Origin: Verrucomicrobiia bacterium
GTDB taxonomy: Bacteria > Verrucomicrobiota > Verrucomicrobiia > Limisphaerales > UBA1319
Direction of reading: 5' to 3'
Assembly: GCA_963664225.1 (NCBI GenBank)
Contig: OY760937.1
Location: 2,656,001-2,720,000, forward strand
Length of the DNA: 64,000 bases
Numbering within the stretch: the first letter of the stretch is position 1; each line of letters begins with the position of its first letter. A model generated the notes under the pieces. It was not told where the DNA came from, ran no database searches, and was given only the letters and a program-made list of their open reading frames with translations. Both the position numbers and the translations under genes were made by a program. This document shows, piece after piece, positions 1-64,000 of the stretch.

Positions 1-396
1 CTGGGCGGAGATGATCCAGTTGACCAGGTTGCCGATGGAGACAACGCCGACCACCCGCTCCTCTTCGACCACAGGCAAATGACGCACGCGGTTGTCATTC
101 ATCAGGCGCATGCATTCCTGCACCGTGTGCCGGGGCGTGACCGTGACCAGGCTGGTGGTCATGATCTCGCGAACGAGCGTTTCCTTTGAAGATTTGCCTT
201 TGATGGCGATCTTGCGGGTGTAATCGCGCTCTGAAAGCATCCCCACCAGCGCACCGTTCTCCATGACCAGCACCGCGCCGAGATTCTTTTCCGCCATGAG
301 GCGGATGGCTTCAAACACGGTTTGGTCAGGGGTGACACTCCACACGTCGTGTCCCTTGAGCCCGAGCACCGCATCGATTGTTCCGTTTGGATTCAT
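1..396 (-). CDS. CBS domain-containing protein (3' end runs off the window)
   Basis: Manual translation from ATG 396: MNPNGTIDAVLGLKGHDVWSVTPDQTVFEAIRLMAEKNLGAVLV...GMLSERDY...MNDNRVRHLPVV, a typical tandem CBS pair. Not in the ORF track because it is truncated. Confidence 0.9.
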   Translation of the reverse strand, partial: MNPNGTIDAVLGLKGHDVWSVTPDQTVFEAIRLMAEKNLGAVLVMENGALVGMLSERDYTRKIAIKGKSSKETLVREIMTTSLVTVTPRHTVQECMRLMNDNRVRHLPVVEEERVVGVVSIGNLVNWIISAQ

Positions 397-636
397 AAAT
401 GATCGCTATTTCCAGCCTCACCCCACTTTTCCACACTTGCCTGCGCGCCACGGCACAACCCTCCCGACGAACCCAACTGTGACGCGCGGTATTTTACGAA
501 TTCAAATGTAAACGATCATGGAAGATTTTGCGAATTATTCGACGCCCTGATTCGAGGAAACCCCCTTTTGCTTCATGCGGAACGGTTGTTGTGCCACGGA
601 GAGCTTGCGCAATGGGTTGGGCTTTGCCAAGAATCC

Positions 637-1590
637 ATGCGCATGACGCCATCCAACGGCAACACCGCTCCCGCTCCGGCCTGGATCCGGTTCGCACCAG
701 GTCTGTTGATCCTGGGCTGGTGGCTTTATGACCTCCAGTATCAGTGGCGCGCGCTGGTGGATTACCAATACGGATACATGGTCGCTGTGCTGGCGGCCTA
801 TCTGGTATGGGAACGGATGCCCGCCCGTCCGCTTGAGGACGAACCCGCTCCGGCGTGGCTGTCTGGCAGCCTGGTGTTTCTGGGCGCGCCGCTGGTCCTG
901 TTCGCGGAGCTTTACAAACGGGGGGTGGCCCCCACGCCCATGGCCAGTTTCATGCTGAGCATCGGGTGCGTACTTTTCATGAGCGCGTTTTTGCTGGCGG
1001 GCTTTGGGCGGCGAACCTGGTGGCATTTCTTCTTTCCGTTAATGTTCATGTTTGTGGCGGTGCCCCTGCCGAATTTCCTGTGGTCGCCGGTGGTCAACAC
1101 CCTGCGTGGCGGCATCACCACGATGGATGTGGAAACCCTCAAGCTGCTGGGAGTGCCCGCCGTGCAATTGGGCAACGTGATCCGGCTGCCAACCTGCGAG
1201 GTGGGTGTGGATGAAGCGTGCAGCGGCGTACGCAGTCTGCAATCCAGCATCATGGCGGCGTTATTCATTGGAGACCTGGTTTTCCGGCGAACCAGTTCAC
1301 GGGTGTTGTTTCTGGGCGCGGGAATACTGCTGGCTTTGCTGGGGAATTTCCTGCGATCCCTTTACCTGTCCTTTGTGGCGCACCGGCATGGCATCGACGC
1401 CCTTCATAGCGTTCACGATGCGGCGGGTTGGAGCATTCTGGCCTTCACGGCCATCGGCCTGATCCTCTGCGCCTGGGGCGTCACGCGCCTGGAAAGCGGC
1501 CTGGCCGCGCGCGTTGAGGAATTGAAGGCCAAATCGCGCGCCGCAACGAATCCGCCACTGGACAAATCCAGCTCTCCCCCGCTAGTGTAG
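637..1590 (+). CDS. Exosortase/archaeosortase family transpeptidase
   Basis: Multi-TM protein with VDEACSGVRSL (catalytic Cys), GNFLR (Arg) and VHD (His) motifs. Start could be 637 or 643. Confidence 0.88.
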   Translation: MRMTPSNGNTAPAPAWIRFAPGLLILGWWLYDLQYQWRALVDYQYGYMVAVLAAYLVWERMPARPLEDEPAPAWLSGSLVFLGAPLVLFAELYKRGVAPTPMASFMLSIGCVLFMSAFLLAGFGRRTWWHFFFPLMFMFVAVPLPNFLWSPVVNTLRGGITTMDVETLKLLGVPAVQLGNVIRLPTCEVGVDEACSGVRSLQSSIMAALFIGDLVFRRTSSRVLFLGAGILLALLGNFLRSLYLSFVAHRHGIDALHSVHDAAGWSILAFTAIGLILCAWGVTRLESGLAARVEELKAKSRAATNPPLDKSSSPPLV

Positions 1591-1654
1591 CGCCTGCGGT
1601 GGTAATCGCCGCTTCCCCCCCACAAATGAGAGGTTTGGGGGATGACATTGGACT

Positions 1655-2140
1655 ATGAGCCAGGATTGGTATGTGGCGCACACGCGCCCGCGCTGTGAGA
1701 AGAAACTCGTGCAATATTGCGCGCGTGAGGGCTTTTCCACCACGCTGCCGCTCTACCATGTGCTGCACAAATACCGCGGCAAAACCGTGGAATTCCAAAA
1801 GCCGCTCTTTCCGGGCTATGTGTTCCTGCGCCTTGAAAAACCGGAGCGCCAGAAAGTCTATCAGAGCGATTATGTGGCCAACTTGCTTGAAGTGGTGGAC
1901 CAGGTGCTCTTCGAACATCAGTTAAACGACATTCTTCAAGCCATCGATACCGGCATGGATGTCTGCCTGGCTCCGCAAATCACGGCCGGAGACCGGGTGC
2001 GCATCAAATCCGGCCCGTTGCGTGGCATGGAGGGCCTGGTCGAAAATCGCAAGGGCCAGGTGCAGGTCCTTTTACGACTGGATTTCATCAGTCAGGCGGC
2101 CGCAGTCAGCATGGAAGCGGACAACCTCGAACTGATTTGA
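1655..2140 (+). CDS. NusG-paralog transcription antiterminator (UpxY/LoaP/RfaH-like)
   Basis: WYVAHTRPRCEKK, PLFPGYVF and C-terminal KOW motif GDRVRIKSGPLRGMEG. Confidence 0.9.
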   Translation: MSQDWYVAHTRPRCEKKLVQYCAREGFSTTLPLYHVLHKYRGKTVEFQKPLFPGYVFLRLEKPERQKVYQSDYVANLLEVVDQVLFEHQLNDILQAIDTGMDVCLAPQITAGDRVRIKSGPLRGMEGLVENRKGQVQVLLRLDFISQAAAVSMEADNLELI

Positions 2141-2142
2141 CC

Positions 2143-2160
2143 GGTTTCCCACTGGAAACC
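2143..2160. terminator. Hairpin between convergent genes
   Basis: GGTTTCC-CACT-GGAAACC right after the antiterminator stop; no clear U-tract. Confidence 0.35.
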
Positions 2161-2192
2161 CGTTCCGATCCCTTCATTCCGCCATTCCACAT

Positions 2193-4433
2193 TTATTTGC
2201 GCGCGCGGGGGACGGGAACGACCAGTCCGGCGTCAATGTATTGGCCCCCGCCGGTTTGATGGCAATGGATGGCCATCACATTGCGTCCCGGCTTGAGGGT
2301 GGCGATGGAGGCGGGCGACAGATCGTATTCCTCATAACCGCTGACAAAGCTTGCGGCTTTGACCGCGAGCACGCCATTGAGATAAACCTCCGCATCCTCG
2401 TCGTGGTGCATCTGCAATTCGACCGGACCCAAATTACCAGCGTCCAGTTCAAATTCGCGCCGCAGCCAAATGTCGCTTGTCTTCCACTCGGTGCCCAACA
2501 GCGCGGATGGGGTTTCGGCGGTGCCAAAACCGCCGCGCCCGATCTTCCATTTCGCCGGATTGAAAGTCGGCTCAAACCAATTATCGGCCGGTTTTTCGAA
2601 GGTGTAATGCCAGGAAACCTGTCCATGCTGCGCATTGGGCGCCACCACCTTGAAAATGGGGGTCGTATCCGGAATCTCTCCCCTGTTTGCGGCGGCTGCC
2701 AGCTCGCCATTCACCTTGATCACCGCCCGATCATACGTCATCAACCCATTGCACTCGGTCTCGACATCCGTGGTCTGCGTATAGACGACCGCGCAGAGGC
2801 CGGGATTGTCCTTCAAGGTCCACGCCTTGCTGAGCAAACGGGCATATTGATCGCTGAGTTTGTTTGAATCCGACATGCCCTGATAACCCCAGGTTTGGCG
2901 GGACCATGTATGGCCATCGACCGCGAGGCCCAGGCCGCCAAATTCACCCAAAACCGTCGCGCGACCGGCCTCGGCCGGAGGTGAGCCGGGTCCGGGATAA
3001 TTGTGCATATCGATGACATCGCCGACTTTTTTATCCGTCCATCCACTGGCGTTGTTGACCAGGCGCGAGGGATCGAGGCTCTTGACCCAGCGTGTCAGGC
3101 GCTCCGTGTCGTATTGGCCCCAACCCTCATTGAACACCACCCAAAGGATGATCGAGGGGTGATTTTGACGGCCGGCAATCATGCGGGCGAATTCCGCCTC
3201 GAACTGGCGTTTGGCTTCCGCACTGCCATTGTTGCCGCCGGGCATGTCCTGCCACACCAGGAGACCCAGTTTGTCGCACCAATAATACCAGCGCTCGGGC
3301 TCCACCTTCACATGTTTGCGGGTCATGTTGAAACCCAGTTGCTTGAGAACCTCCAGATCGTAGCGCAGCGCTGCGTCCGTGGGCGCGGTGTAGATGCCAT
3401 CCGGCCAGAAACCCTGGTCGAGCGTTCCCACCTGGAAGAGGAACTCGTCATTAAGCATGAGGCGGTTGATGCCTTGAGCGTCCTTGCGCAACTCGATCTT
3501 TCTCATCCCGAAATAACTGGAAACCGAGTCGATGACCCTGCCCCCCTTTTTCAAACTCAATTTCAAATCATACAAGAAGGGATGCGCGGGCGACCACAGT
3601 TCCAGCTTCTGAAGCGGCAGGGAAAACTCGGCGTTCGCGGGTCCGTGCGCCCGGCCCACCTCCACCCCGTCGGCCAGCGCCACGGCCTCGATTTCAATGT
3701 CCTCGGCCAGGGTCGCGACAGCGCCTTGCACGCGCAGAACCTTTCCCGCCACGTCCGGCACCAACTTCAAATTATCGATGCAGACCTCCGCCACGGGTTC
3801 CAGCCATACGGTTTGCCAGATGCCCGAGGAGGGTGTGTAGAAAATACCTTCCGGCTTGCGGGACTGCTTGCCTCGCGGTTGATCGGCTTCCGTGGGATCC
3901 TGAACCGCCACGACGATCACCTGGGAACCCTCGGGCTTGAGCGCCTGGGTGATGTCCAGACTAAACCCATCGTAACCGCCGCGGTGAACGCCCAACTCCC
4001 GGTCGTTCACGACGACCCTGGCCTGCCAATCGACCGCCCCGAAATGAAGACGGACCCGCTGGCCGGTCCAGGCCTTGGGCACTTCAAAGCTTCGCCGGTA
4101 CCATAACGTGCTTTTCTCGTCAAAGCGCCGCATCACGCCGGAGAGGGCGGATTCGACGGGGAACGGCACCAGAATTTTGCCTTCATACGCCGTGGGTTCG
4201 GAGGCTGGCATCGGGGTGATGGCATAATCCCATAAACCATTGAGATTGAGCCAGTTTTCGCGGACCAATTGCGGGCGGGGATACTCCCGATGCGCGGTTT
4301 CAGGGGTGACCTCCCTGGCCCAACGGGTGACCAACGGCCCTTGCGCGGGCTTCCAATCCGAATCAGCCGCGTTCAGGCAGGCCACTGCGGCAAGACTCAG
4401 GGCCGCACACACAATTCCTGTTTTCATATTCAT
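2193..4433 (-). CDS. Glycoside hydrolase family 2 with signal peptide and C-terminal sugar-binding-like domain
   Basis: YPRPQL, LNGLWDY, LHFGAVD, GTLDQGFWPDG, VFNEGWG (acid/base) and LGEFGG (nucleophile). Signal peptide MNMKTGIVCAALSLAAVACLNA. Confidence 0.9.
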   Translation of the reverse strand: MNMKTGIVCAALSLAAVACLNAADSDWKPAQGPLVTRWAREVTPETAHREYPRPQLVRENWLNLNGLWDYAITPMPASEPTAYEGKILVPFPVESALSGVMRRFDEKSTLWYRRSFEVPKAWTGQRVRLHFGAVDWQARVVVNDRELGVHRGGYDGFSLDITQALKPEGSQVIVVAVQDPTEADQPRGKQSRKPEGIFYTPSSGIWQTVWLEPVAEVCIDNLKLVPDVAGKVLRVQGAVATLAEDIEIEAVALADGVEVGRAHGPANAEFSLPLQKLELWSPAHPFLYDLKLSLKKGGRVIDSVSSYFGMRKIELRKDAQGINRLMLNDEFLFQVGTLDQGFWPDGIYTAPTDAALRYDLEVLKQLGFNMTRKHVKVEPERWYYWCDKLGLLVWQDMPGGNNGSAEAKRQFEAEFARMIAGRQNHPSIILWVVFNEGWGQYDTERLTRWVKSLDPSRLVNNASGWTDKKVGDVIDMHNYPGPGSPPAEAGRATVLGEFGGLGLAVDGHTWSRQTWGYQGMSDSNKLSDQYARLLSKAWTLKDNPGLCAVVYTQTTDVETECNGLMTYDRAVIKVNGELAAAANRGEIPDTTPIFKVVAPNAQHGQVSWHYTFEKPADNWFEPTFNPAKWKIGRGGFGTAETPSALLGTEWKTSDIWLRREFELDAGNLGPVELQMHHDEDAEVYLNGVLAVKAASFVSGYEEYDLSPASIATLKPGRNVMAIHCHQTGGGQYIDAGLVVPVPRARK

Positions 4434-4593
4434 GTAAATGTCTTTTATAAACCCAATGGTATGAGCATGTTGGAATTCCGGTAATCCGGCAAAATGAATG
4501 GGTGAACACCATCGCGCTTTGGTGCGCCGGGATGAAACGCGCCCATCCGAGTCCCTGCAAATCAATACGGGCTTGTTGCGCTCGAAGCGCGGA

Positions 4594-5442
4594 TCAACGA
4601 TCGAGCTGGTTGACTCGCACCGGATCCACCGTCCATGTTACTTCGTTGTGAGGCTTGTTATCGTTATTCCAGCGCGACCGCCATTTGGAGAGCTTTGGAC
4701 TCACGACTTCAATGCGCAATGGGCCTTCCGCATGACCGTCCGGGCATAGGATATTGGTTCTGCGGCGATGCCTGTTCGAAGGCCATTGATCTGCTTGCGT
4801 GGGATCCATGTTGGCATCCCAGGAACCGTCCGGCGTGCTGTCACCCAGCATGATCATGTTGGCGGGGCTGACCACCATGCTCTCGCTCACATAGGCTTTG
4901 AAAAAGCCGCCGTTCACGTCGCCTCCCAGGCCCAATTGTGGATCGGCGTTTATATTAATACCCCAATCGTTGTAGGCGAGCGTGAAGCGAGAATCGTTCC
5001 TGATGCCATACGGATCCCAGCGTCCATCCGGCCCAGTGGCTCCCAGAGTGCGGTTGACGTTGGTGTTCCAGGCGTTGGTGGCGCCGGCGGCGGGACAAAA
5101 AAAGACGTTTCGGTTGGTGCCGATCTGGGACAACAGGCGGGGCGCCCAAACGACACACACTTGGGGGACGATGGAATAGCATCCTGGATAGTAGCGGTAT
5201 TCCTGCAAATACATCACCGTGCCGATGCCCACCTGACGCAAGTTATTGAGGCAGGAGATGGACTTGCTTTTGGCCTTGGCGCTGGCCAGCGAGGGCAAAA
5301 GCATTCCCGCCAGGATGGCGATGATGGCAATGACCACCAACAGTTCGATCAGGGTGAATCCAGGACGTGCCACAGGACGCTCAAGTCCCTTGCCAGGCGC
5401 GATCGGACGATCACCCGAAGTATTTCCAAACTCGATCTTCAT
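4594..5442 (-). CDS. Prepilin-type N-terminal cleavage/methylation protein with H-X9-DG motif (DUF1559-like)
   Basis: [32 protein letters not shown] and [13 protein letters not shown] (H-X9-DG). Confidence 0.9.
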
Positions 5443-5679
5443 AACTTTCCTATGTTCTCGCCAAATAAATCGTCAAAAGAATCGTTCCTACAGTACGCCC
5501 TTTTGTGATGGTCGTAAATTAACAATACCCTGGCCAGTTGTATTGTCGCATGAATTGGGGACTGTGCGTTCAAACAACCGGTTCCAGGGCGGCCACATTC
5601 AAGATTTGCTGCAGAAAAGCAGGCTTGCTCCGGGCCAGCGGCTTGCCAGAAGCCCCGCGCGCCCATAGGGTGGAATATT

Positions 5680-6732
5680 ATGGTGAGCGAAGAAAATGTT
5701 CAAAACGCGCTCAAGAGCGTGAAATATCCAGGTTACTCCCGGGACATCGTCTCGTTTGGCCTGGTCCGGGAGATTGAAATCAATGGTCAACGGGTGCGGG
5801 TGTGCCTCCAATTGTCCACTCCAAACCCCGAAGTGGCCCGCCAGCTTCAGGCCGATTGCGAGCAGGCCTTGAAGAAACTGCCTGGAATTGCGGAGGTGGC
5901 CGTCGAGGTCACCGCCCCTGAAACTGCCGCCACACCCGCAGCACGGGCCGGAGATCCCTGGAGCGGCCAGCAGGCCATGCCCGGCATCCGCCGCATTATC
6001 GCCGTGGCCAGCGGCAAAGGCGGCGTGGGCAAATCGACGGTGGCGGTGAACCTCGCCTGCGCTTTGGCCTATATGGGACGCAAGGTCGGTTTGCTGGATT
6101 GCGATATCTATGGTCCCAGCGTTCCCTTGATGATGGGCGTAAACCATCGGCCCACGGTGTCCGATGCGGAAAAGCTCAATCCCCTGGAAAGTCACGGAGT
6201 CAAACTGATGAGCATCGGCTTCCTGCTGGATGGCGATACCCCGGTCATCTGGCGCGGGCCGATGATTGTGAAGACGATCCAGCAATTCCTCGGCGCCGTC
6301 GAATGGGGCGAACTGGATTATTTGCTGGTGGACCTTCCCCCGGGCACTGGCGATGCGCAACTTACGCTTTGCCAGACAGTTCCACTGGACGGCGGAGTCA
6401 TTGTAACCACCCCCCAGGAGGCTTCCCTGGGCGTGGTACGCAAGGGCATGGCCATGTTTTCCAAAGTCAACGTTCCCATCCTGGGCCTCATCGAGAACAT
6501 GAGCTATTTCACCACCCCCGATGGCCAGCGCGTTGAGATTTTCGGCCATGGTGGCGGCAGCCGCGAGGCGGCCCGTCAAAAGGTCGATTTCCTGGGTGAA
6601 ATCCCCATTTTCACTGAAATCCGCGAAGGTGGGGACAGCGGCCTGCCCGTGGCGGTCAGCCAGCCTGACAAACCGCCGGGACAGGCGTTTCGTCAGATTG
6701 CCGAGGCCTTGCGACGCAAATTCAACGATTGA
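5680..6732 (+). CDS. mrp: Mrp/ApbC (NBP35 family) Fe-S cluster carrier ATPase
   Basis: SGKGGVGKST, DCDIYGPS, VIWRGPM, DLPPGTGD, ENMS; N-terminal DUF59-like region. Confidence 0.93.
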   Translation: MVSEENVQNALKSVKYPGYSRDIVSFGLVREIEINGQRVRVCLQLSTPNPEVARQLQADCEQALKKLPGIAEVAVEVTAPETAATPAARAGDPWSGQQAMPGIRRIIAVASGKGGVGKSTVAVNLACALAYMGRKVGLLDCDIYGPSVPLMMGVNHRPTVSDAEKLNPLESHGVKLMSIGFLLDGDTPVIWRGPMIVKTIQQFLGAVEWGELDYLLVDLPPGTGDAQLTLCQTVPLDGGVIVTTPQEASLGVVRKGMAMFSKVNVPILGLIENMSYFTTPDGQRVEIFGHGGGSREAARQKVDFLGEIPIFTEIREGGDSGLPVAVSQPDKPPGQAFRQIAEALRRKFND

Positions 6733-6737
6733 TCTTC

Positions 6738-7085
6738 ATGAGCGATTCTAATACTCCCTCATCCCCCATTCCTGAACCGGTCGCCGGCTTGTGCGAGACG
6801 CGGGTTTGGGATGTTTTACGCACCTGTTACGACCCGGAAATCCCGGTGAACATCGTGGATCTGGGTCTGGTGTATGACGTGGCCATCGAGAACGCCTGCG
6901 TGCGGGTGAAAATGAGCCTTACCGCGGCGGGCTGCCCCATGGCCGGCATGATTGCCGAGAATGCCCGCGCGGCGATTCTGAGCCTTGAAGGTGTGCGCGA
7001 GGCGGATGTGCAGATCGTATGGGACCCGCCGTGGCATCCGAGCATGATCACGGTGGAGGGTAAGAAAACTCTGGGGATGGAATAG
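6738..7085 (+). CDS. SufT/DUF59 Fe-S assembly protein
   Basis: YDPEIPVNIVDLGLVY, LTAAGCPM, VWDPPW. Confidence 0.9.
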   Translation: MSDSNTPSSPIPEPVAGLCETRVWDVLRTCYDPEIPVNIVDLGLVYDVAIENACVRVKMSLTAAGCPMAGMIAENARAAILSLEGVREADVQIVWDPPWHPSMITVEGKKTLGME

Positions 7086-7088
7086 ACT

Positions 7089-7116
7089 GGCCGCCCGCGA
7101 TCAGGGGGCCTTTTTT
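7089..7116 (+). terminator. Rho-independent terminator
   Basis: GC-rich stem GGCCGCCC...GGGGGCC followed by TTTTTT, directly after the SufT-like stop. Confidence 0.6.
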
Positions 7117-7291
7117 GCGTTATTGGGGTTTATGGAAGGTTTTCCATCAGTTTTTTGAATAAACATCTGGGCAAATCGATCCATTATAACGAATACTGTG
7201 TAACCAATGTCCAGTTGAAGTCGTCTCAATTGGTTCAGACTGGCGCGGGGGAAAATTATTATGCCCGCCCGATTTATTACTAAATTTTACA

Positions 7292-9007
7292 ATGAATGGG
7301 TGTCCGCCGAACTTGTCGAACAAGCCCGGTCCGAACCGCTTTTGCGGTGTCCGGGCAGTGCTATTGTGCTGTTTGTGCGCGGTTTTGGCGGTGGGCAGCG
7401 GTTGTACGCGCAAACAATACCAGAAATCCGCGGATAAGGAAGCCTACAAGGCGATCACCCAAAAAAGCGGCTCCGTGTCGAACATGGAGACCAATTTCTC
7501 CATTCAGACCAATGCGTTGGTGAAGCTTCAGGACTTGAAGGTCATCGATAAGGCTGAGGAGGCGATGGGTCCGGAAGGGACCAACGAGGTTGGGGCGCGG
7601 ATTCTCCCGTTGAGCCGAGCCTTGGAAATAGCCGTAAAAAACAGCCGCACCTACCAAAGCCGCAAAGAAAGCCTCTATCTCTCGGCCCTCGATCTCACGC
7701 TGGCACGGCATCGGTTCACACCCATTTTCTCCGGCGGCGCCTCCTCCCGTTACGAAGGCACCAAGGTGCAGGCCCAGGATAACGTCGATAAACTCACGAG
7801 CCAGCAGGACGTGACCGGCCAGGGCAATGTGGGGGTGGACATGCTGTTGCGCAGCGGCGCGCGCATTGCGGTAGATTTCACTAGCGATTTCACGCGGTTT
7901 GTCGTTGGGGACACCAGCGTGGCCACACATTCCCGCCTGGCGGGCACCATTACCCAGCCCCTGCTGCGCAATGGGGGTTACAAGGCCACCATGGAGAATC
8001 TCACCCAGGCCGAGCGCAACCTGCTCTATGCCTTGCGCGATTTTACCCGGTTCCGAAAAGAATACGCCGTGCAGATTGTCACCGCCTATTACGGAGTTTT
8101 GAGCAGCCGCGACCAGGTGCGCAACGCCTATCTGGGCTACAAGGCCTTTAAGAAGACCTCCGACCGGACACGCGCATTCGTGGAGGTGGGGCAGCAGCGG
8201 GTGGCCGATCTCGGTCGTCTGCGCCAGGAGGAAATTAACAATGAGACGACCTGGATCAACGCCATTCGCTCCTATAAGCAGAATCTCGATCAACTCAAAA
8301 TCCTGCTCGGCTTATCCCCGGAGATGAACCTGGCCCTGGACGATCAGGAACTTGAGCGATTAACGATTGTTCATCCGTCGTTGAGCGTGACGGATGCCGT
8401 GCGAATCGCGATGGCCAACCGCCTGGACCTCTACAACCAGAGGAACCAGTTTGAGGATGCCCAGCGCAAAATCGGCCTGGCCGCCAACGGGCTTCTGCCG
8501 GACCTGGACCTTGTGCTCGCGGCCAATGTCGATAGCAAGCCGGGCAGCGGTTTGCCGGAACTGGATTTTAACAAAACCTCCTGGAGCGGGGGCGTGAACC
8601 TGAATCTGCCCCTGGACCGCAAATCCGAGCGGAATACTTACCGCGCCTCCCTGATCAATTATGAACGGTCCCGGCGCGATCTGGAGTTGAAGGTCGATTC
8701 CATCAAACTCGATATTTACGACGGTTGGCGCAATCTCGATCAGGCCCGGCGCAACTATGAAAGCAGCGATTTGGGTGTAGATTTGAGCAAACGCCGTGTC
8801 GAGGAGCAGAACATGCTTTCCGAACTCGGCCGGGCCACTTCTGAAGAGCAGGTCGCGGCCCAGAACAGCTTAACCGATTCACTTAACAAACGTACCAGTG
8901 CTCTCATCAGCCATTACACGAGCAAACTATCGTTGTGGCGGGATTTGGGCATACTGACGATCAAAGACAACGGCCAGTGGGAGGAAATTTCAGATGTTAA
9001 AAAGTAG
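7292..9007 (+). CDS. TolC-family outer membrane efflux protein (probable lipoprotein)
   Basis: Lipobox-like GSGC, ITQPLLRNGG, LLPDLDL, LNLPLDR, helical repeats; first gene of a coupled efflux operon. Confidence 0.85.
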   Translation: MNGCPPNLSNKPGPNRFCGVRAVLLCCLCAVLAVGSGCTRKQYQKSADKEAYKAITQKSGSVSNMETNFSIQTNALVKLQDLKVIDKAEEAMGPEGTNEVGARILPLSRALEIAVKNSRTYQSRKESLYLSALDLTLARHRFTPIFSGGASSRYEGTKVQAQDNVDKLTSQQDVTGQGNVGVDMLLRSGARIAVDFTSDFTRFVVGDTSVATHSRLAGTITQPLLRNGGYKATMENLTQAERNLLYALRDFTRFRKEYAVQIVTAYYGVLSSRDQVRNAYLGYKAFKKTSDRTRAFVEVGQQRVADLGRLRQEEINNETTWINAIRSYKQNLDQLKILLGLSPEMNLALDDQELERLTIVHPSLSVTDAVRIAMANRLDLYNQRNQFEDAQRKIGLAANGLLPDLDLVLAANVDSKPGSGLPELDFNKTSWSGGVNLNLPLDRKSERNTYRASLINYERSRRDLELKVDSIKLDIYDGWRNLDQARRNYESSDLGVDLSKRRVEEQNMLSELGRATSEEQVAAQNSLTDSLNKRTSALISHYTSKLSLWRDLGILTIKDNGQWEEISDVKK

Positions 9008-11144
9008 CAGTGTCATCCAATTCATCACCCGGCAGCCGAAATGGCGATTGTTCGCTGCGGCAGTGGTTGTCGGCGTCATCTTTTATGCGACTCTGGGGCG
9101 AAAAACGGCCTCAGCCTCCGGCACCACGTTCGTCGCGCGACGCGGCCCGCTGCAAATCTCCGTGCTTGAAGGTGGCAGCGCCGAGGCCCTCGAATCGCAG
9201 GAAATCCGGTCTCAAATCAAAGGCTACCAGGGAACGAAAATCCTGAGCATCGTCGAGGAGGGCTATCTGGTCAACGAGGACGACATCAAGAATGGCAAAA
9301 TCCTGGTTGAACTCGACAACTCGGATCTCAAGCAGCGCATGACGACCGAGGACATTCAATTCCAATCGACACTCTCGGGTTTGATTGAGGCTCAACAGGC
9401 CTACGACATCCAATTGAACCAGAATCGGAGCGATTTGAAGGCTGCGGAACAGAAGGCCAAATTCGCCCGCATGGCCGTGGCCATGCTTCTGGGCAAGAAT
9501 GTGGCGCAGGAAGTGTGCGACAAGCTCGGACTCCACGAGGTCCCCTTCGACAATGAAGTGGACATGGATAAATTGGAAGCGGTGGCTCTGAGCGGGGCCA
9601 ATAAAGTGGGCGATTCATGGGGGACTGCGAATTCTGGGAACATGGGGGGAGGCAATCCAAATTTCAGTCAGAATACGGATCTTCAACAGGGTGGTCCTGC
9701 GGCCCCGCCGCGGGATGCGACCCAGGTTCAAGCCCCTCGCCAGGGTCGGGAAGCCAATGCTGGCGGAGGACAGCGCCGTCGATCCCAGTCGGACGACTCG
9801 GGCGGCACCAATGCACGGCCCAGACGCGCCAGTCCTGATTCAAGCCCGGCCGTTGTCCCGATGGTGGCTGCAGTCACCAATCCGCCGGTGGTCCTCCCTG
9901 TTCCCCAGATCATCTCGATTGGGGATTCCACCAATGCGCCGGTGGTCGATTTCAGCAAATATGCGAAATCGGAACTGCTTGGAGATGGATCCGCGCAACA
10001 GGACTTGCGCAAGATGGAGAACGATTTCCTGGTGGCCACACAGGCGTTGACCGTGGCGCGCATTCATCTTGAGGGCACACAGAAGCTTCTGACCAAGGAC
10101 TTTGTAACCAAGAACGATCTGGATAACGAATTGCTGACCATTAAACGCAACGAAGTGTCCGTAGCCTCTTCGAGCACCGCCCTCGAACTCTACATCCGCT
10201 ACCAGTTTGTCAAAACGGCTGAGGAAACGGTTTCCGCCTATGACGAGGCATTGCGTTCGCTTGAGCGCGCCCGCAAGGAGGCCATTTCCAAACTGGCCCA
10301 GGCTCGTGCGCGGCTCAAATCCGCCGAGGGACGGTATCGGATCGAGGCGGAGCAACGCGCCGAACTGCAGGAGCAGTTTTCCAACTGCGTCATTCGCGCC
10401 AAACGGCCGGGCTTGGTCGTTTATGGTGGCGGCGGGGACGATCGCCGCTTCAACAGTGAGGAACAAATCCGGGAGGGCGCCACCGTGCGCGAGCGCCAGT
10501 CCATCATAACCATTCCAGACATGTCCCGCATGTCCGTCAAAATCAAGATCCACGAATCCCACATCAAGAAAGTTTCCAAGGGTCTCAAGGCGCGGGTCAC
10601 AGCCGATGCCTTCCCTGACAAGGTGCTCGACGGCGAGGTCATCAAGGTGGGCGTGCTACCCGATTCCGCGAACCGTTGGATGAATCCTGACATGAAGGTT
10701 TACATCACGACCATCGCAGTCAATGGAACCTATGAATGGCTCAAACCGGGAATGAGCGCCAAAGTCGAAATCCTGGTCAAGGAACTGCCGGATGTGATCT
10801 ACGTGCCCATTCAAGCGGTGGTGCCAATCAACGGCAAACAGGTTTGCTTCATTCCCACGGTGGGCGCGCCGGAGCAGCGCGTGGTGCAGGCGGGCGATTT
10901 TAACGACGATTTCGTCGAGATCAAAAGCGGCCTCAAGGAGGGCGAGAAGGTGATGCTCACAGCTCCAGCGGGCATTGAGACGGATATGACGAGTGACGAA
11001 ACCGAGGAAGTGGCTCAAAAGAATCCCGCTGCCAAACCCGATGCGGCGGCCCCCGCTCAGGGCGGCGCCTCCAAACGTCCCGAAGGTGCGGCCCCGCGCG
11101 ATCCGAATCGGCAGGCCGGGGCGCCCAGGAATCCGGGGACATGA
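8994..11144 (+). CDS. Efflux periplasmic adaptor subunit (MacA/HlyD-like), unusually long
   Basis: N-terminal TM, IVEEG...LVELD lipoyl half-motif, long coiled coil, IRAKRPG, LKPGMSAKVEI, GLKEGEKV. Confidence 0.88.
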   Translation: MLKSSSVIQFITRQPKWRLFAAAVVVGVIFYATLGRKTASASGTTFVARRGPLQISVLEGGSAEALESQEIRSQIKGYQGTKILSIVEEGYLVNEDDIKNGKILVELDNSDLKQRMTTEDIQFQSTLSGLIEAQQAYDIQLNQNRSDLKAAEQKAKFARMAVAMLLGKNVAQEVCDKLGLHEVPFDNEVDMDKLEAVALSGANKVGDSWGTANSGNMGGGNPNFSQNTDLQQGGPAAPPRDATQVQAPRQGREANAGGGQRRRSQSDDSGGTNARPRRASPDSSPAVVPMVAAVTNPPVVLPVPQIISIGDSTNAPVVDFSKYAKSELLGDGSAQQDLRKMENDFLVATQALTVARIHLEGTQKLLTKDFVTKNDLDNELLTIKRNEVSVASSSTALELYIRYQFVKTAEETVSAYDEALRSLERARKEAISKLAQARARLKSAEGRYRIEAEQRAELQEQFSNCVIRAKRPGLVVYGGGGDDRRFNSEEQIREGATVRERQSIITIPDMSRMSVKIKIHESHIKKVSKGLKARVTADAFPDKVLDGEVIKVGVLPDSANRWMNPDMKVYITTIAVNGTYEWLKPGMSAKVEILVKELPDVIYVPIQAVVPINGKQVCFIPTVGAPEQRVVQAGDFNDDFVEIKSGLKEGEKVMLTAPAGIETDMTSDETEEVAQKNPAAKPDAAAPAQGGASKRPEGAAPRDPNRQAGAPRNPGT

Positions 11145-11860
11145 GCGCCAAACCCATTGTTCATCTCGATACGGTGCGCAAGACCTACCAGATGGGGGAG
11201 GTCATCGTCGAGGCGTTGCGGGGATTTTCCCTCGAGATTTTCGAGGGCGAATACATCAGCATCATGGGGCCCTCGGGCTGTGGAAAATCCACGCTCCTGA
11301 ACATCCTTGGCTGCCTGGACCGACCCACCTCGGGTCACTATTTTCTGGGGGGCGAGGATGTGTCTCAAATGGAGGATGACCGCCTCTCCAGTGTGCGCGG
11401 GGCCAGGCTGGGATTCATATTTCAATCGTACAACCTGATCCAACAGTTGACCGTGGTGGAGAATATCGAAATTCCCCTCTTCTACCAGGGTCGGCCTGAA
11501 GCGGCCAGTCGCGCACTGGCCACGGAACTGGCCGCGCTTGTGGGGTTGGAATCCCGGCTTTACCACAAGCCCACGGAGCTGTCCGGCGGACAGCAGCAGC
11601 GCGTGGCCATCGCCCGGGCGCTGGTCAACGACCCGCTGGTCATCCTGGCCGACGAACCCACTGGAAATCTCGATTCCACATCCGGGGAGGAAATTCTCGG
11701 CGTGTTCGACGAGTTGCACCAGCAAGGCAAAACCATCATCATGGTCACGCACGACGAGGATATCGCGCATCGCACCGCGCGGAGCATCCGCCTGCGGGAC
11801 GGCCGCATTGAGACGGACACCCACCACAAACGCACGACCGCACCCATCCATGCCAGTTAA
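11141..11860 (+). CDS. ABC transporter ATP-binding protein (MacB/LolD type)
   Basis: GPSGCGKST, LSGGQQQRVAIARAL, ILADEPTGNLD, VTHD. Confidence 0.95.
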   Translation: MSAKPIVHLDTVRKTYQMGEVIVEALRGFSLEIFEGEYISIMGPSGCGKSTLLNILGCLDRPTSGHYFLGGEDVSQMEDDRLSSVRGARLGFIFQSYNLIQQLTVVENIEIPLFYQGRPEAASRALATELAALVGLESRLYHKPTELSGGQQQRVAIARALVNDPLVILADEPTGNLDSTSGEEILGVFDELHQQGKTIIMVTHDEDIAHRTARSIRLRDGRIETDTHHKRTTAPIHAS

Positions 11861-13211
11861 ATTCGAGCACATTAATTTCCAGGCATTGAAAAACGCGCCC
11901 GCCCACACCGAGGGCGCGGGTGTTTCTCTGCGTCGGCTCGACCGCACCATCCGCCTGGGATTAAAGAGTCTGTGGCTGCACCGGTTGCGCTCGCTGCTGA
12001 CGATGCTGGGCATCGTGTTCGGCGTCTGTTCCGTCATCGCCATGCTTGCCATTGGCGAAGGCGCCAGCCATGAGGCTCAGGAGCAGATCAAGAATCTTGG
12101 CAGCCAGAACATCATTCTCCAGAGCATCAAACCGCCCGAGGAACAAAAGGTGGTCTCCGGAAACCAGAGCTTCGCCCTCGATTACGGACTGACCTACCCG
12201 GACATCAAGCGCATCAAGGCCACCATTCCGGGCGTGACCGTCGTGGTGCCCGGCCGCATCATCCGCGAGTATGCGTGGAACATCGGCCGTCGCGCGGACT
12301 GCGAGATCGTCGGCACCGTCCCCTGGTATCCGCAGATGCGCAACCACCGCTTGCGCGCGGGTCGCTTCTTTTCGGATTTGGAAATGGAGGAAGGCTCAAG
12401 CATTTGTGTACTGGGGGCCGAGACCGCGGCGTTGCTCTTCCCCATCACCTCGCCTCTGGGGGAGTCCGTCCGGGTGGGTGGCAATTATTATCGGGTCGTC
12501 GGTGTCATGGAACAGGCCGGCAAGGTTGACAAGAGTTCTGAAGCCGCCAGCGGGGGCGCGCAGGGAAGCTCCGCAAACCGCTTATACATGCCCTTGTCCA
12601 CGGCCAAAACCCGTTTTGGCGAGACCCTCATCAAACGCCGCGCCGGGAGTTTCGAGGCCGAGCGCGTGGAACTTCATGAGGTGACCATCAAGGTGAACGA
12701 CCGCGACCAGGTCATGAACGTGTCCCTTGCCATCAAGGACATCCTGAACCGGAATCATAAAAAACAGGATTACAACATGGTCGTTCCGCTCGAATTGCTC
12801 AAGCGGGCCGAGCGCACAAAACAGATTTTCAATATCGTTCTCGGTTCCATCGCCGCCATTTCGCTGCTGGTCGGCGGCATCGGCATCATGAACATCATGC
12901 TGGCCAGTGTGACCGAACGCACCCGTGAGATCGGCATACGGCGCGCCCTGGGCGCCAAACGCCGGGATATCATCGTTCAATTCCTGGTGGAAACCGTCAT
13001 CCTCTCCGGCTCCGGTGGAATTCTGGGCGTGGCGCTCGGCGTGGCGATTCCCTTTTTGGTCACCCTTTTTGCGGGAATGGTCACCATCGTGACCCTCTGG
13101 TCCCCGATCATCGCCTTCTCCATTTCCGGTCTTGTGGGCATCGTCTTCGGCATCTACCCGGCTTTCCGCGCCGCGAACATGGATCCCGTGGAAGCCCTGC
13201 GCCACGAATAA
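11850..13211 (+). CDS. MacB/FtsX-like ABC transporter permease
   Basis: RSLLTMLGIVFGV, VGGIGIMNIMLASVTERTREIGIRRALGA, DPVEALRHE. ATG 11850 overlaps the end of the ATPase gene. Confidence 0.93.
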   Translation: MPVKFEHINFQALKNAPAHTEGAGVSLRRLDRTIRLGLKSLWLHRLRSLLTMLGIVFGVCSVIAMLAIGEGASHEAQEQIKNLGSQNIILQSIKPPEEQKVVSGNQSFALDYGLTYPDIKRIKATIPGVTVVVPGRIIREYAWNIGRRADCEIVGTVPWYPQMRNHRLRAGRFFSDLEMEEGSSICVLGAETAALLFPITSPLGESVRVGGNYYRVVGVMEQAGKVDKSSEAASGGAQGSSANRLYMPLSTAKTRFGETLIKRRAGSFEAERVELHEVTIKVNDRDQVMNVSLAIKDILNRNHKKQDYNMVVPLELLKRAERTKQIFNIVLGSIAAISLLVGGIGIMNIMLASVTERTREIGIRRALGAKRRDIIVQFLVETVILSGSGGILGVALGVAIPFLVTLFAGMVTIVTLWSPIIAFSISGLVGIVFGIYPAFRAANMDPVEALRHE

Positions 13212-13296
13212 GGCGGCAGAATCCTCCCTCCCCAATCAGGCTGTTGCGCTGCGGATGGAAACATAGTAGATAGTCCGCGCGCAATACCTGCGCTCT

Positions 13297-13920
13297 ATGG
13301 ATACTTTACAAACTGAATTAGCCGAGTTGAAGGGGTTTATTGCGGACCTGAAGGCCGACCGCGTCAACCAGAAGGAAAAGGAAAAGAAGGAGTCGTGGAC
13401 CAAGTTCACCTCCCTCTCGATCGTATTTCTCGCCGTTTTGGCGGCCATTGCCACCCAATGGTCGGGCAAATACGGCAGCCGCGTGCTGGCCTCGCTCAAC
13501 GATTCAACGTTCCAACAGGCCAAGGCCTCCGACCAGTGGAGCTTCTATCAGGCCAAATCCATCAAACAAAATCTCTACGAAATCTCGCGTGAACCCGTGA
13601 CCGCGCAGCCGGAAGCCAATTCCAATTCCTCCGCAGTCAAACGCCAGGAGGACGTGACCGCCAAGATCGCCAAATACGAGGCCGAGAAGAAACAGATCAG
13701 GGAGGAGGCTGAACAATTTGAAAAGCTGCGTGACAAAGCCCGTGAGGATGCCTCTGAAGCCAGCCGACTGGGTTCCGGCATGGGCTCCGCCGTGGCGATG
13801 TTCCAAATCTCCATTGCACTGGGCTCCATCTGTCTGCTCACGAAAAAGAAATCGCTCTGGTATCTTTCCATTGCCGTGGGCGTCATCGGCGCCGTCCGAA
13901 TGGCCCAGGTCTGGATGTGA
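13297..13920 (+). CDS. DUF4337-like membrane protein
   Basis: ASDQWSFYQAKSIK motif between an N-terminal TM and two C-terminal TMs with FQISIALGSI. Confidence 0.75.
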   Translation: MDTLQTELAELKGFIADLKADRVNQKEKEKKESWTKFTSLSIVFLAVLAAIATQWSGKYGSRVLASLNDSTFQQAKASDQWSFYQAKSIKQNLYEISREPVTAQPEANSNSSAVKRQEDVTAKIAKYEAEKKQIREEAEQFEKLRDKAREDASEASRLGSGMGSAVAMFQISIALGSICLLTKKKSLWYLSIAVGVIGAVRMAQVWM

Positions 13921-14022
13921 ATGGGCTGGCGCGGTCTTCAGAACCAAAATGAATTCTTCTGCCGTGGGGAAGGGGTTTTCAATTGAAAACCGATAGTGTG
14001 GGTGTATAAGTGAGTCGTTTAT

Positions 14023-14211
14023 ATGAGCACGAAGCCGACAGAAGCCACTTTTGCCAGCCCCAAGGTTGTCCAGCGTATCACCCTTCGAACTGGCCAGAAA
14101 CCGCAGGCCGTGACAGTGCGCATGGTGGGGCGAAAAGATGTGACCAAGTTGGTGACTGGTATCTTTGAGGCTCAAAAATCGTCTCGTCGGATGGTTATGT
14201 TAATGGACTGA
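14023..14211 (+). CDS. Small basic hypothetical protein
   Basis: 62-aa ATG-started ORF ending 20 nt before the 520-aa gene, in the same AT-richer islet. Confidence 0.5.
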   Translation: MSTKPTEATFASPKVVQRITLRTGQKPQAVTVRMVGRKDVTKLVTGIFEAQKSSRRMVMLMD

Positions 14212-14231
14212 GTGGGAAGCGAATAGGGGTC

Positions 14232-15794
14232 ATGTCCAACCTGACGACAGCATCACAGGTCGAAATCTTTCCATCCGACAGGCCCTTCTCGAACTTCGAT
14301 TTTGTTGACGATCATTTCCAGGGAAGTTTTCCAATTCGTCGTCTGTTTTCACAAGCCCGGTCGCGAGGCTGCAAGACATTGGTGCTTGAGAAAGTGTCTC
14401 CATCTGGAGCTGTAGCCGATGAAAACGCCGAAATCCTCAGTTTGTTTCCAGATTATCGGATGGAAGACTTGCGACGGGTTTCTTTTTGGCGCAGTGCATT
14501 TACACAAGCCGAAGAGATACCAAATCAAACGGACGATTGTTGTGCAGGTTTTGCGATTCTAAAACACGATCGCTGCGCATCGCAGAAAGTCGATGCCTGG
14601 CACGTTTTCGAATCTGTCGTTGTTCGATACGATCACAAGCACAATTATGTTTCATTAACCCAGCCTTTCGAGTTTCGAGCACAGGCGAGCCTGGTAAAGG
14701 TGCAAGGCGTTCTTTACTGCCAACAGAACGGATTAAACAAGGCATGTGCACAGGTGGCCTTGAGGAGTCTTTGCGTGACTTATTTAAACGCCCCTGGTCT
14801 GACCTTTCGCCGGATCAACCAACTGGCATTCAGAGCGGGGGAGCCTTTCACTCCTGGTAATGGACTTAATTCCATTCAGATTTTGCGGGTGCTGGATGCG
14901 TTGAATATTCCGCATTTTGCAATTTACTATTCCGCACGACCCGCGAAAGAGAAATGGAGGGCGAAGCTGCCTTACCAAAAGATCGTTTACAGTGGCATCG
15001 AGTCCGGCTCGGGGGCCTTGCTTGCTTTCTCCATGGCCGGGCCACGTGCAGGCAGCGTGGGTCATATCGTGCCGGTGTTTGGCCATACGTTCAATGAAGA
15101 CACTTGGGCGCCAAATGCCGAAGGCGACTATTTCCGCATAGGACGTAAAATTCGTTACATCCCCAGCGAGGCATGGCTCAGCAGTTTCCTGGCACACGAT
15201 GATAATTTTGGATCGAATCTGTGCATTCCAAAGGATTTCATCCATCGCAAGAGAGCTGAATTTGTGGTGGCACTTCGACCACGAGGATTTGAATATCCCG
15301 GCTTCATTGCGGAGATTGTGGCTTCGGATTTCTTTTACTCAATGCTTCCTCAGTTGAATACGCTGCCGAATCGTTGGATGCGTCGTCTTCGAGACTGTGT
15401 GGCAGACCAGAAATTGATTCTACGCACGATTCCAAGCACCAAGGCTGATTATCTGAAGCACCTGCAAACCATGGAGGATTGGCAGGATCAAAAGGAGTCC
15501 CCTCAAACCGTCACAGACATTGCCTGCATGCTCCCTGAGCGGCTCTGGGTGGTTGAGGTCGGAATTCCAGACGTTTTCTCAACGAACAAGCGAAAGCCTG
15601 GCGAATTACTCCTGGATGCAACACGGTCCTACGACGGCAAGGACATTTATAGCTTTTTCATCCTGGCCAGGCTGCCCGGCGTGTATGCTTTTTTTGAGCG
15701 TTTGGACGGACATAAACACCCGAGATTTATCCCGATAAAAAGCGAAATAGGCAGCCATACTCCGGTGCAGGATATTCGGGCTTCGAATATCTAA
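14232..15794 (+). CDS. Hypothetical protein with a predicted papain-like/C39-like Cys-His-Asp triad
   Basis: YCQQNGLNKAC172AQVAL, GH278IVPVFGH and FLAHD323DNFG in the order expected for papain-fold enzymes; no signal peptide. Confidence 0.6.
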   Translation: MSNLTTASQVEIFPSDRPFSNFDFVDDHFQGSFPIRRLFSQARSRGCKTLVLEKVSPSGAVADENAEILSLFPDYRMEDLRRVSFWRSAFTQAEEIPNQTDDCCAGFAILKHDRCASQKVDAWHVFESVVVRYDHKHNYVSLTQPFEFRAQASLVKVQGVLYCQQNGLNKACAQVALRSLCVTYLNAPGLTFRRINQLAFRAGEPFTPGNGLNSIQILRVLDALNIPHFAIYYSARPAKEKWRAKLPYQKIVYSGIESGSGALLAFSMAGPRAGSVGHIVPVFGHTFNEDTWAPNAEGDYFRIGRKIRYIPSEAWLSSFLAHDDNFGSNLCIPKDFIHRKRAEFVVALRPRGFEYPGFIAEIVASDFFYSMLPQLNTLPNRWMRRLRDCVADQKLILRTIPSTKADYLKHLQTMEDWQDQKESPQTVTDIACMLPERLWVVEVGIPDVFSTNKRKPGELLLDATRSYDGKDIYSFFILARLPGVYAFFERLDGHKHPRFIPIKSEIGSHTPVQDIRASNI

Positions 15795-15887
15795 AATAAT
15801 TCTGAGTCGTTCGATATGGTGTCCTCAAATTCATAAATCAGTTGATTCCAAATTCTTCTCAAACAACTCTTGTCTATTGCTGGCATC

Positions 15888-16823
15888 TCACTTCCCCTTC
15901 AACGTCCTGACGCACTCCGCATATTGATCGGATGCCACGAAGTCGGCGCCGGCGTATCGGGCCGCCATCCAGCGGAGCGTGACCGCCTCAAGGGAGCCAA
16001 AATTGTAAATGGGCAGCCAGCCATGACTCGCGGCGTCCAATTCCACATGGCCGTTGAGCGTGTAGAAACGAATCCAGTAGCCGCGCTCATGTGCGCTTTG
16101 AACCAGCGCCTTCAATCGATCCGCGTCTTCCGCGCTCCAATCGCCCGCGTTGTTTAGTCCCTCAGGCTCGACGTCTTTCCAGGAATAATTCAGCCAGCGA
16201 TGAAAGTTGTCGGCCTTTTGATCCGGGTTTCCAACAGCAAACATCAACAATTTGCTTCCGACGGCGACAGATTCATAAAACGTCTTTCTTTGTTGAACGC
16301 CGTCTGAAGTCAGGATCAGGACTGGCTTTAAATCGAGGGGGGCAGCCTGCGCCATGTCGGCTGTTTTGGGCGCTGTGCAAATCCAGGATTCATATTCCCG
16401 AACCAGGCTCCACAGGGCCGCATAGAACTCCGGTTTGGAGGTCCTCAAATCGTTGATATTCAGAGTCAGCAAAGGCCATTGAGCTGTGTTCTTCTCCCGA
16501 AGCGCCTTCTCGACCAGGGGCCGGACCTTTTCAAAGAAATAATCCCTCAATGTGGGCTCGGTGCCTCTGGCCCTGCCGCCATGACCGACCACCACACGCG
16601 GGGATTCAGGGTTCGTGGTGTCCCAGATCAAATCCATTTCGATCCCCAGCGGCAGACCGCATTCCAGGGCGCGGTCCACCCGGTCCATCCACTTGCCGTC
16701 GTAGGGGTAGCAATTATGCGCATCGAGCAACACGCGCTGGCCAGGCAGATAACTCCCCGTCTGACCCCACACCGCCGACTCGAACATCAGCAATGCTGCA
16801 AGTGCCAGGTTGTAGTAACGCAT
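15888..16823 (-). CDS. Secreted PLC-like/GDPD-fold phosphodiesterase-like protein
   Basis: Signal peptide, DAHNCY and IEMDL motifs, C-terminal AGADFVASDQY. Confidence 0.6.
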   Translation of the reverse strand: MRYYNLALAALLMFESAVWGQTGSYLPGQRVLLDAHNCYPYDGKWMDRVDRALECGLPLGIEMDLIWDTTNPESPRVVVGHGGRARGTEPTLRDYFFEKVRPLVEKALREKNTAQWPLLTLNINDLRTSKPEFYAALWSLVREYESWICTAPKTADMAQAAPLDLKPVLILTSDGVQQRKTFYESVAVGSKLLMFAVGNPDQKADNFHRWLNYSWKDVEPEGLNNAGDWSAEDADRLKALVQSAHERGYWIRFYTLNGHVELDAASHGWLPIYNFGSLEAVTLRWMAARYAGADFVASDQYAECVRTLKGK

Positions 16824-16980
16824 ATTTGCTTTGTTGGAAAAAATTCAACCAGGAAATCCCGGATGAAGTTAACCTGAAACGGCCATTAATCAACAGTCAA
16901 AAATGCGGCGGGCGACGCAACGGGGCGCAGCCCGGATTCGTCGGCCGCAAGTCCGGGAGGATACCGCATTCTGGCCCCGG

Positions 16981-19536
16981 CTATTTTGGCTGTAACGGTG
17001 CCGCAGCTTTGAAGAAATCCGCGTTCAGAGCCTCGGCCCATTGCTGCGCGGCCTTCTTTTCGCCCGACTCGCTGAGGTGGATTCTGTCCACCGTATCTTC
17101 CCTGGCTAATGTGTCATAGTCCGCACCGGGGAAGCAATGGGGGTATTCCTTGATCATGCGTTCCTGCACCCGGCGGATCTGTCCGATGCCATCCGGGGGC
17201 GATTGGCGGTTGACCACCACTGCCAGGTTCGGAAAGCCGGCGTCCTTGCGGGCCTGGTCGATCCAGGCTTTGTAGTTCGCGATGATTTTGGACTCGTCCT
17301 TCTCCGGCCAATCGTTCTGGCCCTGATCGGCGAGAATTGCGCGCAGCCCCGTGACCGCACAATACTCGGTTAGCGCGTGTTTCAGGCGGATGTATGGCAT
17401 TCCAATCGACGAAAACACGAATGGATGGTCGAACTGTTCGCCGCGCGCGGATTTGGCCCAATGCTCCAGACTGGTGCCGCCAAATGCGGCATTCAAAACC
17501 AGCACCGGCACGTTTTGCGACCTGACGACGTTCTCCGCAAACGCGGCCCAGAAGTAGGTGCCGTTTCCGGCAGGGGCGGGATGGACGTTGGAAGCGAAAT
17601 GCGCTCCGACGGCTTCAGGCAGAAAACGTGGGTTGCCTGTGAATTTATATTGCCGCTGGGATTCCATATCGCCCGCCGGGAGCGCGATGGTGCTGACACG
17701 GTCGTCTTCGGCCCCGGGCAGGTTTATTTGCCCGCCGTGCGCGACCGAATGCCCCACGACAACGAAAACTTCGCCGACGCCGACACGTTCCACCGTGGCG
17801 GTGGCCGAATGGGCATCGTCCAGCGTGCGAACCTCCATCGAATACCAGCCTGCGGCCGCCGTCAGGCTGCCCCGATAGCTGAGATCGGGGCGAACGGTAT
17901 CGAGCCTAGTCCACTCGCCGGCCTTGCCTGTGGCCACATCCACAAGACGCGCCTCCACCATCGCACCCGGCCACGCGCACTTTCCGGCCATAGGAATCAA
18001 CGCGTTCCCGGCCTGATTGCGCTGGAAGACAAGCCGGTTCCCGGGCGAGGTAACCGATAGCGTCGTTTTTGCTGCGGCGCCATCCTTTGGCCGCAAACGA
18101 ATCATCGCGATGCCCGGCGCCTTCAGGTTGAGCCGTAGCGTGGCATGTTCGCCGGAGACCGATTCAATTCGCGCCTTCGAAAAATCATTTTCGACGTCGA
18201 TGATGCGGATTTCCGCAGTCACCCCGCCAGTCCAGGCAAAACCTTTCCAGTCCAGGAGGAACTCCGGGCGCGGATCGGAGTAATTACTCACCAGCAGGGT
18301 TGCTTCCCGTCCGTCCCGGCTCAGTCCAGCCGCAAAGGCCAGTTTTCCGGCAACGGCGCCGCGGGTTTCCACACGCAGGGGCGTTTCCATCAGACCCTGG
18401 AAGGCGCGCAAGCCCTGGTAGGCCTTCTGTGGGACGCCCTGCTCGGTGAAGATGCCGAAACCGCCCAATTCGCCATGGTAGAAATTGCAGACATCGATGG
18501 GCGCATCCTCCAGTTCCAAGAGCGAAGCAACGACAAATGCGGCCCCCGGCGCGCCCGCCATTTCCTTATAGCAGTTTTGCCGCGCGATGGGGGTTGCCGC
18601 GCGGTCAAGCGCCGTCCAGGTGTTGCCGGGAAGATAATTCCATTCGTTCAGGTGATTCTCGGTTTCGGTGAAGCCCTTGGAATCAAGGAGCTGCCTTATA
18701 GCCCGCGAGCGTGAGGAAAGTTCTGCGGGGTCGGCGGTGTAGCAGTGCCAGGAGAAGAAATTCAGCGGCACGTTGTCCTTGCGGCACATGTCCAAAAAGT
18801 TCACGGCAAAATCCGTAGGTTGAAATTCACCTTTGACAAAACTGCCGCTGGCGCCGAGAGCCGGTCCGCCGATCTTCAAGGCGGGGAATTGTTTCTTAAT
18901 GGCCAGTGCGGCGGTTCGATAGAGCCGCAGGTAATCGTCGTCGTTTCCGCTCCACATTGTGGGACGGTTCTCGGGTTCGTTCCAAATTTCCCAATAACGG
19001 ATGTTGTGATGAAATCCATTGGCCCAGCCTTCATTGTAATGGCGGATGATGCCGATGCAGACGGTAGCCCACTTCTCCATATCGGCGGGCGGATGGACAT
19101 GCCGCTTCACGGTCGTATGTTCAATGCTTTCGCCCAGGCGGTAGATCGGTTCCGCGCCAGTCTTGCGCACCGCGTCGATGTATTCGTCGGTCAGCCGGAA
19201 ATCGTAGCTCTCCGGCAGCGTGGGATCGGCATTCGGGTTGGGGAACACCGCATGGTGATCCACGACATACGGATTGGGCCAGCCACAATCGTGCAGGCGC
19301 GTGAATGGTATGCCCAGCTCCTTTTGCTCCTTGATTACATCGAAAATCCCACCCGGCGCCAGCGGCCCCTTGTTGATGCCGTGGAGCGGACGGATGGTTC
19401 CCGTGTGGACGGAGAAGTCGGCCTTCAAAACGGCTTCGTCAGCCTGGAGTGGAGCCGACATCAGCAGGAGGGCGATCAGCCCCAGAGCACGGCGCAGGGA
19501 TCGGGACGAAATCAAACAGGTTTTGTCATTATTCAT
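16981..19536 (-). CDS. GH39-like glycoside hydrolase fused to a sialate O-acetylesterase-like (SGNH) domain
   Basis: N-half: TRLHD, YWEIWNEP, FFSWH, HLNEWN. C-half: VGVGEVFVVVGHS, AFGGTSLEHW, DQGQND, DRIH. Confidence 0.8.
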   Translation of the reverse strand: MNNDKTCLISSRSLRRALGLIALLLMSAPLQADEAVLKADFSVHTGTIRPLHGINKGPLAPGGIFDVIKEQKELGIPFTRLHDCGWPNPYVVDHHAVFPNPNADPTLPESYDFRLTDEYIDAVRKTGAEPIYRLGESIEHTTVKRHVHPPADMEKWATVCIGIIRHYNEGWANGFHHNIRYWEIWNEPENRPTMWSGNDDDYLRLYRTAALAIKKQFPALKIGGPALGASGSFVKGEFQPTDFAVNFLDMCRKDNVPLNFFSWHCYTADPAELSSRSRAIRQLLDSKGFTETENHLNEWNYLPGNTWTALDRAATPIARQNCYKEMAGAPGAAFVVASLLELEDAPIDVCNFYHGELGGFGIFTEQGVPQKAYQGLRAFQGLMETPLRVETRGAVAGKLAFAAGLSRDGREATLLVSNYSDPRPEFLLDWKGFAWTGGVTAEIRIIDVENDFSKARIESVSGEHATLRLNLKAPGIAMIRLRPKDGAAAKTTLSVTSPGNRLVFQRNQAGNALIPMAGKCAWPGAMVEARLVDVATGKAGEWTRLDTVRPDLSYRGSLTAAAGWYSMEVRTLDDAHSATATVERVGVGEVFVVVGHSVAHGGQINLPGAEDDRVSTIALPAGDMESQRQYKFTGNPRFLPEAVGAHFASNVHPAPAGNGTYFWAAFAENVVRSQNVPVLVLNAAFGGTSLEHWAKSARGEQFDHPFVFSSIGMPYIRLKHALTEYCAVTGLRAILADQGQNDWPEKDESKIIANYKAWIDQARKDAGFPNLAVVVNRQSPPDGIGQIRRVQERMIKEYPHCFPGADYDTLAREDTVDRIHLSESGEKKAAQQWAEALNADFFKAAAPLQPK

Positions 19537-19550
19537 TCTTCAAAATCCCA

Positions 19551-22478
19551 TCAGTAGTTTGCTCCCGCTTCCATGAACCGGGCCGAACCCCATGCCGCGT
19601 GGTCGCTCGCGTTTCCATCCCCGCCGTTGAGTATCCGCAACGTGACCAGTCGCGCGCCCACGACGCTGACTTGCATGGGATGAACCATGCCCAACCGCAA
19701 GACGGGGCTTTGCGCTTTGAGTTCGCCGTCCACAAGGAGCTGCGCCACCACGCTGCCGCGCCCCGCTGAATCCTCCACGCCCACATCGGCGGCGAAGAGC
19801 GAAAGATTGCGCCCGGCGATATCGAGGGTCACATCCGCCGGAGTTGCATCCCCAAAGGCGTGGGTCCAGATGGCTTTGGGATGCAACTGGCGTCCGATAC
19901 GGACCGTCTGCCCGTGAATGTTATTGTCTCGGCGCACCGCGTTTTCCGCTCCGGCAGTGGCCCTGGCCCAGGGAAGATCGGATGCAAACACAATGCCTTT
20001 GGGAAGCGTTTTGAGCGGTTTTGTGACAACCTTGCCCGGGTTCCCGTTTGACATTCGCAACCCTCCTGCGGACCGCGATTCAACCTTCCAATACCAGGTT
20101 CGTTCCGATGGCAGTCGAAACTCCGTGTTCGTTGCCGCTGTGCATTTCTCAAACGATACACGTTGAAAGTCTGGCTGATCAGAAATCACAACGCGGTAGT
20201 CGCGAGCGAACGCGTTTTCGTTCCAATGGAGCCGCACGGTATTCGTAAAATAATCGGCCTCCACCGAGGCGGGCAGAAGCTTGAACCTGCCGGGTGGAAT
20301 CAAAGCCTTCGGTTTTCCCAGTGAAGCGTCGCGAACATAAACCAAATCGCAGCTAAAACGATTGGTCAGGTGAACGGTCAAACCGTCCGTCATCAGCTCT
20401 GATCCCAGACGCTTGCCCGCGCTGACCGAACCATCTTCGCTCCAAACCCAGTAAAGCTTGTTGGCGGCCAATCCCGCAAGGGGGACCGTCTTTTGCGGCT
20501 CAGGTGAATCGGGCCGAAACACAAAGAACGTTCCGCGCTTGAGGGGTGCGCTCCAGTAGAACAATCCATCCCAATTGGCGCCGGCGGCGCGTGGTAAAAC
20601 ATGATGCACTTTGACGTCCTTGAGCATGGGACGAATCCAGTTCTTGTAGATGCGCGTGGATTGCCGGGCTGAATCGATTTGGTCGTCGCTCCATCCGGCG
20701 GTATCGGTTGGATCGATGTGCCAGGCCCCCATCATTGCGCTGCGCCAGAGGTAATCGCCCGGCTCGTCGCCTTTCACGGGGAAGTAATTGTCGTAGGTAT
20801 AGCATTGAAGAACCAGGGGAGGCAGGGCGAAGGTCGAATCATACATGCTCTGGCGATCCGCGAGGTTGGAGAGCATATCCGTGGTCGCAATCAGGTGTGT
20901 TCGCTGGATGATCCCAAAATCCTTGATGTGCCCTCCGCCGGAGCAATCTTCGATGACCACGTGGGGGTACTTCTTATGCATGGCCTCCTGCACTTCATAA
21001 TAACCAAGCGTCGCCCAGTAGCTTGCATCCACGCCGTAATGGTGCCGGTGCGTTGTCTGCAAACAGCGGTTTACAATCGGATCGCTGTCGTGCTTGAGAT
21101 AGTCCAGATGGTAATCCCGGACGAGTGACTGCGTCTTCTCGATGGCCCACGCCCTGGCTTCCGGCGACCCCAGACACAATTTCGCGCCGTAATGAGGCCC
21201 GGGCGTCCAACCGGCGGGAGTATTGGTGCTGAACCAATCGGGGTGGCCGTTCGGACCCCGCACACTTAACGCGCCGGGTTCTTCCGAAATGCCGCCATTG
21301 CTCCAGGCGCACCAAAGGGCCTGCCGCATGCCGTTTGTATGAACCCATGCCTCTATGGGTTTGATGCCCTGGGGAAAACGGCGTGGATCCCAACGCCAAT
21401 CTCCGCATTCGGGATACCACATGGCGTCGGGCATGAACGCCTCAAAACCGAGTTCGTGACAAAACCGCGCGCTACGCAACACGTCTGCTTCGGTCGCGTT
21501 GGTCATGCCGTAATCGAGATAAAGATTATACGCCAGGATCGGGTCTGGAACGGCCGCAGGCAGCGGTGGGCGCAACTTCTCGATTACAAAGCGGTGAAGG
21601 CTGTAACTGCCCTCCTCCAGATCTCCCGAGTAACATCCGACAAAGGCAGGCGGGATCTTCAGAGTCTCACCCGGCTCGATGTCCGTCTTGAACCCGGGCC
21701 AAAGTCCCGCGGCAATGCTCAAGCCGGCATCTCGTCCCAGGGCCTGCACCCGCCCGAGTCCCGAGAATTCCCAACCGAGGTATAATCCGCGCTTTTCGCC
21801 CTCCTGCACCGCGAGCCATGGCACCGGGCTGGCGCCGTCATCGCAATTATTGGTCAACACCAGGCTTGTCCCGTTGGTCAGAGGTTGGGAAAACGTGCCG
21901 CCCTGCGTCGTGGCAGACGCGCCGCCACGCTTGATCCACCAAAGTTGCGAAGCCGCCCTTGGGCCAATCCCAATCAATGCCAGACTCTCCTGCTGGGAAA
22001 TAGACACGCGCCGGGGCGAAGCGTTTCGAATTTCCACCCAATGCTCAATGGGGCCGCGCCCCGGACGCGCGCGCCAGACCGATTCCAGCACCAGCGATGG
22101 CTCGCGATTCAGGAACTCAACGCGCAAAACGCCCGACTTTTCCAACGCTTTGGAATACTGCCATGCCGCTGGACGATCGCTTCCGTCCACACCGACACGC
22201 TCCAGCAAAGGCAACGGCGATGGGCTCGAAAGCCAGTTTTCACGCGAATGGACATCTTCCAGGCGTTGAACCACGAGCGTGTTGTCGCGCAGGCCCAATT
22301 CAATGACGGTGTCCGAGGTGGAAAGGGTCCAGGTTTGCGCAGCCATCGACGGTCGCGGCGAAACGGCAAACAAAAGCAGGAGAAGGCCGGTCCATCTGCC
22401 GAGCAAACGACGCGGCCGGGAGTTTTGGCCTGGAAACATGACGGACAAAAAATCGGCGCTATTCATCGGATGTTTCAT
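19551..22478 (-). CDS. GH36-like alpha-galactosidase with C-terminal NPCBM domain
   Basis: GDWRWDPRRFPQG, DYLKHD, IEDCSGGG; C-terminal FASDLPW...FAADVGVED...GSV...DHAAWG (NPCBM). Start uncertain (22478, 22466 or later). Confidence 0.8.
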   Translation of the reverse strand: MKHPMNSADFLSVMFPGQNSRPRRLLGRWTGLLLLLFAVSPRPSMAAQTWTLSTSDTVIELGLRDNTLVVQRLEDVHSRENWLSSPSPLPLLERVGVDGSDRPAAWQYSKALEKSGVLRVEFLNREPSLVLESVWRARPGRGPIEHWVEIRNASPRRVSISQQESLALIGIGPRAASQLWWIKRGGASATTQGGTFSQPLTNGTSLVLTNNCDDGASPVPWLAVQEGEKRGLYLGWEFSGLGRVQALGRDAGLSIAAGLWPGFKTDIEPGETLKIPPAFVGCYSGDLEEGSYSLHRFVIEKLRPPLPAAVPDPILAYNLYLDYGMTNATEADVLRSARFCHELGFEAFMPDAMWYPECGDWRWDPRRFPQGIKPIEAWVHTNGMRQALWCAWSNGGISEEPGALSVRGPNGHPDWFSTNTPAGWTPGPHYGAKLCLGSPEARAWAIEKTQSLVRDYHLDYLKHDSDPIVNRCLQTTHRHHYGVDASYWATLGYYEVQEAMHKKYPHVVIEDCSGGGHIKDFGIIQRTHLIATTDMLSNLADRQSMYDSTFALPPLVLQCYTYDNYFPVKGDEPGDYLWRSAMMGAWHIDPTDTAGWSDDQIDSARQSTRIYKNWIRPMLKDVKVHHVLPRAAGANWDGLFYWSAPLKRGTFFVFRPDSPEPQKTVPLAGLAANKLYWVWSEDGSVSAGKRLGSELMTDGLTVHLTNRFSCDLVYVRDASLGKPKALIPPGRFKLLPASVEADYFTNTVRLHWNENAFARDYRVVISDQPDFQRVSFEKCTAATNTEFRLPSERTWYWKVESRSAGGLRMSNGNPGKVVTKPLKTLPKGIVFASDLPWARATAGAENAVRRDNNIHGQTVRIGRQLHPKAIWTHAFGDATPADVTLDIAGRNLSLFAADVGVEDSAGRGSVVAQLLVDGELKAQSPVLRLGMVHPMQVSVVGARLVTLRILNGGDGNASDHAAWGSARFMEAGANY

Positions 22479-22959
22479 GACTTGCTTTGTTCTCAATCTC
22501 CATGGTTGCTTCAGCGAAAAACCCTGTTTTCCCTGATCCCGCAGATGACCGCGTCCTTCGGGACATTTCGGGACCGCCATCGATCCTTGCCATAGCCTTT
22601 TGCCATGGACGGAAATTTCAATTGTCTCAATTGCTTCATTGCAGCCAACCGGGGGAATGGGATCGCCCTTATGATGCCTTGATTCGTCCATTGATCAAGC
22701 CGCCATTTTCCGGTTTTTATTAGCAGATGGAGCGCGGAACAAAATCCAAGGCATCGAGCTAAAGCACCCAATCATTCCAGCACAGGGCGCGAAAAGGGTG
22801 GTTTCTTTGCATTGGCCGTAATCCAGGCCCGCACATTGACAATTACGGTTGGACATTCCTCATTTCAGTGCGATTAGTTCTTCATCTGGAAGGTATAAGA
22901 CCTGCGTATGCACGGCAGGGCCGTTTAGTTCGACCAATGAATGAGTAGCTTGATTTGCC

Positions 22960-23517
22960 ATGAAAACGATGAACCGATTATTCCTCAGCGCGGCCGCGGC
23001 TTTTGCCTTGCTCGCCTCCATTTCCACTCAGGCGGCCGTGGACATGTTTCTGGACATGGGCAAAGACATACCCGGGGAATCCACCGATAAAGCGCATCCC
23101 AACACCGTGGATGTCCTGGCCTGGAGCTGGGGAATGTCCAACTCAGGCACGACTCACCTTGGCGGAGGCGCGGGTGCGGGCAAGGCGAGCTTCCAGGACT
23201 TGAGCCTCACGAAATATGTGGACAAGGCCAGTCCCAATCTCATGTTGTACTGCGCCAACGGAAAGCATTTCGCAACCGCCACCTTGATCGTTCGCAAAGC
23301 TGGCGCAGTACCGGTCGAATACATCAAAATCACGATGTCGGAAGTCATGGTAACCAGCGTTTCGACGGGGGGATCCGGCGGGGAGGATCGTCTGACAGAG
23401 AACATCACCTTGAATTTTGCAAAAGTTGATTTCAGTTATGTGCCCGTGGATCCCAAGGGAGGTGCCGGTACGGCCGTCGAGATGAAGTGGGATATCGCGG
23501 CCAACATCGCGCAATGA
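22960..23517 (+). CDS. hcp: Hcp/TssD-family tube protein with N-terminal Sec signal peptide
   Basis: AVDMFL, GESTDKAH, DVLAWSWGMS, DLSLTKYVDKASPNL, RKAG, VSTGGSGGEDRLTENITLNFAK closely resemble Pseudomonas Hcp1 as I recall it; preceded by MKTMNRLFLSAAAAFALLASISTQA. Confidence 0.93.
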   Translation: MKTMNRLFLSAAAAFALLASISTQAAVDMFLDMGKDIPGESTDKAHPNTVDVLAWSWGMSNSGTTHLGGGAGAGKASFQDLSLTKYVDKASPNLMLYCANGKHFATATLIVRKAGAVPVEYIKITMSEVMVTSVSTGGSGGEDRLTENITLNFAKVDFSYVPVDPKGGAGTAVEMKWDIAANIAQ

Positions 23518-23581
23518 TGGCTGGACTCTGTAACTCAGAGCCCGCTTGAGTGCGGTTTGTGTTTTCATTCCTATTGCGCCT

Positions 23582-24397
23582 ATGTCAACATCAAGAACTG
23601 CAATCCTCGCCTTGGGCTTGTTATTGGCCATTGGCCAGAGCGGCTCGCTGCATGCGGCCATCGACATGTTCCTCAAGGTTGGGAACATCAAAGGGGAGTC
23701 CACAGATCCCGCCCACCCGCAGGAAATCAACGTGCTGGCCTGGTCCTGGGGAATGTCCCGTCCCGCTCCTCCCATTCCCGGAGGAGGAACTGCCATCAGC
23801 AAGGTTTCACTGAGCAGCCTGTCACTGACAAAATACGTGGACTCGTCGAGCGCGCCGCTGATGAAATACTGCGCCACTGGAAAAACACTGTCCAACGCGC
23901 AACTGACATTGCGTACGGCGGGCGATCAACCGTTGGAGTTCTGCACCATTACCATGACGAATGTCATGATCGTCGGCATTGCATCCGGCGGTTCGGGCGG
24001 TGAGGATCGCCTGACTGAGAACATCACCCTCGACTTTGAGACGCTCAACGTCATCTACCATCCGGTCGCCAACACCACCCTTGAACCTCGAATCGGTTTC
24101 GATTGGAGCGTCGTAGCGGACACGGGGTTGGCCAGTGTCGTCCCCAATCCCTTGCCCGCTCCGGTTCCCAGCCTGGTCTCAACCCTTTCCCATACCAATG
24201 ACACTCCCTTCGCGCAATTGACCTGGGTGAGCACCGCAGGCGCCATCTACCGGATCTGGGCTGCCGACAGCGTTGAGTCTGGTTATCAGGTTTACGGAGG
24301 AGATATCCCATCCGCAGGAGACGGGACCACTTCCATGACCCTTCCGGCGATCCTGGGACGCAAGTTTTTCAGGATCGAAACGGTCTCTGTTAAATGA
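23582..24397 (+). CDS. hcp: Second Hcp-family protein with signal peptide, Pro-rich linker and ~70-aa C-terminal domain
   Basis: MSTSRTAILALGLLLAIGQSGSLHA then AIDMFLKVGNIKGES...VLAWSWGMS...GGSGGEDRLTENITLDF, then PNPLPAPVP and LTW...YRI...KFFRI. Confidence 0.9.
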   Translation: MSTSRTAILALGLLLAIGQSGSLHAAIDMFLKVGNIKGESTDPAHPQEINVLAWSWGMSRPAPPIPGGGTAISKVSLSSLSLTKYVDSSSAPLMKYCATGKTLSNAQLTLRTAGDQPLEFCTITMTNVMIVGIASGGSGGEDRLTENITLDFETLNVIYHPVANTTLEPRIGFDWSVVADTGLASVVPNPLPAPVPSLVSTLSHTNDTPFAQLTWVSTAGAIYRIWAADSVESGYQVYGGDIPSAGDGTTSMTLPAILGRKFFRIETVSVK

Positions 24398-24567
24398 GTT
24401 CCCAGTGTGAATGGCCCAATTCCGCCCGCGGTTCCCTGCAGGTGCGGGGGATGTTCTGGTCGGCAGGAAAACTCATATAGCCGACTTGCGGTGACGGCCC
24501 CCACAGTCGCCAAACCCGGGAGGATTATCTTGTTGTCACTTCAATCAGACCTTTTAAATTGACCCAT

Positions 24568-26904
24568 ATGCGTTCGCCACTCTTTCGCCATTCTCGCATC
24601 CCGCATTATGCCGGATGCATTGCCATACCGTTTTTGTTTTTGACTGCCGCCGTTTCCACCTTGCTGGGCGCCCCGGCCGACGCGCAGGACCGGCCTGTGG
24701 ACTATATCCGTCCATTTGTTGGCACCCAGGGTGAGGGAAACACCTACCCCGGCCCTTCGGCCCCTTTTGGGATGGTGCAACTCAGCCCGGATACCGATCG
24801 AGACCTGTGGGAAACGGCTTCCGGTTATGAATACTCGGACACCTCCATCATGGGCTTTACGATGACGCATTTGTCGGGTACGGGCATTCCCGATCTGGGT
24901 GACTTTTTGTTCATTCCGCAGATCGGCGAACCCAAACTGACTTGCGGGACGAAGAAGGATCCGGATGTCGGCTATCGCGCCCGCTATTCGCACGATCAGG
25001 AGTCTGCTTCCGCGGGTTATTACAAGGTCAAACTCCTCAATAACAACGTGACGGTCGAACTGGCCGCGGCGGAGCGGGCGGGCATGATGCGCTTCACCTT
25101 TCCAGAGAGCAATCAGGCCAGCATCATGACGGACCTGCAGCATTTCCTGAGCGGGAATCGCTTTAAACTGATCTGGTCCCACGTTCGCGTCGAAGACCAG
25201 TCCACCGTCACCGGTTTTCATCTGGTCAACGGCTGGGGCAAGGAGCGTTATCTCTATTATGCCGCCCGTTATTCCAGGCCTTTTGACACGTACCGCATCA
25301 TGAGCAATGGCAGCGAAGTCAAATACGACAGCTACAAGACCTACCGCTTTCGCAGCAGGAATGAAGCTGCGGGGACAAATCTCCAATTTCTGGCTGAATA
25401 CAAAACCCGTGCCAATGAGGCCATCACGGTCAAGGTCGCGGTCTCAGCGGTCAGCGCCGCCAACGCGATGAAAAACCTGGACTCCGACATTCCGGAATGG
25501 AACTTCGAGGCCGTGGTTCAAGGCACCCGCGAGAAATGGAATCGCGAGCTGAGCCGGATTGAAATCGAAGGTTCGCCTGCGGACAAGGAAACTTTTTACA
25601 CCAGCATGTATCATCTGTTCCTGGCGCCCAATATTTACCAGGATGTCACAGGCGAGTATCGCGGTCTGGACTCCAATATCCATCAGGCCAGGGGATTCAA
25701 AAACTACGCCGTATTCTCCCTCTGGGATACCTATCGCGCCGCGCATCCGCTCTTCACGCTCATCCAGTCGCAGCGGGATTCAGATATGATCAATTCCCTG
25801 CTGGCTCATTTCGACCAGAGTGTCGATCACCTCCTGCCATTATGGTCGCTCCAGGGCAATGAAACCTGGTGCATGATCGGCTATCACGCAGTGCCGGTGA
25901 TCGTGGACGGCTTTCTCAAAGGCGTGAAGGGTTTCGACAGGGAACGCGCCTACCATGCCATCAAGACCAGCGCCATGAACCCCGACTATGATGGTGTGGC
26001 GGCTTATGCCCAACTCGGCTGGGTTCCCTTCGACAAGGAGAATGAGTCCGTTTCCAAGACGCTGGAATACGCTTATGACGACTATTGCGTCGCCCAAATG
26101 GCCAGGGCCCTGGGCAAAAAGGAGGACTACGCCTATTTCATGAAACGTTCCATGGGATACACGAATCTTTACGATCCCTCGGTGGGTCTCATGCGCGGGA
26201 AAGACTCCCTCGGAAAATGGCGGACTCCCTTTGATCCCCACGGCTACGACGACGCGAGCCGGAACAATGATTTCACGGAAGGCACGAGTTGGCAGTATTC
26301 GTGGTATGTGCCGCAGGATGTTCCCGGAATGATCCAGCTTTTCGGCGGCAAGGATGCATTCATCCAGAAACTGGATAGCCTCTTCACCTATACCAACATC
26401 AACGCCAAAGGACTGGATGACGTTCAGGGACGCATAGGCGAATACTGGCACGGCAACGAACCCAGCCATCATATCATCTATCTTTATAGCTGCGTCGGCC
26501 AGCCCTGGAAAGCCGCCCAGCGCGTGCATGAAGTTCTCAAAACCCAGTATGGCAGCCAGCCCAATTCACTCAGCGGAAACGACGATTGCGGCCAGATGTC
26601 CGCCTGGTATCTCTTCACCGCCATGGGCTTTTATCCTGTTTGCCCGGCCAGCGACCAGTATGTCATTGGCAGTCCTGCATTAAAGAAAGCCGTGATGCAC
26701 CTTTCCAATGGACGGAAATTCACCATGCGGGCGGATGAACTTTCAGAGCAAAATATCTATGTTCAATCCGTGAAGCTGAATGGGAAAACGTGGGACAGCC
26801 CCATGCTGCCATACAACGCGGTGAAAAACGGTGGAACCATTTTGTTCAAGATGGGGCCGCAACCCAACACCTCATGGGGAACAAACGGTTGTTTTGCAAA
26901 ATAA
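24568..26904 (+). CDS. GH92 alpha-mannosidase
   Basis: PFVGT, GNTYPG, PFGMVQLSPDT, FSLWDTYR, FTEG, HGNEPSHH, GNDDCGQMSAWY. Confidence 0.95.
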   Translation: MRSPLFRHSRIPHYAGCIAIPFLFLTAAVSTLLGAPADAQDRPVDYIRPFVGTQGEGNTYPGPSAPFGMVQLSPDTDRDLWETASGYEYSDTSIMGFTMTHLSGTGIPDLGDFLFIPQIGEPKLTCGTKKDPDVGYRARYSHDQESASAGYYKVKLLNNNVTVELAAAERAGMMRFTFPESNQASIMTDLQHFLSGNRFKLIWSHVRVEDQSTVTGFHLVNGWGKERYLYYAARYSRPFDTYRIMSNGSEVKYDSYKTYRFRSRNEAAGTNLQFLAEYKTRANEAITVKVAVSAVSAANAMKNLDSDIPEWNFEAVVQGTREKWNRELSRIEIEGSPADKETFYTSMYHLFLAPNIYQDVTGEYRGLDSNIHQARGFKNYAVFSLWDTYRAAHPLFTLIQSQRDSDMINSLLAHFDQSVDHLLPLWSLQGNETWCMIGYHAVPVIVDGFLKGVKGFDRERAYHAIKTSAMNPDYDGVAAYAQLGWVPFDKENESVSKTLEYAYDDYCVAQMARALGKKEDYAYFMKRSMGYTNLYDPSVGLMRGKDSLGKWRTPFDPHGYDDASRNNDFTEGTSWQYSWYVPQDVPGMIQLFGGKDAFIQKLDSLFTYTNINAKGLDDVQGRIGEYWHGNEPSHHIIYLYSCVGQPWKAAQRVHEVLKTQYGSQPNSLSGNDDCGQMSAWYLFTAMGFYPVCPASDQYVIGSPALKKAVMHLSNGRKFTMRADELSEQNIYVQSVKLNGKTWDSPMLPYNAVKNGGTILFKMGPQPNTSWGTNGCFAK

Positions 26905-27161
26905 CCGCATTGAACCCGATCCATAGCCTGGCGACCTGTTCCATCGCAGGTTTGCCAGGTGCGTGATTCTTCGGGCTTGCGGGTTTGCATTTGGGATCGC
27001 TTTCCAACATCCGGGGGGTTGACGATGCTTGTGCAGGCCTTCATCACGACCTGCCAAATAATTTTCAAAAAGGTGTAACTCTTTCGCTGCCGGTGGCGTA
27101 AATAACAGAAGCGAATGATTATGATGACATCCTTGAATCGAGCGCGTTTCTTCTGGAGCCT

Positions 27162-29543
27162 ATGCACCGCCTGTTAATTTTGGTCGCAGTTGTTTGCGGC
27201 GCGGCGTGCATTGCCGCTGCACCGCCGCATGTCGTGCATGTGGGATTGGTCGCGCCTGACATCATTGGCATCACAATCTCTGCGGGCCATGTGGAATATG
27301 GACGCCAGACGCCCTACGTGAAACAGGCGGGAGACACCGTGAATTCCAATGACATTCACCGCTTTCTCACTCGCGATGGAAAAGTGGTCGGCAATCTGGT
27401 CGGAACCAATGCGGATATTCTCTGCTCGATGGACGCGGTGGTGGGCGAGAGGTTCAACACCGAATGGGCCGATCAGCCGGTCAACTACACGGTCACTTCC
27501 GGGCAGGACCCCCATTACAGCACTCCCCGGAAGCCCGTTGCGGTGTATCGTAAAAGCAAGGCTTCCGACCTGGCCATGATCGGCATTTACAAATTCGATT
27601 CCCCAACAGAGCACATCGTGTATTTGAAACTGCCGACGCCGTTGATGGCCCGCAAGCAATACGTCATTGCCTTCAAGCAAAGTCCATTGGCAAAGCAGAC
27701 GCTTGCCTTCGATCCGGACGCGTTGCGCAGCGAGGCCGTGCATGTCAACCAGATTGGATTTCGTCCCGATGATCCGGCCAAGGTCGCGTTTCTTTCCTGC
27801 TGGCTGGGGAACGGCGGCGGGCTCAAATATGACGAGGGCCTGCCCTTTACCGTGTTTGACGAGGTAAACGGAAAATCGGTTTTTGAGGGACTGACCGTGT
27901 TGTCCAAAGCCGCCACGGATAAAACCGAGGATGCCTATAAAAAGAACTATAACGGCACGGATGTTTACATGATGGACTTTACGGCCCTCAACAAACCAGG
28001 CCGGTATCGTGTCTCGGTCAAAACCATTGGCTGCTCCTATCCATTCGAGATCGCCGACGATGTCTGGCGAAAGGCGTTCATTGTCTCGGCACGGGGGTTT
28101 TATCATCAGCGGAGCGGCATTGTGCTGGGGGAGCCGTTCACCACTTATAAACGACCGCGATCGTTTCATCCGGAGGATGGCATGAAGGTCTATGCCTCAA
28201 AGACGCCGATCATGGACACCGGCAATGGCCTCAACCAGAAGGACTCCAATTTCGGGAACCTGGTGAAGGGCAAAACGGATGAGATCGTCACCAACGCGTG
28301 GGGCGGCTACATGGACGCGGGGGATTGGGACCGGCGCATCCAGCATCTGAAATCGACCTATCTATTGCTGGAGCTGGCCGAACTATTCCCGGACTACTTT
28401 GCGAAGCTTCCGCTGAACATTCCTGAATCCGGCAATGGCCTGCCGGACATTGTCAATGAAGCCCTCTTCAATCTCGACTTCTTCCGGCGCCTGCAATTGC
28501 CCGATGGGGGCGTGCGCGGCGGCATCGAATCGTCCGAGCATCCACGTCATGGCGAGGCCAGTTTCCAGGAGTCCCTGACCGCGATGGCCTATGCGCCGGA
28601 CATTTTCTCCAGCTACGTCTATTCGGGCGTGGCGGCGCGCGCGGCCCGGTGGCTCGGCGCACGCAATCCTGAGCGCGCGGCCGTGTATCGGGAGAGTGCC
28701 TTGCGCGCCATGCAATGGGCGGAGAACGACCGGGAGCGGGAGGAGCGGGACTATCTGATGGCCAAAGACCCTGCCGTGAAAGAGGTCCGAAACTATGCGG
28801 CGGCAGAATTATTCAACCTGACCGGCGAGTCCAAATGGAACGATCTGTTTGTGTCCACCACCATTTTCAAAGAGACCAGCGCGGATATTCCGTATCATTG
28901 GGACAGCCTGGACCAGGCGGATGCCGCATGGGTTTATGCCCGGACCGATAGACCCGGCATCGACACCGCCGTGCAACTGAACTGCCGCAACGCGGTCATC
29001 AAGGTGGCAGACATCCGACTCGAGAGCATTGCGCACACGGGTTTTCACTGGGCGAAGCATCCCTATGGCCCTGTTGTTTACGGTGCGCTGAGCAGCCCCG
29101 AAGGTTGCGTCAATGTGGTTCGCGCGCATGTGCTCACCGGGGATGCCAAATACCTGCGCGCCATTGTCCTGGCCAGCCAGACGGGCGCCGGCGCGAACCC
29201 CGTGAACATGTGCTACACCACTGGACTGGGCCAGAAAGCCCCGCAGCATCCGCTGCAACTGGATCATCGGATTACCCATCAAGCCCCGCCCCCGGGCATC
29301 ACCGTGGGCGGCCCCATGGACAACAACATGAAAGGAATGACGGACCCGTTCATTGGCCCGTTTGCGGGTGCCACGATTTTTCCGCCGCCGAAAGAGTGGC
29401 CCGCGCTGGAGGCCTTTTGGGATGTCTTTTGGGATCCCATGATTTGCGAATACACCATCCAGAAGCCGATGGCCGGTAACGCCTATGTCTGGGGTTACCT
29501 TGCCGCCCGCGCGAAGTTGCCTGTCACCGCGCCAACCCGCTAA
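27162..29543 (+). CDS. GH9 glycoside hydrolase with N-terminal Ig-like domain
   Basis: VHVNQIGF, FYHQRSG, GGYMDAGDWD, GNGLPDIVNE, C-terminal CEYTI; signal peptide. Confidence 0.88.
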   Translation: MHRLLILVAVVCGAACIAAAPPHVVHVGLVAPDIIGITISAGHVEYGRQTPYVKQAGDTVNSNDIHRFLTRDGKVVGNLVGTNADILCSMDAVVGERFNTEWADQPVNYTVTSGQDPHYSTPRKPVAVYRKSKASDLAMIGIYKFDSPTEHIVYLKLPTPLMARKQYVIAFKQSPLAKQTLAFDPDALRSEAVHVNQIGFRPDDPAKVAFLSCWLGNGGGLKYDEGLPFTVFDEVNGKSVFEGLTVLSKAATDKTEDAYKKNYNGTDVYMMDFTALNKPGRYRVSVKTIGCSYPFEIADDVWRKAFIVSARGFYHQRSGIVLGEPFTTYKRPRSFHPEDGMKVYASKTPIMDTGNGLNQKDSNFGNLVKGKTDEIVTNAWGGYMDAGDWDRRIQHLKSTYLLLELAELFPDYFAKLPLNIPESGNGLPDIVNEALFNLDFFRRLQLPDGGVRGGIESSEHPRHGEASFQESLTAMAYAPDIFSSYVYSGVAARAARWLGARNPERAAVYRESALRAMQWAENDREREERDYLMAKDPAVKEVRNYAAAELFNLTGESKWNDLFVSTTIFKETSADIPYHWDSLDQADAAWVYARTDRPGIDTAVQLNCRNAVIKVADIRLESIAHTGFHWAKHPYGPVVYGALSSPEGCVNVVRAHVLTGDAKYLRAIVLASQTGAGANPVNMCYTTGLGQKAPQHPLQLDHRITHQAPPPGITVGGPMDNNMKGMTDPFIGPFAGATIFPPPKEWPALEAFWDVFWDPMICEYTIQKPMAGNAYVWGYLAARAKLPVTAPTR

Positions 29544-30838
29544 GGCAGCGTCAATATATAAAGGTATCAACTGAGTTAGTTAGTTGAGGGGTGAATGATG
29601 TAGTTCCAATCCCCATGAAACGAGTTTCGTTTTAGGTTCACCCGCTTGAATTCCTCGTCAGTCACCTTACGACCGGTGGAGTATTTGCGCCGGTCCAGCC
29701 GACAGATCACCTGGAGCCCTTTGGCGGTGGTCGTGCTGGCAATCAGGTTGACGATCGTCTCATAATTCAGGAGCGGCTCGCCGCGCCAATTCGAGGAGAT
29801 GAACGAGAACAACCGGTGTTCCACCTTGTTCTACTTGCTGGTTCCCGGTGGAAAGTGACAGACCGAAATGGAAAGGCCCGTGTCATCGGCAAGCTTTTGC
29901 AGTTCCAATTTCCAGAGCCGCAATCGGGAGCCATTGCTGCCCCCTCCATCGGCCGTGATGACCAGTTCCCGCGCCTGCGCGTACAAGGATCGGCCTTCGT
30001 GGCGCCACCAACCCCGGATGGAGGCGACGGCAAATGCCCCAGTGTCATGATCGGTGCCCACATTCACATACCCCGTGTTGCGCGCCAGGTCGTAAATTCC
30101 ATACGGAAACGTGCGAGGAACCTCGGGAGAAGGAAAATCGTGCCCGTTGACCATGACCGGCTGCTTTGCGGGAAGCCACTGCTGGCCGCTGTTATCGTAG
30201 TTGCCCAGCAGTTCCTTTTTCTTGGTATCCACTGAGATGACCGGCATCCCCGCCGCCAAGGCCCGCTTGACCTGTGCGTTGATATGACGGAATTGCGCGT
30301 CCCGGTCGGGATGGTCCTCCCCTTCCTCCATCTTGCGGTTGCTTTGCAGGCTGTAGTTCTGAGCGCGCAGAAGCTGCGCCACTTTCTCATGACTGACCGG
30401 ATGCTTCTGCCAGGTCAGTTCCATGGCCAGAGTCCGGGTGCTCTTGCATATCCAGCGCAAGGGAGATTCGGGGTCGCCCCGCGTTTCCGGTTCAATCAAA
30501 CATTCCAATGAGGCGAGAAGTTCAGGATCGTTGACGGTGATTTTCCTGCGGCCTGCACCCATGCGGCGAATACGCCCCGGCAGCGAGGTTCCCTCGGTTA
30601 TCTCGTGCATCCCTTTGGCAATCGCTTTTCGTGAGAGCCCACTGGCTCGGCGCACCATCGAGATGCCGCCGTATCCCAAGGATCGAGCTTCGTTGGCAGC
30701 CATGAGCCTTCGACTCCGCTCGTCAAGAAGCGGCCAGACACTGGAAAACTTTTGTCGCAGTTTAATAGCATCACTGTCCATGTGGAAACAGCATACCACT
30801 TCCACAGCCACTTGCTACCTTTATATATTGACGACGCC
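29544..30838 (-). mobile_element. ISAzo13-family insertion sequence (1295 bp)
   Basis: 27-bp terminal inverted repeats at 29544-29570 and 30812-30838 (24/27 identical), flanked by TAA direct repeats at 29541-29543 and 30839-30841. Confidence 0.9.
29576..30781 (-). pseudogene. ISAzo13-family DDE transposase with in-frame TAG
   Basis: ISVDTKKKE, GTDHDT, TADGGGSNG, PPGTSK*NKVEHRLFS: the usual Trp codon reads TAG at 29831-29833. Both ORF pieces are in one frame. Confidence 0.9.
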
Positions 30839-30849
30839 TAAAGGCTGTG

Positions 30850-33228
30850 TTACTTCGCGGCGGGCAGGCGCAGGCCCGGGAGCCAGTGGTCGAGCAGGTT
30901 GCGGCAGTTTAGTATTTTCTCGGCCAGATCGACCGGGACGTAGAAGTAGTGGTTGGACGCCTCGAAGCCGATGCGTGAGTCGCGGGACTGGATGGAATGC
31001 AAACGGCGGGCGAGGGACAGTTCCTCGGTGACCACGTATTCGAGAACATCGATCTGACGGGTGGTGTCCTCGCTGGTTTTTGAGGCCAACAGGGCGCGGC
31101 GCGCAACCACGAACCGGGTCTGGTTGGCGGTGCTGCGGAAATGGATGGCTGCGGCTTCCGCGACACGGAGTTCCGCCTCGAAGGCGCGAAGCTCCGATTT
31201 GGAGAGCGTGTTTGTGACCATCGATGCCGCCTTCCTGAGTTTGACGAGCGCCTGATCGAAACCATCGGCCACTTTCTCCAACTGGCTGATGAATATCTCC
31301 GGCGGATAGACCGAGCGCCAGGCGTCCAGGTCGTCGTAGGGGAAGCCGACCATTGTGGCGTGATAGCCGGTGGGTGCCGCCCAGAGGAGGTTCGCGGGAC
31401 CGTATTGCTGCGGGGCGTTATAGACCACGCCGCCGTCATACGGAAACTCGCTGAACGCGGTGCTGAATTCGCACCAGGCCGCAACGACTGCGGGGGCGAG
31501 GGCTGTTCCGAATCGCCGCTCCGCCACGCGGTTCATCGCGGTGGCTGCGGAACCGCTGGACAGGGCTTCGGCCACCACCTCAAGATTTGGGGACGGGTAG
31601 CCGCCGAGAGTCCAGCCCAGCATCAAGCCAGCGACCTGCGCGCCGCACAAATTGACCGCGTGCCGGGCGACATTCTCCATGGCGGGGATGTAGGGGACGG
31701 CGGATAGTTCCCAGGTGTTCCCGGCCTGAATCTTGGCGATGGTTTTGAGGCCGCGTTTACGGGCCAGTTCCCAGTGGCGCTGCGCGCGCGGTCCGGGGCC
31801 GATGGAGGAAATGGAGTATTCGCCCACGGTGTTTTTGACGCCGCCGCGCTCGATGGGCAGGCTCCATTCGCTCACGCTCATGAGCGAAACTTCCTTTGGC
31901 AACTGGTTGATGATGGCTTCGGCCCATGTGTCGTTCCAGCCCCAGTCCCAGGCGAGCAGGCGTGCGCTGCCGCCCGATTTCTGGATGCCCTCGAAGAAGA
32001 GTTTGTTCACCTCCGCGATGACGTCGGCGGGTGGGCGTTTGCCGCAGCGCGGGCATTGGGCGCCGCCACCGTGGGACCAGCAGTTGGTCAGGTTCTCCGA
32101 GGCGGTGATGGTGAGGAAGCCGCCAAGGTCCGGCACGGCGCTGCAAATCGTGGTGACCGAATCGCGGAGGAACTTCTGCACCTCCGGGACACTGGTGCAA
32201 GGCACGGCATGATCGCCTTCCACGACGCCCTTCATCTCTGGGTGGGTTTCGAAAAATGCCAATGGCAGGGCGCGCGGCTCGTTGAGGTAGAGAAAGACGC
32301 GGATGCCGTGACGCCCGGCCTGCGCCACGAGGGCGCGCAGGTTTTTCAACCGCTCCTCGTATCGCTCGCTGAACTTCGGATTCCACGGGTAGGGCGCGAG
32401 CCTGGAGAGTTCGCCCTGGAGCCAGACACCGTTGACGCCCGCGCTGGCGAGACGGGCGAGGTAGCCGTCCGTATAAGGCGGGAATTCGGTGTCGAGCAGG
32501 GGATCGCCATAGAGCGCGAAATAGGAATAGCAGAAGCGCAGGGAATCACCGGAGGCCGGCGGGTGTGCGCTGGAGGAGGATGGTTTCGACGAGAGGTCCG
32601 CCACGAAAGAAAAGAGCGGATCGGCGGAGTTCGCGGCGCAATTCGGGAGTTCGCGTTGGAGAACCGCGGCCACCTCGCGCTCGCGCTGCCGGGTTATTTC
32701 ATTGGACGGCTGGAAACGAAGCGGCTCGCAGTGGGGTTTCAGATTGCCCAGCTTGATGTAGAGGAAATCGTCCTCGCGCAGTGTGTAGGCCATTTCCTCC
32801 GGCGTCCACTGGAGGAGTGTCAGGAGTTGCTCGTAGGGCAGGAGGTGCCAGTTGCGCCGGATGACCGTGATGTAAGAGCGGCGCTGTTGTTCCCGGGTGA
32901 TGCGCGGGGGCTTGCCCAGGCCCATGGCCGCACCGAGTTGACGGATGTCCACCGGTTTGGCCCCTACGACAGCCGCCATGCGATCCACGGGCACCAGCGG
33001 CCAGTTCCGCCACACGAAGGCGTGGAGCCGGGTGGGAAAATGGGGACAGGCCACCGGCATCGGGGCGGCGCCTTTTGGCAACTCCGCGATGGAGAGGCCT
33101 GGAGCAGGCGTGATCGCGGGCGCGGGATCTGCGGCAAAAGCGGTTTCGCCAAACGCCAATCCAGCGGTGACGACGGAGGCCGTTTTAAGAAAGCGACGAC
33201 GGGACTGGGCTGAAGCAAATGGATTCAT
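30850..33228 (-). CDS. Tat-exported hypothetical protein, possibly a TIM-barrel glycoside hydrolase
   Basis: SRRRFLK twin-arginine signal; GVNGVWL, HGIRVFLYLNEP, ITASE, WDWGW; no family recognised confidently. Confidence 0.6.
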   Translation of the reverse strand: MNPFASAQSRRRFLKTASVVTAGLAFGETAFAADPAPAITPAPGLSIAELPKGAAPMPVACPHFPTRLHAFVWRNWPLVPVDRMAAVVGAKPVDIRQLGAAMGLGKPPRITREQQRRSYITVIRRNWHLLPYEQLLTLLQWTPEEMAYTLREDDFLYIKLGNLKPHCEPLRFQPSNEITRQREREVAAVLQRELPNCAANSADPLFSFVADLSSKPSSSSAHPPASGDSLRFCYSYFALYGDPLLDTEFPPYTDGYLARLASAGVNGVWLQGELSRLAPYPWNPKFSERYEERLKNLRALVAQAGRHGIRVFLYLNEPRALPLAFFETHPEMKGVVEGDHAVPCTSVPEVQKFLRDSVTTICSAVPDLGGFLTITASENLTNCWSHGGGAQCPRCGKRPPADVIAEVNKLFFEGIQKSGGSARLLAWDWGWNDTWAEAIINQLPKEVSLMSVSEWSLPIERGGVKNTVGEYSISSIGPGPRAQRHWELARKRGLKTIAKIQAGNTWELSAVPYIPAMENVARHAVNLCGAQVAGLMLGWTLGGYPSPNLEVVAEALSSGSAATAMNRVAERRFGTALAPAVVAAWCEFSTAFSEFPYDGGVVYNAPQQYGPANLLWAAPTGYHATMVGFPYDDLDAWRSVYPPEIFISQLEKVADGFDQALVKLRKAASMVTNTLSKSELRAFEAELRVAEAAAIHFRSTANQTRFVVARRALLASKTSEDTTRQIDVLEYVVTEELSLARRLHSIQSRDSRIGFEASNHYFYVPVDLAEKILNCRNLLDHWLPGLRLPAAK

Positions 33229-33323
33229 GAGCGCAAAGGTTAGAGTGAATGCGGGTTTCGCTCAAGCTAAATCCACAGGCTGTCAAGGAGATTATTGGAG
33301 GCCGCAATGAGTGCGCGGGCTGA

Positions 33324-33361
33324 GAAAATGAGAAAGCGCCGGGTGGGGATTCCCGACGCTT
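33324..33361 (-). terminator. Probable Rho-independent terminator
   Basis: On the minus strand, an AAGCGTCGGG/CCCGGCGCTT stem followed by TCTCATTTTC, just after the adenylate kinase stop. Confidence 0.5.
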
Positions 33362-33383
33362 CAATTCAACGTGGCGGTGTTTA

Positions 33384-34727
33384 TTACGCGGCCGTGGCCA
33401 TCTGGCTTTGCCATTGCTTGACGGTGGCCTGCATGCGCTCGCGCACTTCATCCACACTGCCCATGCCGGAGACTTCCATGAGAAGCCCGCGCTGGCGGTA
33501 TTGATCGATCAATGGCTCGGTCTGCGCATGGAAGGACTTGAGCCGGGCGCGAATGGTTTCCGGATTATCGTCATCCCGCTGGAAGAGCGTGGCGCCGTCC
33601 GTGTCGCAAATGCCCGGCTTGGCCGGTTTCTTATATTCCTCGTGATAGGAGGTCTGGCAGACGGGACAGACACTGCGGCCGCCGAGGCGATACACGATTT
33701 CCTCATCGGAGACGTTGAGGTAGATGACGCCGTCGAGTGGACGCTGCAGCTCCATCAGGATTTCGTCCAGGGCCTGCGTTTGCGGCAGGGTGCGCGGAAA
33801 GCCGTCGAACATGAAACCCGCCGCGGCATCCGGTTGGGTGAGGCGCTCCTGCACCATGGCCTCGGTCAAATGGTCGGGGACCAGTTCGCCGCGGTTCATG
33901 TAACCTTGCGCGATTTTGCCCAGTTCCGTTTGCTCGGAAATGTTCGCGCGGAAAATGGATCCGGTCGAGATATGCGGAATGCCCAGGATGTGACAAAGGT
34001 ATTGCGCGTGGGTGCCCTTGCCGCTGCCCGGCCCGCCCAGGATCACCAGGTTGAGACCGCTGCGGCCCGAACCGCTCACGGGCAGAGGTTTCTTGTTGAA
34101 CAGGTTGGCGAGCAGGCGGCTGTCGCGCTTGCTCAACGGCGTTTTGCGGCCGGCCGCGAGTTCGCTGATCACCGGGAAGAGTTCCTGATAGACCTTATCG
34201 ACGGGCGGCTTGGCGCGCACGACCGACAGGCGGCCCGAGTCCGCATACCGTTTGAGCATGGGGCCGGTGGTACGGGCGAACACACGCTGGCGATGGCGCA
34301 AAATCTGGGGCCGGTCATCCTCGCGCGGCGGAATTCTCTTTGCGGCGCGCTCGAAAACAACGGTGTCGGGGATGGGCAGATAAATCGCGGCATCGAGCTT
34401 GCGATTGTAGCGCTCCAGAAGTTCGTCCAGGAACTGCGCCTGGTACTCGGTGGACGGGAAGCCGTCAAACACCAGCCCCTGGCGCGGCGGGGTATGACAC
34501 ACCGCTTCCTCGATGATCGCAGAGATCACCTCGTCGGGCACAAGTTCGCCACGGTCAATATAGCGGCGCGTGAGAATGCCCAGGAAAGTTTTCTTCTCCC
34601 GGTTCTCGCGCATCAACAAGCCAGGGGACACATGTTTCAAATCAAAAGCATCAATCAACAGGGTTGAGAGCGTGCTCTTGCCGGCGCAAGTTGGTCCTAT
34701 TAACGCAAAATTCATCAGCGGGGCCAT
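33384..34727 (-). CDS. Tandem two-domain adenylate kinase
   Basis: Domain 1: GPTCAGKST, GELVPD, DGFPS, REDD. Domain 2: GGPGSGKGT, HISTG, GELVPD, DGFPRT, CPVC...CDTD lid, QRDDD. Confidence 0.9.
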   Translation of the reverse strand: MAPLMNFALIGPTCAGKSTLSTLLIDAFDLKHVSPGLLMRENREKKTFLGILTRRYIDRGELVPDEVISAIIEEAVCHTPPRQGLVFDGFPSTEYQAQFLDELLERYNRKLDAAIYLPIPDTVVFERAAKRIPPREDDRPQILRHRQRVFARTTGPMLKRYADSGRLSVVRAKPPVDKVYQELFPVISELAAGRKTPLSKRDSRLLANLFNKKPLPVSGSGRSGLNLVILGGPGSGKGTHAQYLCHILGIPHISTGSIFRANISEQTELGKIAQGYMNRGELVPDHLTEAMVQERLTQPDAAAGFMFDGFPRTLPQTQALDEILMELQRPLDGVIYLNVSDEEIVYRLGGRSVCPVCQTSYHEEYKKPAKPGICDTDGATLFQRDDDNPETIRARLKSFHAQTEPLIDQYRQRGLLMEVSGMGSVDEVRERMQATVKQWQSQMATAA

Positions 34728-34916
34728 TCATAGCGTCAAGCGCGGAAAATTCCAAGTACCAATGCGACGAAATTATTAATACTTATGATACGCATCGATT
34801 GAATTTCTGCATTCGAATAATAAATGAAGGGCTCGAAGGCGATTCCGGCCCTCGTTTGATGCTTCCAATCCAAGCCCTTCCGAAGAAGGGCGGTCATGCG
34901 ATTGCGTGCCGAGATG

Positions 34917-36809
34917 CTAAATCATAAAGGCGGCGTCTTCACCGCGGATATGGAGATATTCCAGCAGCGTGTTCACGGAGGCGCTGACATCGAGCTGGTC
35001 GGTGCGCAGTTCGACCTCCGGGTTTGTGGGCGCTTCGTAAGGGGCGGAAACACCGGTGAACTCCTTGATTTCATTGGCGCGGGCTTTGGCGTAAAGGCCC
35101 TTGGGATCGCGGCGTTCGCAGATTTCAATGGGGGCGTTCACATACACCTCGATGAACTGGCCCGGGGCCACGAGGCCGCGCACGAAATCGCGATCCTCCT
35201 TGTAGGGCGATATGAAGGCCGTGATCAGGATCTGGCCGGAATCGACGAACAGTTTGGCGACTTCGCCCACGCGGCGGATGTTTTCCTTGCGGTCGCGCGG
35301 TGTAAACGTGAGATCGGAGCAAAGGCCGTGGCGGACGTTGTCGCCGTCCAGCACATAGGCCTGACGGCCCAGGACGAAGAGTTCGCGTTCCAGCTCGGTG
35401 GCGATGGTGGATTTGCCGGAACCCGAGAGGCCGGTGAGCCAGAGGATGCAGCCCGGATGACCGTTGCGCTGGGCGCGGTTTTCCACAGTGACCCTGCCGT
35501 GGCTCCAATAGATGTTGTCGCTTTTGTGGGCGGGCTCGGTCGTGTGACGCGGATACTGGCCGGGCACGATGATGCCGCCGCCGGCCACATCCACGCCGTC
35601 CACAATGACAAAGCGGCCTGTGGTGGCGAAATCGGTAAAGACATCGAAGGCGACCGGCTTGCGGGTTTTCAGGGTCAGCTCACCCACTTCGTGGCGGCCC
35701 ACGAAAACCTCCTTGGTGGTGCGCTTGATGGATTCGAGCGTGGAGGCGTCGATGACCTTGTCCAGCTTCTCGATTTCGCACTCGACCTCCTGGGTGGCCA
35801 GCTTGAGCTTGTATTTGCGGCCTTTCTGGAAGGGCTTTTTTCCCAGCCAGAAGATGCGGGTGTTAAAGTGCGACCACTCAAACGGGGGCGCAGCCTCGAG
35901 GGCGGCCACAGCGCCGCGTTCCACGAAGATTTGCTCGGTCAGGGTGATGCCAATGCTTTCACCGGCATCCGCGAAATCGCGCGAAGGGGCGTTCCAGCGT
36001 TCGATGGATTTGACCGTACTGGCCTTGTTATACGGCGAGAACAACAGGCGGTCGCCCACCTTGATGGAGCCGGATTCGATGCGCCCGGCAAGAATGCGGC
36101 GTTCGTCAAAGCGGTAAACATCCTGAATGGGGAAACGCAGGGGCTTGCCGCTGGGCATTTCCGAGGCGGCGAAATTATCGAGCGCCTCGACCACCGTGGG
36201 GCCCTTCCACCAGGGCATATTGGTGCCGCGGTCGGAGATGTTATCCCCGTTGCGGGCGGCGATGGGAATGAAAACGATGGGTTCGACGCCGATGCTTTTA
36301 AGCCAGGCGCGATACTCCGCCTCGATCTGGTCGAATCGGGCCTGACTGTAATCGGCCAGGTCCATCTTGTTGACGAGAACCGCGATCTGGCGGATACCGA
36401 GCAAATTCAGCAGGAACCCGTGACGCCGGGAATTTTCCTGCACGCCTTCGTGGGCATCGATCAACAACAGCGCGGCCTCCGCGTTGGCCGCGCCGGTGAC
36501 CATGTTCTTCAGGAACTCCTTATGGCCCGGAGCATCGATGATGACGTATTGGCGCTTCTGGGTGCGGAACCAGATTTGGGCAGTGTCGATGGTGATGTTC
36601 TGGTCGCGCTCAGATTGGAGGGCGTCCATGAGGTTGGCCCACTCGAAGGGCACACCGCGGCGCTCGGCGATCTGCTGGAGTTGCTCGAGCTTGCCCTCGG
36701 GCAGCGAGCCGGTGTCATGAAAGAGACGGCCCACAAAGGTGGATTTGCCGTGATCGACATGGCCGACGATGACGATCTTCAGTTGTTCACTGGGTATGGT
36801 GGAAAGCAT
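34917..36809 (-). CDS. cysNC: Bifunctional sulfate adenylyltransferase large subunit / APS kinase
   Basis: [18 protein letters not shown] (GTPase); C-terminal [29 protein letters not shown]. Confidence 0.95.
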
Positions 36810-36848
36810 AGGTGGAGTTTCGCTCAAAATGGTCGTCGTGGGGTTGGT

Positions 36849-37661
36849 TCACATGTAACCGTCGCGGCGGAGCTTTTCAAAGGCGTCCTCGCTCTCCTTG
36901 TCCTGGGCGCGACCGGCGCGCTCGGGGGTGTTCGTGGCGCGGAGTTCCTCGATGATCTCCTTGACCGTGCGCGCCTGGGATTTTATGGGAAAGGTGCAGG
37001 GGAAGCAACCGAGGCTGCGATAGCGTTCGCCCTTTTCATTGGCGAAATAGAGGGGAATGACCGGGATGTTTTCCCGCTCGATGTATTCCCAGATGTTCAG
37101 CTCGGTCCAGTGCAGCAACGGATGGATGCGGATGTGGGTGCCGGGATTGAAATCGGTCTTGAACTGGTCCCACAACTCGGGGGGCTGGTCCTCGACATTC
37201 CACTCCATGTTCTTGTCGCGCGGGCTGAAATAGCGTTCCTTGGCGCGGGTGGGTTCCTCGTCGCGGCGCACACCGACAATGACGCCGGTGAAATGGTGTT
37301 CCTCGAGCACCTGCTTGAGGGCATCCTTCTTGAGCGTGCCGCAGCATTGCACGCGGGTGGCCTTGCCATTGGGATAGGTATCGCCAGCGGCCAGCACCGC
37401 CTCATTCTTGCCGACCACCAGGTCGAGCTTCCAGTCGTGGCAGAGCCGGTCCCGATACTCGATCATGGACGGGATTTTGTAGGTGGTATCCACATGCACC
37501 AGCGGGAAGGGCACATGGCCGAAGAAGGCCTTGCGTGCCAGCCAGAGCAGCACGGTGGAGTCCTTGCCGATGCTCCAGAGCATGGCCATGTTTTCGAATT
37601 TATTAAATGCCTCCCGAAGTATATAGATACTTTGGTTTTCCAGTTTAGACAAATAGTCCAT
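36849..37661 (-). CDS. cysD: Sulfate adenylyltransferase small subunit
   Basis: [37 protein letters not shown] end. Confidence 0.95.
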
Positions 37662-37727
37662 TAATATGTGGTATTCTGAATTTAACTTACCCTCACTAAA
37701 ATATTATTCGACCCGTGGCTTTCCTCC

Positions 37728-38459
37728 TCACTTCTTTTTCATGAAAGTGTGAATGCCGCATTCTTTCTTTTCAAAGCCGGTCCAGCGCCCCGCCCGCTCA
37801 TCCTCGCCCTCGCTGGTTTTCCGCGTGCACGGCTGGCAACCGATGGAGCGATAGCCCTGGTCCTGCAGCGGATTGTAGGGAATGCCGTGCTTCTTCAAAT
37901 AGTCCCAGACGGCCTGACGCGTCCAACCCGCCATGGGGTTCAGCTTGACGATGTCGCGACCGGAGTTTTCGTCGGCGATGAATAACTCGACAATGCCGAC
38001 ATCCGCGCGGGTATCGCTCTGCTCGCGACGCAGACCGGTGATCCAGCAATCCAGGTCCGACAGACGGTCGCGCAGCGGCAGCACCTTGCGCAGCGTGCAG
38101 CACAGGTCGGGATCGGACTTCCAAAGGGCCGGTCCGTGCGCGGCCTCCTGCTGGGAGACGGTCAAATCCGGTTCCAGCGCCTGAATGCGATAACCGAAAA
38201 AATCCTCGAGCCGTTTTTTTAGCGCGATCGTTTCCGGGAACAGCAGGCCGGTATCCAGCGTGAACACCGGGAACTCCAGGCCGTTGGTTTTGGCCAGGTG
38301 CATCATGACCAGGCCCGCGCCCTGGAAACTGGTGCCGATGGCCGCGCGCGCGCCAAAACGGTCCCAGGCCCAACGCAGGATATCGTCCGTGGACTGTCCC
38401 GTGAAGCGGGCGTTGAGTCCGGCGATTTCCTCTGCGGCGATCAAGGTTTGTGGCGGCAT
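37728..38459 (-). CDS. cysH: APS/PAPS reductase, Fe-S (APS reductase) type
   Basis: LDTG, LCCTLRK, WITGLRREQ, YRSIGCQPCT, RAGRW, ECGIH. Confidence 0.93.
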   Translation of the reverse strand: MPPQTLIAAEEIAGLNARFTGQSTDDILRWAWDRFGARAAIGTSFQGAGLVMMHLAKTNGLEFPVFTLDTGLLFPETIALKKRLEDFFGYRIQALEPDLTVSQQEAAHGPALWKSDPDLCCTLRKVLPLRDRLSDLDCWITGLRREQSDTRADVGIVELFIADENSGRDIVKLNPMAGWTRQAVWDYLKKHGIPYNPLQDQGYRSIGCQPCTRKTSEGEDERAGRWTGFEKKECGIHTFMKKK

Positions 38460-38485
38460 TTGTCCCGTTGTCCCGTGGTTCGAAA

Positions 38486-40168
38486 TCAGGCCGTCGGCGC
38501 GGGTTCGTTCCAGAGCACCCGGGCCACCCAGTCGCCAAAACGTTCGCCGGCTAATCGCTCCTTGCCATACCGTTCCAGCAAGGGACGCAATTCGTTGATG
38601 ATATCCGCGTCCTTGACGGTGTCCTTGTAAAGCCGGTTGAGACGGGTGCCCGCCTCGTCGCCGCCCAGGTAGAGCTGATAGCGTCCGGGGGCCTTGCCCA
38701 CGAAACCGATCTCCGCCATGTAAGGCCGGGCGCAACCGTTGGGGCAGCCAGTCATGCGGGTGATGATTTCCAGATCCCCAAGGCCCAGTTCGGTGAGCAA
38801 CTCCTCGATGCGTGTGATCAAATCCGGCAGGTAACGCTCGGATTCGGCCAGGCCCAGACCGCAGGTGGGCAGGGAGACGCAGGCCATGGAGGAGCGCCGT
38901 AGAGCGGACCCCTGATTCTCGACGGGTATTCCATGCTCGGCCAGGATCTTATTGATCGGCTCGCGCTGGTCGGCGAAGAGGTTCACCAGGATCATGTTAT
39001 TTCCCGGTGTCAGATGGATCTCGGGCTGGAATTGCTGCACAATCTTTTGCAGGGCGGTTTTGAGCCTGCGCGGACCGTTGTCGCGAATACGGCCGGTCTC
39101 GACGAAGAGGCCCAGATACCATTTGCCATTGGATTGGGGCTGCCAGCCGAAGGTGTCGCCCTGGCGGGTGAAGGTGTACGGACGGGCGGGTTGCAGCGTG
39201 AACCCGGCGCGTTTGGAGAATTCCTCGCGGAACCAATCGATGCCGCGATCCGCGAGAATGTATTTCAGGCGGGCGTGTTTGCGGTTGGAGCGGTCGCCAA
39301 AATCGCGATGAATGGTGACCACGGCCCGCACCGCCGCATCGACTTGCTCAGGCGTGATGAACCCGGCCAGGTCGGCCACACGCGGGAAGGTGTCGGGATT
39401 GTTGTGGCTGCGCCCCATGCCGCCGCCCACGGTCAGATTGTAGCCGGTCAACGCCCCTTTCTCCACAATCGCGATCAAACCCACGCAATTGGTCAGGACG
39501 TCCACGTCGTTTACGGGGGGAATGGCGAAGGCGATCTTGAATTTGCGCGGGAGATAGGTCTGGCCGTAAAGAGGGTCGGCAAAGTCCGTATCCGTCGGTT
39601 TTTCGAGGTCCAACTCCTTGCCGTCCAGCCAGATTTCGTGATAGGCCGGGGTGGTTGGGGTGAGCATTTTGGACAACTGACGGGCGCTCTCGCGGATTTG
39701 TTCCGCGACGCCATCGGTGGCCGGTGACGGTGGGGCCATGACGTTGCGCACGACATCCCCGCAGGCCGCAATGGTGGTCAACAGCACGCGGTTGATGCCC
39801 TGGATCGATTGGACAATGTTGGTTTTAACGATACCGTGAAACTGGATGGCCTGTCGCGAGGTGATCCGCAGCGTGTTGTTCGCGTAGGTGGTCGATAATT
39901 CATCCAGGGCCAGATATTGCGCCGGGGCGAGAATGCCGCCCGGAATGCGCACGCGGACCATCAGGATGTATTTCTTGAAGGTTTTGCGCAAATCCCGGTC
40001 GTCCTGCTGGTAGATGCCGTGGAACTTAAGAAACTGGTTGTCCTCTTCGGTGAAATGATCGACTTCCGGTTTGGCCAGAGTTTGCGCAATGGTGCCGTCC
40101 AGGGTCGGGTGGGCCGCCTTCATCAACTCGTTGGCAGAGGGCGCTGTTGCGCTGGTGTTCGGTGTCAT
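38486..40168 (-). CDS. cysI: Sulfite reductase siroheme hemoprotein
   Basis: KFHGIYQQDDRD, ACGDVVRN, YLPRKFK, ACVSLPTCGL, MTGCPNGCARP. Confidence 0.95.
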   Translation of the reverse strand: MTPNTSATAPSANELMKAAHPTLDGTIAQTLAKPEVDHFTEEDNQFLKFHGIYQQDDRDLRKTFKKYILMVRVRIPGGILAPAQYLALDELSTTYANNTLRITSRQAIQFHGIVKTNIVQSIQGINRVLLTTIAACGDVVRNVMAPPSPATDGVAEQIRESARQLSKMLTPTTPAYHEIWLDGKELDLEKPTDTDFADPLYGQTYLPRKFKIAFAIPPVNDVDVLTNCVGLIAIVEKGALTGYNLTVGGGMGRSHNNPDTFPRVADLAGFITPEQVDAAVRAVVTIHRDFGDRSNRKHARLKYILADRGIDWFREEFSKRAGFTLQPARPYTFTRQGDTFGWQPQSNGKWYLGLFVETGRIRDNGPRRLKTALQKIVQQFQPEIHLTPGNNMILVNLFADQREPINKILAEHGIPVENQGSALRRSSMACVSLPTCGLGLAESERYLPDLITRIEELLTELGLGDLEIITRMTGCPNGCARPYMAEIGFVGKAPGRYQLYLGGDEAGTRLNRLYKDTVKDADIINELRPLLERYGKERLAGERFGDWVARVLWNEPAPTA

Positions 40169-40281
40169 AAAGTAGCGTTAGTCGCCCGTTACACTAATGG
40201 CTTCCGGTTAATTTTCAAATCACTAACCGGGATGCTCATGAATCCGCGGTAACGGTGCGAATAAACGATCATTCATGTCGT

Positions 40282-40309
40282 ATATTACACCATTCAAGCG
40301 ATGTGTCAA
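40282..40309 (-). promoter_or_regulatory. Candidate sigma70 promoter of the cys operon
   Basis: On the minus strand, TTGACA (40309-40304), 16-nt spacer, TAATAT (40287-40282). Confidence 0.5.
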
Positions 40310-40435
40310 ATGATGGGTGCAATAAAAGGGGCGAATAACACAAGACGTTGCGGTCCGCTCAGCCCACGCCTGATGCATTCCTCGGGCCGATTGCGCTTAG
40401 CTGTCCTTTAAATCATGTCTGACGCACCCGCCAAA

Positions 40436-41773
40436 CTAAACATCCAACTTCCAACCATTACTCTTAGGTCGGTGAAGCATGCGGTTGGCATCGCTGTTTC
40501 CGATGCACTCTTCTCTCTTGGGATCCCATTTGAGCTTCTGCCCAAGCCGTCCTGCGGTTTCGGTCAGCATGCCAAGATAGGAGGCTTTGTGAGTGACATC
40601 CACATCGGAAACAGGATCCTTTCGGGAACGCACACATTCCAGGAAGTTGCCCACATGGTTCTGGGACTTGTAGAGATGCAGGTCTTCCGGGCGGAGCTTG
40701 ATTTCCAGGAGGGAATCCTCGGAGGCCACCAGGCCGGGATGACCGGCCCATTGGCGATCGACCCGCACCCAGCCTTTGTCGCCGATGAAACGGCAGCCGG
40801 TGGGCATTTTCTTCTGGTCCTTAAAGACCAGCTTCAAACCGCTGGCGTACGTGTAGGTCGCGTCCCACTCGTTTACGGTGTCGGTAAAGCCTTCGTTGCG
40901 CCACGTCACCCGGCTTTCGATTTCAAATGGTTCCCTGCCCAACTCCGGACAGCCCCACAAGGCGATATCGAGATGATGCACGCCCCAGTTCACCGTCCAG
41001 CCGCGGGAGTAGTCGGAGATCATGAACCAGTCCCCGCTGGTCCGGGCCGGATGATAGGGGCGCCGCTGGGCCGGACCCTGCCACATCTCCCAATCGAAGC
41101 CTGCGGGCACTGGCGCCGGGGGCTGAGGTTCGCGCGGGCCCTTGTAGCCGGCTGTGTACTTGGTCCCGTCGGTGGCCACCTCGACCGTGTGAATCTTGCC
41201 GAAATATCCGTTGCGGGCCAATTCGCAGGTAAAGCGGAAATCGCGGGCCGAACGCTGCCAGGTGCCGGCTTGGAAAACCCGCTGGTGCTTCCGCACAGCA
41301 GCGCGGATCGCCTGGCCGTCATCGAGAGAGACCCCCATCGGCTTCTCGCAATACATGTCCTTGCCGGCTTTCGCAGCCGCAGTCGCGATGAGGGAATGCC
41401 AATGGTCCTGCGTGGCAATCATCACGGCGTCAATATCCTTGCGCGCCAGTAACTCGCGCCAGTCGGCAATCATTGCGCAGCCTTGATCGGCATACTGGGC
41501 ATCCACACGTTCTTTGGCTTTTTGCCGCCTGCTCTCGCTCACATCGCAAATGGCGACGACCCGGCAGTCGGGCTGGCCCAGAAATGATTTCATGTTCTCC
41601 GTACCCATGCCCCCGACGCCAATGCAGCCGATCGTGATCTTGTTGCCCGGGGCGGTCTGGCCCTCCGCGCCGAAAACGGATGACGGTATGATGATGGGAA
41701 CGGCCATCGCTCCTGCGGCACAGGCTGCGGTGGACAGGAATTGGCGGCGGGTTGGGTGTGTGGAGTGGTTCAT
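40436..41773 (-). CDS. Gfo/Idh/MocA oxidoreductase with Tat signal
   Basis: TRRQFL, IGVGGMG, IATQDHWH, YCEKP, NWGVHHLD. Confidence 0.92.
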   Translation of the reverse strand: MNHSTHPTRRQFLSTAACAAGAMAVPIIIPSSVFGAEGQTAPGNKITIGCIGVGGMGTENMKSFLGQPDCRVVAICDVSESRRQKAKERVDAQYADQGCAMIADWRELLARKDIDAVMIATQDHWHSLIATAAAKAGKDMYCEKPMGVSLDDGQAIRAAVRKHQRVFQAGTWQRSARDFRFTCELARNGYFGKIHTVEVATDGTKYTAGYKGPREPQPPAPVPAGFDWEMWQGPAQRRPYHPARTSGDWFMISDYSRGWTVNWGVHHLDIALWGCPELGREPFEIESRVTWRNEGFTDTVNEWDATYTYASGLKLVFKDQKKMPTGCRFIGDKGWVRVDRQWAGHPGLVASEDSLLEIKLRPEDLHLYKSQNHVGNFLECVRSRKDPVSDVDVTHKASYLGMLTETAGRLGQKLKWDPKREECIGNSDANRMLHRPKSNGWKLDV

Positions 41774-41801
41774 TGAGCTTGGGTGAGTTTTGGTGTGGGT
41801 T

Positions 41802-44087
41802 TCATGGAGTAGTACCCGGTGCTTCACCGGCAATTAATATTCCACTGTCGTAAATGGCGAATCGCGGCAGGAGCGTGGCCCTCTCTCCCAGCGCCTCAGC
41901 GGACCAGTCATTCGCCGCGCTCCAGCCAGGCGCGGTGAGTCGCAGCTTCACAGTCCGGCTGGCCAGCTTCAGGCTGCCGGGATAGATTGCATCCCCGAGG
42001 AACGCTACTTCGACATAGGCCGTCTTGCCCGCCAGCAGCCTGGCTTCGCTGATCTTGGCTTGGTCAGCGCCGGTCAACGCAGTTTGAACCTGATCCGGTT
42101 GGGCGTTGCCATCGAGCGTGAAGAAGTAGCGAAAGCTGAGATTCCTGCTGTCGCGCGCCGGCCAGCGGCTGCGGTTCCACAGGGTTGCTTCGATCTCTGT
42201 CGCATCGGCGGCATTCCCGATCCGCTTCGCCACCACAAAGAACTCACGATCCGTGGACAAAAAGTCGAGCGAAAGGTCGCGCGTGGCTTTGGGCGGAAAC
42301 TCGCGGTCAGGAAGCACCGAACCGGCGCTCAGCCCTTGAGCGCAGAGCCAGGCGAGGCTCGCGGTGATGCCGGCGTTGTAGTCCAGCGCCACCTCGTTGA
42401 ACTGCGAATCCATAACGTCCTGAAACGGTTGATCAGCGTCATTCCACTGATAATCCTGCTTGCGCACCGGTTCGGCGCGGTTGGCGAATTGGTAGAAGAA
42501 ATCGTAATCCTTGGTGCCGGGCACAGGCAGCCAGCGCAGATGCTCCTTGCCGCACAGGAACACGTCGTTGTGATCCGGCCCGGCCACGAGTGCCCCGTAG
42601 AGGATGTGCCGTGATGTGTTACGGTCGTCGGCCTTGCCTTTGATGAAGTGTTCAAAGCCCGCCCACGCACCATAGGCGCCGCGGTGGTGGACGTTGTTGA
42701 AAGGCGCGTTGCCGAATCCCACGAGATAACTGCGTCCGTAGGGATTCGCGCCCAGCGCGTAGTCCACCGGACGCCGGGCCTCGAGCGTGAACAACTCTTT
42801 CAACTGCGCGTTGGACCTGTCACCCTTCCACCAGGTATTTCCCTGAAGCGGCGGCGACTTTTCGACGTGTTCGCTGTAGTAGAGCGCGATGACGGCGGCG
42901 TTGTTCGCGTGACGCAGGCTGCCGTATTCGTGCGCGAACCGCTCGCGCATCCGCAGTCCGCCTGGCGTCGCACCATACTTGGTGAAGGAAACACAGTAGA
43001 ACTGCAGTTCGTTATGGAACTTTTCCTCCCCCGGCGCCAGCCGCATCATGTTATACGCGCCCACCTTGCCAAAGCCACCCGCCCCGTAGTCCTTCCACCA
43101 ATCATGGTTATTCTCGGCCTTGTATTCCTTCTCATAAACCTCGTTGGCGAAATCGAACCACTTCGTCCCAAACTGCGGATTCTTCGCCAGATGCGCCCTC
43201 TGCAGGAACGTCGCCGCCGTGAACACCTTGTCGAATGGGTCCGAGCGGTAGCCGATCTCCACCACCTTGCCGTCGGCGCGCAAGGCCTCCCGCCGCTGTT
43301 TGCGGATCGCCTCCTGCTCCGCCTTCGGCAGTTTGTCGGTAACGACTGGCCCCGAGTTGGCGCGCGCAAAAAGTAAGAGCTTCTCCGCGCGGTCCAGCAG
43401 CAAGTCCGCAAATGCCGCACCGTTGAAGTCATCGTAACCCTGCTTCCCCTTCAGAGCGGTCGCATGCTCGCGGATGACCATGGATGACGCCGCCATGGCC
43501 GCGGCCATTGCCCCGGGGATGTCCCCGCCCCGCACCTGCTTGTTCAGGCGGAAGGTGGGGCGCTTGGTCATCAAGTGCGCGACCTCCGCCGGCGCCCACA
43601 TCGCATGAACATTGGGACTATCCACTCCTTCGCGCCCCCCGCAGCCAATGGCGACTTCCAGTTCGGTTGCCGGATCTTTGCTGTCCGGGTTGAGGACGCA
43701 CTTAAGGAAGTAGCGATTCACATGGATGAGGCTTTCCAGGAGTTCATCCATTTGCCCGGTCTTGAGCCAGCCATCGGGCTGTTCCATGGCCGACCAAGCC
43801 AGCGTCATCGCGGCAAAGCTCATCGTCAGGTTCGCGGTCCAGTGGTCTCCCGCGTCAAACCATCCGCCGCTCAAATCGCGCCCGATGTCCTGCCCGTCGG
43901 TGAGGCACGCCGGGCCGCGCCACACGACGCGGTTGTTGGGGGAAGGTGTGCCGGCCTGCTGGGCTTCGTAGAAATAGAGGCTTTTCTGAAGCGCCTCGGC
44001 GTAGTTGAAGCCACTTTCCGCTGAAGTGCCCGAGGACGCCAAAGCCAGAATCGCCGCAATTGAGCTGATGAGGAAAAGTCTTTTCAT
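41802..44087 (-). CDS. GH9 endoglucanase-like enzyme with C-terminal CBM3-like domain
   Basis: NYAEALQKSLYFYEAQ, LSGGWFDAGDH, RSYLVGFG, HHR, NEVALDYNAG; C-terminal NRSRWPAR...LSFRYFF...NDWS. Confidence 0.9.
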   Translation of the reverse strand: MKRLFLISSIAAILALASSGTSAESGFNYAEALQKSLYFYEAQQAGTPSPNNRVVWRGPACLTDGQDIGRDLSGGWFDAGDHWTANLTMSFAAMTLAWSAMEQPDGWLKTGQMDELLESLIHVNRYFLKCVLNPDSKDPATELEVAIGCGGREGVDSPNVHAMWAPAEVAHLMTKRPTFRLNKQVRGGDIPGAMAAAMAASSMVIREHATALKGKQGYDDFNGAAFADLLLDRAEKLLLFARANSGPVVTDKLPKAEQEAIRKQRREALRADGKVVEIGYRSDPFDKVFTAATFLQRAHLAKNPQFGTKWFDFANEVYEKEYKAENNHDWWKDYGAGGFGKVGAYNMMRLAPGEEKFHNELQFYCVSFTKYGATPGGLRMRERFAHEYGSLRHANNAAVIALYYSEHVEKSPPLQGNTWWKGDRSNAQLKELFTLEARRPVDYALGANPYGRSYLVGFGNAPFNNVHHRGAYGAWAGFEHFIKGKADDRNTSRHILYGALVAGPDHNDVFLCGKEHLRWLPVPGTKDYDFFYQFANRAEPVRKQDYQWNDADQPFQDVMDSQFNEVALDYNAGITASLAWLCAQGLSAGSVLPDREFPPKATRDLSLDFLSTDREFFVVAKRIGNAADATEIEATLWNRSRWPARDSRNLSFRYFFTLDGNAQPDQVQTALTGADQAKISEARLLAGKTAYVEVAFLGDAIYPGSLKLASRTVKLRLTAPGWSAANDWSAEALGERATLLPRFAIYDSGILIAGEAPGTTP

Positions 44088-44098
44088 GCGCTGCCGTT

Positions 44099-45256
44099 CT
44101 ATCTCGATTTGCCGAGGGGGAACACGATATTCCACGTGCGCGTGGCATCCTTCAGGTCCAGGCCGGGACCTTCCGCAGTGGCGCAGAAAAGGTGCGTCGG
44201 GACGCCATTCTCGATGAGGAGCTGCGGGCGTTCGAGAAATCCCTGCCGTGTGGTGCGGCCATCGCTCCAGCGGACCTGCCGAGTGTAAGCGAGCGTGGCG
44301 TGGTCGAAATCCCACTGGAGACCGTCCGCGCTCGTAACGTGTACTCCGGCAAATTTTTCACCGCAAATCTCCCCCGTCATATCCTTCATCAATGCCTGCA
44401 CGCGGCCGTCCTCATGCCAGAGGAACGGATCTTCGACGTGCGCAGGCTGGCCGCGGAAGAGCCAGGGCGTGGGTTGACGCTTCCACGGGCCGGTATAATG
44501 TGGCGCGTGTGCGACGCCGACCTGAAGGTTGCCAAGGTTCTCCTTGCGCGACTTGTAAGCGAGCAGGAACGAGCCGTCGGGCAGGGGACAAAGGGAGGGA
44601 TTGGTGGTGGCGATGGTATCCCACTCGCCCGGACGCGGTTCGAGGAGCGGGGTGTCGAGCCGTTTCCAGGGGCCGCGCACGCTCTTACTCGTGGCCAGGC
44701 CGATGCGTTTGCGTGCCCAGGTGGCGAGGTAACGCGGCGAGCGCCACACTTCGGGAGCCTGCGACGTCGGCGTGGGGCCGTCGTAGTTGGCGCCCATGTA
44801 GAGCAACAGAAACGTATCGCCCACCTTGCGGATATGGGGATTATGCGTGCTGCGGGCATCGAAGAAATCACCACCGCGCGGGGGTAACGCGATCTCGGCG
44901 AAGCGATAAGGGCCAGCGGGCGTGTCGGACTGGGCCCGCACAATCTCCGACATGAAGAGCCAATGCGGATGAAAGGGCACGGACTTCGGCACGCGCGACG
45001 CGAAGAGGTGGTATTTGCCATCCTCGCCGCGGATGGGCGCGCCGCACCAGACCCAATAATCAGGCAACTCGAATCCGCCGCCCACAACCGCAGGCTCAAG
45101 GCGCGAGAGGAAGGTCCGGGGTGCGGCCGGGGTGTCGCGCGGGACGCCCGAACTGGCGGCCCAGGCGCCCGATTGAAAAATCAGCGGAGCGGTCACGGTG
45201 GCCGCGCTGCAATGCGTGAGAAAGGCGCGCCGGTTCATGGTGTCAGTAAAGGTCAT
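44099..45256 (-). CDS. Tat-exported five-bladed beta-propeller glycoside hydrolase (GH43-like)
   Basis: NRRAFL, WVWCG...DGKYHLFASR, HNP, EDPFLW, ERPQLL. Confidence 0.78.
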   Translation of the reverse strand: MTFTDTMNRRAFLTHCSAATVTAPLIFQSGAWAASSGVPRDTPAAPRTFLSRLEPAVVGGGFELPDYWVWCGAPIRGEDGKYHLFASRVPKSVPFHPHWLFMSEIVRAQSDTPAGPYRFAEIALPPRGGDFFDARSTHNPHIRKVGDTFLLLYMGANYDGPTPTSQAPEVWRSPRYLATWARKRIGLATSKSVRGPWKRLDTPLLEPRPGEWDTIATTNPSLCPLPDGSFLLAYKSRKENLGNLQVGVAHAPHYTGPWKRQPTPWLFRGQPAHVEDPFLWHEDGRVQALMKDMTGEICGEKFAGVHVTSADGLQWDFDHATLAYTRQVRWSDGRTTRQGFLERPQLLIENGVPTHLFCATAEGPGLDLKDATRTWNIVFPLGKSR

Positions 45257-45688
45257 GGTTTGAACTCCCGGATTCGCAGGTTCTTGAACTGCACCTTCAT
45301 CGGCGGGCCAGTGTGCACCTGGACGGCAAGCAGGCCTGAGAGGGCGCGCCTTGGGTCGTTGTCGCGCACTTCGCTCATCACAACATCGTTGATACGAAGA
45401 ACGACCAAATTATTACGCACGATGACATGGTATTCATTCCAGTCGTTATCCCGGACATCCTTAATCAGTTGCTTCGGGTCACCCACGGTGCCGGCATCTT
45501 TGCACTCCCCTTTTTCAGTGTAGAGGACTTTGCGGCCGCGTTCAGCCAGCTTTTCGCGCAGGAGGTATTCCATCACCACGCCCGTCCACACGTGGTCAGC
45601 GGACATGTCCGCCTGCACTCCGACAAGTGCCTCCGCCTTGCTGCCGGGCGCGCGTTCCTTGCTGTGAAAATAGATGCCGGAGTTCCCT
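45253..45688 (-). pseudogene. 3' fragment (DUF1080) of the ThuA-DUF1080 gene split by IS110
   Basis: GNSGIY, QAD, DWNEY, GLLAVQVH, VQFKNLRI are DUF1080 motifs; joins the 5' fragment in frame when the IS is removed. Confidence 0.9.
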
Positions 45689-45718
45689 TGTATCTGATTT
45701 TCCATCTATTCTTGTTTT

Positions 45719-45921
45719 GTTTGAAAAGACGGAATAGATGGAACTGTCCTGCCGCCTGCAGGCGGCAGGACAGTGGCGCGAACGAGCTCGCCATTCCCTG
45801 GCATTGGTTTACAGCCAAATGCGTCGGGAGCCAGAGCCGTTCGTGTCTGTGTCCTAAACTCGAACCGTTGCTTGAGCGGCCTACCAAGTCCTGCTCGTAT
45901 TTACAAGAAAGAGCCAGAACA
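45719..45921 (+). ncRNA. Predicted IS110 bridge RNA (ends approximate)
   Basis: 5' hairpin, then two stem-enclosed internal loops containing CCATTCCCT/CGGGAG (target-like) and ACCGTTGCT/TACAAG (donor-matching) segments. Confidence 0.8.
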
Positions 45922-45923
45922 CT

Positions 45924-46850
45924 ATGACCACTATCTACGCTGGCTTGGATATTGCCAAGCTGAGTCTTGATCTCCACCTGGCCGGTCGTTCCCACGATCT
46001 GCCCAATACCGCCGCCGGTCATCGCCAGCTCGTCGGACTCCTGGCGCAGCATCCGGGCGCTCACGTCATCTGTGAAGCCACGGGCGGCTATGAGCGTGAG
46101 GTGGCTGACGCCCTCCATCATGCCAGCATTCCTGTCAGCATCATCAATCCCGCCCGCGTCCGGCATTTCGCCCGCGCCCAGGGACAACGGGCCAAAACCG
46201 ACCGTATTGATGCCGCTGTCCTCTCCGCCTATGGGCAGGCCTTTGCCCCCAAACCCACGCCGGCGCGTTCCGAGGTGGAGGTGCAGTTGACCGAACTGGT
46301 TCGTCGCCGCAACCAGGTCCTTGAACTGCTCTTTGCCCAACGCAATCAGGCCGAACGCCTCACGCTGCCCAAGTTGCGCCGCCAGGCCCAGAGCTTGGTG
46401 CATCGTTTGGAGCGGGATGTGCAGGGAATCGAAACCCAACTCAAAGCGCTGCGCCAGAAAACCACAGAATTGGATGAGCGCGCAAAGAAACTCGAGGCTA
46501 TTACTGGGGTGGGCACAATTACCGCCTTGGCTGTTTTGGCTGAGCTGCCCGAGCTGGGCACGCTCAATCGGGGGCAGGCCGCCGCCTTGGCCGGACTGGC
46601 TCCACATCCCCGAGAAAGCGGGCAGTGGCAAGGCCGTCGCTCCATCGGTGGCGGAAGAGCCGCCGTTAGACGTGCCCTCTACATGGCTGCCATGGTCGCT
46701 GCGCGCTGCAATCGCCAACTCAAGGAGTTCTACAAACGACTCCGATCGGCGGGCAAGCCCGCCAAAGTCGCGTTCACCGCCGTCATGCGCAAACTCATTG
46801 TTCTGATGAACCAAATCCTCAAAAATCCACATTTTGAACTCTCAAATTAA
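45924..46850 (+). CDS. IS110-family DEDD recombinase/transposase
   Basis: GLDIAK, CEATG, KTDRIDA (DEDD), ITGVG, AGLAP-RESG (Ser), RRALYM, AVMRKL; intact 308 aa. Confidence 0.95.
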   Translation: MTTIYAGLDIAKLSLDLHLAGRSHDLPNTAAGHRQLVGLLAQHPGAHVICEATGGYEREVADALHHASIPVSIINPARVRHFARAQGQRAKTDRIDAAVLSAYGQAFAPKPTPARSEVEVQLTELVRRRNQVLELLFAQRNQAERLTLPKLRRQAQSLVHRLERDVQGIETQLKALRQKTTELDERAKKLEAITGVGTITALAVLAELPELGTLNRGQAAALAGLAPHPRESGQWQGRRSIGGGRAAVRRALYMAAMVAARCNRQLKEFYKRLRSAGKPAKVAFTAVMRKLIVLMNQILKNPHFELSN

Positions 46851-46861
46851 ATACCGTTGCT

Positions 46862-47973
46862 CCCTGCAGCTTATAGCAGCACTTGAGGTCAAACTCCGCT
46901 GGCTCTCCGTTGGTCCAGATAAGGAAGTTGTTCTCCGGGATGCCACCTTGTGGGGTAATGCCGGTGATGCAGCCACCCTGCACCGACCAATAGTTCGTGT
47001 CGCCACGCCAGCCACGGAGGTCCGTGCCATTGAATATGGGGACGAAACCCTTTTCCAAATCCGTCTTCGGCTGCGGCACCGGCTTTGTGTCTGCGGCCAA
47101 ATCGCCCAGTGCAAATTGCACCCCGTCCTGCAAAAGCCGAAGGAATGCAGGGTTGCTGAATGCACTCCTGTTGTGGCCGAGGGCTGAGTAAAAGCTGCGC
47201 CCATTTCCGCAACTTTGAATCCACGCCAGCGGATAGTCCTTGTCCGGGCGCTGGCCTTTATCCGCGGTCTCGCTCAGGTCGAGGCTGACCAGCACGCGCA
47301 CCTTTTCGCGGGCATACGGCGGCTCGAATTGAAACAGTTCATCCCGCCAGGGGAGTGGCAGCGCGCTCTTCCCGCCCCATGAGGCATTGAGCGGATGCGT
47401 TGGGTCTTCGACGCGAATGCTGGCGGGCTCCGACTCCCACGGGTGGTTGCGGAACCGCCCGCCGATGAGTTGGCGGAACTCCGCCTCCGTCGGATTGGCC
47501 GGGTCTTTTTCCCACACGCTCGCGCTGTGAATGCCGATAATTCCCTTGCCTCCGTGCACGAAATCAACGAGTGCCCGCATCCTGGCCTCCTCGGTCTCCG
47601 GCGGACCGAAGACGGTGAGCATGGTGTTGTTCATCACCACGGCATCAAATTCCCGCAACCGCACTGGCGTGAAGACGCTGGCATCGACGCTGGTGGTTGT
47701 CGTAAACGCGCCCGTCTTTTCCCCCATCAATTCCAAAGCGCGCGTGGCCCATGCGATGGCTTCGTCGTGGTAAGTCCCGCGAGTGAAGTTGTAGATGAGC
47801 AGGCGGTGCGCGTGGGCGGGCTTCGCCGTGGCATCGCCAGGGAGCTTCTGTCGCAAAAGTGCCACGTCCGCTTTAGTCAATTTTGGAAGTGCTCTTTCGG
47901 GATCAGCCCATAACGTGGATGGGGCAAGGCAGGTGGACAAATACAGCAGCAGCGTTGGAATCTTCATTGTCAT
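46862..47973 (-). pseudogene. 5' fragment of the ThuA-DUF1080 gene (signal peptide, ThuA domain, start of DUF1080)
   Basis: GKGIIGIHSA, DELFQF, GRSFYSALGH (ThuA); then PIFNGTDLRGW...FDLK. The ATG overlaps the GntR stop (ATGA). Confidence 0.88.
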
Positions 47974-48671
47974 GGTTTGGTAATTACAGAACGGCCAATG
48001 GAGGAGCCTGATTTTGAGCCACGTGAACGGTGCTGCTCCTTTTGCAGGAATTCGACGAGATGGTTCGAATGCGAAGCAAGAAAAGTCGAGGCGAGTTCTG
48101 AATTCCCACGGTCCAGCGCCTCCGCAATCGGCAGATGTTCGAGCGCAATCGCCACCGGGTCGGCGCTTTTCAGATAATCCATCGTAAACCGCGTGCGAAT
48201 TTGGAAGAACAGGGAGTCCCATATTTTCAACAGGACACTGTTGCCTGAAGCCTCGACAATGGCTCGATGGAAAGTCTGGTTATGTTCCTGAAAAGTCGCA
48301 AAATCCCCGCCCCGGGCTGCTTCCACGATGGATTCGGCTGCCTTTCGAAGCGTCTGGCAATGATGCTTTAATCGTAGCACCCCCTGTTTTGCGGCAAGCG
48401 CTTCAAGTGCCGCGCGCACTTGGAACGCCTCAATGGTTTCAGATGGGCTCGGATGTCGAACCGATGCGCCTTTGTTGTTCTGCGCTTCGAGGACGCCCAT
48501 GGCGACCAGTTCGCGAATGGCTTCACGAACCGGGGTGGCGCTGATGGCAAACTCCTTCACCAGCGTGATCTCCACCACACGTCGACCGGGCGGCAGATCG
48601 CCCCGGGCGATGCGGTCCAGCAGAGTGTCACGGATGAACTCGCGAAGCGACTTAAGGTGTGGCATGGGCAT
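47970..48671 (-). CDS. GntR-family regulator (FCD domain)
   Basis: ISATPVREAIREL HTH, RAALE, FHRAI...SGN, EH. Confidence 0.93.
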   Translation of the reverse strand: MPMPHLKSLREFIRDTLLDRIARGDLPPGRRVVEITLVKEFAISATPVREAIRELVAMGVLEAQNNKGASVRHPSPSETIEAFQVRAALEALAAKQGVLRLKHHCQTLRKAAESIVEAARGGDFATFQEHNQTFHRAIVEASGNSVLLKIWDSLFFQIRTRFTMDYLKSADPVAIALEHLPIAEALDRGNSELASTFLASHSNHLVEFLQKEQHRSRGSKSGSSIGRSVITKP

Positions 48672-48727
48672 AAGTCCTCAAACGAACGCCCTCACGTTGG
48701 TGCTTTCAGATGGAACAGGATTCATAA

Positions 48728-48755
48728 TTTAATGGATTATATATAATCCATTAAA
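48728..48755. promoter_or_regulatory. Perfect 28-bp palindrome, candidate GntR operator
   Basis: TTTAATGGATTATATATAATCCATTAAA equals its own reverse complement; about 56 nt upstream of the gntR start. Confidence 0.7.
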
Positions 48756-49007
48756 AGACGAGGTCAATTCGAAAAATTGTCATCCTAAAATCCCCATCTG
48801 AACCGCATTCCGGCCAGCCACAGAGCATCCGTTTTGGTGAGGATTTTGGTTTGATGAATGAGATGCCATGGCTTTGTTCTTTGATCTGTTCCATGTTAAA
48901 TACTGCCGATTGTGTTTCTGTTTTGGCTTTTCGTTTGCCTGCCTCCCTTTGAACGGGAGTCCTTTCCAGATGCGCCCGCATCAAGGACTGGAATTTGGAG
49001 GGCAAAC

Positions 49008-50762
49008 TCATCCCGTTACCCCGGCCACGCTTAACTGCCCGTTGTCCAGGGTCAACATGCGGCTGGCCAGTTGCATGGTGGTGGCCCGGTGGGCGACGAT
49101 GAGTGTGGTACGTCCCTGCATGAGTCTCTGGAGGCTCGCATGAACCATCGCCTCGCTGGCGGCGTCCAGGGCGCTGGTCGGTTCGTCGAGCAGCAGTATC
49201 GGCGCGTCTTTGAGGAAGGCCCGGGCCAGGTTGATGCGTTGTTTCTCCCCGGTGCTCAACCGCGCCGCGCCTTCGCCCACCTTGGTCTCATAGCCTTGGG
49301 GCAGTTGACGAATAAAAGCGTCGGCAAACGCCGCACGCGCCGCGAATTCAATTTGTTCGGCGGTGGCCTCAGGCCGGGCGAACGCGATGTTCTCCGCAAC
49401 AGTTCCCGGGAGCAAAATGGGTTCCTGCATGACCAATGCAATGTGGCGGCGCATTTCCTTCAAGCGCAATTGCCGGGTGTCCACGCCTTCCAGCAGGACC
49501 GCGCCGCTGTCGGGATCGAAGAACCGGGGCAGCAGGTGGAGCAGGGTGGTTTTCCCCGCGCCACTCGGGCCGATGAACACCACGGATTCTCCCGGTTCGA
49601 TGCGAAAACTGATCCCGCGCAACACCGGCCGTCCGGGCTGGTAGGCGAAGGAGACGTTTTGAAACTCGATATGCCCGCGAATAATCACGGGATTTGATTT
49701 GGCGTCCGTGGTTGCTGGCGCGTCCTGCGTGGAAACCACGGGACGTGCATTCGGCGCTTCCTTCACTTCCTCGAGCGTGTCGAGCACTTCAAAGACCCTG
49801 CGCGCGCCCGCGCTGGCGTCGGCCAGGGTGCGGCCCACATTGGAGAGTTGGTTCAGGGGATCGTAGAACTGGCTCAGGTAGGCCAGGAAGACCCACAACC
49901 GGCCCACGGTCAGGTGCCCGGCCCAAACCTCGCGCGCGCCCATCCAGACCACTGCGGCCATGCCCACGGCGAACACTCCGGCCACCGCGGCGAGATAGGC
50001 CACTTCCGTTCCATGTTGCGCCAGGCGGCTGCGCAAGGCCTCCGCCACCTGTGTTGAAAAGCGCTTTTCCTCAAGCTCTTCCCGGGCGCAGCTTTGGGTC
50101 AAGGGCAGGGCAACGATGCTTTCCTGTACCAGCGAGGTCACCTTGCCATCGGCATCATGGGCCGCCAGGCTGCGCCGACTCATGCTCCCGCCCATCAGTT
50201 TGATGACGAGCAACAGCGGCGGAATGGCGCAGAGGGCCACCAAAGTGAGGGGCCGGTTCACGCTCCACATCACCGCGACCATCGGAATCAACAGGAGCAG
50301 GGCGGAAACGAGTGTGAAGAGACCCTGCTGAAACAGGGTGTGAATGGCATAGGTGTCCCAAGAGGCGCGGTAAATGATATCGCCCTGGCTGGAGCCCTGG
50401 TGGTAACGCAGCGAAAGGCGCAGCAGCCAGTGAAAGAGCTGGTTGCGAATGCGGGACAACCCGCGCAATCCCACGGAGATCAGGCTGTAGGTGTGCGCGG
50501 AAAACAGCAGGGCCTGGACGATATGAATGACGAGCAGGGCGCCGACCAGTTGGAGCAGCAGTGGCGCGCGCGCGGTGCTGGAGGTCCACGGCTGCAACCA
50601 CGCGGGCATGGATTGTCCCCCGAGGAGGCTGTCGATCAACAAGGCCAGGGGCCAGGGCTTGAGGATGTTCAGGGCCGTGCTCAGCACAAGGAGCCCCATC
50701 GCCAGGCTGATGCGCCCGGCGTCGCCCTTGTAGCACGAGAGAACACGGAGGATGATTTTCAT
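49008..50762 (-). CDS. ABC exporter, fused permease/ATPase (MsbA-like)
   Basis: N-terminal TM domain; GPSGAGKTT, LSTGEKQR, LLDEPTSALD, VAHR. Confidence 0.92.
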   Translation of the reverse strand: MKIILRVLSCYKGDAGRISLAMGLLVLSTALNILKPWPLALLIDSLLGGQSMPAWLQPWTSSTARAPLLLQLVGALLVIHIVQALLFSAHTYSLISVGLRGLSRIRNQLFHWLLRLSLRYHQGSSQGDIIYRASWDTYAIHTLFQQGLFTLVSALLLLIPMVAVMWSVNRPLTLVALCAIPPLLLVIKLMGGSMSRRSLAAHDADGKVTSLVQESIVALPLTQSCAREELEEKRFSTQVAEALRSRLAQHGTEVAYLAAVAGVFAVGMAAVVWMGAREVWAGHLTVGRLWVFLAYLSQFYDPLNQLSNVGRTLADASAGARRVFEVLDTLEEVKEAPNARPVVSTQDAPATTDAKSNPVIIRGHIEFQNVSFAYQPGRPVLRGISFRIEPGESVVFIGPSGAGKTTLLHLLPRFFDPDSGAVLLEGVDTRQLRLKEMRRHIALVMQEPILLPGTVAENIAFARPEATAEQIEFAARAAFADAFIRQLPQGYETKVGEGAARLSTGEKQRINLARAFLKDAPILLLDEPTSALDAASEAMVHASLQRLMQGRTTLIVAHRATTMQLASRMLTLDNGQLSVAGVTG

Positions 50763-50873
50763 TCCGGACCAATTACGAACAACAAATACTCCCGAGGTGA
50801 ACTTCCCGACCAAAACCCCTGATGCCTTTTGACCGCGCCACGATTGATTGCGTGAACGCGGGCGTTGCCGGGA

Positions 50874-50901
50874 GAAAGGGGCGGACGCATCCACCCCTTT
50901 C
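50874..50901 (-). terminator. Terminator-like hairpin
   Basis: GAAAGGGG-C-GGA-CGCA-TCC-A-CCCCTTTC just downstream of the isomerase stop. Confidence 0.5.
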
Positions 50902-50912
50902 ACCGGCTTGAA

Positions 50913-52544
50913 TTATGCGAGCTCCACACCACCGCAGAAGTGGGTTTCAATCCCCAGTTCATTCATCATGGCCGCCTTGATGCGCGCGGCCCGATGCGCC
51001 TGCTTATCGTTGGGGGCATAGGCCACCTGGATGTGGTTGGACTTGTGGCGGGCCATGAACTGGTCGCGGGAGACACCGTTAAGCACGGCGTTCATCATCG
51101 GCCATTGGCTGGTGGTTTCGCTCCAGCGGCGCGCGTTGTCCTTGTCGGAAAGCGCGATGGAACTGGCCACACCGATATCGCAGTGGAGTTTGCCGCCCAT
51201 GACGAATACCCGGCTCCAGACCACGGCGCCGGGCTTGCAAACGCCCTTGACCGAGCCGCCGCCCAGTTTGAAATACATGGCGGGCTGGCGTTCGCTCGAG
51301 GCGCCCTTGTAACCGCCCGTCAGATGGGCCGGGGGAACCGCGCCGGAAATCTGGAAGACCCAGACGTAATCGTTGATCTCCTTGTTCTTGATCTGTTCAC
51401 CCCAACGCACATCGTGGAGCGTGGTTTCCGGCGCAAACCCAAGCGCGCGCCAGAGGCGGTAGGTCAGCAGGCCATCCACACCCGCGCACTCATCGACTTC
51501 GTTGAAATGCGGCACCGCTTCGCCCTCGAAGAGCACCTTGCCGGTCTTCAGGCACTTGACCGGCGGCCGGTCCGTGTTGTTGAGCATTCCTTCCACGAGG
51601 TCGCTGGCGGGCAGCAGATCCTTGAGCCCCTGTTGATACTGGATGCCGATGGTCGCACAGCCAAATTCGGCGGCGATGCGCACGGCGGCAATGTACATCT
51701 TGCACTGGCCGAGCACCTGGTCTTCGGTCAGCTCGGTCTCCTCATCGGTGCCGAGAACAAATTTCATCCCTTTCTTCAACAGCCAGGCATAGACCGCCCG
51801 GGCCTCTTCGTCCTCCACATCGCAGGTGGCGGCAAACAGGGCGGACTGGCTCATGCGTTCCTTGAAAATACCCAGGGGATTGAGCATTTCATCCGCAATG
51901 ATCGCGTTGTGCATGCCCATGCAACCCTCGTCGAAAATGCCCATGATCGCCTTGTCGTGACGGAATTCGCGCGCCGCCTGACGTCCAAATTGCTCGTCCG
52001 CGAGGGGCAGCTTCAACATCGCGAGATCGCGGACATGGCTCTGGTCATGGGTGACCACGCCATCGGCGAGCCACTGGCGCAGGCCGTTCTTGAAGAAGGC
52101 GTCCTTGAAATCGAGGCTCCACAGCGTGCTGTAGGCCTTGCCGAGTTTTGTGAGGGAGGCATTGAGATTAAGCATGCCCACCAGCCCCGGCCACGTGCCG
52201 CTCCAATTGGCCACGGTCAAAATCGGTCCCTGGTGCGTGGAAAGGCCCGGCCAGACGTGATGGCTGTATTGCCAGACGCTCTCGGCCACAATGATCGGGG
52301 CCTTGGGATCGAGCTGGCGGAAGACTTCCAGACCCATTTTCTGGGAATCGATGAATCCGTGTTTCTTGACCTTGTCATAAGGGTGGGCCCGGACCACCGT
52401 CCAGCCTTCCTCCTTCAACGCCTTGGTGAGTGTGGCCTCCATTTTCGCCTGCTCTGCCCAGCATTGCTGGTTGGCGGAGAGCCGCAGGTCACCACTGGCG
52501 GCCAGATAGACATGCTTCGGTTTCAAAGATGATGCAGTTTTCAT
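50913..52544 (-). CDS. L-fucose/L-arabinose isomerase-like protein
   Basis: SGDLRLSAN, WPGLVG, GIQYQQG, HFNEVDE, TLHDVRWG, NHIQVAYA. Confidence 0.75.
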   Translation of the reverse strand: MKTASSLKPKHVYLAASGDLRLSANQQCWAEQAKMEATLTKALKEEGWTVVRAHPYDKVKKHGFIDSQKMGLEVFRQLDPKAPIIVAESVWQYSHHVWPGLSTHQGPILTVANWSGTWPGLVGMLNLNASLTKLGKAYSTLWSLDFKDAFFKNGLRQWLADGVVTHDQSHVRDLAMLKLPLADEQFGRQAAREFRHDKAIMGIFDEGCMGMHNAIIADEMLNPLGIFKERMSQSALFAATCDVEDEEARAVYAWLLKKGMKFVLGTDEETELTEDQVLGQCKMYIAAVRIAAEFGCATIGIQYQQGLKDLLPASDLVEGMLNNTDRPPVKCLKTGKVLFEGEAVPHFNEVDECAGVDGLLTYRLWRALGFAPETTLHDVRWGEQIKNKEINDYVWVFQISGAVPPAHLTGGYKGASSERQPAMYFKLGGGSVKGVCKPGAVVWSRVFVMGGKLHCDIGVASSIALSDKDNARRWSETTSQWPMMNAVLNGVSRDQFMARHKSNHIQVAYAPNDKQAHRAARIKAAMMNELGIETHFCGGVELA

Positions 52545-52761
52545 AATGTTCTGGCCAAAGTAATACCCGCCTGCCGTTTCACAAGAAAACAATGCGTTGC
52601 CGATCGGCAGGCTTACAGGACACTTGAGTGATTGATTCCATCGATGCATGGTTTGGCAGTGTCCCAAGGCCGTTCATTTTCAATCAAATCAGGGCCGTTG
52701 ACTTGGTTTTGGTTGGATGTACAGTACGCACGGAAGACACAATCTTAATCACGCTCACGCT

Positions 52762-53004
52762 ATGGCGCTGGAAAAAGAAATCGAAACCTATAACCGGGAA
52801 TTGCCAAAGTTCGCCGACCAGGAGGGGAAGTTTGTAGTCATTCAGGGCGATACTGTCATTGGGGTTTACGTTTCCTATGAGGATGCCCTGAAAATGGCTT
52901 ACGAAAAATGTGGGCTTAAACCTTTTCTCGTAAAAAACATTCAATCTTTTGAGCAGGTTCAGTTTTTTAGTCGCGATTTGTGTCTGAGCCATGCCTCACT
53001 ATAG
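52762..53004 (+). CDS. Small DUF5678-like protein
   Basis: EGKFVVIQGDTVIGVYVSYEDALKMAYEKCGLKPFLVKNI; overlaps the start of the protease gene. Confidence 0.65.
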   Translation: MALEKEIETYNRELPKFADQEGKFVVIQGDTVIGVYVSYEDALKMAYEKCGLKPFLVKNIQSFEQVQFFSRDLCLSHASL

Positions 53005-53431
53005 CCTCAAGATAACTCCACAGGGGGCACTGATTCAGTTTCGTGTGGGTGTGAGCAACCCAAGGGCGGGTGCTCTCGTTGCAGCAGGCCAGCCCGTCCC
53101 TGCCTCCATTCCCATTACCGGCCTTATAGACACGGGCGCAAGCTGCACAAGTATTGACACCACCATACTTCGGCAGCTTGCAATTCCCTCCACAGGACAA
53201 ATCCAGGTTCATACTCCATCCACGCAGGCCAGCGCACCGCACGTCGCGAATTTATACGACATCAGCCTGGTTTTGGTTCATCCACTGATCACCAGGAAAT
53301 TTGATGCAATGCCGGTCACAGAGTCGCAACTTCTGCATCAGGGAATACAGGCTTTAATAGGACGGGATATTTTGAAGGACTGTTTTTTTAGCTATGACGG
53401 TTCCGCACAAAACTTCGTCCTGAGTTTTTAG
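52991..53431 (+). CDS. Retropepsin-like (clan AA) aspartyl protease
   Basis: GLIDTGAS and ALIGRDIL motifs; single lobe, 146 aa. Confidence 0.85.
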   Translation: MPHYSLKITPQGALIQFRVGVSNPRAGALVAAGQPVPASIPITGLIDTGASCTSIDTTILRQLAIPSTGQIQVHTPSTQASAPHVANLYDISLVLVHPLITRKFDAMPVTESQLLHQGIQALIGRDILKDCFFSYDGSAQNFVLSF

Positions 53432-53502
53432 TCCTTCGAATCAGGCATGCCAACAGGTTCGTTGTTTGAGAACTGCTCATAACGCGAACCAACCCCGCCC
53501 AT

Positions 53503-55155
53503 TCACCAATCCGCGTTGATCCGGTAAAAACCCGATCCACCGGACGGCGTCGGGTCCAAGAAAATCAGGTTGGTGGTGGTTTGGTCCGCGGGCGCGGCCG
53601 AGACGAGCGTCCATGGCGCGCTGAAAAGCTCCGGAGTGCGCCAGAGTGAAAATTGCGCGCTCTGGAGGAATGTGGCTTTCACCCGCACCTGGCCATTGGT
53701 CACAGACAGGCTGCCAATCTGGAGACCCACACGTTCCTGGCTCAGACGGAGGGCGGCTTCGACGGCCGCGCCAAAATCGATCAGGCCCCAGCCAAAATAG
53801 GGATCGCGCCCGGCGGGACCCTTGTCGATGGCCGTCTGGCGCAGCAGGGCCTCCACATCTTCAGTGGTGAACCCGGGGTTGATGCTGAAAAGAACCCCCG
53901 CCACGCCTGCGACCAGCGGCGTTGAAAAACTGGTTCCTCTGTCCACAGCGTAACCGCTATTGGTGGTCGTGCTGGTCACGTCCCAGCCGGGCGCGGCAAA
54001 ATCGATGTGCGGGCCGTGCATCGAGACCATGTTCCCTGCGGCATCGGTCATGGAGATGCAATAGATGTTGGTAAAATTGGGATAATTCAGCAGGCCCGAG
54101 CCATTGACGCCCGCCATGAAGAGCATGCCTTGCGCATTCTGCCGCAGGAGCAGCCCGGCCTGGTCGAGAACCGGATCGTCCGCCCCATCCCAACTGATGC
54201 TTACCACGCGGACCTGATGACCTGCGGCCCAAACAATCGCATCGTACATCTCGCTGGTGTAACCGGTGATGTTGATTGGCAACACGCGGCAGTTGCCCGC
54301 TCCAGCCACGCCGATGCCATTATTCACCACCGCCGCCGCCATCCCCGCCGAAAGCGTGGAGTGGTCCAGGCCGGTTGACGCATTGACGGGCTGGCCGGTC
54401 ACAACATCCCACCCGGCGTCCATGTTGGCCGCGAGGTCCGGGTGGTTCATTTGAAACGGAGTATCCACAATCCCAATGCGAACGGTGGGACGGCCCAGGG
54501 TCAAGGCCCAGGCGGTGGCGCTGTGAATGGCCTCGTGATGCCACTGCTGTGGAAGCAGCGGATCGTTGGGTTGGAAGGTCGCCAGCGCGCTTTGGGATTG
54601 AGCCTGGCCCTGGCGGTGATGCAGGAAATCCAGTTGTGCGAATTCGACATCGGGCCGCCGCCGTAAAATATCCACGGCCTCTGCCTCCTGCTGGGCTTCG
54701 ACACGCATGGCCGCCGTCAACGGCACGGACCTGAATTTCACCAGCACACGTTCCGGATTGAATGAACGCACGGAACCATCCGGCGCGCGCCAGACGCCAA
54801 CGCGTTCTCCCGCACGCGGACGCCCCGTTCCCATCTCGGCCTCCGGCAGGGGCACGGCATGCGCGGCAGCATCGAGGGTGCCCAGCGCCTCCAACGGCAC
54901 CAGGTCTGGAACGCGCCGGCCCGGGCCTTTGCCCAGCGCGGTGGGGGGCATTGCAGGGTTTGCGGACGATGGGGCTTGAAGGAGATTTGTTTGGATCGTG
55001 CGCGGCCTGATTTGAAGCAACTGAGTCTGGGACTGGGTCTGGGACCGCAGCGCGGGGTTGTTCCCAGCGAAGCGCCAAAAACCCGCGAGCATCACGCAAA
55101 CGCCCAGACCGAGCATTGCGCGGAGAACGGTCTTCTGTGGGGAACGCGGTTTCAC
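53503..55155 (-). CDS. S8 subtilisin-like serine protease with C-terminal extension
   Basis: PNDP...QW, IVDT (Asp), DHST (His), DFAAPG, GTSFSTP (Ser), FGWGLID; N-terminal hydrophobic segment. Start GTG 55155 or ATG 55116. Confidence 0.9.
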   Translation of the reverse strand: MKPRSPQKTVLRAMLGLGVCVMLAGFWRFAGNNPALRSQTQSQTQLLQIRPRTIQTNLLQAPSSANPAMPPTALGKGPGRRVPDLVPLEALGTLDAAAHAVPLPEAEMGTGRPRAGERVGVWRAPDGSVRSFNPERVLVKFRSVPLTAAMRVEAQQEAEAVDILRRRPDVEFAQLDFLHHRQGQAQSQSALATFQPNDPLLPQQWHHEAIHSATAWALTLGRPTVRIGIVDTPFQMNHPDLAANMDAGWDVVTGQPVNASTGLDHSTLSAGMAAAVVNNGIGVAGAGNCRVLPINITGYTSEMYDAIVWAAGHQVRVVSISWDGADDPVLDQAGLLLRQNAQGMLFMAGVNGSGLLNYPNFTNIYCISMTDAAGNMVSMHGPHIDFAAPGWDVTSTTTNSGYAVDRGTSFSTPLVAGVAGVLFSINPGFTTEDVEALLRQTAIDKGPAGRDPYFGWGLIDFGAAVEAALRLSQERVGLQIGSLSVTNGQVRVKATFLQSAQFSLWRTPELFSAPWTLVSAAPADQTTTNLIFLDPTPSGGSGFYRINADW

Positions 55156-55169
55156 GGGAGAGGGTTCGA

Positions 55170-55715
55170 TTAGCGGCCAGTGCCTCCGGCGGCGCGTTTG
55201 GGCGGCGATTTCAGGAAGCCGGGGCCGTTATCGATGCGCAGGGGTTGCCACGGCGCCTTCGGAAGCGCACTCACATCCACAAACCGGGGTTTCGAGGCAT
55301 TCCTGGGAATCGCGACTATTTGATAAGGCGTGGTGCCTCCCTTGCGTGGACGCGCCCCGAGTGCCGGTTCGTATTCGATGACCAGGATGCGTGTCCGGTT
55401 ATTTAACATCTCCACTTGCACGACTTCCAGGTCATGTGCGCCGACTTTTTGCAGGCCCATCATCACGGCCACCACCATCTCTTTTTTGAAATCGACCACG
55501 GGCGGCTTGTTCGTTGGACTGCCGGGATTGTGCAGGGCCCAGAATTCGCGCCATTCCGTGGCCGTTCGGAGCACCACGCGCCGTGGTTTTTGAATGCGGC
55601 TGTCGAAGCCCTTGGCCAGAAAGCGCCAGGCGACCGGTGTGGATTTCGTGGTCGTCGTGCATGCGGTCACGCACAGCACCAGCGCCAGGATTACACCGAG
55701 TCGGAGGAATTTCAT
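55170..55715 (-). CDS. Lipoprotein with PrcB C-terminal-like domain
   Basis: Lipobox VTAC; PVVDFKKEMVVAVMMG...EV..VE...P...TTPYQIVAIP. Confidence 0.72.
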   Translation of the reverse strand: MKFLRLGVILALVLCVTACTTTTKSTPVAWRFLAKGFDSRIQKPRRVVLRTATEWREFWALHNPGSPTNKPPVVDFKKEMVVAVMMGLQKVGAHDLEVVQVEMLNNRTRILVIEYEPALGARPRKGGTTPYQIVAIPRNASKPRFVDVSALPKAPWQPLRIDNGPGFLKSPPKRAAGGTGR

Positions 55716-55786
55716 GCCCGCATTATAGCGCAGCGTCCCGGGAATGTGAATCCCGATGGCGATTGAAGAATTTTCCGGGACGCCAT

Positions 55787-56815
55787 TTAAACCAGATTGT
55801 GCCGATACCAATCGAGCGCCTCCGCGAGCCCCTTCTGAACCGTGTGCGTGGGGCTATATCCCAGCAAGGCCCGCGCCTTGGTGATGTTCGCCAGGGAATG
55901 CCGCACATCGCCCGGCCGGAAATCCTGGTAGAGGGGTTTCAGACCGGCCAGCGATGCATAATGGGGCGCCAGGCCCGCGCGCAACGCTTCAAACAGCTCA
56001 TTCAGCGTGATGCGCTCACCGACGGCCACATTGAACGCCTGTCCGAGCGCCCCCGGGTGCGTCGTGGTGGCGGCCAGCAGATTGGCCTGCACCACATTGG
56101 CGATGTAGCAAAAATCCCGGCTCGTTTCGCCATCCCCGTTGATGCGAATGGGCTGGTTCTTGATCATCGCGGCAACCCACTTGGGGATGACCGCCGCATA
56201 GGGGCCATCGGGATCCTGCCGCGCGCCGAACACATTGAAATAGCGCAGACCGACCGTTTCCAATCCATAACACTGGCCGAACACCCCCGCGTAATTTTCG
56301 TTGGCCATCTTCGTCACCGCATACGGCGAGAGCATCCGGCCCGTCTGGTCCTCCACCTTGGGCAGGCCCGGGTGGTCGCCATAGACGGAACTGCTGGAGG
56401 CGTACACGAAGCGGCGCACCGTGCAATCCCGCGCGGCCATGACCATGTTCAGAAATCCCGTGACATTCACCGCATGCGACGTCGCGGGATCGGCTATCGA
56501 GCGGGGCACCGACCCGAGCGCGGCCTGATGCAGCACATGGTCCACACCCGCGCAGGCCTTCTGGCAGGTCTGCAAATCCCGGATGTCGCCGGATAAAAAT
56601 TCAAACCCGGCCCACTGGTCGGGGGTGACCAATGACCGCACCTGGTCGAGATTGCGCTGGAAGCCGGTGGCAAAATTATCCAGGCCGCGCACCTTCTGGC
56701 CAAGGCGCAAAAGGGCTTCAACGATATTCGATCCGATGAATCCCGCGGCACCGGTCACGAGCCAGAATTTGGGCTGTCCGGTCAGCGCGTTCGTGGTTTG
56801 TTGGAAAACAGTCAT
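55787..56815 (-). CDS. UDP-GlcNAc 4-epimerase (WbpP/TviC-like SDR)
   Basis: [45 protein letters not shown]. Confidence 0.93.
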
Positions 56816-57109
56816 TTCAATCTGGAGTCAACACTTTGACCAACCCGATTGGCAAGCCCATTTAATGACCGGCGCAGAACAAAAATCAGGAGTGCGAGAA
56901 ACCGCCATGGCGGTGCGCCACTTTCAGTCGGCTTTTCGCAAACGAGCGAACCAGGCTGTGGGCGGCCCTCCCTGCGTGTGACTCCTGCCAGAACGTCCTG
57001 GCCGCCAACCCGGAATGGGTTGCCATCACCCATACGGGGGTTGCGCGGATCGAACTACCCCGAGAATCACCATCAACACACCAAACCTACTCCGAAGGAG
57101 GTGAATCAG

Positions 57110-57169
57110 ATGCAACACGCACAGTTGGGGATATTGGAGAGCGTCGTTCTGAAGGGCCACCGGACTTGA
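57110..57169 (+). CDS. Candidate 19-aa small peptide
   Basis: Full Shine-Dalgarno AAGGAGGTGA (57095-57104), 5-nt spacer, then MQHAQLGILESVVLKGHRT*. Confidence 0.3.
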   Translation: MQHAQLGILESVVLKGHRT

Positions 57170-57830
57170 AGGCTGGAACGCAAATTCCACGTCAAACCCA
57201 CTCCAATCCCCTGATCTGGAAACCAATGATCGCGCCGGCAAAAGTGTTATGTTATTGTTTGACCTATCCGCGCCCGATTTCCACTGTAGCACCGTAAAAC
57301 CCCCTTTAATTGGGACATTCACCGGTGGGGGAACCCCCCCATAGCGTTCACTGGGTTTTTATAAGAAGCTTACGTCATGAGATCCAGCCATCTCGTTCAT
57401 TAATTAAGCGGCATACGAATGCTGCTGGCGGGTTGTCTGAATCCTATCTCATTACAAAAGCTAAAATATGTTAGGTTCAATTATACTTATTATAGTCGGT
57501 GGTGCTTTATGCCTGGTTTTGACCGGTTTTGTGTTCACGGTCTTATTCAGATCGAATTGATGCTCAAAGATGGGAGTCGGGACGTGACCAGGTCAGCCCT
57601 ATCCGTAATCAGCCTGATGGGGGCGGGTATTATGTACGGGAGAACCCTTCCAAGAACCCATGCCAGCATGCCAAATGCAAGCCCGGATAATGGCGTCTTT
57701 AAAACATGTAATCCAAATCCACCTTGGGAATGCGCATAAATAATGGGGGTTTTCCCCTCCTGTTTTCAATCGGCTCGCTTGCGCTTTACATCTCATTGAC
57801 AGGCCTCTTGCGCCGCCGAATATTATTTCA

Positions 57831-58748
57831 ATGAGAAAGCAAGACCGTGTTCTTCTTGCGCTGATGGCTCTGGTTTGTTCAGTCGGATACACTGCATGGG
57901 CTCATCCAAGTTCTGGAATCGTTGTTGACCGCCAGGGCCAGGTATTTTTCTCTGACATTGCTCGCGGTCTGCTGAAAGTGGATACACAGGGGAGGGTGAC
58001 AACAGTTTTTGCCAGGGAGGGTGGGCATTGGCTGGCCTTGGATATCAACGGGAGCTTCTCAAACGTGGACTTCGAGAAATCACAGCACTGGCCTCGGTGG
58101 TTCAAACGACGCACGCCTTCTGGCGCGATACCTGCACTCATCACCGACGGAGGTTCGCCGCTGGTCGTAGCTCAGGACGGCAATCTTTACTATGTCTGCA
58201 ACGATGAGCGGATGATCCCGGGTGGCTTGCTGATGGCCCGGCTGACACCGGACGGCCAGGAAACACTGCTCAACGCCGGCTTTCGTCACACCTCCGACGA
58301 ATTGGGTGGCATCAAGGGCCTGGCCACCAGCCCTGATGGCTCACTCTATGCCAGCTATCCTGGGGCGATCTTGAAAATAACCCTCGATGGAAGGGTAACC
58401 ACATTTCTTAATCCGGTGGTCGTGCATGATTGCGACAAGGATTCGCATTCAACCAATGCCGCTCCCGGTTTGCGTGGCCTGGCCGTGGATCAACTCGGAG
58501 TGGTTTATGTGGCCGCCACGGACTGCCGCTGTGTCATAAAGATTACGCCGGGCGGTCATGTCGAAACCATCTTAAAATCAGGCGCGCCGTGGTCGCCAAC
58601 CGGTGTTGCATTGAAAGACGGCAACCTTTTCGTGTTGGAATACAAAGTGATTAACGACGAAGCCCACGATTACCTGCCTCGCGTTCGAAGACTCGGACAG
58701 GATGGCCAAGTTACCACCTTGGCGACGTTCGTGCCTGAAGGAAGATAG
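57831..58748 (+). CDS. Secreted NHL/SMP-30-like beta-propeller protein
   Basis: Signal peptide ending AWA; repeated GIVVD.QG.VF, GLATSPDG.LY, GLAVD..G.VYVA, SPTGVA blades. Confidence 0.78.
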   Translation: MRKQDRVLLALMALVCSVGYTAWAHPSSGIVVDRQGQVFFSDIARGLLKVDTQGRVTTVFAREGGHWLALDINGSFSNVDFEKSQHWPRWFKRRTPSGAIPALITDGGSPLVVAQDGNLYYVCNDERMIPGGLLMARLTPDGQETLLNAGFRHTSDELGGIKGLATSPDGSLYASYPGAILKITLDGRVTTFLNPVVVHDCDKDSHSTNAAPGLRGLAVDQLGVVYVAATDCRCVIKITPGGHVETILKSGAPWSPTGVALKDGNLFVLEYKVINDEAHDYLPRVRRLGQDGQVTTLATFVPEGR

Positions 58749-58895
58749 GCCGTGAAAGGGCCAACCCATCGTATAGTGCGGCATTCCCCTTTAAATTGAT
58801 CGCAGGCCAGCCTCTTGGGGTGATGCCCGGCGGGCCCGGGTTCATGCTGTGACACCTAACCTTATTGATCCAAAGTGTCATCGGATTTGCAGCCA

Positions 58896-59213
58896 TCAGT
58901 GTATCCGGTGAATAATGTCCGCCAGTTTGATGAGGCCGATGACAGCAAACACCGCGATGATAACAAAGATTATCAGCGCGATGGACAGACAGTTTCTTTC
59001 CTCCTCCGGGTCCGGTTCGTAGCCTGGAAGGTCGGCAACCTTCATCCACTGTTTTGCTGGTGTTCCTTGAACCGCCTGCAAACCTTGCCCGGAATCGGCC
59101 ACGGCCAATGCCTTAAACGTGAGCTGCTTTTGCCGTACCATCTGATTGATTTGCTCAATGACAAATGGCCCTTCAATTTCCGCTTCGCTGGCCCGTCTAA
59201 CGTAATACGTCAT
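58896..59213 (-). CDS. Small membrane-anchored protein, GYF_2/DUF4339-like
   Basis: YYV...EGPF..EQI..M...W.KV.DLP pattern plus one C-terminal TM. Confidence 0.55.
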   Translation of the reverse strand: MTYYVRRASEAEIEGPFVIEQINQMVRQKQLTFKALAVADSGQGLQAVQGTPAKQWMKVADLPGYEPDPEEERNCLSIALIIFVIIAVFAVIGLIKLADIIHRIH

Positions 59214-59226
59214 CGGATTATTTTAG

Positions 59227-59820
59227 TCAATTCGACGGCTTCAGGTCGCGGGACCCGACGGGATTTGCATCCGCATCGCATTTAAGAATAAGGCGCTGAC
59301 GCGACCACGCAATTCTGCTGGATTCATTATGTCCCGCATTTCGCAACATCTGTTCATCGAACACGAAAAGCAATTGAGACAGGCCAGGCTTAAGGTCGAA
59401 ATAGTCTTTAAGGCGAATTCTAAACCCAAGGCGTTTGCATTCGTGCGGTTCATATTCCAGGTTGTCCGCAATCCAATTGTATTGGCCCCCTTTTGGATCG
59501 GAAATAATATCGTCATTCATATCCAGCATTTCAATGTGGTGGCAAATTGCGTCTGCGCGAACACATAATCTGACGGCGTTTGTGAAGTCCGTATGATTGG
59601 TTGTCTCGAGAAAGCCTCTCAAAACCGTTGTGACTGGATCGAAGAATTCGATGTGGAACCTGGCTCCCAGAAATCCTTGGGTCACACCATCGATGATGAT
59701 AGGCGCATGATTTGTGGTTAAGGACAAAGACTGGGTCGGCCACTGGATACGACTCTGCGCCGACTCACCTGCTTGAGCACCCACGAATAAGAAAATAATA
59801 ATCAGGGAAAGGAGTCTCAT
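59227..59820 (-). CDS. Hypothetical secreted protein
   Basis: 197-aa ORF with signal peptide MRLLSLIIIFLFVGAQA; no family recognised. Confidence 0.55.
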   Translation of the reverse strand: MRLLSLIIIFLFVGAQAGESAQSRIQWPTQSLSLTTNHAPIIIDGVTQGFLGARFHIEFFDPVTTVLRGFLETTNHTDFTNAVRLCVRADAICHHIEMLDMNDDIISDPKGGQYNWIADNLEYEPHECKRLGFRIRLKDYFDLKPGLSQLLFVFDEQMLRNAGHNESSRIAWSRQRLILKCDADANPVGSRDLKPSN

Positions 59821-59937
59821 TAGTGATATAAATTGATCACCCCATCTTCCGGTGCGTTTTTCATCTCTTACATTGTTCACAATCCACCCTCTCAAGCGCC
59901 GCCCGCCAGGCCCAAGTCCATTTCCGCGTTCACTTCA

Positions 59938-60042
59938 TCCCAGCGGTGTGGTGCGGCATTGGCACTCATGGAACGCCCCAACCCTAGGCGGCCGACAATG
60001 CGTTTCAATGACAATGTTGCTTTGCTCCTTAACTCGGGCGCA
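59938..60042 (-). pseudogene. Possible remnant of a Y1/RAYT-like transposase C-terminus
   Basis: LRSKATLSLKRIVGRLGLGRSMSANAAPHRW resembles, from memory, the HTH tail of verrucomicrobial transposases; no upstream HUH domain. Confidence 0.35.
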
Positions 60043-60195
60043 GGACAAAATTCTTCAGCTCCAGAAGAAATCCAAGAAAGGCTGATGGAAATATTTATGA
60101 AACGATAATACCAGTTATTTAACAAACATTATTAGCCGGAAACCGGATGCCGCACGAGGGCGTGTGGCATACAACATATTCAGGTGCACCACCTT

Positions 60196-60219
60196 GTAGG
60201 CCCGGTGCCCTCACCGGGC
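60196..60219 (+). repeat. GTAG-type REP-like element
   Basis: GTAG followed by a perfect 8-bp hairpin GCCCGGTG-CCCT-CACCGGGC. Confidence 0.55.
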
Positions 60220-60301
60220 GTCTTCCTTGTTTTCCTCCTTTTTTGGTTTTGTCGCCTACCTGAATTTTGTCCTGTATCCCCGTAACCCGGGCGCAGGATT
60301 T

Positions 60302-60364
60302 GACCTCCGCCCTCTGATCTATGCCCTTCGCCCACCGCCCTCCGCCTTCAGCCCTCAGCCCTCC
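60302..60364. repeat. Degenerate heptamer tandem repeat (9 units, consensus GCCCTCC/A)
   Basis: GACCTCC GCCCTCT GATCTAT GCCCTTC GCCCACC GCCCTCC GCCTTCA GCCCTCA GCCCTCC. Confidence 0.75.
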
Positions 60365-60370
60365 GTTCCT

Positions 60371-61021
60371 TCAGATTTCGACAATGACCTCCTGTTTTGG
60401 AAAGCGGACTTTCTTGAGCGAGGCGTAATGGTCGCTGGCGGCGCGATAACCCGCGGTGGCGACCACCACGGCGCTCAAGCCCTGTTTGTTGAGCCCGAGA
60501 ATTGCGTCATATTTGTCCTTCTCGATGCCCTCCATGGGGCACGCGTCGATGCCGAGCAGCGCCGCGCTGTTGAGGAAGTTGCCCAGCGCGATATACACCT
60601 GGCGGGTGGCCCAGGTCTGGCGGGCCGCCGCGTCCATGCCCTGGACGATCCCGCCCAGCATCATGTCGCGATAGGCGGACAGCGACGCACGCGGGACGCC
60701 GCGGACTTCCGCGATGCGGTCCACGAAACTCTCCACGTCCTGCGCGCCGATCTGCTTCTTGACGGCGAAAACGACCAGGTGCGAGGCGTCCGCGATCTGC
60801 CGCTGCCCCCAGGAGACGGGAACGAGCTTTTCGCGCAATGCCGGGTCCGTGACCAAGACGAATTTCCAGGGCTGGAGGCCGAAGGAGGAGGGCGTGAGCA
60901 GGAGCGATTGCTCCAGGGCTGCCCAATCCGCGGGATCGATCTTGCGTCCCGGATCGAACTGCTTGGTGGCATAGCGCCAGTTGAGTTGCTCAATCAATTG
61001 ATTACGATTTATGGGATTCAT
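60371..61021 (-). CDS. NfsB-like nitroreductase
   Basis: WRYATKQFD, PSSFGLQPW, IDACPMEG, GYR...KVR. Confidence 0.93.
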   Translation of the reverse strand: MNPINRNQLIEQLNWRYATKQFDPGRKIDPADWAALEQSLLLTPSSFGLQPWKFVLVTDPALREKLVPVSWGQRQIADASHLVVFAVKKQIGAQDVESFVDRIAEVRGVPRASLSAYRDMMLGGIVQGMDAAARQTWATRQVYIALGNFLNSAALLGIDACPMEGIEKDKYDAILGLNKQGLSAVVVATAGYRAASDHYASLKKVRFPKQEVIVEI

Positions 61022-61057
61022 ATTCTGTGTAAATTTCAGATCGGACTGCTAATACTA

Positions 61058-61669
61058 TCAGCGCGCGGCGGCGCCGGCCACGCTTAAGGAGATTTCAATG
61101 TCCTCGGAAACACTGGCCTGGGGCGCTGCGGGGTTGATGCCGAAATCGCTGCGTTTGATGGTAAAAGTGGACCGGATCACCAACAGGTCGCCCTTCATAT
61201 TGGGCACGCGCTGACCGAGCTTGTCCTTGAGGTAGGTCAGTTTCACGGGGGCGGTGATTTCCTTTGAGACGCCCTTGATGGTGAGGGTGCCCACGGCGTC
61301 GGCGGTGGTGTTGTCGCCGTCGGTCTTCACATTCTTGAGTTCCCTGGCCGCAAACGTGATGTTCGTGTATTTCTCCACGTCCAGCCACATCGCGCTGTGA
61401 AGGTGGCCCTTCATCATCGGGTTGGGCACGTTCAAGCTCGATGCCGCCACGACAATGCTGCCCTTGGTGTCGCCCGGTTTTTCCGGATCGAACGTCACCA
61501 GGCCGGTGATGCCGTTGGCGCTGCCCTGAATGGCTTCAAGTGTGGCGTCGAGTTTGAAGACGGCGTTGTTCACACCTTTCGGGTCCTTGAAGTCGAAGGT
61601 CTGCGGTTCGGCGAACGCAATCGTGGTGAATGTGGCAAGGCCGATCAGTGCGAGGAGTGATTTGTTCAT
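61058..61669 (-). CDS. YceI-family periplasmic lipid-binding protein
   Basis: Signal peptide; HL...WLDVEKY..ITF, GTLTIKGVSK, IKRSDFGI. Confidence 0.9.
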   Translation of the reverse strand: MNKSLLALIGLATFTTIAFAEPQTFDFKDPKGVNNAVFKLDATLEAIQGSANGITGLVTFDPEKPGDTKGSIVVAASSLNVPNPMMKGHLHSAMWLDVEKYTNITFAARELKNVKTDGDNTTADAVGTLTIKGVSKEITAPVKLTYLKDKLGQRVPNMKGDLLVIRSTFTIKRSDFGINPAAPQASVSEDIEISLSVAGAAAR

Positions 61670-61687
61670 GATGTGATTTTGGTTTGT

Positions 61688-61933
61688 TTAATGTTTGCGG
61701 AAAAGAAAGGACGTGCCCGCAAGGAGCCCGGCTCCCAGCAGCGCGCCGCCCAGAAAATCGAGACCGGGAACGAATTGTTTATGGTATTCGATGCCCTCGA
61801 TTCCGGTCACTGCATCGAGAGTTTTTACAGGGACACTGGTGCGGGTCCAACCCCGGTTGGCGCCGGTGGCGAGCCAGGTCAGACCCGCTGCAAGCAGGAG
61901 AACCAGTGCGAATATGCGCAGGATGCGTTTCAT
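61688..61933 (-). CDS. Small two-TM membrane protein
   Basis: 81-aa ORF between pirin and YceI with two hydrophobic segments around GANRGWT...FVPGLDF. Confidence 0.65.
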   Translation of the reverse strand: MKRILRIFALVLLLAAGLTWLATGANRGWTRTSVPVKTLDAVTGIEGIEYHKQFVPGLDFLGGALLGAGLLAGTSFLFRKH

Positions 61934-61955
61934 GGTTTGGCGCCGTTGTGGCGGT

Positions 61956-62657
61956 TTATTCCAGGTCAAACAGTAGCACCTGGGACGGTTTCGTGCCGGA
62001 AAGTTTCACGGCCGACTCGTCGGAAAACGCGGCGGCGTCGCCCGCCTTGAGCGAGTGCCCGTTGAGCTTCACTTCGCCCTCCGCCACATGCACCCAGGCA
62101 TGGCGGCCCGGTTTCAATGCCTGAACCACTTCGTTCCCAGCCTCCAACTGCGCAATGTAAAGGTCCGCATCCTGGTGGATCGTCAGGGAACCCTCGCGTC
62201 CCAATTTGGAGGCAACCAGGTTGAATTGCCCTTTGGGCGCAGTGGCCAGGGACTTCTCCGCGTAATGCGGTTTGAGCCCATCCTGATCGGGCAATATCCA
62301 GATCTGGAGCAGATGCACGGCCTCGTCTTTTGAGGGATTGAACTCGCTGTGGCGAACCCCCGTGCCGGCGGACATGTATTGCACTTCGCCCGGCCGGATG
62401 ATGCGTCCGTTGCCCATGGAATCCTTGTGCTCGAGCGCGCCGCTCAGGACGTAGGTGATGATCTCCATGTCGCGATGGGGATGCGTTCCAAATCCCATTC
62501 CCGGCATCACCAGGTCGTCATTGATGACGCGCAGGGAGCTGAACCCCATCCACTGCGGATCGTAATAGTCCGCGAAACTGAACGTATGATACGAATCCAG
62601 CCAGCCGTGCTCGGCGTGGCCTCTTTCATTCGCTTTTCGAATCTTAATCATGGTCAT
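61956..62657 (-). CDS. Pirin-family protein (YhhW-like)
   Basis: HGWLDSYHTFSFA, LRVINDD, HPHRDMEI, HSE, LQIWI. Confidence 0.95.
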   Translation of the reverse strand: MTMIKIRKANERGHAEHGWLDSYHTFSFADYYDPQWMGFSSLRVINDDLVMPGMGFGTHPHRDMEIITYVLSGALEHKDSMGNGRIIRPGEVQYMSAGTGVRHSEFNPSKDEAVHLLQIWILPDQDGLKPHYAEKSLATAPKGQFNLVASKLGREGSLTIHQDADLYIAQLEAGNEVVQALKPGRHAWVHVAEGEVKLNGHSLKAGDAAAFSDESAVKLSGTKPSQVLLFDLE

Positions 62658-62706
62658 AAGCTATCATGCTGACCCTGGACATGCGTAAGACCGTGTTTCT
62701 TGACTC

Positions 62707-62727
62707 AGCATAACCATGAGGTATGCT
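62707..62727. promoter_or_regulatory. LysR-type T-N11-A operator
   Basis: AGCATA-N9-TATGCT dyad (T62711...A62723) between the divergent pirin and LysR genes. Confidence 0.65.
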
Positions 62728-62736
62728 CAAAGGGAG

Positions 62737-63636
62737 ATGGAATTGCGTCACCTTCGGTATTTTGTCGCCGCGGCGGAGTCTGAAAACGTCTCGCGGGCCG
62801 CGTTGAAACTGCACGTTTCCCAGCCCGCGCTGAGCCGCCAGATTCGCGATCTGGAGGACGAAATCGGTTTCCCTCTTTTCATCCGCAGCGCCAAATCGGT
62901 GAGCCTGACGGAGGCCGGACGGGAGTTTTTGACCGGATCGCGGGCCGTGTTGCAGCGTGCCGAGGAGGCCGTGAGCGTTGCGCGGGCCATTGCATTCGAT
63001 GGTCGCGGCGAAATTCACGTGGGCTACGCGCCGTCTCCCACGGTGCGGATTCTCCCCCCCACATTGCGCGCGTTCCAGGAGCAGTTGCCCCATGTGCGGG
63101 TCCGGTTGCACGACCTGTCCACGGAGGAAATGCTGGCCGGTGTGCGTGAGGGGAACCTGAAGATCGCCTTCATTGCGCAGCCGGGACGCGCCGAGTTGCG
63201 GGGGCTGCGCTGGGAGGAACTGGCGCGCGATCCGATGCGCCTGGCCGTGCCGCCCAATCACGCCTTCGCCAGCCTCCGATCCGTCACCCGGGCGCAGGCG
63301 GCGAAAGAGCCTTTGGTGGCCTTTACCCGCAAGGACTATCCCGAGTACCACGAATTTCTGGAAAATCTTTTTGCCGGCCTGAAAGCCAGGCCCCGCATTG
63401 CCGAGGAACACGACAGCGCGAGCAGCTTGATCGCCGCGATCGAGGCGGGCATCGGCGTGGCCGTGGTGGCGCAAACCCTGGCCTGCTCCGCGGGACCGCG
63501 CCTGAAACTCATCCCGTTGACACCCGAACCCGAGCCGCTGGTTATCGGCGCCGTCTGGCTGAAGGCGGGCCTTGGGGCGACCGGTGAGCAATTTCTGAAA
63601 TCCGCCAGAGTGGCAATCGCGAAGAAGGCAGGATGA
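62737..63636 (+). CDS. LysR-family transcriptional regulator
   Basis: MELRHLRYF, AALKLHVSQPALSRQIRDLE, LTEAG; GGGAG just before the ATG. Confidence 0.95.
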   Translation: MELRHLRYFVAAAESENVSRAALKLHVSQPALSRQIRDLEDEIGFPLFIRSAKSVSLTEAGREFLTGSRAVLQRAEEAVSVARAIAFDGRGEIHVGYAPSPTVRILPPTLRAFQEQLPHVRVRLHDLSTEEMLAGVREGNLKIAFIAQPGRAELRGLRWEELARDPMRLAVPPNHAFASLRSVTRAQAAKEPLVAFTRKDYPEYHEFLENLFAGLKARPRIAEEHDSASSLIAAIEAGIGVAVVAQTLACSAGPRLKLIPLTPEPEPLVIGAVWLKAGLGATGEQFLKSARVAIAKKAG

Positions 63637-63743
63637 GCGCGGCATCCAGCGCGCCAATGGCTGCCTGCAACCGGGCCCCAATGATTTTATAAACAGGGCG
63701 CCGGGCCGAACACCCGGAGCCCTGCTGTGTCAGGACCTCTGCC

Positions 63744-63836
63744 TTAGTCCTTTTTCTGGCGGATGAACCAGTAGGAGGTCACTCCAATCAATACGATGAC
63801 CGTCCACAAAATCCAACGGATATATTCCTCTTTCAT
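63744..63836 (-). CDS. 30-aa single-TM small protein
   Basis: Manual translation MKEEYIRWILWTVIVLIGVTSYWFIRQKKD*; below the ORF-track size cut-off. Confidence 0.5.
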   Translation of the reverse strand: MKEEYIRWILWTVIVLIGVTSYWFIRQKKD

Positions 63837-64000
63837 GATGATATCTCAATGGGTTCAAAATGATTCGTCTGAAACCGTGACGGCTCCAGGGTTCTCCCAC
63901 AGCGCCCGCAAAACTGCCATTTCTGTATGGCCTTGCGAACCGCGAGGGACCGTGAGGAAGCGCCTTAAGCGACGCAGGGATCCCGGGGAAAGAGGGCGGT

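Follow-up and report, generated by a model that had tools for sequence, protein, structure and literature searches.

Tandem Hcp proteins with predicted Sec signal peptides in a Verrucomicrobiia genome that lacks a type VI secretion system

Introduction

Two adjacent genes of a Verrucomicrobiia bacterium encode true Hcp (TssD-family) proteins, each behind a predicted Sec signal peptide, in a genome that has no type VI secretion system (T6SS). The reading preferred here, held at a probability of roughly 0.7, is that the pair is an exported, self-contained module that would function with no T6SS or other contractile machine to help it. Canonical Hcp carries no signal peptide; it assembles in the cytoplasm, on VgrG and the baseplate and within the TssBC sheath, and leaves the cell by contraction. 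The DNA analysed (the window) is a stretch of 64,000 nucleotides of contig OY760937.1, and all coordinates below are positions in it.

The locus and its genome

The short gene, ORF-A, occupies 22960..23517 of the plus strand (stop included) and encodes a precursor of 185 aa; the long gene, ORF-B, follows on the same strand at 23582..24397 and encodes a precursor of 271 aa. The longest frame of ORF-B is 23546..24397, opening at TTG 23546, and ATG 23582 is the likelier start because the public-collection protein of the same locus (P0121) has 271 aa. The two genes are separated by a spacer of 64 nt (23518..23581, plus strand) without a terminator-like site, and are therefore probably read as one transcript; a weak consensus scan of 22600-24500 gave 0 terminator-like sites and no promoter-like sites. 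Upstream, on the minus strand, lies a gene for a Melibiase/GH36-type protein with NPCBM, and downstream a GH92 gene. A sequence-only reading of the window had described just this arrangement, two adjacent co-oriented Hcp genes between GH36 and GH92 neighbours, and both genes and neighbours are as it described them. The GC content of the pair (0.55-0.57) equals that of the flanks, so a recent horizontal import of the pair was rejected.

The same reading had recognised no sheath, VgrG, PAAR, baseplate or membrane-complex gene in the 64 kb, and none was found there. The search that it proposed was extended to the whole genome, which is closed in one contig of 5.78 Mb and 96% complete by marker genes: at E <= 0.1, TssB, TssC, TssE (gp25), TssF, TssK and TssM were blank, as were VgrG/gpD, PAAR and phage sheath; ClpV is no part of this set, because ClpB-like ATPases occur everywhere. 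The genome thus has no T6SS. A functional TssD would be accompanied by genes for sheath, baseplate, spike and membrane complex, and would assemble in the cytoplasm without a signal peptide; here the machine is absent, and leaders of 25 aa are conserved on the proteins.

Hcp identity of the two proteins

Both proteins belong to Pfam family PF05638 (T6SS_HCP), ORF-A with 134.6 bits (E 3.2e-39) and ORF-B with 111.6 bits (E 4.3e-32) against a cut-off of 23.5. The NCBIfam model TIGR03344 (VI_effect_Hcp1), which describes another Hcp subfamily, was not reached (45.9 and 37.4 bits, cut-off 58.9). The mature part of ORF-A, a plus-strand Hcp1-type domain of 160 aa at 23035..23514, was matched to PDB entry 1Y12, Hcp1 of P. 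aeruginosa, by phmmer with E 1e-57 over residues 1-158, and the short form shares about 60-70% of its residues with proteobacterial Hcp1s. The Hcp domain of ORF-B (mature residues 1-162; 23657..24142, plus strand) was defined by an AlphaFold model (mean pLDDT 81.4) for which the top Foldseek match was again 1Y12, with TM (target) 0.89, rmsd 2.1 A and 43-44% identity. The Hcp beta-barrel fold is thus indicated by the model for ORF-B and by sequence similarity to 1Y12 for ORF-A.

Lumen residues L28, A29, S31, T59, S115 and T122 of Hcp1 have been named (Howard et al. 2021, PMC8262886), and these correspond to L28, A29, S31, T59, S114 and T121 of ORF-A; all six are identical in ORF-A and ORF-B alike. 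Closeness to Hcp1 and these identities suggest that ORF-A may assemble into rings. A complex prediction with mature ORF-A and the ORF-B Hcp domain scored 0.27 against a mark of 0.32, a value that speaks neither for nor against contact between the two.

Leaders and export

The predicted signal peptide of ORF-A, MKTMNRLFLSAAAAFALLASISTQA (25 aa; 22960..23034, plus strand), would be cut by signal peptidase I after A25, between Q-A and AVDMF; that of ORF-B, MSTSRTAILALGLLLAIGQSGSLHA (25 aa; 23582..23656, plus strand; read directly from the sequence), would be cut between H-A and AIDMF. Each combines a basic n-region with a hydrophobic core and ends in a small-x-small pattern, the last three residues being T-Q-A in ORF-A and L-H-A in ORF-B, where Leu at -3 is less usual. 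On direct reading and by the authors' own heuristic, both proteins have the features of Sec and signal peptidase I substrates; the cut of ORF-A at residue 25 comes from that crude heuristic score. Lipoprotein and Tat routes were rejected, as both leaders are free of a lipobox Cys and of an RR motif. Sec-type leaders on both genes, with cleavage directly before A[VI]DMF, had been proposed from the sequence, and the proposal holds: the n/h/c character is present, and the mature proteins are predicted to begin just as canonical Hcp1 does.

Whether homologues keep the leaders had been set as a point on which the idea could fail. The best 120 homologues were surveyed for an N-terminal extension and for the residue that aligns with the canonical initiator Met. 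Leaders are borne by 32 of these 120, with maximal 9-residue hydropathy of 2.08-3.34, and at the canonical Met position these 32 have Ala (29) or Gly (3); another 84 are leaderless, every one starting with Met at that position, and the remainder comprise 1 partial leader and 3 without the search motif. As Met is replaced by Ala or Gly in 32/32 leader-bearing homologues, the frame of the leader is not open by chance. Homologues that are 98-63% identical to ORF-A bear leaders, and the leader type of ORF-B (...SGSLHA before AID) recurs in the long-form homologues P0032, P0107, P0122 and P0125. Leader letters vary among homologues while the n/h/c character is kept, and the frame stays open with that character from 98% to under 30% identity, across families. 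A point against the preferred reading is the short gene of one genome (G257), which has the hydrophobic stretch but no ATG, GTG or TTG upstream of it. Export of ORF-A and ORF-B through Sec, independently of a T6SS, is well supported by the pattern of sequences, and the place of cleavage in both precursors is predicted from sequence.

Leader and T6SS across genomes

In a sample of 401 genomes of the phylum, with TssC taken as the marker of a T6SS, Hcp was found in 30 and TssC in 19. Seventeen genomes have both; in 17/17 the best Hcp is leaderless, and it adjoins TssC wherever the tables show the two. The other 13 have Hcp without TssC, and at least one leader-bearing Hcp is present in 13/13. 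Throughout the phylum, leader and T6SS therefore all but exclude each other. The exclusion is not strict: in G081, which is TssC-positive, a leader-bearing Hcp lies at a separate locus some 98 kb away from the T6SS, so that leader and T6SS can coexist.

An independent set, the 80 closest loci in GTDB contigs, contained 4 leader-bearing loci, from two Verrucomicrobiota MAGs, a Pontiellaceae genome and a Rubrivivax MAG, and TssC was found in 0/4 of their genomes. Leaderless Hcp1-like genes were also seen in TssC-less genomes of Actinomycetota and Chloroflexia (4/5 tested), so that lack of a T6SS alone does not predict a leader.

The short-plus-long module

The tandem of a short and a long gene is present in 10 of the 13 TssC-less Hcp genomes of the phylum sample and in 3 of the 4 leader-bearing GTDB loci. 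It is a module of T6SS-less PVC bacteria, in Verrucomicrobiota-type genomes and a Kiritimatiellota genome. Comparison of neighbourhoods and taxonomy, which had been suggested as a check, gave a conserved pair in these carriers and no conserved neighbour that would hint at function: the flanks of 11 loci are unrelated to one another and consist of unrelated housekeeping genes (RecD2, RlmN-like, AsnRS, Gfo/Idh/MocA, Hsp90, UppS, PurA, GH2, LemA and others). In 5/5 pairs the branch of the short copy is shorter than that of the long copy, the long copy being the faster to evolve; long forms bear domains of extracellular type (TSP3_bac, Big_9, Cadherin or He_PIG) and close, behind a linker, with an Fn3-like C-terminal module. 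The earlier suggestion that copy 1 is the major subunit and copy 2 an anchor or display subunit gains circumstantial weight from the conserved pairing, the branch lengths, the surface-type domains and the Fn3-like module, which unrelated exported proteins share.

The long protein of the window ends in an Fn3-like beta-sandwich (mature residues about 175-246, closing with FFRIETVSVK; 24179..24394, plus strand), defined by model. Modelled alone, this module has pLDDT 90.7 and seven strands; fold searches returned only generic Fn3/Ig sandwiches, with a best Foldseek E of 0.016 and, by VIA, a best Z of 7.1 with 154 chains at Z >= 5. No family was matched by the tail in Pfam (E <= 10) or NCBIfam (E <= 1). 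As regards a T9SS sorting domain of the Por_Secre_tail type, the tail gave no NCBIfam match at E <= 1, and its small beta-sandwich is a fold that many families share. At least 12 further exported proteins encoded in the genome close with this module, CBM6, LTD/He_PIG/PA14, BspA-LRR, matrixin, alpha-1,3-glucanase and PD40/TSP3 proteins among them; of the 18 ORFs matched within the genome, 15 have it at their end. It has 35,094 representatives, and the top matches carry 2-25 tandem copies, which weakens the idea of a strictly terminal sorting tag; a module so widespread and so often repeated in tandem may well serve neither for anchoring nor for sorting.

Relation to known Hcp proteins

The window pair resembles Hcp1/TssD of T6SS-i (PA0085, 1Y12) in Pfam family, length, fold and lumen residues, and differs from it in the Sec leader, in a genome without sheath, baseplate or spike, and in a partner with a surface-type tail. 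Specialised Hcps (Hcp-ET), reportedly described by Ma et al. in 2017, are said to carry C-terminal toxin extensions that are fired by the T6SS. ORF-B is like these in joining an Hcp domain and a C-terminal extension on one polypeptide; unlike them it bears a leader, lives without a T6SS, and is extended by a linker and an Fn3-like sandwich (in relatives TSP3, Ig or cadherin), with no recognisable toxin domain or toxin family behind the Hcp domain.

Genes for Hcp domains with PEP-CTERM were filtered out of an Hcp phylogeny by Howard et al. (2021, PMC8262886) with no further comment on them. They join an Hcp domain to an envelope sorting signal, and one relative, the Rubrivivax form (L099), combines an N-terminal leader with a PEP-CTERM end (TIGR02595, 22.3 bits, cut-off 16). 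Neither ORF-A nor ORF-B has the PEP motif, transmembrane helix and basic cluster of PEP-CTERM, and the long form closes instead with the Fn3-like module. Subscription journals and supplements aside, no published account of Hcps with signal peptides was found in the literature; the short-plus-long Hcp module of PVC bacteria is new here.

Discussion

In the preferred reading, signal peptidase I would trim both precursors to AVDMF and AIDMF, the canonical Hcp1 N-terminus, and the mature short protein would then fold in the periplasm into a hexameric ring like that of Hcp1, with its cargo-binding lumen intact. The long protein may join rings of short subunits or make its own, and with its extracellular-type tail it may tether or display the whole assembly within the envelope or at the cell surface. 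Such a ring would most likely be a binding or holding scaffold for a ligand rather than a projectile. The sequences establish family membership, the leaders and their conservation, the lack of a T6SS and the conserved module, whereas cleavage site, ring formation, location and role are inferred.

An alternative that would remove the leader altogether is that translation starts at an internal GTG or ATG (V-D-M), leaving the leader untranslated and the product a cytoplasmic relic of a lost T6SS. ORF-A does have a GTG (V27) and an ATG (M29) at the start of the domain, its mature part closely resembles canonical Hcp1, and leaderless orphan Hcps do occur in TssC-less genomes. However, the exchange of the initiator Met for Ala or Gly is invariable among the leader-bearing homologues, and the Val is replaced by I, L, T or Y in ORF-B and many homologues, so there is no conserved alternative start. 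The persistence of an open leader frame over so wide a range of identity, the extracellular-type domains of the long forms and strong conservation in 13 T6SS-less genomes also speak against it, the last of these being an argument against decay, and this explanation is considered very improbable.

Two further readings accept export and differ from the preferred one in what the ring would do. As a defence, a periplasmic look-alike of Hcp1 could be a decoy receptor for Hcp-borne T6SS effectors of neighbours; its resemblance to proteobacterial Hcp1s, the retention of all six lumen residues with which P. aeruginosa Hcp1 binds Tse effectors and the lack of a T6SS in the carriers would fit this. The lumen residues are conserved throughout the Hcp1 family, though, and so may be structural, and the surface-type domains of the long partner and the PEP-CTERM variant are left unexplained; a decoy is thought improbable, if somewhat less so than a relic. 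Somewhat better placed, and still unlikely, is polymerisation after export, as the sequence-only reading had proposed: short subunits would stack, in the periplasm or at the cell surface, as a non-contractile tube or fibre with the long subunit for its cap or anchor. The asymmetry of a major-like and a minor-like member in a conserved pair may recall pilus operons, and Ballister et al. are said to have found stacked Hcp1 rings in crystals in 2008 and to have locked such rings into nanotubes in vitro. Against this, no assembly gene, whether for an usher, a sortase-like protein or another factor, is conserved beside the pair, and the VgrG hub, baseplate and sheath, which growth of the T6SS tube requires (PMC8262886), have no genes in this genome. 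A more speculative proposal, put at similarly long odds, is a second domestication of a phage-tail-tube protein, in which Sec-exported rings or a non-contractile stack, with the long Hcp as cap or tether, would make a new organelle of the envelope or surface for holding cargo or binding partners; a variant of it is the periplasmic decoy.

The exported, machine-independent module thus remains the preferred reading. Hcp is commonly regarded as a signal-less hallmark of the T6SS and serves as a marker for it; here, proteins of Hcp1 type, whose distance from P. aeruginosa Hcp1 is only slightly greater than that of many true tube proteins, appear to be routed through Sec without a T6SS. Surveys that count Hcp as "orphan T6SS parts" will mislabel such Sec-leader pairs. 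Because a T6SS-less bacterium keeps two conserved Hcp copies behind export signals, this ring protein seems to fulfil a further, so far undescribed function in the envelope or at the surface of the cell. The pair, as small soluble proteins, offers a tractable case of an Hcp ring that may work outside the cytoplasm as receptor, chaperone, scaffold or decoy.

The two Hcp proteins and their leaders

The two adjacent Hcp genes recognised at 22960..24397 by the sequence-only reading are real, both ORFs being confirmed by Pfam T6SS_HCP (E 3.2e-39 and 4.3e-32 for ORF-A and ORF-B), and sequence and fold both assign the proteins to the Hcp family; their scores against NCBIfam TIGR03344 lie below its cut-off. 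ORF-A, the short gene (22960..23517, plus strand), encodes 185 aa. The frame of ORF-B, the long gene on the same strand, is open from TTG 23546 to 24397, and ATG 23582 is its likeliest start; the resulting 271 aa agree in length with the recorded protein of this window (P0121). P. aeruginosa Hcp1 (PDB 1Y12) aligns end to end with mature ORF-A (E 1e-57), and an AlphaFold model of mature ORF-B (pLDDT 81.4) consists of an Hcp domain, superimposable on 1Y12 (TM 0.89, rmsd 2.1 Å, 43-44% identity), then a short linker and a separate beta-sandwich.

Sec-type leaders had been proposed for both genes, and each indeed has one of 25 residues and classical n/h/c form (MKTMNRLFLSAAAAFALLASISTQA before AVDMF in ORF-A, MSTSRTAILALGLLLAIGQSGSLHA before AIDMF in ORF-B), with no lipobox cysteine or twin-arginine motif in either. 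In a collection of 5.8 billion proteins, the 120 top-ranking homologues include 32 with a leader-type extension (maximal 9-residue hydropathy 2.08-3.34), mostly of exactly 25 residues counting from the Met ahead of the basic residues; 84 are leaderless, with Met immediately ahead of A-V-D-M-F, and the remainder comprise one truncated leader and three proteins without the keyed motif. All 32 leader-bearing proteins have a small residue at the position of the canonical initiator Met (Ala in 29, Gly in 3), which we infer to be the -1 residue of a signal-peptidase site. This agrees with the earlier placement of the predicted cleavage directly before A[VI]DMF; cleavage there would restore the N-terminus of canonical Hcp1 as left by Met removal.

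Several alternatives bear on this reading. Translation might start at an internal GTG, but other members have Ile, Leu, Thr, Ser or Tyr in place of the corresponding Val of ORF-A, and so there is no conserved alternative start. The leaders might also lack conservation among homologues; in the 32 that carry one, the sequences diverge freely while n/h/c character is retained, as expected of translated signal peptides. Finally, a complete T6SS might lie elsewhere in the genome. The source genome is a single contig of 5.78 Mb, 96% complete by marker genes, and six-frame profile searches of all of it for TssC, TssB, TssF, TssK, VgrG/gpD, gp25/TssE, phage sheath, TssM and PAAR returned nothing at E <= 0.1, with an E. 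coli positive control matched in every search; the lack of T6SS genes first noted in the 64 kb thus extends genome-wide for these nine component profiles. As T6SS tube components, ORF-A and ORF-B fail two defining features, having signal peptides and residing in a genome without a T6SS. Sec-dependent, T6SS-independent export of the pair is a well supported prediction from these comparisons.

Leaders and T6SS among relatives

The same division was followed in an evenly drawn phylum sample of 401 genomes, source genome included, with the sheath gene TssC as T6SS marker; the figures are counts and not a test, since kin are non-independent and the sample partial. Hcp was found in 30 genomes and TssC in 19, two of the latter without a detected Hcp. 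In all 17 genomes with both, the best Hcp starts M-A-x-D, the upstream frame is short or non-hydrophobic, and the gene adjoins TssC wherever the tables show both. Each of the 13 genomes with Hcp and no TssC encodes one or more Hcps behind a hydrophobic leader; in one (G257) no canonical start codon precedes the hydrophobic stretch of the short gene, but the leader of the long partner is clear. TssC-positive G081 shows that an exported and a tube Hcp can occur together in one genome: a leader-bearing Hcp lies about 98 kb from its complete-looking T6SS locus. A second Hcp subfamily, whose mature N-terminus reads AEP[IL]HV, is represented by single leader-bearing genes at G081:C8:296174-296554 (L046) and G327:C29:350179-350580 (L038).

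Among the 80 closest loci in GTDB species genomes, 76, mostly of Pseudomonadota, are leaderless and four have leaders (two Verrucomicrobiota MAGs, a Pontiellaceae (Kiritimatiellota) genome and a Rubrivivax MAG). TssC was found in none of these four genomes, whose completeness is not known, and is present in a leaderless Planctomycetota control genome. Leaderless Hcp1-like genes also appear in records of Subtercola vilae, Chloroflexia, Actinomycetota and Acidimicrobiales (L063, L102, L117, L125), groups not known, to our knowledge, for T6SS; TssC was absent from the four genomes tested for such records, and the genes may stem from contamination, belong to a different tail-like system or have some other orphan use.

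The two-gene module

A pair of leader-bearing Hcp genes, the short one first and the longer one at most tens of bases behind it, recurs in 10 of the 13 T6SS-less genomes and at three of the four outside loci. Collecting the leader-bearing homologues and their neighbourhoods, as had been suggested, yielded unrelated flanks: ordinary housekeeping or catabolic genes that differ at every locus, so that the pair is the unit. No terminator-like site was found between ORF-A and ORF-B in a scan of the window. The GH36 and GH92 neighbours reported earlier were identified as a Melibiase/GH36-type gene with NPCBM and a GH92 gene, within an exported glycoside hydrolase run around the pair (15888-29543) that also holds GH39 with a SASA esterase and GH9 with CelD_N. 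In the longest Melibiase frame (19551..22691) about 100 residues precede the hydrophobic leader, and translation therefore probably begins further inside the frame.

In a maximum-likelihood tree of 126 Hcp domains (those under 100 residues and duplicates left out; the leader call of locus L017 judged false and reset), leader-bearing rows nest within the canonical Hcp1 radiation and pair members tend to group together, the window pair with that of genome G317 and a Verrucomicrobiota short form (SH-aLRT 95). In five of five pairs the terminal branch is longer for the long copy than for the short one (0.87 vs 0.29, 1.34 vs 0.23, 0.81 vs 0.45, 0.36 vs 0.25, 0.39 vs 0.31). On the free tree the leader label needs 10 changes, at least three forced by well-supported branches; constraining the 12 leader rows together in a 55-row Hcp1-like subset was not rejected (p-AU 0.363), and a single origin of the leader within that subset is therefore possible.

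The tail of the long copy

C-terminal to the Hcp domain, relatives of ORF-B carry TSP3_bac calcium-binding repeats, Big_9, cadherin or He_PIG Ig domains. An end module of roughly 75 residues with terminal F-[FY]-R-[VI] is found in at least 8 of 10 long forms in the phylum sample, in 3/3 outside-locus long forms and in 5/5 among fetched homologues. Neither Pfam nor NCBIfam has a family that matches it in ORF-B (24179-24394, plus strand), and a model of the isolated module (pLDDT 90.7) shows a seven-strand sandwich whose fold neighbours are all generic Fn3/Ig domains. Its profile matches 18 ORFs of the source genome, lying at most four residues from the stop in 15. The 12 annotated carriers (L139-L150) are unrelated exported-type proteins: a CBM6/35 protein, a 2,892-aa LTD/He_PIG/CotH/PA14 protein, an MBG protein, a matrixin, an alpha-1,3-glucanase, a cyclophilin, two PD40/TSP3 proteins, two BspA-LRR proteins and two without a Pfam family. 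In public data it is very common, occurring in 35,094 of 1.84 billion representatives (E <= 1e-3), often in tandem arrays. The Fn3-like module is a building block of surface proteins rather than an established sorting tag, and may anchor, sort or merely space its proteins. In place of this module, the Rubrivivax relative (L099:2492-3268), a 259-aa protein from a MAG in which TssC was not found, ends in a PEP-CTERM sorting signal, preceded by a signal peptide and an Hcp domain. Independently of the leader, the tail domains, Fn3-like module and PEP-CTERM variant together associate the Hcp domain with other extracytoplasmic domains.

The source genome has a third, leader-bearing Hcp outside the window (G000:C1:3672152-3673720; L003 1261..2829), comprising signal peptide, Pro-rich linker of about 55 aa and an Hcp domain of another subfamily. 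The gene directly after it encodes an exported protein of 305 aa that combines GW-type and TSP3_bac repeats with the Fn3-like C-terminal module of ORF-B.

Proposed mechanism and relation to known systems

Sec export followed by SPase I cleavage would give native-like Hcp N-termini. According to Howard et al. 2021 (PMC8262886), effector binding by P. aeruginosa Hcp1 needs lumen residues L28, A29, S31, T59, S115 and T122. All six are kept in the short protein, which is under strong constraint along its whole length, and on both grounds it is expected to form an Hcp1-like ring with a functional lumen. Growth of a T6SS tube needs spike, baseplate and sheath; with these absent, free rings, or rings held by the tail of the long subunit, seem likelier than long tubes.

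Unlike Hcp-ET proteins, which carry a toxin domain, ORF-A and ORF-B have none. No description of signal-peptide Hcps was found in the full-text literature searched, subscription journals and supplements lying outside it. According to their Methods, Howard et al. 2021 (PMC8262886) took Hcp genes carrying a PEP-CTERM signal out of the data set ahead of the phylogenetic analysis, without comment, so genes such as that of the Rubrivivax MAG had been seen already and set aside. What is new here is the PVC module of short and long Hcp, the near mutual exclusion of leader and T6SS across the sampled phylum, and the surface-type tail.

Follow-up and report, generated by a model that had tools for sequence, protein, structure and literature searches.

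Programmable tools that insert, excise and invert DNA are being actively developed from bridge recombinases, of which those of the ISCro4 / IS622 type are reportedly used for genome engineering. The closest described system to the one reported here is IS621, in which the bridge RNA is described as having a variable first loop and a conserved second loop, in each of which the 5' guide is same-sense and the 3' guide antisense (PMC11208160). In the published accounts, this RNA is transcribed from a sigma-70 promoter that is rebuilt where the right end of the element meets the left end (PMC11208160 / PMC11208158), and the catalytic residues of the recombinase are given as D11, E60, D102, D105 and S241-G242 (PMC11208158). 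Durrant et al. 2024 (PMC11208160) have predicted bridge RNAs in thousands of IS110 elements. IS1111-group elements, as the same paper describes them, carry their RNA in a long right end and have subterminal inverted repeats of 7-17 bp.

We analysed 64,000 nt (the window) of a Verrucomicrobiia bacterium (Limisphaerales; UBA1319), taken from positions 2,656,001-2,720,000 of contig OY760937.1 in assembly GCA_963664225.1, a genome that consists of a single 5.78 Mb contig. Very probably, positions 45689-46861 of the window are an IS110-group element with an IS621-type bridge RNA encoded in the + strand of its left end and, after it, the gene for a DEDD+Ser recombinase. The element and its surroundings are laid out as follows, in window positions.

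45680-45686, + strand: left target half-site (LT), GAGTTCC, followed by a copy of the CT core at 45687-45688; when it is joined directly to 46862 and what follows, the host open reading frame (ORF) is restored
45689-46861, + strand: IS110-group insertion sequence, 1,173 bp including the right-hand CT core, with ends common to five genome copies
45689-45692, + strand: right donor half (RD), the terminal TGTA of the left end; core and RD together recur in the donor loop, as their reverse complement, at 45902-45907
45689-45923, + strand: non-coding left end, 235 nt, 5' of the recombinase gene and on the same strand
45924-46850, + strand: recombinase gene, 308 aa, with the Pfam domains DEDD_Tnp_IS110 and Transposase_20, an IS621 structure match and catalytic residues
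46853-46859, + strand: left donor half (LD), ACCGTTG, followed by the CT core at 46860-46861
46862-46866, + strand: right target half-site (RT), CCCTG, adjoining the right-hand CT
45253-45688, - strand: C-terminal piece of the interrupted host gene, with a 3-keto-disaccharide hydrolase domain at Pfam profile positions 65-187
46862-48222, - strand: N-terminal piece of the interrupted host gene, with a ThuA domain and then the same hydrolase domain at Pfam profile positions 1-64

The two CT dinucleotides, at 45687-45688 and 46860-46861, are the core on either side of the element. When 45689-46861 was deleted by script, one 598-aa minus-strand ORF resulted, reading ...KLQGGNSGIYF... across the joint; the empty site thus holds a single CT, one copy having been removed to restore the frame. 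The host gene is a fusion of a ThuA domain with a 3-keto-disaccharide hydrolase (DUF1080-type) domain, and its two pieces remain open and in register. From the restored ORF, together with the division of one Pfam profile into positions 1-64 and 65-187, it follows that the insertion is exact, with a CT on each side. An earlier note on this DNA, made from the letters alone, had proposed the empty target GAGTTCC-CT-CCCTG, which is right, and the donor junction ACCGTTG-CT-TGTA, both ends of which are found where it put them.

Both Pfam domains of the recombinase score above their cut-offs (DEDD_Tnp_IS110, PF01548, E = 1.6e-19; Transposase_20, PF02371, E = 3e-20), and among solved structures the protein comes closest to the transposases of IS621 (8wt6, E = 1.6e-37) and ISCro4 (9t56, E = 3.6e-37). 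In the alignment to 8wt6, residues D9, E51, D93 and D96 and an ESG motif with S231 stand opposite the IS621 catalytic residues. The 8wt6 match and the two domains agree with the idea of a compact 308-aa IS621 orthologue, and to call it intact is reasonable, since its reading frame is uninterrupted and the genome carries another, 100% identical copy. Relative to IS621, the protein is shorter (308 aa vs 326 aa) and the match is a distant one. With the ISCro4 / IS622-type protein (9t56), where the protein alone was compared, homology extends over nearly the full length; the window element differs from that system in coming from an environmental Verrucomicrobiota genome.

The overall layout is also that of IS621 as published (PMC11208160, PMC11208158), with the predicted RNA in a long left end that precedes the gene for a DEDD+Ser recombinase, a 5' stem-loop, a variable target-binding loop, a conserved donor-binding loop and a CT core. 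Unlike IS621, the window element has a right end that extends just 11 nt beyond the recombinase stop codon. IS1111-group seekRNA elements are described as sharing a DEDD transposase, an RNA-guided target and separate recognition of target and donor (Siddiquee et al. 2024, PMC11187229). Membership of the IS1111 group was ruled out, given the 11-nt right end, the RNA in the left end and the presence of only a 4-bp inverted repeat (ATAC...GTAT) bracketing the donor site.

Folded as RNA, the 235-nt left end reaches -103.9 kcal/mol, compared with -68.4 +/- 4.6 for shuffled sequences (z = -7.7). The putative bridge RNA would run, in order, through a clade-specific terminal hairpin, a 5' stem-loop, a target-binding loop and a donor-binding loop, with the following parts.

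45701-45742, + strand: terminal hairpin ('hairpin 1') of the minimum free energy (MFE) fold, 5' of the IS621-like part
45743-45774, + strand: 5' stem-loop with a perfect 14-bp stem (helix 1; 12/14 pairs with compensatory change)
45775-45847, + strand: target-binding loop (TBL) stem-loop, with outer stem 45775-45789 / 45834-45847 (helix 2; 96.6% of cells paired, 10/14 pairs compensatory)
45791-45799, + strand: left target guide (LTG), CCATTCCCT, which includes the core CT and has the same sense as the left flank
45801-45822, + strand: TBL inner hairpin, from the fold, with a hairpin at the same place in 25/25 aligned relatives
45823-45830, + strand: right target guide (RTG), GTCGGGAG, antisense to the core and right flank; its CGGGAG is 45825-45830
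45859-45913, + strand: donor-binding loop (DBL) stem-loop, with a short basal stem 45859-45861 / 45911-45913 (helix 5; 100% paired, nearly invariant)
45864-45872, + strand: left donor guide (LDG), ACCGTTGCT, which repeats the right end and core (46853-46861) letter for letter
45874-45896, + strand: DBL inner hairpin (helix 6; 99.3% of cells paired, 4/6 pairs compensatory), present in 25/25 relatives
45902-45907, + strand: right donor guide (RDG), TACAAG, the reverse complement of CT+TGTA (45687-45692)

These parts agree closely with what had been read from the letters. Both donor motifs, ACCGTTGCT as left donor plus core and TACAAG, do flank the hairpin at 45874-45896, and the target motifs, CCATTCCCT and CGGGAG, flank the one at 45801-45822 inside a loop closed by 45775-45789 / 45834-45847. 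The claim of an IS621-type layout with a CT core is borne out by the fold, by covariation and by the CT on both sides. The span proposed for the RNA, 45719-45921, needs correction at its start, which falls inside the loop of the terminal hairpin (45701-45742); the IS621-like part extends over about 45743-45913. The statement that all four guides are readable also holds, with the qualification that the target guides match the insertion site in the window only in the 9 bases of and next to the core.

Comparison with relatives supports this structure. A protein match at E <= 1e-40 was found in 27/301 sampled genomes of the same order, the source genome counted, and named MAG contigs of Verrucomicrobiota supplied nine of the relative loci. 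For 26 left ends, RNAalifold predicted 34 pairs, 26 of them with compensatory change. In the hand-completed structure on 25 left ends, 92.7% of cells are paired, compared with 38-42% when the 3' partner is slid by 1-3 columns, and 33 of the 46 pairs show compensatory change, spread over four helices; no shuffle out of 500 reached any of these measures. The covariation across related IS110 left ends that the earlier note had named as a check is therefore present. A hairpin stands between the two guide segments of each loop in all 25 relatives. Cells with G:U number 57 against 26 with A:C, an excess that favours an RNA of the + strand. Because the relatives are kin, the shuffle tests overstate independence, a concern from which the slid-partner controls are free. 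The 25-sequence alignment leaves out L055, whose first loop MAFFT misplaced, L030 and L046, which have deletions there, the sister copies A2, A4, A5 and B2-B5, which have the same guide loops, L063, which has the guides of L038, and duplicate fetches. A longer DBL basal stem, pairing columns 117-122 with 206-209, was dropped at 74.4% of cells paired; by eye, both sides of the DBL basal stem of L055 are unlike those of the other relatives. The target module is damaged in two relatives, L046 (G080:C9) and L030, the latter having lost the 3' half of the target loop. At L043 (G207:C84), CC rather than CT follows the right end and an atypical left terminus is also preceded by CC, so that this locus may have a non-CT core or be a decayed copy.

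The terminal hairpin is a departure from IS621, since it adds a conserved hairpin between the left terminus and the 5' stem-loop that is absent from the three-part layout as published. When its helix was drawn by hand on 20 relatives, 74.9% of cells were paired, compared with 41-51% with slid partners. RNAalifold predicted no pairs in the first 60 nt of 20 left ends, where the alignment is poor. The comparative support for this predicted hairpin is moderate. It contains several G:U pairs, and no run of T lies 3' of it. Conceivably it is transcribed with the rest of the RNA and serves a separate function, for example in gating expression from the circle junction or as a switch between excision and insertion.

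The donor guides can be compared directly with the element's ends. Within the 64-kb window, the 9-mer ACCGTTGCT occurs only twice, in the donor loop and at the right end; the shuffle expectation is 0.48 copies, and at least two copies arose anywhere in 7/100 shuffles. The match of the donor loop and the architecture of the window copy are more than chance. Among relatives the LDG is nearly invariant, and so are the right ends; the T(G/A)TAT terminus is likewise kept. In two or three relatives the donor guides change jointly with the ends: LDG and right end both read ACCATTG in L057 and ACAGTCG in L055, and in L054 a left terminus of TATA (not TGTA) is paired with an RDG of TGTAAG (not TACAAG). 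A further likeness to the published IS621 RNA is that an invariant C after the RTG core complement could pair with an invariant G at donor position 7, as a handshake guide. The corresponding pairing on the donor-loop side was rejected, as the bases after the RDG misfit target position 7.

For the target guides, we asked how far they agree with the flanks of 33 insertion sites. Guides were taken from fixed alignment columns, and flanks were located through the conserved terminus and the right-end copy of the donor guide, blind to the target guides. The LT score counts LTG identities with the 7 bases left of the core, and the RT score compares the reverse complement of the RTG with the 6 bases to the right. 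Four sites drop out for LT (L026 and L064, where the contig end cuts the flank, and L040 and L043, with an unrecognisable terminus) and six for RT (L029 and L041, with flanks of <8 nt, and L031, L042, L045 and L052, at loci without a right end). Over all sites, the observed LT total is 130 (n=29), compared with 71.4 +/- 6.7 when permuted, and the RT total is also 130 (n=27), compared with 61.0 +/- 6.3. With one site per distinct guide, the totals are 91 for LT (n=21; permuted 51.1 +/- 5.7) and 86 for RT (n=18; permuted 36.6 +/- 5.1). In each of the four comparisons, 0/20,000 shuffles were as high. Agreement is strongest near the core: the share of matches from -7 to -1 is 0.28, 0.41, 0.55, 0.86, 0.79, 0.79 and 0.79 on the left, and from +1 to +6 it is 0.96, 1.00, 1.00, 0.74, 0.70 and 0.41 on the right. 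Some LT scores are poor in the fixed register (L057 0/7, L051 2/7, L054 2/7); slid by one base, L057 fits at 6/7 by eye. The predicted first loop is thus variable and tracks the insertion flanks, and covariation of guides with targets and donors in homologues, whose absence the earlier note would have counted against an RNA guide, is found both here and, for the donor side, in L055, L057 and L054.

The window copy itself matches its site partially, with 4/7 for LT, 2/2 for the core and 4/6 for RT, where the CT and the bases at +1 to +3 agree, and the match is confined to 9 bases around the core. Non-cognate flanks score as well as its own in 3/20 cases for LT and 3/17 for RT. Since the window copy's own match is no better than such flanks give, the assignment of the target loop rests on the family-wide evidence.

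The source genome holds five copies of the window element. We call the window copy A1; A2 is 100% identical to it over 1,173 bp at another locus, and A3-A5 are 92-94% identical. Between A1 and A3, 77/1,173 positions differ, and these are concentrated in the target guides, with 10/17 positions changed there and 67/1,156 elsewhere (Fisher p = 1.1e-8). In the A3-A5 variant, 7/9 LTG positions and three RTG positions are changed, and the flanks follow the guides: A1 and A2 stand at ...TCC-CT-CCC... and A3 and A5 at ...CTT-CT-CCT.... At A4 the right side of the flank fits and the left is poor, and A2 shows the same kind of partial target match as the window copy. A1 and A4 are in unique DNA. A3 and A5 lie inside a dispersed palindromic repeat with >30 unoccupied copies, and A2 lies inside another repeat with 19. 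The unoccupied repeat copies bridge the junctions of the sister copies A2, A3 and A5, and because most of them show a single CT, the element boundaries are confirmed independently. The repeat preferred by A3-A5 is about 100 nt long, often tandem, with an 8-bp-arm palindrome, and its 15-nt core has 32 exact copies (G000:C1); the A3 and A5 repeat sites are at 1738419 and 3173222 (G000:C1). The A3 recombinase gene has one in-frame TAG (G000:C1 1738654-1739577), and A5 is 18 nt shorter (G000:C1 3172068-3173222); the frames of A1, A2 and A4 are open.

A second IS110-group family in the genome, family B, behaves in a similar way. It comprises five nearly identical 1,197-bp copies with about 70% DNA identity and about 56% protein identity to the window element (L006-L010; BLAST-match spans, in that order, G000:C1 2332285-2333289, 3487278-3488282, 2578189-2579193, 2568954-2569958 and 1761766-1762770). 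Each copy lies in a REP-like palindrome of which 12-29 unoccupied copies bridge the junction, and the right target guide of the family matches CT plus 5-6 flank bases in 5/5 copies. Insertion of the window element's sister copies into palindromic repeats is a further likeness to IS621 as described. The siting of A2, A3, A5 and family B also resembles that of ISPpu9 / ISPpu10 of Pseudomonas putida, IS110-family elements described as targeting repetitive palindromic intergenic stem-loop sequences (PMC12288879; bioRxiv 10.64898/2026.03.19.712850). The window copy instead sits in unique coding sequence.

This difference in siting bears on how the window insertion itself came about. The window copy lies inside a gene, probably at an off-target-like site with a partial match to the guides. 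A related reading, which would refine rather than replace the bridge RNA reading, holds that the RNA is real but that its target loop did not direct the window insertion, an off-target or 'half-match' event that depended mostly on recognition of the core and the donor side; we give it somewhat less than an even chance. It is in keeping with a match limited to 9 core-adjacent bases, and with the position of the window site in unique coding DNA, when A2, A3, A5 and B1-B5 are in dispersed repeats with 12-34 unoccupied copies. There are also 65 genomic sites within 2 mismatches of the guide-encoded 14-mer, compared with 5 mismatches at the window site, and half-match insertion by IS621 has been reported (in the account of bioRxiv 10.64898/2026.08.31.748434). 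A perfect 14-mer target was found nowhere in the genome for any of the three guide sets. On the other hand, the outer LT positions match in 28-55% of cases across the family, compared with 79-86% for the four nearest the core, so that a 9-base core-proximal match may be the clade's normal need and the window insertion on-target; the identical copy A2 is also only partially matched.

In comparison with IS621, natural flank matching in the window's clade is concentrated in about 4 + 2 + 3-5 core-flanking bases. It is conceivable, if on balance unlikely, that the clade uses a modified bridge RNA, with the extra terminal hairpin and with target recognition by about 9-11 core-flanking bases. Were this so, the element, at 1,173 bp and with its 11-nt right end, would be among the most compact natural bridge systems.

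Transcription was approached through sequence searches. The window's clade differs from IS621 in having no clear junction promoter: across the window element's right-end/left-end junction, no sigma-70-like promoter scored >=8/12, the best being 7/12, and the promoter scan of 45500-47000 found none on the + strand. In 10/25 computed junctions (relatives and sister copies), a 7-9/12 candidate occurs at one fixed geometry, with the -35 at -20 to -22 (some 21 nt into the right end) and the -10 from +2 (left-end bases 3-8). RNA started from these candidates would begin immediately ahead of the terminal hairpin. No candidate has this geometry in the window's clade, where 7 extra right-end bases break the spacing. 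The only promoter-like site in 45500-47000 is on the minus strand at 45930-45958 (9/12, with 0.4 expected in shuffles), and it points from the start of the recombinase gene backwards into the donor loop. An Rfam 15 scan of 45400-47100, with E up to 10, gave chance-level hits only (miRNA models on the 45743-74 palindrome), and no family gave a meaningful match to the left end. Neither the circle junction nor the empty-site joint occurs in the assembled contigs of four out of 23 public runs that were examined. The lone RNA-library contig, matching 46101-46330 with 8 differences, is part of a relative's recombinase gene and does not include the left end.

It could be supposed that the window copy is a dead relic, with guides that can still be read in an element that no longer moves. 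The circle junction and empty site missing from those contigs fit this, as do the in-frame TAG of A3 and the shortened A5, but the window copy retains an open 308-aa frame with all catalytic residues and is identical over its full 1,173 bp to A2 at another locus, and the host gene pieces, still open and in register, point to a recent insertion; we consider a relic improbable. Far less credible still is that the left end is just a structured 5' UTR, or a group of DNA sites bound by protein, with guide-like matches that reflect DNA-level homology between ends and targets and no RNA guide, since, although the contigs of the four public runs yielded no transcript and the promoter scans no clear promoter, compensatory pair changes fall in four helices with G:U cells outnumbering A:C, the guide segments lie >100 nt inside the element and obey the published rule of 5' same-sense and 3' antisense, and two bridge recombinases whose solved structures include their RNA are homologues of the protein.

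On the sequence level, then, the window element has the features of an IS110-group bridge RNA system. Transcription of the RNA, its binding by the protein and catalysis are what we infer from the likeness to IS621. By the IS621 model, excision would yield a circle whose two ends are joined, right to left, through a single CT. This joint would be the donor site, to which the donor loop pairs, with the target loop pairing to the genomic site; a recombinase tetramer would then exchange strands at the CT core. That copying has been recent is clear from the identical second copy, A2. For the host, the element accounts for the split ThuA/hydrolase gene in the genome annotation.

For the family, the element is an expected further member of the IS110 bridge RNA group, a kind known since 2024 and here understood as Durrant et al. 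2024 and Hiraizumi et al. 2024 define it. The element is an ordinary case of what Durrant et al. 2024 predicted, as set out in PMC11208160, and leaves the general picture unchanged. Each well-defined natural orthologue enlarges the set that can be screened, and the window element is compact, with parts mapped base by base. It also comes with a natural control: the genome contains sister copies whose target loop is different and whose insertion sites differ to match, so that two guide variants within one genome form a ready-made natural reprogramming pair.
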